From IMG/VR virus record IMGVR_UViG_3300029114_000023, positions 1 through 37,028 of that record: a stretch of DNA of 37,028 nt; one strand, 5' to 3'. The stretch comes from a virus. The translations under genes were made by a program, and so were the position numbers. Of this stretch, positions 1-37,028 are shown in pieces (within the stretch, counting starts at the first letter, position 1; each line of letters starts with the position of its first letter). The notes beneath the pieces were generated by a model. The model was not told the origin of the DNA. It ran no database searches and saw only the letters and a list, made by a program, of their open reading frames with translations.

Positions 1-77
1 TTGCCGTACACCCACGCATTGCCGTACACCCGCGCATTGCCGTACACCCGCGCATCGCCGGAAACCTGTGCATCTCC
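1..77. repeat. Terminal direct repeat (identical copy at 36952-37028), circular-closure overlap
   Basis: Compared base by base: ttgccgtacacccacgcattgccg...ggaaacctgtgcatctcc occurs at both window ends. Confidence 0.95.
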
Positions 78-117
78 GTACACCCGCGCATTGCCGTACA
101 CCCACGCATTGTCGTCA
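1..117 (-). repeat. 18-bp tandem coding repeat array (second part; first part 36776-37028)
   Basis: Period-18 units (gcattgccgtacacccgc and close variants). Each encodes one hexapeptide (N/D)A(R/W/L/Q)V(Y/C/S)(G/D/S). About 16 units remain once the 77-bp overlap is removed. Confidence 0.9.
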
Positions 118-260
118 TGACCAAGGTTTGATTCCTTCTCCACATACCCGCCAAGTTCTCCGGCTTCCACATCGCCGAACTCAACAAGGGCACGGATGCG
201 GAACAGCTTTGTCCCGAACATATTTGTAATAAATTCATTTGTTAATTCAAATTTCTTCAC
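1..260 (-). CDS. 5' part of hexapeptide-repeat (beta-helix-like) early protein; continues in frame at 36951..36522 across the circular junction (about 229 aa in total)
   Basis: GTG at 260 lies 8 nt after GAAAGGG. Translation: VKKFELTNEFITNMFGTKLFRIRALVEFGDVEAGELGGYVEKESNLGHDDNAWVYGNARVYGDAQVSGDARVYGNARVYGNAW. The frame matches ORF 36522..36998. It is absent from the ORF track because it runs off the window edge. Confidence 0.75.
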   Translation of the reverse strand, partial: MKKFELTNEFITNMFGTKLFRIRALVEFGDVEAGELGGYVEKESNLGHDDNAWVYGNARVYGDAQVSGDARVYGNARVYGNAWVYG

Positions 261-290
261 TTTCTTCACCCTTTCTGTTATAATAAAAAT

Positions 291-347
291 GATTTTTTAA
301 CTATGCGTCCTAGAGGTTGCCGCCTCATTTATGGGCGCTTTTTTATT
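291..347. repeat. Copy A of a ~57-bp duplicated boundary element (copy B at 36166-36222)
   Basis: gat(t/c)ttttaactatgcg(t/c)cc(t)agaggttgccgcctcatttatgggcgct(c)tttttatt differs from copy B at about 4 positions. On the - strand it holds a nested hairpin GCGCCCA..(GAGG cggcaa CCTC)..TGGGCGC. Confidence 0.85.
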
Positions 348-523
348 CTGCAAACGTCAAAATCTTCGTGATTGCCTATACTTCCCCACGATGTGATCTG
401 ATCATGTTTTACAAGTACAACCGCGTTTGCATAATCCTGATCGTATTTCAGACACCATTCTTCAAGTAGATCTAAGATGCAGTTCATTTCTTCTTCGGCA
501 TCTTTCTTTACCTTTACATCCAT
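329..523 (-). CDS. Small acidic hypothetical protein (64 aa)
   Basis: The ORF track gives 329..535. ATG at 523 lies 8 nt after AAGGAGGTGA, and the GTG at 535 is inside that SD. Sequence MDVKVKKDAEEEMNCILDLLEEW.. matches no family I recognise. Confidence 0.6.
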   Translation of the reverse strand: MDVKVKKDAEEEMNCILDLLEEWCLKYDQDYANAVVLVKHDQITSWGSIGNHEDFDVCRIKKRP

Positions 524-534
524 TTCTTTGTTCA

Positions 535-598
535 CCTCCTTAGATTGGTCCTGCCTGCAAGATGTAAATGATCATAGCCATCACCGCGTTTAACATCA
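535..598. repeat. Copy A of a ~65-bp duplicated boundary element (copy B at 36441-36506)
   Basis: cctcct..gat(t/c)ggtcctgcctgca(a/g)gatgtaaatgatca(t/c)agccatcaccgc(g/a)tttaacatca. It differs from copy B by 4 substitutions plus a 2-nt indel. Confidence 0.85.
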
Positions 599-755
599 TG
601 CTGGCAACCGTTACTGCGATCAGACCTCTTGCAGCGCTGTCTCTTTCTTTTCTTTTGTGCTGAATTTTCTCCTGCTTGTGATCCTCTTCCGGAAAATTTC
701 TCCGCTCGATCGGGATCAGTTCCAGCTTCCGTACCGCAGGTAATTGTTTTTCCAT
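540..755 (-). CDS. Small C-terminally membrane-anchored protein (71 aa)
   Basis: ATG at 755 follows AGAGGAAGGA. A charged N-terminus (KQEKIQHKRKERD) is followed by one hydrophobic helix, GLIAVTVASMMLNAVMAMIIYIL. The longer 540..830 ORF overlaps the upstream gene and is not supported. Confidence 0.6.
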   Translation of the reverse strand: MEKQLPAVRKLELIPIERRNFPEEDHKQEKIQHKRKERDSAARGLIAVTVASMMLNAVMAMIIYILQAGPI

Positions 756-769
756 GCTTGTCCTTCCTC

Positions 770-1015
770 TTACAATAAAATTTTTGCCCGCTCCTCTGCC
801 GGCACTTCTAAAACGTCCAGGATACCCCATAACACTTCCAATTTCATCTCTCCCTGATTCTTACTTACTTTCACATTAAAAGTAGAACGTGGCATATTGA
901 TCTTTTTTGCGAGATCACTTTTTGTGATGTGTTTCCGCTTTCGGTATATGTCGATAATCTCGTCTACTGTACGTTCTCTTTTCTGCTGCCTTGTAAGAAA
1001 TTCTACTTTCGGCAT
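770..1015 (-). CDS. Helix-turn-helix DNA-binding protein (81 aa) of the early operon
   Basis: RBS GAGGAGGTGG precedes ATG 1015. ITKSDLAKKINMPRSTFNVKVSK reads as an HTH. Confidence 0.6.
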   Translation of the reverse strand: MPKVEFLTRQQKRERTVDEIIDIYRKRKHITKSDLAKKINMPRSTFNVKVSKNQGEMKLEVLWGILDVLEVPAEERAKILL

Positions 1016-1073
1016 TTAATCCACCTCCTCTTCTGGTTCAAAGTCCTTTTTATCGGACACCTTTCCTATTACA

Positions 1074-1259
1074 CTACTCTAGGAAGTACTCAATAGATAC
1101 TCCGAAGTAGTCGGCGAGGATTTTGAGTTTGTCAGTTTTTACGTTACTCCGTCCGCGTTTCCAATCAGATAAAACTGATTGAGGTATTCCTGTATCTTTT
1201 GATACCTGATACGCTGTCTTGTTGGTTTTATCCAATAATTCAGCAAATTTTTCGTACAC
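1074..1259 (-). CDS. Cro-like XRE-family HTH regulator (61 aa)
   Basis: GTG start. TAYQVSKDTGIPQSVLSDWKRGRSNVKTDKLKILADYFGVSIEYFLE is a canonical XRE HTH. It is paralogous to the N-terminus of the oppositely oriented repressor 1473..1889. Confidence 0.8.
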   Translation of the reverse strand: MYEKFAELLDKTNKTAYQVSKDTGIPQSVLSDWKRGRSNVKTDKLKILADYFGVSIEYFLE

Positions 1260-1288
1260 TTTTGCACCGCCTTTCCGTATATAAACAG

Positions 1289-1317
1289 TTGTAATTACTA
1301 CGGAAATGTGATAGTAT
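1289..1317 (+). promoter_or_regulatory. Candidate sigma-70-type promoter for the rightward lysogeny unit
   Basis: TTGTAA (1289-1294), 17 nt, TAGTAT (1312-1317). Operator half 1296-1309 fills the spacer. Confidence 0.4.
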
Positions 1318-1351
1318 TTACTTGTCAGATAAATTCAACATTTCCGTAGTA
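1296..1351. promoter_or_regulatory. Operator pair: 14-bp inverted repeat TACTACGGAAATGT / ACATTTCCGTAGTA (1296-1309 and 1338-1351); extra half-site TTTCCGTA at 1272-1279
   Basis: Exact reverse-complement match read directly in the repressor/cro intergenic region. Confidence 0.7.
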
Positions 1352-1387
1352 TGCATTTGGATTATCGGTTTTCCTTTGCATGCTTAT

Positions 1388-1416
1388 ACTATACTATGCA
1401 TTTTCGATAATGTCAA
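1388..1416 (-). promoter_or_regulatory. Candidate strong sigma-70-type promoter for the leftward early operon
   Basis: On the - strand: TTGACA (1416-1411), 17 nt, TATAGT (1393-1388). TTATCGG-type motifs bracket it at 1362-1368, 1405-1410 (inverted) and 1425-1430. Confidence 0.5.
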
Positions 1417-1472
1417 TTAAATGCTATCGGTTTTTCATAGTATTGCCCATGTTTGTGAAAGGTGGACAAAAA

Positions 1473-1889
1473 ATGTATGAGATTTTTGAGCAATTACTAC
1501 AAAAGTATGGTGTTAGTGCATACAAAGTAGCAAAGGCGACAGGAGTGACACAGTCCACTCTAAGCGACTGGAAACGCGGAAGGAGTACGCCTAAATCAGA
1601 AAATATGAAAAAACTTGCAGATTACTTCGGCGTTTCGATTGACTATCTTATGACAGGAAAGGAGGAAACTGAAAAAGAGCCAAAGCTTAAACCTAAAGAC
1701 GAAAAAGACATAAAAGAGATTCTCGCCAACACTGAGCAACTTCTTAAGCAGGATGGGCTCATGTTTGACGGTGATCCGGCATCACCAGAGGCGATTGAGT
1801 CTATTCTGTCAGCTATGCAGATTGGCATGGAAATGGCGAAGAAAAAGAACAAGGAGAAATACACTCCGAAAAAGTATAAAAAGGATTGA
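1473..1889 (+). CDS. XRE-family phage repressor (CI/ImmR-like, 138 aa)
   Basis: ATG 1473 follows GAAAGGTGG. The N-terminal HTH is SAYKVAKATGVTQSTLSDWKRGRSTPKSENMKKLADYFGVSIDYL. An ImmA-type protease gene follows directly. Confidence 0.85.
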   Translation: MYEIFEQLLQKYGVSAYKVAKATGVTQSTLSDWKRGRSTPKSENMKKLADYFGVSIDYLMTGKEETEKEPKLKPKDEKDIKEILANTEQLLKQDGLMFDGDPASPEAIESILSAMQIGMEMAKKKNKEKYTPKKYKKD

Positions 1890-1893
1890 TGTT

Positions 1894-2325
1894 ATGAATA
1901 TTAAACGGCTGGTGGATTCTCTGGTCAGAAAGTACAAATCACGGAATCCCTTTGAGATAATCGAGCATCTCAATGTAATAGTTGTCTTTTATCCCTTACA
2001 CGGGGTAAAAGGATTTTATCAGTACTTTCAGCGTAACAATATCATCTATATTGATGAATCATTATCCGACAAAGAGAAACTGTTTGTTTGCGGGCATGAG
2101 CTGGGTCACATGTTCTTGCACAAGAAAGCGAATGCAATCTTCATGGACTCTCGGACGCAACTCAATACTACTAAGTACGAAATAGAGGCAGATCGATTTG
2201 CGATGAATCTATTGCTTTCCGATGCAGATATAGAGGAGCATTTAGATTTTTCTACAACACAGTTCTCACGGCTATTCGGGTACAATAAGAAGCTAATAGA
2301 ATTACGGCTGAAAGATTTTAATTAA
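1894..2325 (+). CDS. ImmA/IrrE-family zinc metallopeptidase (143 aa)
   Basis: HEXXH motif within CGHELGHMFLH, with EIEADRFAMNLL downstream. It starts 4 nt after the repressor stop. Confidence 0.85.
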   Translation: MNIKRLVDSLVRKYKSRNPFEIIEHLNVIVVFYPLHGVKGFYQYFQRNNIIYIDESLSDKEKLFVCGHELGHMFLHKKANAIFMDSRTQLNTTKYEIEADRFAMNLLLSDADIEEHLDFSTTQFSRLFGYNKKLIELRLKDFN

Positions 2326-2370
2326 TGTGGTGTTTTCTCGGAACAAATACAAGAGAAGAAAGGGAAACTT

Positions 2371-3681
2371 ATGGGATTCACAGATATATTTAAAGGAAAA
2401 CAGTATAAATCTGAGTTGGATACGCTGCAACAAAAATATGAAGATTTACAATCATTATTAACCCCGGAAATGCAAAATGCTTTTGCTTTACAAAACAAAA
2501 TCAGAGATTTAGACTCTATTATCCAGCAACGCAACCAGACAATTTCAGATTGTGATAACACTATAATCTCCAAAAATGCACAACTTGAAGACATTGAAAG
2601 ACATATCTCTGACAGGAAAACAGAACTTGTTTCCGTGGATGAAGAGATATTGGTTCAGGAATTCGGACTATATAAACCGCATTATGATTTCGCAAATGCA
2701 CTGGAGTATAAAGAAAAGCTATCCGAAATAAGGGCAAAGCAAAAAGCGATGATAAAGAATAAAACTGCTGTATCTGGCTTTACTTCATGGCAGGTTAATG
2801 GTAGTGCTTCGAAAGGAAAGAAAATGGTTTCCGACACACAAAAATTATTATTACGAGCGTTTAACAATGAATGTGATGAAGTTGTCGGGAAAGTAAAATA
2901 TACTAACTTTGATGCTTCTTTAAACCGGATAAATAAATCTGCGGAAACCATTTCCAAACTTGGTACAATAATGGGAATATCCATAAATCGCCCGTATCTG
3001 AATTTGAAGATTGAAGAGCTGAAACTAGCGTTTGAGTACCAGCAAAAGAAACAGGAAGAAAAGGAAGCTCAGAAAGCCGCTCGCGCCGAAATGCGGGAAG
3101 CTGCAAAACTTCAAAAAGAAATCGAAGCTCAACGAAAGAAAATAGAGAAAGAACAGACACACTATCAAACGGCCTATGAAAAATTGTTAAAACAATTAGA
3201 ATCCTCACCTGACGATGCTGATTTAATTCAGAAGAAATCCGAACTCGAAACTCAGCTTCAGGATATAGATAAAGCTATGAAAGATATTGATTACAGAGAA
3301 GCAAACCAGCGCGCTGGATATGTATATATAATTTCAAACATCGGCGCTTTTGGCGAGAATGTATACAAAATAGGTATGACGCGCCGTCTTGATCCACAAG
3401 ACCGAGTTGATGAACTTGGTGACGCATCCGTGCCATTCAACTTTGATGTACATGCTATGATATTCTCTGATGATGCGCCAGCTCTCGAAGCTGCGTTACA
3501 TAAAGCGTTTGAGGATAGAAAGCTTAACATGGTTAATACAAGACGAGAGTTCTTCAATGTTACATTAGACGAAATAAAAGAGGTTGTTAAAAAGAATTTT
3601 GACAAAACAGTAGAGTTCATCGATGTGGCTGATGCCGAGCAATATCGCATCAGCCAAAAAATGAAACATCAAAGTAAATAA
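2371..3681 (+). CDS. DUF4041-like coiled-coil protein with C-terminal T5orf172/MUG113 (GIY-YIG-superfamily) domain, 436 aa
   Basis: RBS GAAAGGGAAA. Central block LVQEFGLYKPHYDF..LLLRAFNNECDEVVGKVKY. A KE-rich coiled coil follows. C-terminal block GYVYIISNIGAFGENVYKIGMTRRLDPQDRVDELGDASVPFNFDVHAMIFSDDAPALEAALHKAF. Confidence 0.75.
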   Translation: MGFTDIFKGKQYKSELDTLQQKYEDLQSLLTPEMQNAFALQNKIRDLDSIIQQRNQTISDCDNTIISKNAQLEDIERHISDRKTELVSVDEEILVQEFGLYKPHYDFANALEYKEKLSEIRAKQKAMIKNKTAVSGFTSWQVNGSASKGKKMVSDTQKLLLRAFNNECDEVVGKVKYTNFDASLNRINKSAETISKLGTIMGISINRPYLNLKIEELKLAFEYQQKKQEEKEAQKAARAEMREAAKLQKEIEAQRKKIEKEQTHYQTAYEKLLKQLESSPDDADLIQKKSELETQLQDIDKAMKDIDYREANQRAGYVYIISNIGAFGENVYKIGMTRRLDPQDRVDELGDASVPFNFDVHAMIFSDDAPALEAALHKAFEDRKLNMVNTRREFFNVTLDEIKEVVKKNFDKTVEFIDVADAEQYRISQKMKHQSK

Positions 3682-3685
3682 AAAA

Positions 3686-3714
3686 CCGCCCCGGTGCTAC
3701 CAACACCGAGACGG
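3686..3714. terminator. Hairpin just after the 2371..3681 stop; the T-tract is on the - strand only
   Basis: CCGCCCCGGTG ctaccaa CACCGAGACGG (imperfect stem). On the + strand it is preceded by AAAAAA, which becomes TTTTTT after the hairpin on the - strand. Confidence 0.4.
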
Positions 3715-3845
3715 TAACGCTCTCCGAAGAGATGCTATATCTTGACCAATAATATTGTATCATCTTCGGAACAGTCACGCAAGCCGGAACACTCGTTCCA
3801 TGCTGGCTGTTATTTTTATACCGAAAAAGAAAGGAAGATGATTTT

Positions 3846-4928
3846 ATGGCAACAGCAAAAAAATTACCATCAGGGTCATGGAGATGCCTAGTCTATTCCC
3901 ATACGGAGAATATTCGTCAGAAAGATGGTACTGTGAAGAAAAAGCGCATATACGAATCTTTTACCTGTGACGACCCAACAGCTAGAGGAAAGCGAAAATG
4001 TGAGCAGATAGCGGCTGAATGGGCGGCTAATAAAGATGCCGGAGTCACCGTGGAAAATATTACGCTAGGAGTTGCCTACGACCGATATATCGAGAGCAAA
4101 AATAAGACATTGTCTCCTGCTACAATCAGAGAATATAAACGGCAGCGTGAACGCAATCTCCCTACACTTATGCCATTAAAACTAAAAGATATCACCTGTG
4201 ACATGATCCAAATTGCAATAAATGAGGAGGCTTCCGGAAAATCTCCAAAAACCGTTAGGAATATCCACGGATTACTGTCGGCTGTTTTAGGTGTGTGTCG
4301 CCCAGACTTACAGCTTAATACTACTCTCCCTAAAAAAGTACGCCCCGAGCTGTATATTCCGTCTGATGAAGAAATAAAGAAACTGATAGAGTATGTAAAA
4401 AATGATGAGATGGAGATTCCTATCCTCCTTGCCGCATTCGGACCTATGAGGCGCGGTGAGATATGCGCTCTAGATTCATCTGATATAAAAGATGGGGTTG
4501 TCCATGTAAGTAAATCGATGGTTTTGGATTCTGAGCGTAATTGGGTAATAAAATCCCCGAAATCCTATTCAGGAGACAGGTATATCAGATTTCCGGATTT
4601 CGTCTTAAGTAAATTAAGCAAAAACGGACGAATAACAAGCCTAAACCCTTCCATGATCACGGATCGGTTTCGGGATATTCTGAAACGTACCGGCATACCT
4701 CATTTCCGTTTTCATGATCTTAGGCACTACTGCGCAAGCGTCCAACACGCGATAGGCATACCTGATGCGTATATTATGCAACGTGGAGGATGGGGAAGTG
4801 ACAGAGTTTTGAAAGAAGTTTACAGACATGCAATGGTAGACAAAACAAGTGATATGGATGCAAGGGCAAACGATTATTTTGAAAATATGCAACACGGTAT
4901 GCAACACGAAATTAAAAAAGCCCAGTAA
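3846..4928 (+). CDS. int: Tyrosine recombinase / phage integrase (360 aa)
   Basis: RBS AAAGGAAG. C-terminal catalytic region HFRFHDLRHYCAS ... GGWGSDRVLKEVYRH. attP lies immediately downstream. Confidence 0.9.
   Translation: MATAKKLPSGSWRCLVYSHTENIRQKDGTVKKKRIYESFTCDDPTARGKRKCEQIAAEWAANKDAGVTVENITLGVAYDRYIESKNKTLSPATIREYKRQRERNLPTLMPLKLKDITCDMIQIAINEEASGKSPKTVRNIHGLLSAVLGVCRPDLQLNTTLPKKVRPELYIPSDEEIKKLIEYVKNDEMEIPILLAAFGPMRRGEICALDSSDIKDGVVHVSKSMVLDSERNWVIKSPKSYSGDRYIRFPDFVLSKLSKNGRITSLNPSMITDRFRDILKRTGIPHFRFHDLRHYCASVQHAIGIPDAYIMQRGGWGSDRVLKEVYRHAMVDKTSDMDARANDYFENMQHGMQHEIKKAQ
4887..4907 (+). repeat. Two direct ATGCAACAC repeats in 12-bp phase (candidate integrase arm-type sites) inside the int 3' end
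   Basis: ATGCAACACggtATGCAACAC. The same 9-mer pair with the same spacing recurs at 5102-5122. Confidence 0.6.
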
Positions 4929-4944
4929 AACTAGGCTTTTGTAC

Positions 4945-4968
4945 TGCGGATGACAGGAATCGAACCCG
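4945..4968 (-). other. attP core: 3' fragment of a tRNA gene (T-loop, T-stem 3' strand, acceptor 3' strand)
   Basis: The - strand reads CGGGTTCGATTCCTGTCATCCGCA: T-loop TTCGATT, then CCTGT, then acceptor strand CATCCGC plus A. No matching 5' half, D arm or anticodon arm is nearby. Confidence 0.6.
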
Positions 4969-5101
4969 ATTCGATATTGTATAGTGTGATATCTATTTGA
5001 GTAACAGGCTATACAAATGCCCATTTTATAAGGTTTTTTCAGTGTCCCTTACCTATGCTTTGTATATTGTTTTATTCAGTTTTACAACATTTTGTAGAAC
5101 T

Positions 5102-5122
5102 ATGCAACACGAAATGCAACAC
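5102..5122 (+). repeat. Second pair of direct ATGCAACAC repeats (candidate arm-type sites, other attP arm), followed by an A10 run
   Basis: ATGCAACACgaaATGCAACAC then aaaaaaaaaa (5125-5134). Confidence 0.6.
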
Positions 5123-5156
5123 AAAAAAAAAACAACAAAGATGATGCAATATTTCA

Positions 5157-5178
5157 CCCCGGAGCTGATCCTCCGGGG
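5157..5178 (-). terminator. Stem-loop just downstream of the endolysin gene (end of the late programme)
   Basis: Perfect 8-bp stem CCCCGGAG ctgatc CTCCGGGG, 8 nt beyond the endolysin stop. The T-tract is weak on both strands. Confidence 0.5.
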
Positions 5179-5185
5179 AATGTTT

Positions 5186-6160
5186 TTAGTATAGTTGAAA
5201 TTTGTCAAACGCAACGCCGAAACATCCGGCATATCCGTCCTGACCCTTTCCCACTTCGTTATCGAACTGCCACGGATAGTAACCGCCGCCGATCGGAGCA
5301 ACTCTGTACTGTGCTTTTTGATAACCGTATTTTGCAACAATGTCCGCCGGAGTATCGTAATATACCTCTACGGCATCGATCACAGCTCCCGGATATCCAG
5401 CATAGCCGTTGTTTGCATCAGACCAGTTACATCCGGTTACGTAAGGTAACCATCCCTTGCCCTTTACATGGACGCGGTATTTTACAGTACCTTTATTAAC
5501 CTTTATCGCGATACCGGCGATTGTACGACCCGGAAGTCCTGCAAAATCAGACAGGTTATTCACAAAGGGCAGGATTGTTCCGTCGGTCAACATAACGCCA
5601 TAAGTAAACACAATGCCGGGATCGCCGGATGCTGCACTGCTTCCGCCTCCACTGACAACCGGAACATCCGGCAGCTTGTCCATTCCCATATACTCACGGA
5701 TTTTATTAATAAAATATGTTTTACAGCCAGATGTGCCCCCATGAATCTCTACAGATCTGTGCGGGCACGCTGTCGCGAATACCTCCTTGTGCAGCCGGAT
5801 TGTATTCGTGTTTGGAACGATACCGTACTGCTTACACTTCTGCGCCGCCAGCTTCAACGCATTCTCTTCATTTTTCTTAAAGATTTCCAAATCCCCCATA
5901 CTCTGACAGACCTCGATCGAATAATAGTTCCGGTTTCCGTCTGTCTGCCCGCAGTGCCATGCTGCGTAGGCATCATCTTCCGCATACAAGATCCCGTCAC
6001 TAGCTACATAGGCATGCGCAAATCCATTTTCCAGCGGATGCGTTTGCAGCCATTTTTTGTAAAACGCTGCGTTTGCATTTTGTGATCCTGCATCGTTGTG
6101 AATAAAAATTCCTCTCGGATTTCCACCTCTAAGTCCTGCTACTCCTCTACAAATACTCAT
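5186..6160 (-). CDS. Endolysin: N-acetylmuramoyl-L-alanine amidase (type-2 amidase/PGRP-like) with C-terminal wall-binding region, 324 aa
   Basis: IFIHNDAGSQNANAAFY, AHAYVASDG, AWHCG..NRNYYSIEVCQS and ACPHRS are typical amidase_2 blocks. RBS GAAAGGAGAAG. Confidence 0.85.
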   Translation of the reverse strand: MSICRGVAGLRGGNPRGIFIHNDAGSQNANAAFYKKWLQTHPLENGFAHAYVASDGILYAEDDAYAAWHCGQTDGNRNYYSIEVCQSMGDLEIFKKNEENALKLAAQKCKQYGIVPNTNTIRLHKEVFATACPHRSVEIHGGTSGCKTYFINKIREYMGMDKLPDVPVVSGGGSSAASGDPGIVFTYGVMLTDGTILPFVNNLSDFAGLPGRTIAGIAIKVNKGTVKYRVHVKGKGWLPYVTGCNWSDANNGYAGYPGAVIDAVEVYYDTPADIVAKYGYQKAQYRVAPIGGGYYPWQFDNEVGKGQDGYAGCFGVAFDKFQLY

Positions 6161-6183
6161 GTTCTTCTCCTTTCTTCCGGCAT

Positions 6184-6197
6184 TTGCACCGGTGCAA
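6184..6197. promoter_or_regulatory. Perfect 14-bp palindrome TTGCACCGGTGCAA between the upstream terminator and the endolysin RBS
   Basis: Read directly. It is its own reverse complement. Confidence 0.4.
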
Positions 6198-6217
6198 AAA
6201 ATATTTTTTGTATAAAA

Positions 6218-6247
6218 AGAACACCTACCATTTCTGATAGATGTTCT
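6218..6247 (-). terminator. Intrinsic terminator ending the antirepressor unit
   Basis: The - strand reads AGAACATCTA tcagaaatgg TAGGTGTTCT (10-bp stem with one G-U pair), followed by TTTTTATAC. Confidence 0.6.
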
Positions 6248-6255
6248 GATTATCG

Positions 6256-6591
6256 TTATGCTGTTTTAAGCCATCTTCTTTTTTCGCACAATTTTTTTCT
6301 AATACGAATAATCTCGTTTAAAAATGTAAAAAATCTCATTCCCATTTTCATAGATTCATCAGTTATCTTACTTCTATCCCGATTATCTAATTCCAAATAT
6401 AATAATGTCGATTCCTTCAATATCTCAAAATTCGGATTGCCTTCATTTAATACAAGCAAATCTCTCTGATGTAAATAAAAAATATTCACCTTTTCCGCCT
6501 TACAATACTTTAAAATGTATAATGGAATATCTTCTTTGGAACAGGACGCAATACCGTATTCTGCATTGATTATTTTTATTGACGCTCCCAT
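6256..6591 (-). CDS. Hypothetical protein (111 aa) in visibly AT-rich DNA
   Basis: ATG 6591 lies 9 nt after GGAGGTGG and 1 nt after the antirepressor stop. Sequence MGASIKIINAEYGIASCSKEDIPLYILKY.. matches no family I recognise. Confidence 0.6.
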   Translation of the reverse strand: MGASIKIINAEYGIASCSKEDIPLYILKYCKAEKVNIFYLHQRDLLVLNEGNPNFEILKESTLLYLELDNRDRSKITDESMKMGMRFFTFLNEIIRIRKKLCEKRRWLKTA

Positions 6592-6592
6592 C

Positions 6593-7411
6593 TTACGCCA
6601 CCTCCTGATACACAACTTTGCATTTATTGATATTACCATTTGATAGCCGATACTCAATCATAGTAGGATAACCGTTCTCTTCAAGCCATTCCTTTGCTTT
6701 TTGTAATACAGAATCCTTGTACTGCACTGTGACACCATCATGCCCATTTCTACTATAAGCAGTTTTTACAATCTCTTCTGTGAAAACATCCAGCTTCTGA
6801 ATGATTGCGCTCATGGCTTTATCATGTGGTCTTCCACTCTCAGAGAAAATACCGAGTTCTTTTGCCATTGTAGTACAATCCCACAACTTAGGTACATCGG
6901 AAAGTACTGGAACTTTAACTGGATAACCATTATCTGAATAAATGCGAACAATCTCTGCTGCTATGTACTTGGAATCTACCCCTGCATCATGAAGAGCACC
7001 TTTGATGTTCTTTACCATTTGATTTACTGATGGAAGTTTTTCCTTCTTGTCTTCTTTCTTCTTTGGCACTTCATAATATCCTGTTTTACGGAGGGTTGGA
7101 AGAACCTCGTCTGTAACCCAGTCTGTAAATTTTTCTGCATCGGGTTTACGACTCTTAAATACCAACTTATATACTCCACTTTCTGTGAGAAAATTCTCAC
7201 CCGCGTTATTCAATTTTCGGAAGTCGGTTAAACCGACATCTGAATTTTTCACCTTGATAACTTGCTTTTTATTCATTTTACTCATGTGGTCTTTGACTGT
7301 GCTCATTGCCATATCTAAACACGCGCCAACGTGATAAGGATTAAATAAAACTTCTCCATTCAGTTCAAACGCTTCTACTTCATGTCCTTCAAAAATCATC
7401 AACTCATTCAT
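6593..7411 (-). CDS. Bro-N domain antirepressor-like protein (272 aa)
   Basis: ATG 7411 follows GAAAGGAG. FEGHEVEAFELNGEVLFNPYHVGACLDM...ESGVYKLVFKSRKPDAEKFTDWVTDEVLPTLRKTGYY matches the Bro-N pattern. Confidence 0.8.
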   Translation of the reverse strand: MNELMIFEGHEVEAFELNGEVLFNPYHVGACLDMAMSTVKDHMSKMNKKQVIKVKNSDVGLTDFRKLNNAGENFLTESGVYKLVFKSRKPDAEKFTDWVTDEVLPTLRKTGYYEVPKKKEDKKEKLPSVNQMVKNIKGALHDAGVDSKYIAAEIVRIYSDNGYPVKVPVLSDVPKLWDCTTMAKELGIFSESGRPHDKAMSAIIQKLDVFTEEIVKTAYSRNGHDGVTVQYKDSVLQKAKEWLEENGYPTMIEYRLSNGNINKCKVVYQEVA

Positions 7412-7529
7412 AATAAAAACTCCTTTCAAATTCGTTCTTGAAAGAAGCCTCATTCTGCATTATAATATTTACAGAAGGAAACTTCTTAGTTGAAGTACTC
7501 GGTTGTCTTGGTAGGATTGCGAGTACTTC

Positions 7530-7712
7530 TTATTTTTTTAGTTCTTCGTCGATTTTTTCATTAAGCCATTCTGATTTCGTCTTTTTCTGTTCAGATAATC
7601 TTTGTTCAAATTTCAACATTTTTTCTTTTTCCACAGCTACGCTAAACGTTTTTTGTTTTTCTCTTCTGGCTTTCATGTAATCGGCTCTACTTTTCTCCGC
7701 GATTATTCTCAC
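7530..7712 (-). CDS. Small ribbon-helix-helix-like (Arc/CopG-like) regulator, 60 aa; start uncertain (GTG 7712 or ATG 7676)
   Basis: KTFSVAVEKE reads as a beta strand. It is followed by two helices, KMLKFEQRLSEQ and TKSEWLNEKIDEEL. The gene sits directly behind a promoter with paired operators and ahead of the antirepressor. Confidence 0.5.
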   Translation of the reverse strand: MRIIAEKSRADYMKARREKQKTFSVAVEKEKMLKFEQRLSEQKKTKSEWLNEKIDEELKK

Positions 7713-7720
7713 CTCTTTTC

Positions 7721-7765
7721 GTTACGCGTTACATGTAATATACCATTGTTACGCGTAAAGTTCAA
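7721..7765 (-). promoter_or_regulatory. Promoter TTGAAC-17-TATATT with two GTTACGCGT(T/A)A operator-like repeats
   Basis: On the - strand the -35 is at 7765-7760 and the -10 at 7742-7737. Repeats at 7721-7731 and 7748-7758 each centre on ACGCGT. One fills the spacer and the other lies just downstream of the -10. Confidence 0.55.
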
Positions 7766-7808
7766 GAGGTTTTTCAAAATTTTTCCATCCTACCTATGGA
7801 ATTAAAAA

Positions 7809-7828
7809 GAGGACGATCACTCGCCCTC
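7809..7828 (-). terminator. Intrinsic terminator overlapping the holin stop codon
   Basis: The - strand reads GAGGGCGA gtga TCGTCCTC, followed by TTTTTAATT. Confidence 0.6.
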
Positions 7829-8287
7829 TGAATCTCCATCTTTATTTACGACCTTGTCTGCAACCTCTAAACCTTTAATCAATATAATCGGCACGTTAAA
7901 TCCAGCTTCTACGAAATTTTCCAAAATCGAGCGAATCTCATTTATAAGCAAGCTGGCCAGTACGAACCATCCAAGCAATGTAGTGATCCCTAAATCTACG
8001 CCGATTGCCTTCCCGATCTCAATAAAGATTGCCGATGCTCCAAACGCAACCATAATCATAAGCCAATACCCCAGCTTCTTAAGGACGCCTTTCCAACCCC
8101 TGACAGAATTTTCTTTGTTGGCCATCTTGCTCTTCATCCATCCGGTTATCCAGTCTGCTACATTAAGCAGCAAAAAAGCAGCGAATAAAATCCAGTGCTC
8201 TCCTAATATGTAGGACAACACCGCCACAATCGCTCCTGCAATCGCATTGTATCCGTCAATAATTGCTTCTGCATAATTCATTTTCAT
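7817..8287 (-). CDS. Holin (phage_holin_4 / LL-H-like, about 156 aa)
   Basis: Several TM helices (AIAGAIVAVLSYILG, ILFAAFLLLNVADWITGW, LGYWLMIMVAFGASAIFI, LLGWFVLASLLINEIRSILEN). It sits at the end of the tail module. The start is ATG 8287 or 8281. Confidence 0.8.
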   Translation of the reverse strand: MKMNYAEAIIDGYNAIAGAIVAVLSYILGEHWILFAAFLLLNVADWITGWMKSKMANKENSVRGWKGVLKKLGYWLMIMVAFGASAIFIEIGKAIGVDLGITTLLGWFVLASLLINEIRSILENFVEAGFNVPIILIKGLEVADKVVNKDGDSEGE

Positions 8288-8308
8288 ATTCCTCACTTTC
8301 CTTTCTCG

Positions 8309-9070
8309 TTATGCAACTTCTTTCCAGAGACTCTCGGATCCAACTGCACCCGGTTCCCACACATTGCTGTCTACAAGAGACTCCCACGTTTTCCCTTTAT
8401 GTGTTACCCTATCACCTTTTTTGTATGGGTTTGTGCTGTTTGGCTGCTCCCACGGCAATACTTTTCCGGTCGGATCTGTAAGCACCTTAGCATATAAACT
8501 TGAGGCGGTGTCCGGCGCCCAGTCCGCTTGAGATGTATGGTTTTGGAGTACCTTATATAGCGCATCTTGGTAAGTAATATACTTTCCAGTCTTGTAGGCT
8601 ACTCCATCGCCGCTCCATAAATCGTACAGATCTGCTACCTTAAGAGCCTGCTCATCATCTGTAATTTTCTCTGCAGATATTTTAGCCATCGCAAAGACAG
8701 ACGCATACGTTCCCGGTGCTCCACCGTTGCCACCGTTTTCCTTCAGTGCTTCTATGTCCTGCTTCGCTGTTTCCAACTTAATCCCCATGTCATCCAATCG
8801 CTCCTCTGTTGACAGACCGGCTTTATTATTTACAACTCCATAAATTCCACCCGGATATATCTCAGTATGATCGTATCCCGTGTAATTTTCCAAGGTATCT
8901 ATGATCTGCCCACGTTCTGTGACGTTCATCACCTTTGTTTTTGTTGCATCCTCAAAGATTTCTTTCAGCTTTTCCGGCGCAATTCCGATTGTCAAGAATC
9001 GCACCGCACCACCGATTTTTTCATATGACTGTATCGGCATATCAGTTGCATCATTAAAAATAAGTTTCAT
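8309..9070 (-). CDS. Tail-fibre-associated protein with two C-terminal CBM5/12-like carbohydrate-binding repeats (253 aa)
   Basis: DLWSGDGVAYKTGKYITYQDALYKVLQNHTSQADWAPD and NPYKKGDRVTHKGKTWESLVDSNVWEPGAVGSESLWKEV fit the W..Y..GD.V.y.Gk.y......W.P pattern. Confidence 0.6.
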   Translation of the reverse strand: MKLIFNDATDMPIQSYEKIGGAVRFLTIGIAPEKLKEIFEDATKTKVMNVTERGQIIDTLENYTGYDHTEIYPGGIYGVVNNKAGLSTEERLDDMGIKLETAKQDIEALKENGGNGGAPGTYASVFAMAKISAEKITDDEQALKVADLYDLWSGDGVAYKTGKYITYQDALYKVLQNHTSQADWAPDTASSLYAKVLTDPTGKVLPWEQPNSTNPYKKGDRVTHKGKTWESLVDSNVWEPGAVGSESLWKEVA

Positions 9071-9169
9071 GTTATCATTCCTTTCTAAAAGATCTGTTTT
9101 CTGACTCCGATTGGAATACGCAATAGGAAAGATGCGTTACAATTAAATACACCAAAAAGTAATTAATTA

Positions 9170-10036
9170 TCAAGCACACTCCCACTCAGCGTCGATAAAA
9201 AGGTAATTATTTGTAGCTTTTGGGATGCAGAAAAACAGATTGCCGTTTGCTTTTGCTAAAGAGGTACAGGCAACTGGATTTTTATACGCTCCATCTGATG
9301 CAGTTACATTGACAGCAGTATCAATTAACGGTCGGTACTGTGACGGTATCGTAAAAGCATTGTTGTACACATTATTTGCAACAATTATAGAGGTTGTGTA
9401 GATTTCCATATTCAGATGTATTGCGTTACCAATCTTGTAAGAGTTGTTTGCTATTACTTTCCAAATCCCAGTGTTCAATCCGAGATCAGTCGGTGTGAGC
9501 GTCTTTTTATCGTGATACAACTGTAACTCCGACAAATCTTTATTTATCGTAGGGATTGATGGCACAACCTTTAACATCTTCTTTACATCTGTTACATTAA
9601 TCCCGCTCAAGTGCACTTCAAACACCGGACAATCGTCAACGAGATCCCCCTCCTGTAAATTTCCTTGCGTATATGTCGGCACTGACGGGGATCCTGATGT
9701 CGGATTTCCCATAATTACAATCCACTCATTTTTCTCAATCCCGGTCTCATTGTTTTTGGTATACCTGTTCACAACGAGATCAATTCGCTTCATTCCCTGT
9801 GATCCATTTCTGATTGTAACTGTGTCGTATGTACCTAAATCCACCGTAGATAAATTACCGTGGTGACTCATAATTCCGCTTCGGATTTTGAGGCTGTTGT
9901 TCGATACAAGTTCCGGCTCTAAGAGATCCCCGCTTGTCAAAATATAACTTTCCTGCCCCACAGTGCCCTCCACGAACTGTCGAAACTGCTGCGCGGTAAC
10001 ATGTGGTGTTCCTGCTTTTCCTGTCATTATTTTCAT
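9170..10036 (-). CDS. Tail fibre / receptor-binding candidate (288 aa)
   Basis: It follows the Tal-like gene with an ATGA overlap. No family is recognised, so the call rests on position. Confidence 0.5.
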   Translation of the reverse strand: MKIMTGKAGTPHVTAQQFRQFVEGTVGQESYILTSGDLLEPELVSNNSLKIRSGIMSHHGNLSTVDLGTYDTVTIRNGSQGMKRIDLVVNRYTKNNETGIEKNEWIVIMGNPTSGSPSVPTYTQGNLQEGDLVDDCPVFEVHLSGINVTDVKKMLKVVPSIPTINKDLSELQLYHDKKTLTPTDLGLNTGIWKVIANNSYKIGNAIHLNMEIYTTSIIVANNVYNNAFTIPSQYRPLIDTAVNVTASDGAYKNPVACTSLAKANGNLFFCIPKATNNYLFIDAEWECA

Positions 10037-11022
10037 TCTTCGCCGTCTCCTTCCAATTTATATGTTTTTGACTCAACGTCGTTTATAATCTCGTAAACGA
10101 TATTTTCCACCGGTTTCGCCATATATAATCCTGTCAGATAATCCCTGCCGCCTACAATATCACCGATACCCACATCTATCCCGAGTTTTGCGACATCCAT
10201 TTTGAACGTCTTCTTCCCTGCCAAGGATCGAAGCCGATCTTCTGCGGCGGACATAAGCTCATCCGTTTCTGTCGAAGTATTTTCATAAACTTCTGCAATC
10301 TCCTGGAGTCCGGTGTAATGCTTCTTCGTCCCGATCTCACCATTCTCCTGTACATACAGATGCAGGATATTTCGGTCCTGTAATTCTCCTTTTCCTGTCA
10401 CGATCAGGTGATTCACGCCATCGCGCTTATCATCCATCGTATAGTTAAGCTTGCAGTCTTTGGACAGCTCGACTCGGTTCGAGTAATCCACGATCGGAAC
10501 TGCTTCAATATAGAGATATCCCAGCTCGTTCTGTTCCCGGCGGAATGATAATTGCAACCGGTACCCTTTGCTTTTCAACATCTTCACAATACCATCGTAT
10601 AAGGTGCAGTATCGATCAAACTGATAATTGCTGACAGTCACCCCGGTATCTTCCTGTGACACAACAAAGAGCCCGTCAAATTCGGGCTCTATCAGTTCTT
10701 TCATGACTGTATGCAGTTCGCCGGATACGGTCTTATAGTCTGATCCGACAGGTGGCTCTATGATCTTCTTTGCGAGACGTCCCCGCCAAGACAAACCTTT
10801 CGCCTCCACGTAGTCTAGCGTGGTATCTGTCAGGATCTCGCCGATGATCCCGCCGTATTCAGTACCCATAATGTAGATAAGACTGGAAAATGTAAGTTCC
10901 TCACGCCAGTTACTCCGGGCAATCTGTACAGAAAATGTCCTGTCGCCATTAAGATCTACTGTTATGTTGGAATCTTTTATCACACCAAGTTCCCGCAACT
11001 CCTGATCAGCCAGTATTACCAT
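10033..11022 (-). CDS. Tail-associated (Tal / baseplate hub-like) protein (329 aa)
   Basis: It is the gene after Dit and overlaps both neighbours. The call rests on position and size. Confidence 0.6.
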   Translation of the reverse strand: MVILADQELRELGVIKDSNITVDLNGDRTFSVQIARSNWREELTFSSLIYIMGTEYGGIIGEILTDTTLDYVEAKGLSWRGRLAKKIIEPPVGSDYKTVSGELHTVMKELIEPEFDGLFVVSQEDTGVTVSNYQFDRYCTLYDGIVKMLKSKGYRLQLSFRREQNELGYLYIEAVPIVDYSNRVELSKDCKLNYTMDDKRDGVNHLIVTGKGELQDRNILHLYVQENGEIGTKKHYTGLQEIAEVYENTSTETDELMSAAEDRLRSLAGKKTFKMDVAKLGIDVGIGDIVGGRDYLTGLYMAKPVENIVYEIINDVESKTYKLEGDGEE

Positions 11023-11804
11023 TTTGCTTCCCTCCTCTCCAAGAACAGAGTAAGATCAAATCCGAATTCCCCCGACCAGTTGATCTTCAGTAAACCAGAC
11101 GGAAGTTGTTCAAAAATTGATTTTCCCAAAGCTCGATCATGAAACAGGTTTTGAACTGTTCCATTCACGAGATATTTCTGCACAGTATAATCGCGGCTAT
11201 CGATAATCATATACTCTTCCTTTTCGAGCGTCACAAAAACTTCAATAATTTGCTCATTAATTAAGATACGTGGATTCAAACACGGACCATACACTATCAT
11301 CTGATAATCGTTTGATCCGATATGATCAACTTCCCATACTGCAGTTCCTTTTCGCGCGTCCGTAAAATCAAAAAGAAAATTAAACGGAAAATTCAAGCCT
11401 TCTAAAGCACTGGCTTCTGTCTGCGGATAAAATGACCTGCTTTCCACCATCACCCATGATAACTTTTCTGCCGTAAATGACAGTTCGGTTTCGATTACAG
11501 TAAATGACTTCCAAGTGACCTTCTTCGACGCTTTGATCCTGCATGGGAGATATGTATCATTCACATACAGCTTTCCAAATTTTCCAGCTTCGGCATCCGC
11601 ACCAAGAACACTATATAACTGCTCCATATTTTGGGATACATCCTCCTCATTCTTCCCAAAAACATCAAGCTGCACTGTCCTGATAAATCCCCCGACATCA
11701 TCCTCCCATTCTGCGTCAAACCAATCAGCCTCTGCGGTAAGAAATGGATAAGACAGCAGATTCAGTATTTCTCCTTTAGAATTTTCATAGTATGCTTTTA
11801 TCAT
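11016..11804 (-). CDS. Distal tail protein (Dit-like, 262 aa)
   Basis: It lies immediately downstream of the tape measure gene (ATGA overlap). Size is typical of siphovirus Dit. Confidence 0.7.
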   Translation of the reverse strand: MIKAYYENSKGEILNLLSYPFLTAEADWFDAEWEDDVGGFIRTVQLDVFGKNEEDVSQNMEQLYSVLGADAEAGKFGKLYVNDTYLPCRIKASKKVTWKSFTVIETELSFTAEKLSWVMVESRSFYPQTEASALEGLNFPFNFLFDFTDARKGTAVWEVDHIGSNDYQMIVYGPCLNPRILINEQIIEVFVTLEKEEYMIIDSRDYTVQKYLVNGTVQNLFHDRALGKSIFEQLPSGLLKINWSGEFGFDLTLFLERREAKW

Positions 11805-14800
11805 ATCCGTGGTATCGCTCCTTTCGGCAGTGACTTGTCGATCCTCTCTGTTCCCAAATAAATTGGCGCAGGCTTTTGTTTCTGCACTACTGCTGCAGTA
11901 TATTTCCCAACCGCTTTTGCAAGCCGATTTATTTCTGTATCGGATAAGTGCAGCATCATTTCCGCCTGGTGTTTATTTAAGATCATACTGTTTGTTTCAA
12001 TTCCAAAGGATCTTGTTACCCTCGCAGCATTCAACGCCATCGTTTCTCTCATCCGATCTGTCACACTGGACATATCAAGCGATTGCAGCGCTACATTTGC
12101 AAGCTCCTTCGATGCATTTCCTACACGCTTTTTCTCACCGGCAATTCCAAGCTCAAAACCCTGCCCGAAATACTTGCCGAGCTTCATCGTTTCTTTTGAA
12201 GGGGAATTGGAGTCGATCGTTGTTTTTGCAGACTCTAACGCTTGTGCCGCCAAATTTGCGGCTGCCACAACCCCCTGACCGACCCACGCTTGGATTCCGG
12301 ACACAAATCCTGAACCAAACCCGTATCCTGCATCATATCCTGTCTTTGACCTTGCCCCTGAATCTGCGCTGTCGTTGATTGTTCTACCTGCCGTCTTTGC
12401 GCGATCCGACTGGCTCTCCATTCCTTCCGCATATTTTGACGCCGAATCCTTACCGGTTGACTTAAGTGTTCCATCCTCGCTTTCGATTGCCGCGATCATC
12501 GCCTGCATTCCGCTTTTCGCTTCCTCGCTTAAGTTCCCTTCAAGATCTGCATTTTTCATCGCGGTAAGCAATTTCTGTGCGCCATCTGCACCGACACTTT
12601 CAAGCAACGATTTCATATTTTCGGAAGATGATCCGATTGTATTAAGTGCAACTCCCATCGCATCCGCAGTACTATCAATCGTAGACTGCTGCACCTCTGC
12701 AAGCCCTTGCTCCTGCGCCGTAAGGATCGACAATAAAGAATCCCCAGTTGTCTGCGCCTGTTCAAGAGCTGCTTTTGACCCGGAATCCAAAGTCGTATCC
12801 AGTCCGCTTTGTATTTCCGCCAATGCGCTGTTAATTTCCTCTGTACTGCCACTCATAACAGCCTCTGTCAGTTTGTTGTAATCAGCAATCACTTTCTGAT
12901 TATCTTTCACAGCCGCTTGATTTACATCGAAAGCCGCTTTTTGTTCTTTCAGCTTATTATTGACGCCCTGCAATTCATCTTTGATTTCAGCGTACCTGCT
13001 TGCATCCGCATAGTTTGTCGATTTCGCTAATTCTGCCGCCTCTGCTTCCAGTGCAAGCTTCTCATCTTGGAGTCGGTTTACATCATTGTAGGACTGCGCC
13101 AGTTTTGCTACATTTTCAGCCTGCTCTTGGATTGCCTGTGCATATTCGCTTTCCATCGAATCCATAACCGCCTGTGCTTTTTTCGCGGCAATCAGATCAT
13201 GGATTGATCCCGTAAGCTGCTGATAATTACCGATCACCCCATCTGTCAGGGCAATCTCCATTCCAAGCGCGCTCGACAGTTCACCGGCGATATAATTCGC
13301 CCTTGCCTCATAACCGTCCTTTACACGCCCATTTTCATCGGTGATTTTTGTCAGCTCGTTCCATAAGGACTCAGCTTGATCTATTTCCACTGTGCTGGCG
13401 TTAATCGTTTTCTGACGTGCTGCTGCCTCTTCCTCAATGTTTTTAATTGCTTCTTTAGACGCTTCGATATTTTCTTTTTGATTCTCCGTTAGTTCTCCTG
13501 TGGCAGATGCTGCGCGCTTCTGAGTAAGTGCATACGCGCCGATTCCAGCAACAAGAGCCCCGATTGCAGTAACGAGCAGTCCGATCGGGTTTGCCTTCAT
13601 GACGGCGTTCCAAGCAGCCTGCGCCGCCGTCGCAAGTTTAATCTTTCCGGTGCACACGCCAACAATCATCTCTTTTGCTGTCAGTGCTCCGGAGGCTGCA
13701 AGAACTTGAAGAGCATTCGCTTTTTCTGCCGCGGACAACATTTTCGCTGTCGCTGCCAAAGTTTTGGCTGCTTTATTTGCACTTGTCAATACCTTATAGC
13801 CTTTAAATGCTACAAAAGCTGTTGTTGCAGATGCGGCAAGCAAATCCAAGTGATCTCCGGCAAAATCTAAGGTTTTCGTAAGCGGAGGAAGCGCAGCATC
13901 TGACAGTTTCCCAACAACATCGATTACATTTTCTAACGTATTTACAGCCGTTTTCCCGGCTTTTTTTAACCCGCCTGATTCCAACGATTCGGAAAGTGCA
14001 TCAATCGCCTTTTCCGCCGGTTTTCGTAAACTGTTCGGAAGCAACTCCGCCAAACCACTGGCCAGCGCGTCTGCTACATCCCCGGCAGCTCCAAGCAATT
14101 TTCCTTTATTGTTTACGATACCGGATGCAAACGACTCGATAAAGCTAACCGCCGCATCGATCATTTCCGGGGCATGTGATGCCGCTGCTACTGCAAGATC
14201 GGCAAATTCATTTCCCGCCACATTCACAGCCGCTGCAATTCCTCCGTCTGTCAATGCGTCTGTAATGTTATTTACACTTTCTGTTGCACTTTGTGCTGCC
14301 TCTTTTAAGCCTCCTGACACCTTTTCGTAGAAGACGATCGCAAGACTTTCCGCTGATCCGCCAAGCTGCTCCACCGCTCCTTTTAAGTTATCCTGCATCG
14401 TTTCAGCCGCAGCTTTCGCTGATCCGTCACAGGTTCGATAAGACGCTGTCAGTTCATTGATCTTACCTTCGCCCTCATTGATCAACGCCAACATTCCCGA
14501 AAGCGATTCCTGCCCATAAAGAGTAACAAGGTAATTATTCTTCTGCTCGTCCGTCATTCCGGCCATTGCATTCCGAAGCATTCCAACCTGATCAGACAAG
14601 GATTTCATTTTCCCATCTGCATCATAGAAAGAAATACCTAGGTCATCCATAGCGTTCTGCATATCATCTGTCGGCTTAGACAATCTTGAAATTGCTCCGC
14701 GGAGCGTTGTTCCGGCTTGACTTCCCTGTATGCCGGCATTCGCCATAATACCGATTGCCGCTGCTGTCTCCTCAAAAGATAGTCCTGCCGACCGTGCAAG

Positions 14801-15355
14801 AGGCGCTACATACTTCATCGCCTCTCCGGTTTCTGCCACAGAGGAATTTGTCCGGTTCGCATTTTCCGCAAGGACGTCTGCCACGTGCCCCGCTTCTGAA
14901 GCCTCCATGCCGAAACCTCGCAGGGCGGACGTTGCAATGTCAGAACTACTTGCCAAGTCCTCTCCTGATGCCGCTGCCAAGTCAAGAAGCCCCGGCATTG
15001 CCTCCATTGTTTCCGTTGTCGTAAATCCTGCCGCCGCAAGGTTTTCCATCCCTTCTGCCGCCTGTGATGCCGAAAACGATGTTTCTGCGCCAAGCTCGAT
15101 CGCTTGTGCCTTTAACTTTTCAAATTCTTCTCCTGTAGCACCGGAAATTGCTTTTACACGCGACATCTGCGACTCAAAATCAGCGCCGGTTTTGGCTGCC
15201 GCAGTCGCGACTCCGGCAAGTGCCGTCGCTGTTCCTGTTATTGCGGCGGCTGCTACTTTTAATCCTTTAGTTGCGACTTTCTCAAGATTTGTGAGTCCTT
15301 TTTCTATCCCTGACGAATCCAAATCGGTTTCGATTACAACTTTTCCGTCTGCCAT
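11801..15355 (-). CDS. Tail tape measure protein (1184 aa)
   Basis: The longest ORF. It has an Ala/Gly-rich N-terminal TMP region (SFSASQAAEGMENLAAAGF, ANAGIQGSQAGTTLR), a hydrophobic segment (IGLLVTAIGALVAGIGAYAL) and long coiled coils. Confidence 0.9.
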   Translation of the reverse strand: MADGKVVIETDLDSSGIEKGLTNLEKVATKGLKVAAAAITGTATALAGVATAAAKTGADFESQMSRVKAISGATGEEFEKLKAQAIELGAETSFSASQAAEGMENLAAAGFTTTETMEAMPGLLDLAAASGEDLASSSDIATSALRGFGMEASEAGHVADVLAENANRTNSSVAETGEAMKYVAPLARSAGLSFEETAAAIGIMANAGIQGSQAGTTLRGAISRLSKPTDDMQNAMDDLGISFYDADGKMKSLSDQVGMLRNAMAGMTDEQKNNYLVTLYGQESLSGMLALINEGEGKINELTASYRTCDGSAKAAAETMQDNLKGAVEQLGGSAESLAIVFYEKVSGGLKEAAQSATESVNNITDALTDGGIAAAVNVAGNEFADLAVAAASHAPEMIDAAVSFIESFASGIVNNKGKLLGAAGDVADALASGLAELLPNSLRKPAEKAIDALSESLESGGLKKAGKTAVNTLENVIDVVGKLSDAALPPLTKTLDFAGDHLDLLAASATTAFVAFKGYKVLTSANKAAKTLAATAKMLSAAEKANALQVLAASGALTAKEMIVGVCTGKIKLATAAQAAWNAVMKANPIGLLVTAIGALVAGIGAYALTQKRAASATGELTENQKENIEASKEAIKNIEEEAAARQKTINASTVEIDQAESLWNELTKITDENGRVKDGYEARANYIAGELSSALGMEIALTDGVIGNYQQLTGSIHDLIAAKKAQAVMDSMESEYAQAIQEQAENVAKLAQSYNDVNRLQDEKLALEAEAAELAKSTNYADASRYAEIKDELQGVNNKLKEQKAAFDVNQAAVKDNQKVIADYNKLTEAVMSGSTEEINSALAEIQSGLDTTLDSGSKAALEQAQTTGDSLLSILTAQEQGLAEVQQSTIDSTADAMGVALNTIGSSSENMKSLLESVGADGAQKLLTAMKNADLEGNLSEEAKSGMQAMIAAIESEDGTLKSTGKDSASKYAEGMESQSDRAKTAGRTINDSADSGARSKTGYDAGYGFGSGFVSGIQAWVGQGVVAAANLAAQALESAKTTIDSNSPSKETMKLGKYFGQGFELGIAGEKKRVGNASKELANVALQSLDMSSVTDRMRETMALNAARVTRSFGIETNSMILNKHQAEMMLHLSDTEINRLAKAVGKYTAAVVQKQKPAPIYLGTERIDKSLPKGAIPRI

Positions 15356-15359
15356 TTCA

Positions 15360-15974
15360 TCACCTGCCTAACAATTTGCTCACGTCTCCTCCGTGAATCA
15401 GCGCTTCTTCGATCAATCTTTCCTTTTCGCTCATCGGTGGAAGTTTTGGCTCTAATCCATAATACCTCTGCATCGCCCGGTAAAATTCCTGTTCGGTTTT
15501 GGATAAATTCTTATTCCCTGTGTCGATCGTCCGGTACTCCATCACCTTTTGCAACCTCGTACCGTTTCCGAGGTTTTCCAGCAGAATCATAAACTTCCAC
15601 CAGTGCATACTGGATTCCTGTAGATCGATTCCGTACTGCTGCATAAATCCCGCATAGATCAGATCTGCGTCTTCCTCAAAGTCAAACGGCTGCTTGTCAT
15701 TGATCCCTGCAATCTTCCTCGGAAATTTCTTTTTCTCCTTTTCCCTTCCGCACGAAAAGAACCAGAACATCCGATCGATATGCTCTTCCGTTACGGTCAT
15801 CCGCTTTACGTTGTAAAACAATCTCAGCATGAAAAGAAGATCATCCTCTGACAGTTCCGCTTTTCTTCCCTGTATTTCAAAGCAACGTAAAACAGTGTGG
15901 AAATCCGCATGTATCGGATATTCCACACCGCTCACTGTTACACTCTCCGGGAAAGAATCTGTTAAGATGCTCAT
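15360..15974 (-). CDS. Gp15-family tail assembly protein (204 aa)
   Basis: It is directly upstream of the tape measure. MSILTDSFPESVTVSGVEYPIHADFHTVLRCFEI resembles the bacteriophage Gp15 family of A118-like phages. Confidence 0.6.
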   Translation of the reverse strand: MSILTDSFPESVTVSGVEYPIHADFHTVLRCFEIQGRKAELSEDDLLFMLRLFYNVKRMTVTEEHIDRMFWFFSCGREKEKKKFPRKIAGINDKQPFDFEEDADLIYAGFMQQYGIDLQESSMHWWKFMILLENLGNGTRLQKVMEYRTIDTGNKNLSKTEQEFYRAMQRYYGLEPKLPPMSEKERLIEEALIHGGDVSKLLGR

Positions 15975-16321
15975 GATCTCAGAGCCGGAAACTTGCCGAC
16001 CTTCTTCAGTGAATCCATCACTCTTTCATAAACTTCATTTTGTCGAATCTGCTCCGTGACAAGCTGCCCATAAGCATCCAAGTGCATGAGCAGATCATTT
16101 CCTTCTCCACATACCGATTCCCCAGTACCTTCACCGAATACATTGTCAAACATACCCTTGATCCTGCTGCAGAGATACCTGTTTTTTTCTACCTCAGTAC
16201 CTGCCGGCATTTCTTTTTTGATTTCACCCATTTTCTTCAGTTCTTCAAAATATCGTTTTTTCACATCTGCCTTATCTTCATCGTATAAATGAAAATCCAG
16301 CTCTACTCCATGAATCTGCAT
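15971..16321 (-). CDS. Tail assembly chaperone candidate (116 aa)
   Basis: It lies between the major tail protein and the Gp15/tape measure genes. It has an ATGA overlap with the next gene. Confidence 0.55.
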   Translation of the reverse strand: MQIHGVELDFHLYDEDKADVKKRYFEELKKMGEIKKEMPAGTEVEKNRYLCSRIKGMFDNVFGEGTGESVCGEGNDLLMHLDAYGQLVTEQIRQNEVYERVMDSLKKVGKFPALRS

Positions 16322-16354
16322 CTCGCATATCTCCTTTCTCAGATCATCTCAAAA

Positions 16355-16909
16355 TTACGCCGCAGCGCCTTTTTCCGTGAATGTCTTTGTCGTTGTGTCG
16401 AACGATCCCTCTACCCAGTCAGATACAGCGAGAAGATTTCCAGAACCCTGAATCTCTCCGTCATTGTCTGAAAAGTCAGCAACTTCGATTGCCACTCTTC
16501 TACGCTTTGCTTCGAATGTATTCTGTTTATCAGCAACCGGTTTGTTCATATAGACTTTCACATACAGTGTTTCTGCTTCTGCTCCGGTTTTCTCATTCTC
16601 TCCGATATCTACAATAAAGGCGATTGCTTTTTCCGAACGGATCAAGTCAAATTCCAATGGTGCTGTCCATTCATAAGATCCTATGGACTGCGTTGCTGAC
16701 TTCTGATTCACGTATCTTTTAGAAGATGTCTTCGCCGCTGGAGAATTATCCAACTGCGTTACTCCAAAACCAAGCAGTTCATACTGCGGAGACCCAGTCC
16801 CCCCACTCACATCAATATAATCCGGCTGCTGATATCTCTGTTCTACTCCACCTTTTGTTCCTGCTGTAACAGCTGCTGCCATCACACGAGTCACTTCGCT
16901 ACTACCCAT
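16355..16909 (-). CDS. Major tail protein (184 aa)
   Basis: ATG 16909 lies 6 nt after GGAGG and just after the upstream stop at 16914. The longer 16355..17158 ORF overlaps the preceding gene. Position and size fit a siphovirus tail tube protein. Confidence 0.7.
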   Translation of the reverse strand: MGSSEVTRVMAAAVTAGTKGGVEQRYQQPDYIDVSGGTGSPQYELLGFGVTQLDNSPAAKTSSKRYVNQKSATQSIGSYEWTAPLEFDLIRSEKAIAFIVDIGENEKTGAEAETLYVKVYMNKPVADKQNTFEAKRRRVAIEVADFSDNDGEIQGSGNLLAVSDWVEGSFDTTTKTFTEKGAAA

Positions 16910-16913
16910 TGTT

Positions 16914-17345
16914 CTACCTCCGTTTAAAATAAATAAATTGACATTGTATCCTGTATTGGCAACTTGTTCCCTTATTATCGTATAGATAACCGTTTGTTGT
17001 TGCCCTGATTGATTTACTCTGTAACTGACCGGATAATACCGGAAGAATTCCCTCTCTTGTGCAGTCCTCCAGCCAGTCAGAGAATTTCTCATAAAACTTC
17101 GCAGTGTCCTCATTTTCTGCCGGTCCATACAGTTCTCTGGAGCACAGTGAAAATACATACTGCCTCACGGAATCTCCATTTGCATACCTCTTTACGATCG
17201 GGTCTGCCGGAGTTTCTTCAATGCTGTACATCGTTGGTTGATCTTCGAGTACATCCATATTCACTACTGGGAATGTTGCCTGCTCAAATTCTTTCAAAAA
17301 AGGGCAGGTTTCTATAAATTCCTTTACCTTTACCGCTACGCTCAT
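16914..17345 (-). CDS. Head-tail joining / tail completion protein (143 aa)
   Basis: Fourth gene after the capsid gene, overlapping its neighbours. The call rests on position. Confidence 0.55.
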   Translation of the reverse strand: MSVAVKVKEFIETCPFLKEFEQATFPVVNMDVLEDQPTMYSIEETPADPIVKRYANGDSVRQYVFSLCSRELYGPAENEDTAKFYEKFSDWLEDCTREGILPVLSGQLQSKSIRATTNGYLYDNKGTSCQYRIQCQFIYFKRR

Positions 17346-17674
17346 TTTGTCTTACCTCCACAAAAAGCAGCTACCGACCGGACAATTTCCTTGCCTCGGT
17401 CTGCCCACATCCGCTCTGTCCAGTGTGATCCACGCAACCCATCACCTTTATGTTCGTAATACTGTCTCCTCGCATAAGGAGTGTTGTAGGTAATGCTTGT
17501 TTTTGTTTCTACCGCCGTATTCTTTAACTTACCGGATCGTTTCGGAACGTATGGATCGGATAATCTGCGTACTTCATGGGTAAAGAACCTCTGTCCTTCC
17601 CCGTTCTTGTTCAGACTCCTTTTTAAAAGTATCCGATCCGTCGAATCGATCTGTAATCGAATCCTCGCCATCAT
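17342..17674 (-). CDS. Head-tail joining protein (HK97 gp10 / minor-capsid-2-like, 110 aa)
   Basis: FFTHEVRRLSDPYVPKRSGKLKNT...YNTPYARRQYY resembles the gp10-like connector family. Confidence 0.6.
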   Translation of the reverse strand: MMARIRLQIDSTDRILLKRSLNKNGEGQRFFTHEVRRLSDPYVPKRSGKLKNTAVETKTSITYNTPYARRQYYEHKGDGLRGSHWTERMWADRGKEIVRSVAAFCGGKTK

Positions 17675-18081
17675 GATCCTCCCCCTATCCGAATATGTTT
17701 AGATGCACCAAAAAAATTCTCGGAATGACTTAGCACTTTACCTACAATCCCCGAGAATTCTTTCTTTATCTCATCAATGCCGGAAACCTTAAAGTTTCCA
17801 CACCACCGCCCCACAATAAACAAATCCCCATTTTGAACCGTCCATCTGCCAAGCAGATCCGTCAACGCTGTAAACTCTTCCGGCGATATCCATCCAGAGC
17901 ATTCCTCATATGGAATCCTGACCTGATAAGAATCTGCGCTAGTCAAGCCTCCTGTCATCACCGAAGTTTTCTGATCCGTGTGAAACCAGACATCTGATAT
18001 ATAATGCGGAATATATACAAATTTTTTCGAGTCTTTATCTGAACGCCTGTTAAAAATCGTGATTTCTGCATTTGTTAACAT
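17671..18081 (-). CDS. Head closure / minor capsid-like connector protein (136 aa)
   Basis: ATG 18081 follows GGGGGTG and lies 3 nt from the upstream stop. The longer track ORF 17671..18198 overlaps the previous gene. Confidence 0.55.
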   Translation of the reverse strand: MLTNAEITIFNRRSDKDSKKFVYIPHYISDVWFHTDQKTSVMTGGLTSADSYQVRIPYEECSGWISPEEFTALTDLLGRWTVQNGDLFIVGRWCGNFKVSGIDEIKKEFSGIVGKVLSHSENFFGASKHIRIGGGS

Positions 18082-18083
18082 TA

Positions 18084-18452
18084 TCACACCCCCAAATACA
18101 GTAATCCTGTATGCATCAGGCAGCACTCGGCAATTCGGTACAGTTTCGTTCGGATCGTAGTTTCCTGATCCTGCCCTTCTGTAATTTCTGTTGCCCACGT
18201 AACCGAATAACCGTCTGTGTTTTCTGTTTTTTTGATTCCTTCCGCATATTGTTTCTCAACATTGTAAATTGCCTCTGCCATATCACAGAGACAATTTTTT
18301 ACAAGGTTTTCAAAGGGTGATTCTTTCCATCCATCTGTTGCAAACAGATTCATGTATGCTTCCGCTTTTCGGATCACACATGGGAATTCATTTTCCGGGA
18401 TCATACATCCTCCGTAATGATCCGTATAATAATTGTATACCACTTCCTGCAT
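18084..18452 (-). CDS. Head-tail adaptor (gp6-like) candidate (122 aa)
   Basis: First gene after the major capsid gene. RBS GGGAGGA. Confidence 0.55.
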   Translation of the reverse strand: MQEVVYNYYTDHYGGCMIPENEFPCVIRKAEAYMNLFATDGWKESPFENLVKNCLCDMAEAIYNVEKQYAEGIKKTENTDGYSVTWATEITEGQDQETTIRTKLYRIAECCLMHTGLLYLGV

Positions 18453-18467
18453 ACGATCCTCCCATTC

Positions 18468-19325
18468 TTATGCCGCCGCAGTATGTACATAGATTGCCAC
18501 TTTCTTATTATCTTTCGCTTCTGCGATACCCACGGTACGATACCCAAACTTCCAGGCATCCGCATCCTGATTCGCATCCGGCGTAATAATCTTAGATACC
18601 GTGTGTTTCTGATTCTGGATTACTGCATTCTTGTCAACAATCAGGAAATCAATTTTTTTACCACCTGTTGTTGTAAATCCTCCCGCTCCAGATGCCGTAA
18701 GAGTCACTTTGTCATAAAAACGCCCTTCTGGTACCTCGATAACACCTGCCCAACCATCAAGCACCTTCTTTGATGCTGTGGTGTCAAGATCCTCGATGTC
18801 CCCTTTAAGCTGCGCGGAAATGTACAAATAACAAGTTTCCGGCTTTGCTTCCTCATTTTTAATAACGGTTTTTCCTTTTCTAATCGCTGCAATTCCAGCT
18901 TTCGCGTCTGCAATCGCTTCCGCAACCTTATTTGCAGACGGTGCATATCCGGCATAAGAAGCTAATCTCCACGCATCCAGCTCTGGAACTACCTGTGTTC
19001 TCAAAAATTCTCCGGAAAGACGTCCGAAGGCAACACCTGCCGATTCGATATTGTCCATAGCGTCCACAGTAAACATACGCCCACGATCATAAGTGCACTT
19101 CTTAGTCTCGTACTCAAGTGTCACATCGCCTGCAACATATCCCGTCTGCTTATTATAATTTGCAAGACCGGACATCGTCATTTTAGGAATTAAAATTTCA
19201 TTCGCGTTTGCACCTTCTTTTACGAGCTCGTTCGGTCCGTCCAAAACGGCTGTAAGGGATGCCAGTTTGTAAACTTCATCAAGCATAGTAGAATATGCTT
19301 TTCTTAATGCGATTGTATTTGCCAT
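18468..19325 (-). CDS. Major capsid protein (285 aa)
   Basis: It follows the scaffold gene. MANTIALRKAYSTMLDEVYKLASLTAVLDG is a typical N-terminus for this capsid family in Firmicutes siphoviruses. Confidence 0.8.
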   Translation of the reverse strand: MANTIALRKAYSTMLDEVYKLASLTAVLDGPNELVKEGANANEILIPKMTMSGLANYNKQTGYVAGDVTLEYETKKCTYDRGRMFTVDAMDNIESAGVAFGRLSGEFLRTQVVPELDAWRLASYAGYAPSANKVAEAIADAKAGIAAIRKGKTVIKNEEAKPETCYLYISAQLKGDIEDLDTTASKKVLDGWAGVIEVPEGRFYDKVTLTASGAGGFTTTGGKKIDFLIVDKNAVIQNQKHTVSKIITPDANQDADAWKFGYRTVGIAEAKDNKKVAIYVHTAAA

Positions 19326-19350
19326 ATCTTTACCTCTTTCTTTCTAAAAA

Positions 19351-19902
19351 TTATTTCTCTGCCGGAAGTCCCATAGCCGCCCTGATTGCTGACAGATTAT
19401 CTCCGCCTACATTGACGCCGCCCCCGGTTGCTCCCACTGCATTTTTAAACGGCTCATCAGAACCGAATAAATAAGCATCGGACTCCTTTACGGTTTCCAA
19501 TGCCTTCTTAATATCCTCGGACTGGTTTTTAGACGCTTTCAATGCATCTATATCAAGCATGGCCATGACTGCCTTTTCGTTTCTTCCTCCGGCTGTCTTG
19601 ATGGCTTCTTTGATGGTATCAGAGAAAATACGGTCTGCTTCTTTGGCAGCATACTCCGCATCCTTGTCCTTTAACTGCTGATTGAGCTTGTCAATTTCAC
19701 TCTGCATGGCTGCCGGATCTACATCCTTAAACTTTTCCAAAGATTCCGTTGCAGTCGCAAGCTGGTCTTTATAATTATCCCTCTCACTTACGGCTTTCGT
19801 TGTCTTTGCCTGTTCCACAGCAACATCCTTTCCATTCTCCGCCATGATTTTATCAATGGCATCCTGTTCCAATCCAAGTCCTTTTAAAAAATCTGCCTTC
19901 AT
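19351..19902 (-). CDS. Scaffolding protein (183 aa)
   Basis: Acidic, helical and coiled-coil rich. It lies immediately upstream of the capsid gene. RBS AAGGAGAG. Confidence 0.75.
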   Translation of the reverse strand: MKADFLKGLGLEQDAIDKIMAENGKDVAVEQAKTTKAVSERDNYKDQLATATESLEKFKDVDPAAMQSEIDKLNQQLKDKDAEYAAKEADRIFSDTIKEAIKTAGGRNEKAVMAMLDIDALKASKNQSEDIKKALETVKESDAYLFGSDEPFKNAVGATGGGVNVGGDNLSAIRAAMGLPAEK

Positions 19903-19956
19903 GTTACACTCTCCTTTCTTCCGTTCTTTTACGTCTGCCGGAAAAAGACAATAAAA

Positions 19957-19980
19957 TAAGACGCTTTACCCTGCGTCTTA
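19957..19980 (-). terminator. Intrinsic terminator between the DUF4406-like gene and the scaffold gene
   Basis: The - strand reads TAAGACGC agggtaaa GCGTCTTA, followed by TTTTATT. Confidence 0.6.
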
Positions 19981-19993
19981 ACGGGAGATAACC

Positions 19994-20010
19994 GGATCAC
20001 CTCCTTTCTA
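19994..20010 (-). promoter_or_regulatory. 17-nt perfect complement to the 16S rRNA 3' end (TAGAAAGGAGGTGATCC) with no start codon behind it
   Basis: The + strand reads GGATCACCTCCTTTCTA, the canonical Firmicutes 16S 3' terminus. On the - strand it begins with the TAG stop of 20008..20331. No ATG/GTG/TTG lies within 5-13 nt downstream of the GGAGG core. Confidence 0.5.
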
Positions 20011-20331
20011 TTTTTCATAAATCACATCCAGCCCATAAGCAACTGCTGCATCGTGCTCAATCCTGCATCCTCTTGTATTCTCCCAACCTTTACAGAAGTA
20101 TACCGCATGGCATAAGCTCATGCTTTCCAAAGACTTTGCCAGGAAACACAGTGGAATCTGAACCACGCCTCTTTCTTCCATACTTTCTTTGCTATACCAC
20201 TCATCAGTAAAAAGGGTGTTCACAATCTCGTACCCTTTCTCCCGCAATACTTGAATTGCTCTCTCTCGTGTCTCCTTGATTTCCTCTTCCGTTTTTCCAG
20301 CCATCGGCTGTGATAACATTGCTTTCATCAT
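20008..20331 (-). CDS. DUF4406-like (nucleoside 2-deoxyribosyltransferase-fold) protein, 107 aa
   Basis: LSQPMAGKTEEEI...LAKSLESMSLCHAVYFCKGWENTRGCRIEHDAAVAYG matches the pattern I associate with DUF4406. Confidence 0.6.
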   Translation of the reverse strand: MMKAMLSQPMAGKTEEEIKETRERAIQVLREKGYEIVNTLFTDEWYSKESMEERGVVQIPLCFLAKSLESMSLCHAVYFCKGWENTRGCRIEHDAAVAYGLDVIYEK

Positions 20332-20369
20332 AACCTTTCACCTTTCCTTTCTTAAAAATGGGTACAAAA

Positions 20370-20399
20370 ATACCACTCACTCCGAAGAATGAATGGTAT
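20370..20399 (-). terminator. Strong intrinsic terminator after the immunity-like gene
   Basis: The - strand has a 13-bp stem, ATACCATTCATTC ttcg GAGTGAGTGGTAT, with a UUCG tetraloop. TTTTGT follows. Confidence 0.7.
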
Positions 20400-20666
20400 C
20401 TATACGACTGCTTTCATAGCCTTGTCATATTCGATTTTTAATTTTCTTTTGAAATCTTCGATTTCTTCTGGCTTCATACCAGGTTCTCCCAAAGCACATA
20501 CATCTGGTGTCTCATCATTCAGTATTTCCGTAGCCCTTGGCTGCTCTTCATGCATTTCATCATAGTGCACTATCAACAAGCCTTCTAGCTCGCACGAAAA
20601 ATCATAGATGTCATCAGGTGTATTTTCCAAAAAATCTTTGATGTAATTCATAATTTTATTAAACAT
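20400..20666 (-). CDS. Small acidic protein (88 aa), candidate immunity protein for the MuF C-terminal module
   Basis: ATG 20666 follows GGAGGTGTGG and overlaps the MuF stop (ATGTTTAA). The protein is rich in D/E. No family is recognised with confidence. Confidence 0.55.
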   Translation of the reverse strand: MFNKIMNYIKDFLENTPDDIYDFSCELEGLLIVHYDEMHEEQPRATEILNDETPDVCALGEPGMKPEEIEDFKRKLKIEYDKAMKAVV

Positions 20667-22329
20667 TTTCCCACACCTCCTTAGGATTCTTACGCCTTAC
20701 AACGGACACTATATCGCCTGTTATTTTATTCTTAATCGCCACTAATTGAAGCTTCGCATCGAAGTAAACCAATTTATTTTCACCCTCAGTATATTTAGGT
20801 ATTCCATTAATAAATTTCATCAATACTTCTTCCGAAACCTCTGGCAGACCTGGCTGATTCAATCTTGGTAATCGGCTCAATGCGTGAACAGACAAATAGA
20901 TACCTTCTTTTTCAAATCTTACATACGCTTCTTTTGACTTCTGTTTAAACTCAGAAGACCATTCCTTTTTATCGATATCAGAATATGTATCGACTTTCTT
21001 TTTCAATGCACTAAATTTCTTAGGTTCATTATACTTCATCTGCCGGAAATCAGCAAGGCTGCCGACATCATCTCCAAGTATATTTCTGTATCGGTAATAC
21101 TGCTTTGAATCCCTATCCGCATTTCGAATCATATCTGTCGTATATTTACGATTCTGCTTTTTCGTATTTGTTGCTACTCTTCCACGCATATCATAATAAA
21201 TACGCTCTCTTTCTTCTGTCAGACCCATCTTCTTACAGAACCGGCTATACTCATTCAACTGCCCTTGATACTTGGCTCTTGCAATCATGATATCATCCGG
21301 ATCAGCTCCGCCCTTCTTCAAAAGGTCAACCTTTTCACGCTGCGCCCGCATACAAGTTTCCATCTGCCTCTGCCGTTGCTTTGCTTCGTAAAGAGTGTAT
21401 TCTTTACCGTTAAAGGTATTCGGCGTGTTTTCCTTGCGATTCTGCTCTTCCAGCCACTCGTCTGTCCAGTTCCGAACGGAAATACCCGGAACAAAAGGAT
21501 GGTACATGTGATAGCAGTTGGCGCCGAGCAATCCAGTTACACTTCCAAGTCCACACACCGTTGTAAGCTCTTCTTTACTGTAAACCCTCCCCTGCCACAC
21601 CGCATGGGTTGGTCGAGCTCCGGCGTGCCATTCCACCTCGAAATGCTCCGTTCCGAGCTTTTCAGCGTTCATTTCAGATATCTTGCCAGACAACTGCGAT
21701 ACCCCGGTCATGACTGCCCTGCGTGCTGCCACATCCACTCTGTTTGCCCTGCCGGATGCATAATCGATCTGCCGCAATCCACTGTTTGTCAAATGTGTTA
21801 CAGTTCTTCTTAAGACCGTATTGTAATCAAATGCACCAGATACAATATCCATGCAGGCGGCATCCAAATACTTCTGGTACACTTGCGCCAACGGAGTCAA
21901 TACCGGTTTCCCTGTTCCATAATCCAGATAAAAACCAAGAGACTTTGTGATATTTTGCAATTCAGCTCCACTCTGTCTGATTAATCCTTCTGTAATCTGC
22001 TGCAGCTCCTCATTCTCTTCGTAAGGAATAAATTCTGCATTAACCTGTTCGTATACTTCCTTATTCCGGACATATTCCCAATCAATGACTTTATCATACA
22101 ACTCGAACATCTCCGGATATGATTTACCCAACGCTTCTTTTAGCATATTTTCAATGTCTTCAGATGAATACCCCAGAATCTTTAGCCGGTTAATCTGCCA
22201 GTCCGCTGTGCTTGTGATTTCTCCAGTTTTTCTTATCCTGCGAACGATATCTTCCATGATCCGAATTTCCAGATCTGAAAAGTTTTTTTCAATCTGACCG
22301 GACAACTGTTTCTTGTAGTCTTCTCTCAA
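20659..22329 (-). CDS. MuF / SPP1 gp7-like head morphogenesis protein with extended C-terminal toxin-like module (556 aa)
   Basis: HFEVEWHAGARPTHAVWQGRVYS...GANCYHMYHPF is the Mu F signature. About 265 further residues follow, ending in ..GIYLSVHALSRLPRLN...IVSVVRRKN. TTG start at 22329. Confidence 0.8.
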   Translation of the reverse strand: MREDYKKQLSGQIEKNFSDLEIRIMEDIVRRIRKTGEITSTADWQINRLKILGYSSEDIENMLKEALGKSYPEMFELYDKVIDWEYVRNKEVYEQVNAEFIPYEENEELQQITEGLIRQSGAELQNITKSLGFYLDYGTGKPVLTPLAQVYQKYLDAACMDIVSGAFDYNTVLRRTVTHLTNSGLRQIDYASGRANRVDVAARRAVMTGVSQLSGKISEMNAEKLGTEHFEVEWHAGARPTHAVWQGRVYSKEELTTVCGLGSVTGLLGANCYHMYHPFVPGISVRNWTDEWLEEQNRKENTPNTFNGKEYTLYEAKQRQRQMETCMRAQREKVDLLKKGGADPDDIMIARAKYQGQLNEYSRFCKKMGLTEERERIYYDMRGRVATNTKKQNRKYTTDMIRNADRDSKQYYRYRNILGDDVGSLADFRQMKYNEPKKFSALKKKVDTYSDIDKKEWSSEFKQKSKEAYVRFEKEGIYLSVHALSRLPRLNQPGLPEVSEEVLMKFINGIPKYTEGENKLVYFDAKLQLVAIKNKITGDIVSVVRRKNPKEVWENV

Positions 22330-22338
22330 TCAGATCAC

Positions 22339-23691
22339 CTACTCCATAACTTGATTTTGTTCCGGAAGCATCTTCTTCGCCGTGGATTCGTCCTCATTAT
22401 ACCATTTCATCCGATATTCCAAATGCGACATCACGCCCATGCTCACGTCCTGTCTGTCCTGCTGCCGTTCTGCTTCCTCATCGGTCAGAATTGAATCGTT
22501 GAATTTGCAGGAAAACTCATACCCGGAATTCAGCATGCTGTTGTAAAAGGCAAGTCCTGCGGCAAAATCTTCCAGGCAATCATACAAATTGTTCTGAATT
22601 GCGGTTACCCGATTATACTTCCGGTTCTTTGATACTTTTATCTCTGTTGCTGTCTTAGCGATTTCCTGCACATCCGATAAATCTCCGTAAGCCAAGCCAA
22701 CAGAAAATTCAATTTCTCGCTTATACTCTTCAAGTCCACGCCTAAAGGCTTCGTCTCGCATTTCCGGAGAATACTCTTTCAGAAGCTCCTGGTCTTTCCC
22801 TGCTTCCAAATTCAAACCTCGGTAAAGCCTTTTATTAAGCCTTGCCATTCCAAATCTTCCGGTTGATTTATCCTGTTTTAATGCTTTGCCATCGACATGG
22901 ATGGCGCGTTCCCCAGATTCATACTCCCAGTCAAGCCTTGCCCCCTGGATGTCCGCCTTTTTAATTAGATCTGTTGCCGAATCGTATACAGAGACACCGC
23001 ATGCCGAACCGTCAACTTTATTTTTAATCGGATTCCGGTAATAACCAAAATCCATTCGATTCATTCCCGGATATGTAACAGGTCCCGGATTGATGTTCAA
23101 CCATTCTTCTACTGCTTCCAAACTACACGGAAGACCGATATCACTTGCTGTCTGAGAATGAAAACATTTATTCTCTATGGTCAAATTTCCGTTTATGAAA
23201 TAATGTCTTTCAAACCGCGTGAAGTAATTCGTATCTCCGACTTTCTTCACTGTCAGAAAAGCTATATCATTCGGTTTTCCATCATCTCCAAAGCTGATTG
23301 GAATGATCTTATCCGCAGATATAAATTCAGCAGTAGCTTCTCCGAGCGGTTTCAGGACAAATGATCCAAGTGCAAGACCTTCCTGTAGATTCTCATTCAG
23401 ACTTGAAATATTCTTCTGATAAATCTTGTCCAGCCGCTCATTGCTAAGGTTCGTTTCCATCTCTACCAAAACACAATCTGCAAATTCCCTACAAATACCC
23501 TCTTCTATGCCCAAAGACACAATACTGTCAGTGATCCAGTCTGCCTGTCCATTCAGCATCTGTTTCCACTGGTTTATGGCATTGATCATGTTGTCAGAAA
23601 GAGTAATATCCTTACCAACGATCTGTTTTAATGTCGTATATCCAAACATACGCATAAATCCTTTCCAAAATCTTTTTAATCCCTCAAACAT
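22339..23691 (-). CDS. Portal protein (SPP1 gp6-like, 450 aa)
   Basis: It lies immediately downstream of TerL, with an 8-nt overlap. ATG 23691 follows GAGGTGG. Size and position fit a portal. Confidence 0.8.
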   Translation of the reverse strand: MFEGLKRFWKGFMRMFGYTTLKQIVGKDITLSDNMINAINQWKQMLNGQADWITDSIVSLGIEEGICREFADCVLVEMETNLSNERLDKIYQKNISSLNENLQEGLALGSFVLKPLGEATAEFISADKIIPISFGDDGKPNDIAFLTVKKVGDTNYFTRFERHYFINGNLTIENKCFHSQTASDIGLPCSLEAVEEWLNINPGPVTYPGMNRMDFGYYRNPIKNKVDGSACGVSVYDSATDLIKKADIQGARLDWEYESGERAIHVDGKALKQDKSTGRFGMARLNKRLYRGLNLEAGKDQELLKEYSPEMRDEAFRRGLEEYKREIEFSVGLAYGDLSDVQEIAKTATEIKVSKNRKYNRVTAIQNNLYDCLEDFAAGLAFYNSMLNSGYEFSCKFNDSILTDEEAERQQDRQDVSMGVMSHLEYRMKWYNEDESTAKKMLPEQNQVME

Positions 23692-25012
23692 CTTCCACCT
23701 CTTCAATCAGGTATTTCATATCACGCTCGATCGTGTATTCAAACGCATCCAAACTGTCGATATCTGTGCTGCCATCATCCAGGCGATCATCCTTATCTTT
23801 CACATCCTTATTCCAAACTGCATCCGAAAATGCCGTCTTCAAGCTTTCGCAGTCTTTTGTAATAAAAAACCGCCCTGCTCCCATGAGCTTGACGGTACAT
23901 CTGATTCTGTCATTTATCGTTGCTTTTTTTGCCTTACGAACCGATATCCAAGGATACTGTTTCTCCACTGCGTTCCGAATAGAATTTCCAAGAACCGTCT
24001 CCGCATTATCATAATAAACGGTTTCCACATTGCAATATTCCACATAATCTCCGTGTCGGATAACAACCCCATATTCTTCAATCACTTCTCCAACAAAGTC
24101 GCAAAACATCTTGTCCAGCATATTGCTGTCTATATCCTCATTTTCATCCTTTGCCATGATTCTACGGGATTTTAGTGCAATTACATCTCTGTAATTGTCT
24201 GTATATCCTCTGGCAACAAAAGAATGACCGGACTGATTTCCACCGAAGTCTAAACCAATCTCTATTGATGTGATATCTTCCTTCCTGAACTGCTTCACTT
24301 CTGCATCCGGATTCAGCTCTTCCACAACTTCACATCGGTATGCATCCGGATTATCCGCAAAACGCTTATAGATTGCCCCCTCTGCACGTTTCCACATTCC
24401 TAGTATAAGCCGATCATAATAGATTGTACCCTCGTATTCTTTGCAGAGCTGCTGCACAAATTCTTCTGGCAAGAAAGGATTGTCAAAAATGGTGTATCTC
24501 TGCAAATAAATATCCAGCTCTATGTTATCCAGAAACTCTTTTAGCCAGTGTGTAGGATGCTCCGGGTTACATGATCCATCAAAACAGGAATATGGTTTAT
24601 CAAGACGAGATTTCAACATTTGGAACACTTCCTTGTTCCACTTTGCCACCTCGTCTCCGTAGCAGTACTTAATGGATGCCCCTTGAATCTTTGCCACCTG
24701 ACTAATTTTCTCTGCTCCTAGACAGTAAACATCCTCTCCACAGATCCGCGCTACATTCCGGTTGTTAATCGTTCCGATCAACTTGTCTGTGTAAATCTCT
24801 CGCATCGGCTGCAAAACATTTCGTTCGATAGACTCTTTCGATACGCCAAGAATCACATTTAATCCTGGCTTGCCTGCACGCTCTCTGATCCGGAAAGGAA
24901 TCACAAACGCAGTGTCGACATAAGACTTTCCGGATCGCACAGCTCCGGATTTAATATTCCAACGATGCGTCGCATTCACAATATACTCATTCTGTTTCTT
25001 GCTTAACTGCAT
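23684..25012 (-). CDS. terL: Terminase large subunit (PBSX/terminase_3-like, 442 aa)
   Basis: Walker A in WNIKSGAVRSGKSY. ATG 25012 lies 7 nt after GAGGTG. It overlaps the TerS 3' end. Confidence 0.9.
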   Translation of the reverse strand: MQLSKKQNEYIVNATHRWNIKSGAVRSGKSYVDTAFVIPFRIRERAGKPGLNVILGVSKESIERNVLQPMREIYTDKLIGTINNRNVARICGEDVYCLGAEKISQVAKIQGASIKYCYGDEVAKWNKEVFQMLKSRLDKPYSCFDGSCNPEHPTHWLKEFLDNIELDIYLQRYTIFDNPFLPEEFVQQLCKEYEGTIYYDRLILGMWKRAEGAIYKRFADNPDAYRCEVVEELNPDAEVKQFRKEDITSIEIGLDFGGNQSGHSFVARGYTDNYRDVIALKSRRIMAKDENEDIDSNMLDKMFCDFVGEVIEEYGVVIRHGDYVEYCNVETVYYDNAETVLGNSIRNAVEKQYPWISVRKAKKATINDRIRCTVKLMGAGRFFITKDCESLKTAFSDAVWNKDVKDKDDRLDDGSTDIDSLDAFEYTIERDMKYLIEEVEDV

Positions 25013-25454
25013 TATCACGCACCTCTTTTAGTATCTGATCCAGTTTATCAAGAGCCTCTTCCGTTTCATTTTCACCAGTAACCGCCTGCTTGCGTGCTTT
25101 CTTAAGCTCTGTATCTGCTTCACGGTTCAACCGGTTCTCGTCAGGTTCAGAAGACTGGCCAGAGTATTTTGCAACAAAGGTGGCTGCCTTCGTATCTCCA
25201 GCCAACGCCTCTTTAATCTGCGCCATCAAAAGAGCTGACTCTAAAGTACACTCAACACCAAGTGCCTCTAGAACCGGCTTCCATTCTTCACTATCTATTT
25301 CAGCAGTAAGCAGCATGTTCAGCGTCTTCCGGAAATCTGCTTTCCGACGCCTCGCTTCTCCGCTTGCTTTACCTCCTTTTGATGTAATAATCCGTAGTTC
25401 GTCCGTTGTTCGATGATCAAATCCTTTATCTTTTATGTTTTCATAATTCGCCAC
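24987..25454 (-). CDS. terS: Terminase small subunit candidate (155 aa)
   Basis: GTG start follows GAGGAAGGTGG. It contains a basic KGGKASGEARRRK segment. It lies directly upstream of TerL and overlaps it. Confidence 0.65.
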   Translation of the reverse strand: MANYENIKDKGFDHRTTDELRIITSKGGKASGEARRRKADFRKTLNMLLTAEIDSEEWKPVLEALGVECTLESALLMAQIKEALAGDTKAATFVAKYSGQSSEPDENRLNREADTELKKARKQAVTGENETEEALDKLDQILKEVRDNAVKQETE

Positions 25455-25493
25455 GTCACCACCTTCCTCTACTTAAAATTTTGCATTAGAAAA

Positions 25494-25509
25494 GCACCCT
25501 TTCGGATGC
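25494..25509 (-). terminator. Intrinsic terminator hairpin just upstream of terS
   Basis: The - strand reads GCATCC gaaa GGGTGC, followed by TTTTCT. Confidence 0.55.
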
Positions 25510-25510
25510 C

Positions 25511-25657
25511 TTATACCTGTCTGTTCTTCGGCTCCACCGCTTCAGACCGGACATTGTGTGTCTGGTTCTGATTCTCCGGTTTTACCTTTTCCGTTATGCT
25601 GTTGAACTTATTCAAGTTCTTCTGTCTGTTTTCCTGCTCCTGCTGCTTTTTGTTCAT
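25511..25657 (-). CDS. Small low-complexity K/Q/N/E-rich ORF (48 aa)
   Basis: ATG 25657 lies 6 nt after GAGGTG. Sequence MNKKQQEQENRQKNLNKFNSITEKVKPENQNQTHNVRSEAVEPKNRQV. It is below the ORF-track length cutoff. Confidence 0.4.
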   Translation of the reverse strand: MNKKQQEQENRQKNLNKFNSITEKVKPENQNQTHNVRSEAVEPKNRQV

Positions 25658-25710
25658 ACCATCACCTCGGGGATAGTATGTGCACAGGAAATGGAATTAT
25701 GTATGAGAAA

Positions 25711-25728
25711 AGCACCCCGAAGGGTGCT
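25711..25728 (-). terminator. Intrinsic terminator after hicB
   Basis: The - strand reads AGCACCC ttcg GGGTGCT, followed by TTTTCTC. Confidence 0.65.
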
Positions 25729-25753
25729 ATTCACAATTTATATAACTAGAGAA

Positions 25754-26164
25754 TTAGTTAGCACTTTTTGTTATTCCAAGAACGCTCATAATCGCATCCT
25801 GAAGCAATTTTGAATAGTTGATTCCAGCTTTTTCTGCTTCTACATTCATCCAGTATGGAATCGTACAATTTTTCTTTACCGCTTTGTTATCCACCTTTCT
25901 TCTGTATTCCACAAAATCAACATCAACTAATGTTACAATATCTTCTTTTGCCGCATTAATTCCTGCAATATTGGGTTCCGGAAGTACTTTTCCTTCATCC
26001 ATCAAGTCTATTCCCATGAGACCGATTGCATCCCTTGCCATTTCCATTGCGTCTGCAATATCCATTCCCTGTGTCGCAATATCAAAATCCGGGATCTCCA
26101 CATAGAAAAATCCATCATCTTCTTTCGATATTACAACAGGATATGCCCTTCTTCCTTCTTTCAT
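25754..26164 (-). CDS. hicB: HicB-family antitoxin (136 aa) with C-terminal RHH-like DNA-binding tail
   Basis: YPVVISKEDDGFFYVEIPDFDIATQGMDIADAMEMARDAIGL is a typical HicB N-domain. ATG 26164 follows GGAGGAGGAA. Confidence 0.8.
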   Translation of the reverse strand: MKEGRRAYPVVISKEDDGFFYVEIPDFDIATQGMDIADAMEMARDAIGLMGIDLMDEGKVLPEPNIAGINAAKEDIVTLVDVDFVEYRRKVDNKAVKKNCTIPYWMNVEAEKAGINYSKLLQDAIMSVLGITKSAN

Positions 26165-26226
26165 TGTGATTCCTCCTCCACACATATAAACGCGTTCTCA
26201 CTTAATAAAACTTCAAGAAAGTGGGA

Positions 26227-26400
26227 CTATTTCAGTCCCAACTTCTTAATAATGTTTCTTGCAAGTCTCTCGTTGATATCTGGATGTCTCGGAATGGGTT
26301 CGCTCCTATGACCATCCGTATATATGTCATGGTTTCCACCATTTCTCTTTATATACCACCCGTTATCTTCAAGCAACTTAACTAATTCTCTACGTTTCAT
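26227..26400 (-). CDS. hicA: HicA-family mRNA interferase toxin (57 aa)
   Basis: Translated by hand: MKRRELVKLLEDNGWYIKRNGGNHDIYTDGHRSEPIPRHPDINERLARNIIKKLGLK. This is the YcfA/HicA signature. It is below the ORF-track cutoff. Confidence 0.85.
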   Translation of the reverse strand: MKRRELVKLLEDNGWYIKRNGGNHDIYTDGHRSEPIPRHPDINERLARNIIKKLGLK

Positions 26401-26429
26401 TAAGCAAGCTCCTTTCTCTTTATACGTAT

Positions 26430-26458
26430 ATTATACGCATAAATATATCCATTGTCAA
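26430..26458 (-). promoter_or_regulatory. Consensus sigma-70 promoter of hicAB with ATGCGTAT operator-like repeats
   Basis: The - strand has TTGACA (26458-26453), 17 nt, TATAAT (26435-26430). ATGCGTAT recurs at 26433-26440, 26465-26472 and 26476-26483. A palindromic TATACGTATA lies at 26421-26430. Confidence 0.7.
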
Positions 26459-26494
26459 TAGTAAATACGCATTTTATACGCATTTCTTTAAATC

Positions 26495-26521
26495 AAAAAA
26501 CGCCCCGCAAATGCAGGACGT
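26495..26521 (-). terminator. Intrinsic terminator closing the sigma-like regulator transcript
   Basis: The - strand reads ACGTCCTGC attt GCGGGGCGT, followed by TTTTTT. Confidence 0.65.
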
Positions 26522-26612
26522 CTTTACTTGGTTTATGCAAGAGTAGGGGGAAGAGCCGCAGGCGCTTTGCCTTTTGGCTCTAGTATTATTATACATATGC
26601 TTTTTATGCGTG

Positions 26613-27023
26613 CTATGCGTTTTCTAAATAATCATCAATTCTTCTGCTCACACGGCTCTGATCTAAATGTACCGCTTTCGCAACCGCCTTCTGTTTTCTC
26701 CCCTCGACGAAGGACATCCTGAAGATCCGCCTTGTAATGCTATCAGTTATCGCTTCCACCCATTCCTCTATCTCCACACATTCCTGCTCCAGCTGCTCCT
26801 TCCGTCGCTGATCCCGGTCCTGAAGGCGATCATACTTCTCCTTGTCGAATCCTACCACACCCTGTGGCATGGGATATCCCTTGCTGTAATCAAAGATTAC
26901 GTCATTCCCTATCAACCCCTCATCTCTCCATCGGTTTTTGAGTATGTAATCCAGCTCCAGGATCTCATCCTTTTTACTCCGGTATCCCTGGAGTAGCTCC
27001 TTTGTTATCTCCACCCGCATCAC
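26613..27023 (-). CDS. Sigma-70 region-4-like late transcription regulator (ArpU/DUF1492-like), 136 aa
   Basis: C-terminal ITRRIFRMSFVEGRKQKAVAKAVHLDQSRVSRRIDDYLENA resembles a sigma region 4 HTH. It sits upstream of the packaging genes. The start is GTG 27023 or ATG 27020. Confidence 0.6.
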   Translation of the reverse strand: MMRVEITKELLQGYRSKKDEILELDYILKNRWRDEGLIGNDVIFDYSKGYPMPQGVVGFDKEKYDRLQDRDQRRKEQLEQECVEIEEWVEAITDSITRRIFRMSFVEGRKQKAVAKAVHLDQSRVSRRIDDYLENA

Positions 27024-27128
27024 CCCTTAATCCACATCGTCTCTGTAAATATTCCCACGCTGTCTCCCGCCGGATCTGCTGCCCCTGCGCCCGGATCAGC
27101 GCGGCAGCGCTAGGTTCGTTTGTATTGC

Positions 27129-27347
27129 TCAATGTATCAGCTCCTTTTTCGGTCTGCCACGTTTCCGCATCCCTTTTAATCCATACGCTTTCACTCCAGC
27201 TATAACCGTTGCTACTGATATGTCTAACAAATATGCTATTTCTACGTTCGACTTTCCTTCATTCACGTATTTTTTCAGTTTCTCTACGTCGTAACACTTT
27301 CTGTACATTCGTTTCCGTGATTCGTCTTTTCCCGCATCGCTTTCCAT
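27129..27347 (-). CDS. Small HTH protein (72 aa)
   Basis: RBS GGAGAGG. KSNVEIAYLLDISVATVIAGVKAYG reads as an HTH. The C-terminus is basic. Confidence 0.55.
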   Translation of the reverse strand: MESDAGKDESRKRMYRKCYDVEKLKKYVNEGKSNVEIAYLLDISVATVIAGVKAYGLKGMRKRGRPKKELIH

Positions 27348-27371
27348 TTTTACCTCTCCATTAAAATCAAC

Positions 27372-27527
27372 TTAATTCAACCGATCTAACGGACATTCGC
27401 CGCTCTCTCGTTGCACATCACACTCACCGTAGTCGTCTATCGTATTTCTGTACTCACAGTAGTTTTCGCAAACGTCCTCACAAACCTCTTCAATGATCGT
27501 TACTATGCTTTTTGTTTCATTTTTCAT
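27372..27527 (-). CDS. Small cysteine-rich acidic ORF (51 aa)
   Basis: Translated by hand: MKNETKSIVTIIEEVCEDVCENYCEYRNTIDDYGECDVQRESGECPLDRLN. RBS AGGAGAG lies 5 nt upstream. It fills the gap between two called genes. Confidence 0.45.
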   Translation of the reverse strand: MKNETKSIVTIIEEVCEDVCENYCEYRNTIDDYGECDVQRESGECPLDRLN

Positions 27528-27560
27528 CTCCACTCTCCTTTCGATCAACTCGTGAATGAC

Positions 27561-28952
27561 TTAAGCAAACCTAATCTGCCCACTCCCTTCTTCCTCTGTT
27601 CGGAAGTTCGGCAACCGTTCTCCAACCTTCAGATACGGGCAATTTGCTTCTACCAGTTTCTGTGCCATAATCGGCACAACACTGTTCCCAATCCGTGCCA
27701 CCTGTTTTGTAATCGGATATGATTTCCACCTGTAATCCCGGTCAATGATGTAATCCTTCGGAAAGCCCTGCATCAGTTTCAGTTCTTCCGGTTTTAGCAT
27801 CCTGAGGAAGATGTCATTCAGGATATACTTTTCCCCCTCAATATCCAACACTACATTCACCAGTCCGAAATGCCCCGGCGATGTTGTAATGGTGTGTAAC
27901 GGTTCATCGCATTCCTGTCCGATCCCGCTTTTATAGAACTTTGTAATAAATGCGGTTACGAGTCCGTACCGATTGCTGGTATCTATGGTCTTTATTGGCT
28001 CCGTCAGAAGTTGCCCACGGGACTCTCCTGCCTTTGTCTCTCCGTGGTATTGGATCAAAAATGCAGTTACAAGTCGGTTATGATCCACAGTTGTTATAGT
28101 ACTACACGGATTACTCAAGTCGCTCCCACAGCCTGCATAATTTCCGCCATATGCCTTGTCCAAATATGAAACAAACAGTTTTCCCCCATCCTTTACAATA
28201 TATGGTGCAGGATTTTCAATGATATATTTTCGAATTCCGTTTGCAATTCGCTTCATAGTCGCATCTGCCAGTGGCTTCGGTCTATCAAATATAGACCGTC
28301 CCAAATCAGACCAGTCTATGTAATCTCCGCATGCCTTCCAGTGTGGTTCTCTATCCTTGAAATGTGTCGGTGCCGGCCAGACAATCTCCCGACCATCCCG
28401 CCGGAATATTGCGTACCAACGTTTCCGTGTTGTAGGCGCTCCATAGTCTGCTGCCACAAGCTCCCGGCAGTCAAATACATATCCGAGAGACTTCATGGCT
28501 GTTATGAACTTCTGATAATCCTCTCCGCGGCGCTCCTTGATCGGATGTCCGTCTGCGTCAAGCGGGCCCCACTGTTGAATCTCTTCCACGTTTTCCATCA
28601 GGATTATATCCGGTAGGATAGCCTTCGTATGCTTATACACGGCCCACGGAAGGATCCTTAGACCTCTCTCACGGGGTTTCCCCCCTTTCGCCTTGCTATG
28701 GCTCGTACAGTCCGGCGATGCCCACATAAGAGCCACATGCCGACCTTTCACATATTTTTTCAGATCCACCCTAAAAATATCTTCTGTCAGATGTAATGTA
28801 TTCGGATGGTTCGTTTTATGCATCAGAATTGCATCCGGATCGTGATTGATTGCAATATCGACCGATCGCCCCAGCGCCATCTCAATTCCTACGCTTGCCC
28901 CACCTCCACCGGCAAAGCAGTCTATTATCAAATCTCTCTTCATCTCTCGCAA
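27561..28952 (-). CDS. DNA (cytosine-5)-methyltransferase, 460-463 aa, no adjacent restriction gene
   Basis: Motif I DCFAGGGGAS, motif IV SPDCTSHS (Pro-Cys), motif VI LMENVEEI and motif X GNSVVP. The start is TTG 28952 or ATG 28943. Confidence 0.9.
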   Translation of the reverse strand: MREMKRDLIIDCFAGGGGASVGIEMALGRSVDIAINHDPDAILMHKTNHPNTLHLTEDIFRVDLKKYVKGRHVALMWASPDCTSHSKAKGGKPRERGLRILPWAVYKHTKAILPDIILMENVEEIQQWGPLDADGHPIKERRGEDYQKFITAMKSLGYVFDCRELVAADYGAPTTRKRWYAIFRRDGREIVWPAPTHFKDREPHWKACGDYIDWSDLGRSIFDRPKPLADATMKRIANGIRKYIIENPAPYIVKDGGKLFVSYLDKAYGGNYAGCGSDLSNPCSTITTVDHNRLVTAFLIQYHGETKAGESRGQLLTEPIKTIDTSNRYGLVTAFITKFYKSGIGQECDEPLHTITTSPGHFGLVNVVLDIEGEKYILNDIFLRMLKPEELKLMQGFPKDYIIDRDYRWKSYPITKQVARIGNSVVPIMAQKLVEANCPYLKVGERLPNFRTEEEGSGQIRFA

Positions 28953-29002
28953 GAAGCCCGGTATACCATTGCCCCGGCCGGAGGCTGACTCCTTTCTTTT
29001 TT

Positions 29003-29596
29003 TTACTCAGATAAAAACCACCATATCTTTTGATTTTTACCGTATCCTGTCTGTGCTGTGTCTACACCGATATCTCTCTTTGCTTTATTGAGATCCGCTC
29101 TCTTGATCCCTGTAGCATCTGCCATCCTCAATACTTCCGCGCCATCGATCCGACCGCCTGCCAATGTCTCTTTCAAAAAACGAACTGCTTTGTCGTAATC
29201 GGTCATCTTTAGCACCTGTGCACATTCCTTAACATCTTCCTTTACTTTCTCAAGCTGAAGGGTATTTGCATGAACTTTACTCCAAATTTTCTCGATAAGC
29301 TCCCCGTACTCTATAATAGCCTGATGGATTTCTCGCATTTCTTTGTGCAGGTTTTCCAGTATCTTGATTTCTCCCTGTGATCCAGTTGCTTCCTCCTGCT
29401 TGATCAGACTCCCCTGTTCCAATCCGAGCAGCAGACACATAAGCCGTTCTACCTCCGCTGGCTGATCCGGATTCTTTTCCATCAAGCCGACGAAGTTCTT
29501 GTTCTTCGTCATGTCCCTAGATAAATCTGCTTTTGTCTTACCCTGTTTTTCCAACTCTAGGCAGAGACGATTATAATCAATCGTTACTTTCTCCAT
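29003..29596 (-). CDS. Hypothetical DNA-binding-like protein (197 aa)
   Basis: N-terminal HTH-like KTKADLSRDMTKNKNFVGLMEKN. C-terminal wHTH-like GAEVLRMADATGIKRADLNKAKRDIGV. Confidence 0.5.
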   Translation of the reverse strand: MEKVTIDYNRLCLELEKQGKTKADLSRDMTKNKNFVGLMEKNPDQPAEVERLMCLLLGLEQGSLIKQEEATGSQGEIKILENLHKEMREIHQAIIEYGELIEKIWSKVHANTLQLEKVKEDVKECAQVLKMTDYDKAVRFLKETLAGGRIDGAEVLRMADATGIKRADLNKAKRDIGVDTAQTGYGKNQKIWWFLSE

Positions 29597-29907
29597 TCTT
29601 TTGCTGTACCTCCATTCTCTCTCATGAGACGGTCTATAAGATTCACCGTAGCTGACACAATCTCTGTGGCGAACTGCGTCTTATCTGATCTCTCATATAT
29701 ATCCTGCGCCCGCTCGTGCACTTTGAAGCACTCAACGGGCGTCCCTGTCGCATCGCAGAACTCCCGAATTAGCTTCCAGGACTCTGCGATCGGAAAATAA
29801 ATCTTCCTAAGCTGATCAGCATGTTGTCCTTCTGGATCTGCGTCATTCGTGCCAACGCTGGGTTCATGCCTTTCTTCTTTATCACGCCTATTCCTCCCAG
29901 TATTCAA
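29584..29907 (-). CDS. Hypothetical protein (107 aa)
   Basis: The only in-frame start is TTG 29907, overlapping the upstream gene by 20 nt with no clear SD. Confidence 0.45.
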   Translation of the reverse strand: MNTGRNRRDKEERHEPSVGTNDADPEGQHADQLRKIYFPIAESWKLIREFCDATGTPVECFKVHERAQDIYERSDKTQFATEIVSATVNLIDRLMRENGGTAKEWRK

Positions 29908-30097
29908 TCACATATTCCATCTGCTGCGTCTTTCCGGATGCTTTTCCTGGAATCGGCTGTCTGTTCAGTTTTACCGCATACCCAGCCTTTAAAAGCAATG
30001 TTGCAACTTTAAGCCGGTCTTCTTCGCTCCACTGAACAGAGCCTTTCCGGATACTCCGGATTACATTTCTTTTAGTTTCTCTTGTCTCGTCCATCAT
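29888..30097 (-). CDS. Hypothetical protein (69 aa)
   Basis: ATG 30097 forms an ATGA overlap with the upstream small ORF and follows AGAAAGGGAAA. The track start 30112 lies inside that ORF. Confidence 0.5.
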   Translation of the reverse strand: MMDETRETKRNVIRSIRKGSVQWSEEDRLKVATLLLKAGYAVKLNRQPIPGKASGKTQQMEYVIEYWEE

Positions 30098-30254
30098 TTT
30101 CCCTTTCTGCATTTCATGCCTTTGTGGAAATACATCTCTGTCCGACGTTTTGTACGAACATATTCATAATCTCCGACAATCAGCTCACCGCACAGGTAGC
30201 AGATCTTTGCATCGTCTGCCTTTACCTGCTTTGCATCCTCTTTCTTTTTTTCAT
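30094..30254 (-). pseudogene. Small CxxC...HxxxxC zinc-ribbon-like ORF split by an A7 run (needs one extra A or a -1 slip)
   Basis: ATG 30254 is coupled to the upstream stop (TGATG) and stops after 10 codons. Directly after the A7 run (30251-30245) the -1 frame is open for about 50 codons: EDAKQVKADDAKICYLCGELIVGDYEYVRTKRRTEMYFHKGMKCRKGK. It ends in an ATGA overlap with the next gene. Confidence 0.4.
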
Positions 30255-30478
30255 CACGACCACTCCTTAATCTGCTCTACTGGTCCCGACCATGATGCTT
30301 TTTGGTACCAAATAAACTGCATGATCACTGGATCGTCTTGATATTTCTTTTCTAAATCAGAGGCGGCATCATTGATATATCGCACATACCCATCTTCAAG
30401 ATATTTTTTATACGCTACCCACATGGTGTTATACACATCTGTGATCTTCTCATGCAGGTCTTTCACTTTTTTATCCAT
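30254..30478 (-). CDS. Hypothetical protein (74 aa)
   Basis: ATG 30478 lies 7 nt after GGAGG. The longer track ORF to 30544 extends into the iteron region. Confidence 0.55.
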   Translation of the reverse strand: MDKKVKDLHEKITDVYNTMWVAYKKYLEDGYVRYINDAASDLEKKYQDDPVIMQFIWYQKASWSGPVEQIKEWS

Positions 30479-30492
30479 AAATACCTCCAAAA

Positions 30493-30706
30493 GTAACAAG
30501 AACATTGTTTTGTAACACGATATTTCAAAAAGTAACAAATGCATTTGTTACCACGCAAACCCGCGTATTTACTAGGTTTATCAGCACTTTTCCGAGCGGT
30601 AACATTAGTAACACCTCTTTTCCCTTATAGGGTGCGGAACGATATATATACATATATTTCAGATATATATAGGCGTTTTCGAATGTTACCCCTGTTACTT
30701 TGTTAC
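30493..30706. other. Putative replication origin or regulatory hub: 9 GTAAC(A) motifs, a 20-bp perfect palindrome and an (AT)n unwinding-type tract
   Basis: GTAAC at 30493, 30512, 30532, 30599 and 30608. GTTAC at 30547, 30685, 30694 and 30702. Palindrome GTAACAAATGCATTTGTTAC at 30532-30551. gatatatatacatatatttcagatatatatagg at 30641-30673. The region abuts the helicase stop. Confidence 0.45.
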
Positions 30707-30708
30707 CG

Positions 30709-32565
30709 TTATTTAAACGGGAGCTCTTCCTGCGATACATCCGTCGGCTCGAATCCGTCCTTGTCTTGGAATTCGTTCAGCTGCAAGAATACGCAGCGAA
30801 CCGGCTTGCCGTCGATCTTCTTCAGCTTTGTCTGGTTCTTGCCGTCTGTCTGGATAATTCCCTGCTTATCCGCCCAGTTGAGGAATGCCTTGTAGGAATA
30901 ATCTCCCTGCCGGCACAGCTCCTTCACAGCCTGAGGGTACATGATTGCATATCCTTCGCTAATAATCCCCCATTGCTCCGTCGTTGCCGCGGCATCAAAA
31001 CGCTGCCGGTTCATGTTAATCTTGTCAAGCAGATAGTGGTAACAACGCTCATGCTCTGACACCTCACTCTTATCCACAAGGACGCTTTCAGCTTCCTGTA
31101 CACTGATATATTCTCCATCATAAAAGATATGATCCGTTGCTATCCGATCAGCCAGCAACAGGACCGACATGGCTATGCTCTGTTTCTGCATTTTATCAAC
31201 GCTGAATAGCTCTTTTTGAAGCTTTTGCTGTATCTCCCTGAGTTCTTCCGCGCCCATCTTCTTTATGACCTGCACAAACCGTTTCCCGGCAAATCCATAG
31301 TTCTTTTTGAGCAGCTCCGCTGTATATTGTGGGTCCTGATATACCTTTTCACCACATTCAATCTCAAGAATACGGTTAATCGCGCCACCCTGCGACACAT
31401 AGGACGTCAATGGGCGCTCCCCGTTTGTAAGGATCGTATTCTTCCATCGATTCTCCCGGCGGATTCCAAGTTCTTTATTGGATCGACTCTTGCCCTTCCC
31501 AGAACACAAATCATACACGACGCCCTCGAAATTATCTCTGATCCGACTGCTAGTCTTGCTGGTATCATCCAGCATCAAAGGAAGATGGTTCAGTAAGTCC
31601 GCGCGAATCTCCAACTGTGTGTCCGTTGTCTTGAAATCGCCTATGTACTGGTTATTGTCCGGATTCGCCCAAATCGAAGCCGCAAGCATCATGGAGACAG
31701 ATTTTCCCCCTTCCGTCTCGCCCCAAAGATCAACAATAAACGGAAGAGCACCTAAACGGTTGACTAGAATACTTGCAAAGGATGCTGCTAGAGAAAATTT
31801 GATCTCCAACCGCCCTGTCCTGCGTAATGCCTTCACATGCTCCAGCCACTCCTGCCAGCTTCCATGCTCTCGGATACTCTCGTATACTTGTCCGAATGCC
31901 ATATCCCCATCAAAAATAATCTCCGTATCATACGGCAGAAAACCATCTCCGATCCAGCCTAGTTTTGCGCTCGATCTTTGAATTGGGATCTCGTCATCGT
32001 TCATATTTTCTACGTCCGACAGATATTTCACCAACAATTTTGCATTTTCGGATGTGACTGCTACACCGAGCTTGGACAACGAGACAATCTTGCTTGCCGA
32101 AGATATAATATCTTTTGGGACGGCAATCTCTGTCCAGCGGTGATTACGTTTATACGCCAGCCGGATCTGTTCTTCCCCTGTCTCCAGGTTCCTCATCCTT
32201 CCGATCGGCATGATTGGATGGTAACAGACGATCACCTCGTTGGAATAATCCTTATTGAATGTCCGTATACCATTGTCTGCGGCAAGCCAGGATCCGCACT
32301 TCATAGAGTCGTACTTCCCAGTAAAATTCGTCCAGTTTTCAATGAGTGTCTGACTCTGCCGCTGTTTCTGCTGAGTTTCCTTCTCAGCTTTTTCGAATGC
32401 TTTCACCATTGTGTCAAACTGCCCTTTTACTCCGAGCTCCTTTGCACGATCCTGAAAGGAAAGGAGCATCTGTGCCCGTCTTATAGCATCCTCCTGCTCA
32501 AAGATTTCCACAAAGACTTCCTCTGCCAGGATTCCTTTTTTATCGTAACTGTTTAAAGGTTTCAT
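30709..32565 (-). CDS. DUF927-type SF3-like replicative helicase (618 aa)
   Basis: Walker A in DLWGETEGGKSVSMMLAASIWA and Walker B in LPLMLDDTS. KLGWIGDGFLPYD is typical of DUF927. ATG 32565 follows AAGGAG. Confidence 0.75.
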   Translation of the reverse strand: MKPLNSYDKKGILAEEVFVEIFEQEDAIRRAQMLLSFQDRAKELGVKGQFDTMVKAFEKAEKETQQKQRQSQTLIENWTNFTGKYDSMKCGSWLAADNGIRTFNKDYSNEVIVCYHPIMPIGRMRNLETGEEQIRLAYKRNHRWTEIAVPKDIISSASKIVSLSKLGVAVTSENAKLLVKYLSDVENMNDDEIPIQRSSAKLGWIGDGFLPYDTEIIFDGDMAFGQVYESIREHGSWQEWLEHVKALRRTGRLEIKFSLAASFASILVNRLGALPFIVDLWGETEGGKSVSMMLAASIWANPDNNQYIGDFKTTDTQLEIRADLLNHLPLMLDDTSKTSSRIRDNFEGVVYDLCSGKGKSRSNKELGIRRENRWKNTILTNGERPLTSYVSQGGAINRILEIECGEKVYQDPQYTAELLKKNYGFAGKRFVQVIKKMGAEELREIQQKLQKELFSVDKMQKQSIAMSVLLLADRIATDHIFYDGEYISVQEAESVLVDKSEVSEHERCYHYLLDKINMNRQRFDAAATTEQWGIISEGYAIMYPQAVKELCRQGDYSYKAFLNWADKQGIIQTDGKNQTKLKKIDGKPVRCVFLQLNEFQDKDGFEPTDVSQEELPFK

Positions 32566-32576
32566 ATCGCTCCTTA

Positions 32577-33062
32577 TCACCTCGGTTCATTTAAAACTTC
32601 GTGTAAATACAGTTGATACTGCAGCTTGTTATAGCTTTCCGTCCAGAGATCAGAAAGCGGCACTGTAAGTATCAGACAGTCTCGATATATGTCGATCAGC
32701 TCGCTATTGACTTTCCGCCGCTCTTCCAGATTCTCTTTCTGCCTTTGCTGCATCTCCCACTCTTTCCGGGCGTGATACCGCGACATTCGTTCGCCGAACG
32801 TCTCTTTTTTCTGCTCGTATGTCCCGCCCAGATTGAAAAATGCTTCCCGGAATGTGATATCTTCCATCTGGCTTACAAAGTCAAAAATATCCCCATGTGC
32901 GCCACATCCGAAGCAATAATAGCTGTCCTGATAGATCTTCATGGATGCGGTTTTCTCTTTATGGAATGGGCAGCAGATGAAGCCAGCTCTGTTCGGTTGC
33001 ATCCCATACCGTCCTAAAATATCTCGCATGCTATAAGTTTTCTTAATTTCTTCACTGTTCAT
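32577..33062 (-). CDS. Stand-alone CHC2 (DnaG-type) zinc-finger protein (161 aa)
   Basis: CCPFHKEKTASMKIYQDSYYCFGCGAHGDIFDFV is the primase CHC2 zinc finger. No TOPRIM block follows. Confidence 0.75.
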   Translation of the reverse strand: MNSEEIKKTYSMRDILGRYGMQPNRAGFICCPFHKEKTASMKIYQDSYYCFGCGAHGDIFDFVSQMEDITFREAFFNLGGTYEQKKETFGERMSRYHARKEWEMQQRQKENLEERRKVNSELIDIYRDCLILTVPLSDLWTESYNKLQYQLYLHEVLNEPR

Positions 33063-33559
33063 AGTCCATCCATCAAAATCCGAATAATCTCTTTTCCCGT
33101 CTCGTCCTTATCACAGAAAAGGAATCGGCAACCATACTTCTGTTCCTGAGTACAGAGAATTTTATACAATACATCGCCTGTCATAGCCTTTGTTTCGACA
33201 TCCTCCCACTTTCCAGTGACCCGATTTCGCTGTCTCTTCCATCTGCGGGGATTATCCCACCATGCCACGTCCTGCAGGCAGGTAATCCCCTTCCCGTGCT
33301 CCACCAGGATCACTAGCTGGATCTCATTTTTCTGTGCAAGGATCAGCTCCCTTCGGAACCGGTCATGATCGTTGCAGACGTTATTGCACAGCTCTGACAG
33401 GTTCTGCTTTCTGTCGATAATCAGCCGGGGATTATCATAGTTTATGTAATCCCCGACCATCAGCTTTGATACCGGATGCGTAATATTCTGTCGGTCAAAC
33501 TCCGCCACGATCTTCGTGATCGCCCGCGCCTTTTCCCTGCTGTCAATCTGTATAATCAT
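33059..33559 (-). CDS. ERCC4-type nuclease (166 aa)
   Basis: QIDSREK ... LMVGDYIN ... LIIDRKQNLSELCNNV fit the ERCC4 D..RE / GDY / ERK motifs. Confidence 0.65.
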   Translation of the reverse strand: MIIQIDSREKARAITKIVAEFDRQNITHPVSKLMVGDYINYDNPRLIIDRKQNLSELCNNVCNDHDRFRRELILAQKNEIQLVILVEHGKGITCLQDVAWWDNPRRWKRQRNRVTGKWEDVETKAMTGDVLYKILCTQEQKYGCRFLFCDKDETGKEIIRILMDGL

Positions 33560-33569
33560 TCACATCACC

Positions 33570-34004
33570 TCAATTAAACGGCAGTTTTTCGTCAATCCCG
33601 TCTGGGATATTCATAAATCCGTCTCCATCTTCTTGTCCGAAGCCTCCGCCATACTCCATATGGGCTCCACAATCCTGCGACGAACTCTTGCTCTCCCCGA
33701 ATCCGACCTGCTCCGCGATCACATCCGTTGTATATACTTTTACACCGTCCTTGTTTGTATAAGATCCAGTCTGAATCCTGCCAGTCAGCTCCAGCTTCAT
33801 GCCCTGGCGGAAATACCGCTCAATAAATTCCGCTGTCCTTCCAAAAGCGACACAGCTGGGGAAGTCTGCCGTTGGTCCGCCGTCCTGTTTAAAGCGGCGG
33901 TCTACCGCAAGGGTAAACCGCGCAATGCTTGTCCCGCCATCCGTGTACCGCACATCCGGATCCCTGGTGAGACGGCCTGTTAAATTCACACTATTTATGC
34001 TCAT
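33570..34004 (-). CDS. ssb: Single-stranded DNA-binding protein (144 aa)
   Basis: OB-fold N-terminus VNLTGRLTRDPDVRYTDGGTSIARFTLAVDR. Acidic tail ending DGIDEKLPFN. Confidence 0.9.
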   Translation of the reverse strand: MSINSVNLTGRLTRDPDVRYTDGGTSIARFTLAVDRRFKQDGGPTADFPSCVAFGRTAEFIERYFRQGMKLELTGRIQTGSYTNKDGVKVYTTDVIAEQVGFGESKSSSQDCGAHMEYGGGFGQEDGDGFMNIPDGIDEKLPFN

Positions 34005-34791
34005 CTGATGCCTCCCGCTTTAAATCCTTTGTTACTTCAAAAATCTTCATGGCTTGCTTAAATTCCTCTACAGTCATTTCTTCGATGCTCTTTGCCTTTG
34101 AATGCAACCGATCAAGGATCATTTTATCCGACACACCGGTCCGCTTCTGCTCAGCGCGGATCGTATTCACCATCACCTCAGTTACCTTCCTGTCTTCGCT
34201 TTCCTGCGCAGCACCTCTCTTCTGCTCCGGATTGCCCTCTTTATTTTCGGCCGGCTGAGCTTTTGCCGATTCTTGCTTCTTTGCAGCGGGTGCTGATGTC
34301 TTACCTTTTCCAGCATTCTTTTCCTGGGTCGTCTTCCCATCCATGTCATGGATCTCCGCATCCGGATCCGCCATATCCTCAACCGGAATGCAGAAGAGCT
34401 GGAAGCACAGATACTTATATGCGATCGCCATGGCTTTGTTAATAGCCTTATCCCCTGTATCCATAGCCTCACCTTTGAGGACGGTCTCAACATGGGATCC
34501 ATCTTCCGCGTATACCGTATATTTCATTTTAAGAATGACAGAAGTGACCCTGCCTCCGCTTTTGCTCGTTCCGATCTCCCGGGTCTCGTCCAAAATCTCC
34601 GGAAGAATAAATACTTTGTTCTTTGCCAGAGCGGGATTCAGGACGCTATAAACGTCGTCCACACTCCTGTACTTAAAGCCCTGCTGCTTATTAACCTTAT
34701 CCTTGGACACCACGCCGATGTCATTGATCACACCTGCAATAGCCGCGTAAATCTTCGGTGCTCCTGGAAGCATTGCCTGTCCTTCCTGCAT
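33991..34791 (-). CDS. Erf-family single-strand annealing recombinase (266 aa)
   Basis: KIYAAIAGVINDIGVVSKDKVNKQQGFKYRSVDDVYSVLNPALAKNKVFILPE is typical of the ERF family. It is adjacent to ssb. Confidence 0.75.
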   Translation of the reverse strand: MQEGQAMLPGAPKIYAAIAGVINDIGVVSKDKVNKQQGFKYRSVDDVYSVLNPALAKNKVFILPEILDETREIGTSKSGGRVTSVILKMKYTVYAEDGSHVETVLKGEAMDTGDKAINKAMAIAYKYLCFQLFCIPVEDMADPDAEIHDMDGKTTQEKNAGKGKTSAPAAKKQESAKAQPAENKEGNPEQKRGAAQESEDRKVTEVMVNTIRAEQKRTGVSDKMILDRLHSKAKSIEEMTVEEFKQAMKIFEVTKDLKREASDEHK

Positions 34792-35750
34792 TATCCGTCC
34801 CTCCGTTCGTAATAAACTCCAATGCTATCCAGTGCCATATCAATAGCCTGGATATCTTCATCGGATGCCACCACATGATAAAACACAGTCCGGGTGTCCG
34901 GCTGCACAAACGGCATCACATCATCACCACCAGACTTTTCGGTCTCAAGCGGGGCAACTGCCGCTTCCTGTCTTGCGGCCTGGGATTCTCTTGCTTCTGC
35001 TTCCTGACGCGCCTGCTCCCGGATCCTCGCTTCTCGCTCAATAGCTTCTCTTTCTGCTACACGGATCCGTTTTTCCTCAGCAAGACGCCTCCTTTCTTCC
35101 TCTTGACGTCTGCGCTCCTCTTCCCTGCGCATGATCTCAGCTTTCTGCTGTTCATAATTGTTTATGTAGGCAACTGCCTTAGCCATATCCTGAGAATCCT
35201 TATAAATCTCAAGCGCTTTTTCCACAGCATCTGACTGCATCCCGGAAATAGTGCTTACTGCAATTCTGGCACTCTCTACAGCAGTAGCTATGCTCTCCCT
35301 GATAGATCTCATGGTTGTAGTGGCATTCTCCCATTTTGTGTCGTAAATTCTTCCAAGGTCACAGTACTCTTCCATGTCACCAATGATTTCCTGATAGATT
35401 TCCTTGATCTTCTCACGCCGTTCCTCTCTTCTCTTCCGTTCAAAGTCCTTCAGCTGAGAATCAATCAGGCAGATGGGTTCATCAATCTTCTCAGTCAAGT
35501 TCTTCATCTTCGCCTCGAAGTCCTCATAGGGTTTCATCCATTCTTTCTTTACGCCCTTCCGCGCATCTTCAAAGTCCTTTTTCAGCTTTCTGAGGTTGGC
35601 TACCTCTGATTTTGCGATGCTCTTGCTTTCCTCGGTAAATACCGCACCTTTATACTCCGCCAGTTTCGCATCCAGAGCTTTTTCGATCTCATCAAAATTC
35701 AACTCGATAACCCCTGGATTCTGCTTCACATTTAATGTCAACTCGTTCAT
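34791..35750 (-). CDS. DUF1351-like protein (319 aa) associated with phage recombinases
   Basis: MNELTLNVKQNPGVIELNFDEIEKALDAKLAEYKGAVFTEES... is followed by an RE-rich coiled coil. It is in the usual position upstream of Erf/RecT genes. Confidence 0.65.
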   Translation of the reverse strand: MNELTLNVKQNPGVIELNFDEIEKALDAKLAEYKGAVFTEESKSIAKSEVANLRKLKKDFEDARKGVKKEWMKPYEDFEAKMKNLTEKIDEPICLIDSQLKDFERKRREERREKIKEIYQEIIGDMEEYCDLGRIYDTKWENATTTMRSIRESIATAVESARIAVSTISGMQSDAVEKALEIYKDSQDMAKAVAYINNYEQQKAEIMRREEERRRQEEERRRLAEEKRIRVAEREAIEREARIREQARQEAEARESQAARQEAAVAPLETEKSGGDDVMPFVQPDTRTVFYHVVASDEDIQAIDMALDSIGVYYERRDG

Positions 35751-35767
35751 ATTAATCTCCTCTCACT

Positions 35768-36127
35768 TCATACCCTTTTTAATCCGATAAATGTACCAAT
35801 CAGCCTCTCTATCATTGCTTCTGGATTTTCCGGACCGACAATGTCTTCTCCCACCACAATACCAAAAATCAAGTCCCCAACAATAGGACAACCATGCCTT
35901 GCCGTTCCATACAATGCGCACCCTAATGCATTCTCCGAAAGTCCTTTAACAAGCCCCTCTTCATCGACTAGCATAATCACGGACGGATTTTTGAAATAAT
36001 CCGCCATGAGTTGAGTATGGACCGTCTCAAAAGAACCACCAATTGCTTGCTGAATGCTCTTGAAATCAGAGAAATCCACATCAATAATGGACACTTTATT
36101 GTCAGTTGTTACCTTTACAGTTTTCAT
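35768..36127 (-). CDS. DUF3846-like protein (119 aa)
   Basis: IMLVDEEGLVKGLSENALGCALYG...CPIVGDLIFGIV resembles the DUF3846 pattern. Confidence 0.55.
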   Translation of the reverse strand: MKTVKVTTDNKVSIIDVDFSDFKSIQQAIGGSFETVHTQLMADYFKNPSVIMLVDEEGLVKGLSENALGCALYGTARHGCPIVGDLIFGIVVGEDIVGPENPEAMIERLIGTFIGLKRV

Positions 36128-36152
36128 TTCTTTACAAATCCCTCTTTTTCGT

Positions 36153-36431
36153 CTAAAATAAAGTTGATCTTTTAACTATGCGCCCAGAGGTTGCCGCCTC
36201 ATTTATGGGCGCTCTTTTTATTTCACGGCTTCTGTACACGACTCTATCACCGTATACAAAAGGACTGTGAAGCTTGATCACTCCGTTAACTGCTGTCAGC
36301 GTATGACCACCGACTGACAACTGCTCCTTATTCCCGTAATATTCATACTTCCCAAAATCCGCAATATCCTGCGGCAAAATCCCTGTCTCTTCTGACAACA
36401 TTCTTTTTAGTTTCGTCTTTCCGAGCTTCAT
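36153..36431 (-). CDS. Hypothetical protein (92 aa)
   Basis: ATG 36431 lies 9 nt after GGAGG, whereas ATG 36437 is only 3 nt away. The 3' end lies in duplicated element 36166-36222. Confidence 0.55.
   Translation of the reverse strand: MKLGKTKLKRMLSEETGILPQDIADFGKYEYYGNKEQLSVGGHTLTAVNGVIKLHSPFVYGDRVVYRSREIKRAPINEAATSGRIVKRSTLF
36166..36222. repeat. Copy B of the ~57-bp boundary element (copy A at 291-347)
   Basis: See 291-347. Here it encodes the C-terminus ..REIKRAPINEAATSGRIVKRS of the 92-aa ORF. Confidence 0.85.
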
Positions 36432-36440
36432 TTCCATTCG

Positions 36441-36506
36441 CCTCCTTTCAGATCGGTCCTGCCTGCAGGATGTAAATGATCACAGCCATCACCGCATTTA
36501 ACATCA
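36441..36506. repeat. Copy B of the ~65-bp boundary element (copy A at 535-598)
   Basis: See 535-598. Confidence 0.85.
36448..36504 (-). pseudogene. 18-codon remnant of the C-terminal TM helix of the 71-aa membrane protein gene
   Basis: MLNAVMAVIIYILQAGPI compares with ..MMLNAVMAMIIYILQAGPI at the end of 540..755. No N-terminal part is present. Confidence 0.6.
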
Positions 36507-36521
36507 CACTATCTTCTTTCA

Positions 36522-37028
36522 TTACTCAACGTATTTTCTATTTCCTACTTCGTTTTCATCCTCTTCGAATCTGAGTTCCATCAGGTCTGCCAGCATCAGG
36601 TATTCTTGTGCCTTCTTTGTTTCTCCGTGTGTCTCCCGGATCTTATCCCGGAACTGTGCAAGCGTCCCGTAGAAGCATCCGCACCGCACACCCACGCCGC
36701 CATCTTTGAGACGGAAGAAGGTCGTTGTACGGTTGACAGATCCGAAACCGTGAGCGTATGCATAGTCCTCATCGCTGCACACCCGCGCATTGCCGCACAC
36801 CCGCGCATTGCCGTACACCCGCGCATTGCCGCACACCAGCGCATCGCCGCACACCCGCGCATTGCCGTACACCCGCGCATTGCCGCACACCAGCGCATCG
36901 CTGCACACCCGCGCATTGTCGTACACCAGCGCATTGCCGCACACCAGCGCATTGCCGTACACCCACGCATTGCCGTACACCCGCGCATTGCCGTACACCC
37001 GCGCATCGCCGGAAACCTGTGCATCTCC
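36522..37028 (-). CDS. 3' part of the hexapeptide-repeat early protein (5' part at 260..1 through the circular junction)
   Basis: ORF track 36522..36998 (..VYGNARVYGNAWVYGNALVCGNALVYDNARVCSDALVCGNARVYGNARVCGDALVCGNARVYGNARVCGNARVCSDEDYAYAHGFGSVNRTTTFFRLKDGG..). The frame stays open to the window end. Confidence 0.75.
   Translation of the reverse strand, partial: GDAQVSGDARVYGNARVYGNAWVYGNALVCGNALVYDNARVCSDALVCGNARVYGNARVCGDALVCGNARVYGNARVCGNARVCSDEDYAYAHGFGSVNRTTTFFRLKDGGVGVRCGCFYGTLAQFRDKIRETHGETKKAQEYLMLADLMELRFEEDENEVGNRKYVE
36776..37028 (-). repeat. 18-bp tandem coding repeat array (first part; continues at 1-117)
   Basis: Units such as gcattgccgcacacccgc, gcattgccgtacacccgc and gcatcgccgcacaccagc follow each other without spacers. 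Confidence 0.9.

What the first reader, a model, noticed from the sequence alone, without database searches (positions are those of the whole stretch)
6593..7765. P22 immI-like second immunity unit (Arc-like RHH + Bro-N antirepressor) embedded in the lysis cassette
Seen: a self-contained - strand unit sits between holin and endolysin. It starts with the promoter TTGAAC-17-TATATT. Two GTTACGCGT(T/A)A repeats (7721-7731, 7748-7758) overlap the core promoter. Next come a 60-aa ORF with a ribbon-helix-helix-like pattern, a 272-aa Bro-N protein, the 111-aa orphan, and a terminator. Established: in P22 the immI region encodes the Ant antirepressor under the small RHH repressors Arc and Mnt, and it lies within the late region. 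Bro-N proteins commonly act as antirepressors. Inference: this phage combines an ImmA-protease induction route (1894..2325) with an operator-controlled antirepressor route. The location inside the lysis cassette is unusual. The RHH call and its start codon (GTG 7712 vs ATG 7676) are uncertain.
Basis: partly seen in the sequence, partly recalled or inferred. Interest (0 to 1): 0.65.

Follow-up and report, generated by a model that had tools for sequence, protein, structure and literature searches.

The report
Self-regulated antirepressor cassette with antisense RNA
Between the holin and endolysin genes of this gut-Clostridia phage sits a mobile, self-regulated "antirepressor" cassette: a promoter with two operators, a small DNA-binding repressor, a previously undescribed small antisense RNA and a Bro-N protein, laid out like the arc-sar-ant core of phage P22's immI region and recurring in many Clostridia phages, including C. 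difficile phages.

Summary
On the - strand lie holin (8296-7817), terminator, promoter TTGAAC-17-TATATT (7765-7737), two operator copies (O1 7759-7748, O2 7732-7721), a small ORF (to 7530), a Bro-N gene (7411-6593), a 111-aa ORF (6591-6256), terminator, endolysin (6160-5186).

Promoter and both operators are kept at fixed positions. The two copies change together between lineages, and with the variable face of an xFxVx segment of the small protein.

A profile comparison links that protein to a ribbon-helix-helix (RHH) family (P = 2e-5). The monomer structure model, Pfam and PDB searches did not show the fold.

About 27 of 30 downstream genes are antirepressor-type. They predict a ~66-nt antisense RNA (10/10 stem pairs covary; no Rfam match), the positional counterpart of P22 sar.

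Corrections:
- The lysis-cassette position recurs in other lineages.
- There is no Mnt-like second repressor.

Antirepressor activity itself is untested. Verdict: a new variant of a known kind.

The parts
7808..7829 (-). Terminator-like hairpin overlapping the holin stop codon. It forms the upstream boundary and insulator of the cassette.
   Evidence: 9-bp stem, T-run; sequence.
7769..7786 (-). A/T-rich tract GAAAAATTTTGAAAAACC just upstream of the -35, resembling an UP element. It is conserved in related cassettes.
   Evidence: Sequence. The same tract lies upstream of the -35 in L005-L009, L015-L025 and L047. The UP-element reading is inference.
7737..7765 (-). Sigma-A type promoter of the cassette: TTGAAC, 17 nt, TATATT, with a TGn extended -10.
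   Evidence: A promoter at the same position scores 10-12 of 12 in most of 36 distinct viral variants and at least 10 of 12 in 30 of 33 independent genome loci.
7748..7759 (-). Operator O1 (TTTACGCGTAAC; the core TTACGCGTAA is a perfect palindrome), inside the promoter spacer.
   Evidence: The position is conserved and the sequence co-varies with O2 across lineages.
7721..7732 (-). Operator O2 (GTAACGCGTAAC), 4 nt downstream of the -10, covering the expected transcription start.
7530..7712 (-). Small basic protein (57-60 aa; probable start ATC 7703), the proposed RHH autorepressor. The Shine-Dalgarno AAGAGG lies at 7717-7712.
   Evidence: - phrog_3896, E = 1.7e-25.
- Family data.
- hhalign against a family that includes a Pfam RHH_1-positive member: P = 2.2e-5, in RHH register.
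- Start codon.
- AlphaFold monomer model not RHH-like.
7438..7466 (+). Antisense promoter TTGAAA, 17 nt, TATAAT (11 of 12), facing the small ORF.
   Evidence: It is conserved at 9-12 of 12 with a 16-18-bp spacer (17 bp in most) and often TGn in about 40 viral variants, 56-92 nt (65-80 in nearly all) from the small-ORF stop codon. It is present again in most genome loci.
7473..7541 (+). Predicted ~66-nt cis-antisense small RNA: SL1 7473-7486, terminator hairpin SL2 7492-7529 (loop UUGGUAGG), T-run 7530-7541 overlapping the small-ORF stop codon.
   Evidence: - Same architecture in all 29 distinct lineages folded.
- Mean folding z-score -4.4; the antisense strand is the more stable in 29 of 29.
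- Covariance model: all 29 hits with E <= 0.5 fall on the antisense strand.
- 10 of 10 stem pairs show compensatory changes and 97.3% of cells are paired, with 0 of 500 shuffles reaching this.
- No Rfam family matches.
7418..7447 (-). Leader hairpin of the Bro-N mRNA. The anti-SD CTTCTTTCAA (7447-7438) pairs with the SD region TTGAAAGGAG (SD GAAAGGAGTT 7427-7418).
   Evidence: SD-sequestering hairpins are predicted in most lineages. All in silico.
6593..7411 (-). 272-aa Bro-N protein: Bro-N domain within residues ~1-115, then an uncharacterised C-terminal domain (~120-272). It is the putative antirepressor cargo.
   Evidence: Pfam Bro-N, E = 3.9e-14. phrog_2011 'anti-repressor Ant', E = 8.8e-43. 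The C-terminal domain is 81% identical to that of a Rha-type protein in L093.
6256..6591 (-). 111-aa accessory ORF. Its ATG lies 1 nt after the Bro-N stop codon. It travels with the C-terminal domain of the antirepressor.
   Evidence: 8 homologues. In L092 and L093/L094 it again directly follows antirepressor-type genes (AntA/ORF6C; Rha). No family or fold match.
6218..6247 (-). Terminator-like hairpin (13-bp stem plus T-run) closing the cassette before the endolysin gene.
   Evidence: sequence.

Best explanation
This is a mobile, self-regulated antirepressor cassette (a 'moron') inserted in the late operon between holin and endolysin. It works like the arc-sar-ant core of P22 immI.

Proposed mechanism, with the status of each step:
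1. A strong sigma-A promoter (7765-7737) drives a small basic protein, the Bro-N gene and a 111-aa accessory gene. Shown: the genes and signals exist and are conserved.
2. The small protein, probably a ribbon-helix-helix (RHH) dimer, binds the two 12-bp operators, one in the promoter spacer and one at the transcription start, and shuts off its own promoter. This is negative autoregulation, as for Arc. Inferred from operator-protein co-variation and remote RHH homology.
3. A constitutive convergent promoter (7438-7466, + strand) makes a ~66-nt antisense RNA complementary to the mRNA between the small-ORF stop codon and about 60 nt upstream of the Bro-N start. The promoter, terminator and stem covariation are shown comparatively. 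Expression is not shown.
4. The Bro-N ribosome-binding site is held in an anti-SD hairpin. Pairing of the small RNA with the upstream leader frees a further anti-SD segment and locks the site. Duplex cleavage or transcriptional interference are alternative or additional routes. In silico only.
5. When the Bro-N protein is produced, it is proposed to bind and inactivate a CI-type repressor, either the phage's own 138-aa HTH protein or that of a co-resident prophage. Inferred from family annotation only.
For: Anatomy.

A dedicated regulator acts at the promoter:
- The operator sequence occurs only at the two promoter sites in the 37-kb window.
- In 36 distinct viral promoter variants the spacer element and the post -10 element match each other at a mean of 9.0 of 10, and at >= 9 of 10 in 29 of 36. 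Between loci the mean is 7.2.
- In 33 independent genome loci the promoter scores >= 10 of 12 in 30, and O1/O2 match at >= 9 of 10 in 26.
- Operator classes track the variable face of the xFxVx segment, while F23 and V25 stay fixed. TFS goes with an ACGCGT core, QF(S/N)VS with CTAG, (D/E)FGV with GTAT..ATAC, and AFHVE with CATG.

RHH link:
- An iterated HMM search seeded with a Pfam RHH_1-positive small protein from a sister cassette reaches this family.
- hhalign between the two families gives probability 76% and P = 2.2e-5 over 40 columns in strand-helix-helix register.
- Positional equivalents in other cassettes are RHH_1- or ParG-like.

Cargo: of 30 sampled downstream genes, 9 are Bro-N, 7 Rha, 6 AntA, 5 ANT/KilAC, 4 ORF6N and 1 P22_AR_N.

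Antisense RNA:
- Promoter conserved at 9-12 of 12 at a fixed distance from the stop codon.
- SL1 + SL2 + U-run in all 29 lineages.
- G-U pairs: 103 of 653 on the antisense strand against 13 of 541 on the sense strand. The antisense MFE is lower in 29 of 29.
- All 29 covariance-model hits with E <= 0.5 fall on the antisense strand.
- 10 of 10 pairs carry compensatory changes; covariation score 0.883 against 0.229 in shuffles and <= 0.123 in slid controls.
- The same RNA module follows a second RHH family.

Leader switch: modelled P(SD unpaired) falls from 0.30 to 0.06 on average when the small-RNA target is sequestered. It falls in 12 of 22 lineages, rises in none, and goes from 0.31 to 0.00 for the window's sequence.

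P22 precedent: mnt, arc and sar control ant inside a late-operon moron (PMC2629481). sar is a 68/69-nt RNA that blocks ant translation (PMC12197685).
Against: - No Pfam, NCBIfam or PDB-sequence hit identifies the small protein as RHH.
- The AlphaFold monomer model is two helices with mean pLDDT 76 and gives no Foldseek match. A dimer could not be modelled.
- hhalign probability is only 76%.
- Promoter-like sites in this region as a whole are not above chance in a single-sequence scan.
- The predicted small RNA does not overlap the Bro-N ribosome-binding site, unlike sar and c4, so its mode of action is modelled, not evident.
- The covariation alignment was fitted to the model's structure.
- No expression data were available.
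- No member of this Bro-N/C-domain family has a tested antirepressor function that I could find.
- There is no Mnt-like maintenance repressor, so how the cassette stays silent in a lysogen is unexplained.
- Two terminators now lie between holin and endolysin, and how the endolysin gene is transcribed is not explained.
Confidence: 0.6

Rival explanations
1. The regulatory shell (autorepressor, operators, antisense RNA) is as described, but the cargo is not an antirepressor of this phage's own repressor. The Bro-N, Rha, AntA and KilA-N-type proteins might instead act on repressors of other prophages (cross-induction in polylysogens). They might also be DNA-binding regulators or anti-defence factors expressed late in infection.
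For: - The cassette moves between unrelated phages and between different places in late operons. The N-terminal domain is swapped while the C-terminal domain and the 111-aa partner are kept. This argues against tight co-evolution with one phage's CI.
- Several cassettes can be stacked in one phage (L005).
- The operator is absent from the CI/Cro switch region of the window.
- Trans-acting antirepressors that coordinate prophages are an established phenomenon (Lemire et al. 2011, as cited in PMC12629997).
- 'Antirepressor' here is a family annotation only.
Against: - One sampled cargo carries the N-terminal domain of the genuine P22 antirepressor, and 5 carry the ANT/KilAC domain.
- The layout copies the one system (P22 immI) where the cargo is known to be an antirepressor.
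- P22 Ant itself also acts on heterologous repressors (own knowledge), so this rival overlaps with the main explanation rather than excluding it.
Confidence: 0.27
2. The pair is a toxin-antitoxin-like or abortive-infection module. The small RHH protein would be an autoregulating antitoxin and the Bro-N/KilA-type protein a growth-inhibiting toxin, with the antisense RNA as an extra brake.
For: - An RHH-first, autoregulated two-gene layout with palindromic operators is typical of type II TA operons (own knowledge).
- KilA-family proteins can be toxic when expressed (own knowledge).
- The cargo is under unusually tight multi-layer repression.
Against: - The genes are separated by 118 nt that hold an RNA gene, rather than being translationally coupled.
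- None of the three cassette proteins hits any PADLOC defence model or any Pfam toxin family.
- The cargo domain families are DNA-binding and antirepressor types.
- The small protein has no extra C-terminal toxin-binding region; it is about 57 aa and all of it aligns to the RHH core.
Confidence: 0.06
3. The intergenic inverted repeats and the antisense 'promoter' are not an RNA gene. They would be structure in the sense mRNA only (a processing or stability element), or a bidirectional terminator, and the antisense hexamers would be by-products of the palindromic anti-SD/SD hairpin.
For: - The antisense -35 (TTGAAA) is the complement of the 5' arm of the SD-sequestering hairpin, so part of its conservation could be a side-effect.
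- Stem covariation is by itself strand-neutral.
- The excess of G-U pairs could partly reflect the G+T-rich composition of the antisense strand.
- No expression data exist.
Against: - The -10 element is conserved with a 16-18-bp spacer (17 bp in most) and frequent TGn, and it lies in a hairpin loop where no pairing constrains it.
- The U-run follows the hairpin only on the antisense strand. Lineages whose last codons are not A-rich add extra A residues after the stop codon.
- All covariance-model hits with E <= 0.5 are antisense.
- The antisense MFE is lower in 29 of 29 lineages.
Confidence: 0.12

Closest known systems
P22 immI region (Pant-arc-sar-ant, plus mnt) of Salmonella phage P22 and its relatives (the 'ant moron')
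   Same: - An independently expressed moron inside the late operon.
- A promoter overlapped by operators in the spacer and at the transcription start.
- The first gene encodes a small (probable RHH) autorepressor.
- A ~66-nt convergent antisense RNA gene lies between the regulator and the antirepressor gene (sar is 68/69 nt).
- The second gene is an antirepressor-class protein.

Sources: PMC2629481; PMC12197685; this work.
   Different: - No detectable sequence homology. The small protein has no Pfam Arc hit, the small RNA has no Rfam hit, and the window's cargo is Bro-N rather than P22_AR_N/C.
- No Mnt-like second repressor and no divergent promoter. Both operator positions carry the same site.
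- The predicted small RNA stops about 45 nt upstream of the SD instead of covering it, so any translational effect must be indirect.
- The hosts are Clostridia, not Enterobacteria.
P1/P7 immI (c4 antisense RNA - icd - ant1/2)
   Same: Antirepressor synthesis is held down by a small (77-nt) RNA that acts on the ant mRNA (PMC12197685).
   Different: - c4 is processed from the same transcript and pairs at the ribosome-binding site.
- There is no RHH autorepressor with paired operators.
- No sequence relationship.
Ribbon-helix-helix autorepressors (Arc, Mnt, CopG, ParG; Pfam RHH_1 and relatives)
   Same: - Length of about 45-60 aa.
- An alternating conserved/variable pattern (xFxVx) where the DNA-reading strand would be, followed by two helices.
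- A conserved K-T-K-(S/T) turn before the second helix.
- Binding sites are short palindromes overlapping the protein's own promoter.
- Profile-profile match to an RHH_1-containing family.
   Different: - Below threshold in every curated RHH model.
- A conserved N-terminal extension SRA(D/E)Y(M/F)K.RR.
- The fold is not confirmed by the monomer structure prediction.
Uncharacterised gp19 (hypothetical) + gp20 (Bro-N) of Clostridium phage CDMH1, and phiCDKH02_47/_48
   Same: Direct homologues of the cassette in cultured C. difficile phages. They have the same order, operators, antisense promoter and terminator.
   Different: - They sit between the tail chaperone and the tape-measure gene, not in the lysis cassette.
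- The records annotate them only as a hypothetical protein and a BRO protein.
- About 54% identity to the window's small protein.

Membership tests
P22-type immI region | Antirepressor operon carried as an independently expressed moron within the late operon. | tested here: met
   The unit lies between holin and endolysin, flanked by terminators, and has its own promoter. Homologous cassettes are co-oriented within late operons at four or more kinds of site.
P22-type immI region | Operators overlapping the ant promoter, in the spacer and at the start site. | tested here: met
   O1 lies in the spacer and O2 4 nt after the -10. The sequence is unique in the window. Position is conserved and the two copies co-vary. 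Binding itself was not tested.
P22-type immI region | First gene is Arc (Pfam Arc, PF03869) or a recognisable homologue. | tested here: not met
   No Arc or other RHH family passes threshold for the window protein or for 25 family members. hhalign against the Arc sequence gives only P = 0.016.
P22-type immI region | Small antisense RNA gene between the regulator and ant. | tested here: met
   A conserved antisense promoter, a terminator and covarying stems are present. Expression was not tested. No Rfam family, sar included, matched at E <= 10, so it is an analogue, not a member of the sar family.
P22-type immI region | Second, divergently transcribed maintenance repressor (Mnt). | tested here: not met
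   The 104 nt between the holin stop codon and the small ORF hold only the terminator, the UP-like tract and the promoter. There is no divergent ORF or promoter there.
P22-type immI region | Cargo homologous to P22 Ant (P22_AR_N / P22_AR_C). | tested here: not met
   The window protein hits only Bro-N. One of 30 sampled cargo genes elsewhere carries P22_AR_N.
Ribbon-helix-helix DNA-binding proteins | Strand-helix-helix core detectable by sequence profile. | tested here: inconclusive
   Curated models fail. hhalign against a family containing a Pfam RHH_1-positive member gives probability 76% and P = 2.2e-5 in the correct register. An iterated HMM search links the two families.
Ribbon-helix-helix DNA-binding proteins | Dimeric fold with an antiparallel beta-ribbon. 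| tested here: inconclusive
   The AlphaFold monomer model (26-sequence alignment) gives helix 2-41 and helix 46-59, with pLDDT 67 over residues 21-30. Foldseek gives no match.
Ribbon-helix-helix DNA-binding proteins | Strand residues that face DNA determine operator specificity. | tested here: met
   Positions 22, 24 and 26 vary while F23 and V25 are fixed. The classes of these residues track the operator classes across lineages. This is a correlation and has no phylogenetic correction.
BRO family, N-terminal domain (Pfam PF02498) | Score above the curated Pfam threshold. | tested here: met
   53.5 bits against a cut-off of 25.6, E = 3.9e-14, residues 15-105.
Phage antirepressor (functional class) | Binds and inactivates a CI-type repressor. 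| not testable with these tools
   Only annotation-level support is available: phrog_2011 'anti-repressor Ant' and the domain families of the cargo genes.
Type II toxin-antitoxin / known defence systems | Toxin or defence-protein family hit, with translationally coupled genes. | tested here: not met
   The three cassette proteins give no PADLOC hit and no Pfam toxin hit. A 118-nt spacer holding an RNA gene separates the two genes.

The most novel reading that the evidence does not exclude
A Clostridia-wide family of plug-in antirepressor cassettes has re-created, or very distantly inherited, the arc-sar-ant circuit of P22.
- Each cassette carries its own co-evolving RHH/operator pair. These pairs form a natural library of recognition codes, with at least eight operator classes.
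- Each also carries a new class of ~60-80-nt cis-antisense RNA. This RNA would silence the antirepressor at a distance by re-folding the leader so that an anti-SD segment locks the ribosome-binding site.
- Stacked in arrays and swapped between phages, such cassettes could be the main route by which co-resident gut prophages, C. difficile prophages included, sense and induce one another.
Probability: 0.4. Interest if true: 0.8.

Novelty: new variant of a known kind. Interest (0 to 1): 0.68.

Why it matters
- Antirepressor control by a small repressor plus an antisense RNA is textbook biology for P22 and P1. A 2025 review of phage-encoded small RNAs lists only Gram-negative examples (sar, c4, 24B_1) (PMC12197685).
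- Here the same circuit logic appears, without detectable sequence homology, in phages of Lachnospiraceae, Oscillospiraceae and Clostridioides difficile. In the deposited records the genes are labelled 'hypothetical protein' and 'BRO protein'.
- If confirmed, it would add a new small-RNA family to phage regulation.
- It would give a concrete, testable handle on prophage induction and cross-talk in gut Clostridia, where lysogeny control is poorly understood (PMC11172241).
- It would also provide a ready-made set of orthogonal repressor/operator pairs, with matched protein and DNA variants, for studying RHH-DNA recognition or for building genetic parts in anaerobes.

Tried and rejected
- Curated family searches for the small protein (Pfam, NCBIfam, PADLOC, PDB sequences) gave nothing significant.
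- hhalign against the single sequences of CopG, Arc and one sister-cassette RHH always aligned in RHH register, but only at P ~ 0.01. I treat this as weak.
- The AlphaFold monomer model of the small protein came out all-helical with moderate confidence and gave no Foldseek hit.
- The AlphaFold model of the 111-aa ORF was poor (pLDDT 66.6 from 6 sequences). Its best Foldseek match has E = 2.5, which is uninformative.
- Rfam scans of the window region and of the C. difficile loci found no family for the intergenic RNA. They found only CRISPR repeats nearby.
- A megablast of the region against 50,697 phage records returned only one short fragment.
- MAFFT and RNAalifold on the small-RNA sequences mis-registered the stems. 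I replaced this with a covariance model built from six close sequences and searched against the loci.
- Literature searches found no description of this cassette. The C. difficile phiCDKH01 study concerns early-region antirepressors under an XRE repressor, which is a different arrangement.
- I considered that the inverted repeat flanking the antisense -10 might be a protein operator. I rejected this because its arms vary freely and bear no relation to O1/O2 in the same locus. An mRNA hairpin fits better.
- I considered that the phage's CI might regulate the cassette. The operator sequence is absent from the rest of the window.
Full report
**1. What is in the window**

Read on the - strand, the region contains the following, in order.
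- A holin gene, 8296-7817 (Pfam Phage_holin_4_1, E = 3.8e-29).
- A terminator-like hairpin over the holin stop codon (7829-7808).
- An A/T-rich tract.
- The promoter TTGAAC-17-TATATT (7765-7737), with a TGn extended -10.
- A Shine-Dalgarno AAGAGG (7717-7712).
- A small ORF ending at 7530.
- A 118-nt spacer.
- A 272-aa Bro-N protein gene, 7411-6593 (Pfam Bro-N, E = 3.9e-14; phrog_2011 'anti-repressor Ant', E = 8.8e-43).
- A 111-aa ORF that starts 1 nt after the Bro-N stop codon (6591-6256).
- A second terminator-like hairpin (6247-6218).
- The endolysin gene, 6160-5186 (Pfam Amidase_2, E = 5.9e-17).

They extend to 12-mers:
- O1, TTTACGCGTAAC (7759-7748), lies inside the promoter spacer.
- O2, GTAACGCGTAAC (7732-7721), starts 4 nt after the -10.

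They are the only matches in the 37-kb window. Chance expectation is 0.58, and 0 of 100 shuffles reached the observed count.

- a 138-aa HTH_3/CI-type repressor (1473-1889);
- an M78 ImmA/IrrE peptidase (1894-2325);
- a Cro-like HTH protein (1259-1074);
- an integrase (3846-4928).

One caution applies. The single-sequence promoter scan is not above chance for the region as a whole (13 sites against 10.7 +/- 3.1 in shuffles), so the functional reading has to come from comparison with related loci.

**2. The small ORF is a conserved gene that always precedes antirepressor-type genes**

- It matches phrog_3896 (unknown function) end to end, E = 1.7e-25.
- It has 157 homologues in the word-indexed protein search, from [Ruminococcus] torques, Faecalimonas, Sellimonas and uncultured phages.
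- It has 158 clusters at 50% identity in an exhaustive profile search of 1.84 billion representatives.

I collected related loci from four sources:
- 9 loci by exact protein look-up;
- 80 viral contigs;
- 2 cultured C. difficile phages, CDMH1 gp19/gp20 and phiCDKH02_47/_48;
- 34 bacterial genome contigs from Lachnospiraceae, Oscillospiraceae, Clostridium and others.

Of 30 sampled genes directly downstream, 9 are Bro-N, 7 Phage_pRha, 6 AntA, 5 ANT/KilAC, 4 ORF6N and 1 P22_AR_N. The exceptions are an HNH/NUMOD4 endonuclease and a Lin1244-type gene. The small gene is therefore tied to a functional class of cargo rather than to one protein family. That is the behaviour expected of a dedicated regulator.

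**3. Promoter and operators: conserved in place, co-varying in sequence**

In essentially every lineage the upstream region reads as follows: TTGACA-like hexamer, 12-bp (pseudo)palindrome, TATAAT-like hexamer, about 4 nt, a second copy of the palindrome, GGAGGTG, start codon.

The palindrome differs between lineages. Examples are GTAACGCGTAAC, GTAGCGCGCTAC, GTATTCAGATAC, GTAACTAGTTAC, GTTACATGTAAC, GTAACTCGTTAC, GTTGCTAGCAAC and GTTTCCCACAACC. Both copies change together.

- In 36 distinct viral variants, the best 10-mer match between the spacer element and the post -10 element averages 9.0 of 10, and is >= 9 in 29 of 36. Between loci it averages 7.2.
- In the independent genome set, the promoter scores >= 10 of 12 in 30 of 33 loci, and the two copies match at >= 9 of 10 in 26 of 33.

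In the protein alignment, F23 and V25 are nearly invariant, while positions 22, 24 and 26 vary. Those positions track the operator class:
- TFS with an ACGCGT core;
- QF(S/N)VS with CTAG;
- (D/E)FGV with GTAT..ATAC;
- AFHVE with CATG;
- AFAVE with TTCCCACAAC.

This is the pattern expected if residues 21-27 form the DNA-reading strand of a ribbon-helix-helix (RHH) dimer. It is a correlation without phylogenetic correction.

**4. Is the small protein RHH?**

Direct tests were negative or inconclusive:
- no Pfam, NCBIfam or PDB-sequence hit;
- an AlphaFold monomer model that is two helices, pLDDT 76.5, with its weakest block at residues 21-30;
- no Foldseek match;

Indirect evidence is positive:
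- Sister cassettes carry, in the same position, a second family of small proteins ('MSPRTGRP...'). One of them passes the Pfam RHH_1 threshold, and another resembles ParG.
- An iterated HMM search seeded with that RHH_1-positive protein reached the window's family. One member appeared at E = 1.6e-4 in round 2, and the window protein at E = 8.8e-7 in round 3, in a database of 1,477 ORFs.
- hhalign between the two family alignments gives probability 76% and P = 2.2e-5 over 40 columns in strand-helix-helix register.

I conclude that RHH is probable but not shown.

**5. Start codon**

GTG 7712 overlaps the Shine-Dalgarno sequence. ATG 7676 would remove the conserved segment IAEKSRADY, which is present even in members that have F instead of M at that position.

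At the aligned position, 7-8 nt after GGAGG, other lineages carry ATG, GTG or TTG. About a third of lineages, the window included, carry ATA, ATC or ATT. L032 has an in-frame TAA directly before its ATC.

The likely start in the window is ATC 7703-7701, giving 57 aa. A weak initiation codon would suit an autoregulator. This is inference.

**6.

The + strand carries TTGAAA-17-TATAAT at 7438-7466, which scores 11 of 12 and is the best promoter match in the scanned region.

Downstream of it, on the + strand, lie:
- a short hairpin, SL1 (7473-7486);
- a 10-bp hairpin, SL2 (7492-7529), with loop UUGGUAGG;
- TTATTTTTTTAG (7530-7541), which overlaps the stop codon of the small ORF.

On the sense strand the same hairpin is not followed by a U-run.

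Evidence that this is a conserved RNA gene:
- Across about 40 distinct loci an antisense promoter scores 9-12 of 12, with a 16-18-bp spacer (17 bp in most) and frequent TGn. It lies 56-92 nt from the stop codon, 65-80 nt in nearly all.
- All 29 distinct lineages folded give the same SL1-SL2-U-run architecture with quite different stem sequences and a shared loop motif, (C)UUUGGU(A/C)GG.
- Mean folding z-score is -4.4. The antisense strand is the more stable in 29 of 29 lineages.
- G-U pairs number 103 of 653 on the antisense strand against 13 of 541 on the sense strand. Strand composition may contribute to this difference.
- A covariance model built from six close sequences found 29 matches at E <= 0.5. 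All are on the antisense strand, and they include copies behind the second RHH family.
- On that alignment 97.3% of cells are paired, and 10 of 10 pairs show compensatory changes. The covariation score is 0.883, against 0.229 in shuffles (0 of 500 reach it) and <= 0.123 when partners are slid by 1-3 columns. The alignment is fitted to the model's structure.
- No Rfam family matches.

The gene's position, orientation and size (~66 nt) are those of P22 sar, which is 68/69 nt.

**7. How the small RNA might act**

Unlike sar or c4, the predicted RNA ends about 45 nt upstream of the Bro-N Shine-Dalgarno sequence.

In most lineages the sense leader is predicted to fold into three hairpins:
- the complement of SL2;
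- a long hairpin spanning the antisense -10;
- a hairpin that pairs an anti-SD with the SD. In the window this is CUUCUUUCAA (7447-7438) pairing with UUGAAAGGAG.

I modelled small-RNA binding by forcing its target region to stay unpaired. The mean probability that the SD is unpaired then falls from 0.30 to 0.06. It falls in 12 of 22 lineages and rises in none. In the other 10 it changes by less than 0.05; in eight of these it is already at or below 0.04 without the small RNA. For the window's sequence it goes from 0.31 to 0.00.

This suggests indirect translational repression through leader refolding. Duplex cleavage or transcriptional interference are equally possible. All of this is in silico.

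**8. Where the cassette sits**

It is one of several recurrent sites:
- Holin, cassette, endolysin. This arrangement occurs in the window's own phage (L010-L014). It also occurs in the unrelated L023 group, which has a different holin, a different amidase and an AntA-type cargo. In L032 the cassette lies immediately upstream of holin plus endolysin.
- Between the portal/MuF genes and the scaffold gene (L001-L009, L025, L029, L047, L052, L054).
- Upstream of the terminase genes (L033, L037-L046, L051).
- Between the tail chaperone and the tape-measure gene in C. difficile phages, there among CRISPR arrays.

The flanking genes I could identify are co-oriented with it. This is classic 'moron' behaviour, as described for the P22 ant moron (PMC2629481).

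**9. The 111-aa ORF and the cargo's domain structure**

The 111-aa ORF has only 8 homologues. In other contigs it again follows antirepressor-type genes directly: after AntA/ORF6C in L092 and after a Rha protein in L093/L094.

The Rha protein of L093 shares 81% identity with the C-terminal 151 residues of the window's Bro-N protein but has a different N-terminal domain. The N-terminal module is therefore shuffled, while the C-terminal domain and the 111-aa partner travel together. This suggests that the two work together. No family or fold match was obtained for the ORF.

**10. Comparison with what is known**

The closest known system is the P22 immI region.
- Shared: the moron position in the late operon, operators in the spacer and at the transcription start, a small (probable RHH) first-gene repressor, a convergent ~66-nt antisense RNA gene, and an antirepressor-class second gene.
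- Different: no sequence homology of any part, no Mnt and no divergent promoter, a small RNA that does not cover the ribosome-binding site, and Gram-positive anaerobe hosts.

It therefore works like immI but is not a member of that family by descent, as far as can be detected.

I found no description of the cassette in the literature I could search. A 2025 review of phage small RNAs lists only Gram-negative antirepressor-controlling RNAs. In the deposited C. difficile phage records the genes are 'hypothetical protein' and 'BRO/Bro-N protein'.

**11. Verdict**

- It is wrong on details: the start codon and the supposed uniqueness of the location.
- It missed the antisense RNA and the breadth of the family.
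- Antirepressor activity and the 'second induction route' remain inference.
- Novelty: a new variant of a known kind.
- Interest: 0.68.

Noticed in passing
L005:5001-7822; also L007, L009, L034, L035, L037, L052, L055, L089, L093: A second family of small RHH proteins ('MSPRTGRP...'; one member passes the Pfam RHH_1 threshold) heads sister cassettes with the same layout. That layout is promoter, two co-varying operators, RHH gene, antisense small RNA, then an ORF6N or Rha gene. The cassettes are often stacked in tandem arrays of up to three units behind the first cassette.
   Followed up: partly
window 7701-7712; L032:3990-4030: About a third of family members, the window included, have ATA, ATC or ATT at the position where other members have ATG, GTG or TTG. 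L032 has an in-frame TAA immediately upstream of its ATC. This implies a non-canonical AUH start codon for the small repressor.
   Followed up: partly
window 2371-3681 (+): The 436-aa DUF4041 + T5orf172 protein between the ImmA peptidase and the integrase is a full-length match to the PD-Lambda-1 anti-phage defence protein (PADLOC, E = 4.5e-160). It is a prophage-borne defence gene next to the lysogeny module.
   Followed up: partly
window 6184-6197: A perfect 14-bp palindrome, TTGCACCGGTGCAA, lies 24 nt upstream of the endolysin start codon and just after the cassette terminator. It is unique in the window. With two terminators now lying between holin and endolysin, how the endolysin gene is transcribed is unclear. 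This site could belong to its own control region.
   Followed up: partly
window ~7781-7799 (- strand); L005, L015, L023, L038 upstream regions: A small hairpin (TTCCAT-AGGTAGG-ATGGAA) lies just upstream of the A/T-rich tract of the cassette promoter. Its G-rich loop resembles the conserved loop of the antisense RNA (UUGGUAGG). Similar hairpins precede the promoter in several other lineages.
   Followed up: no
L057:2563-3316; L060:2289-2581 and 5224-5516: In C. difficile prophage copies the cassette lies among CRISPR arrays (Rfam CRISPR-DR14), between the XkdN-like tail chaperone and the tape-measure gene. This is the prophage region where type I toxin-antitoxin modules adjacent to CRISPR arrays were reported (PMC5961336).
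   Followed up: no
window 4928-5186: The integrase gene (+ strand, ends at 4928) and the endolysin gene (- strand, ends at 5186) converge on a G+C-rich hairpin (5157-5178). The window therefore represents the circular or excised form of the phage, with attP expected in this gap, not an integrated prophage end.
   Followed up: no
L042 and L082 upstream regions (about 3900-4000): A few cassette copies appear to have lost one operator together with part of the promoter (a single palindrome directly before the Shine-Dalgarno sequence). These may be decayed or differently regulated variants.
   Followed up: no
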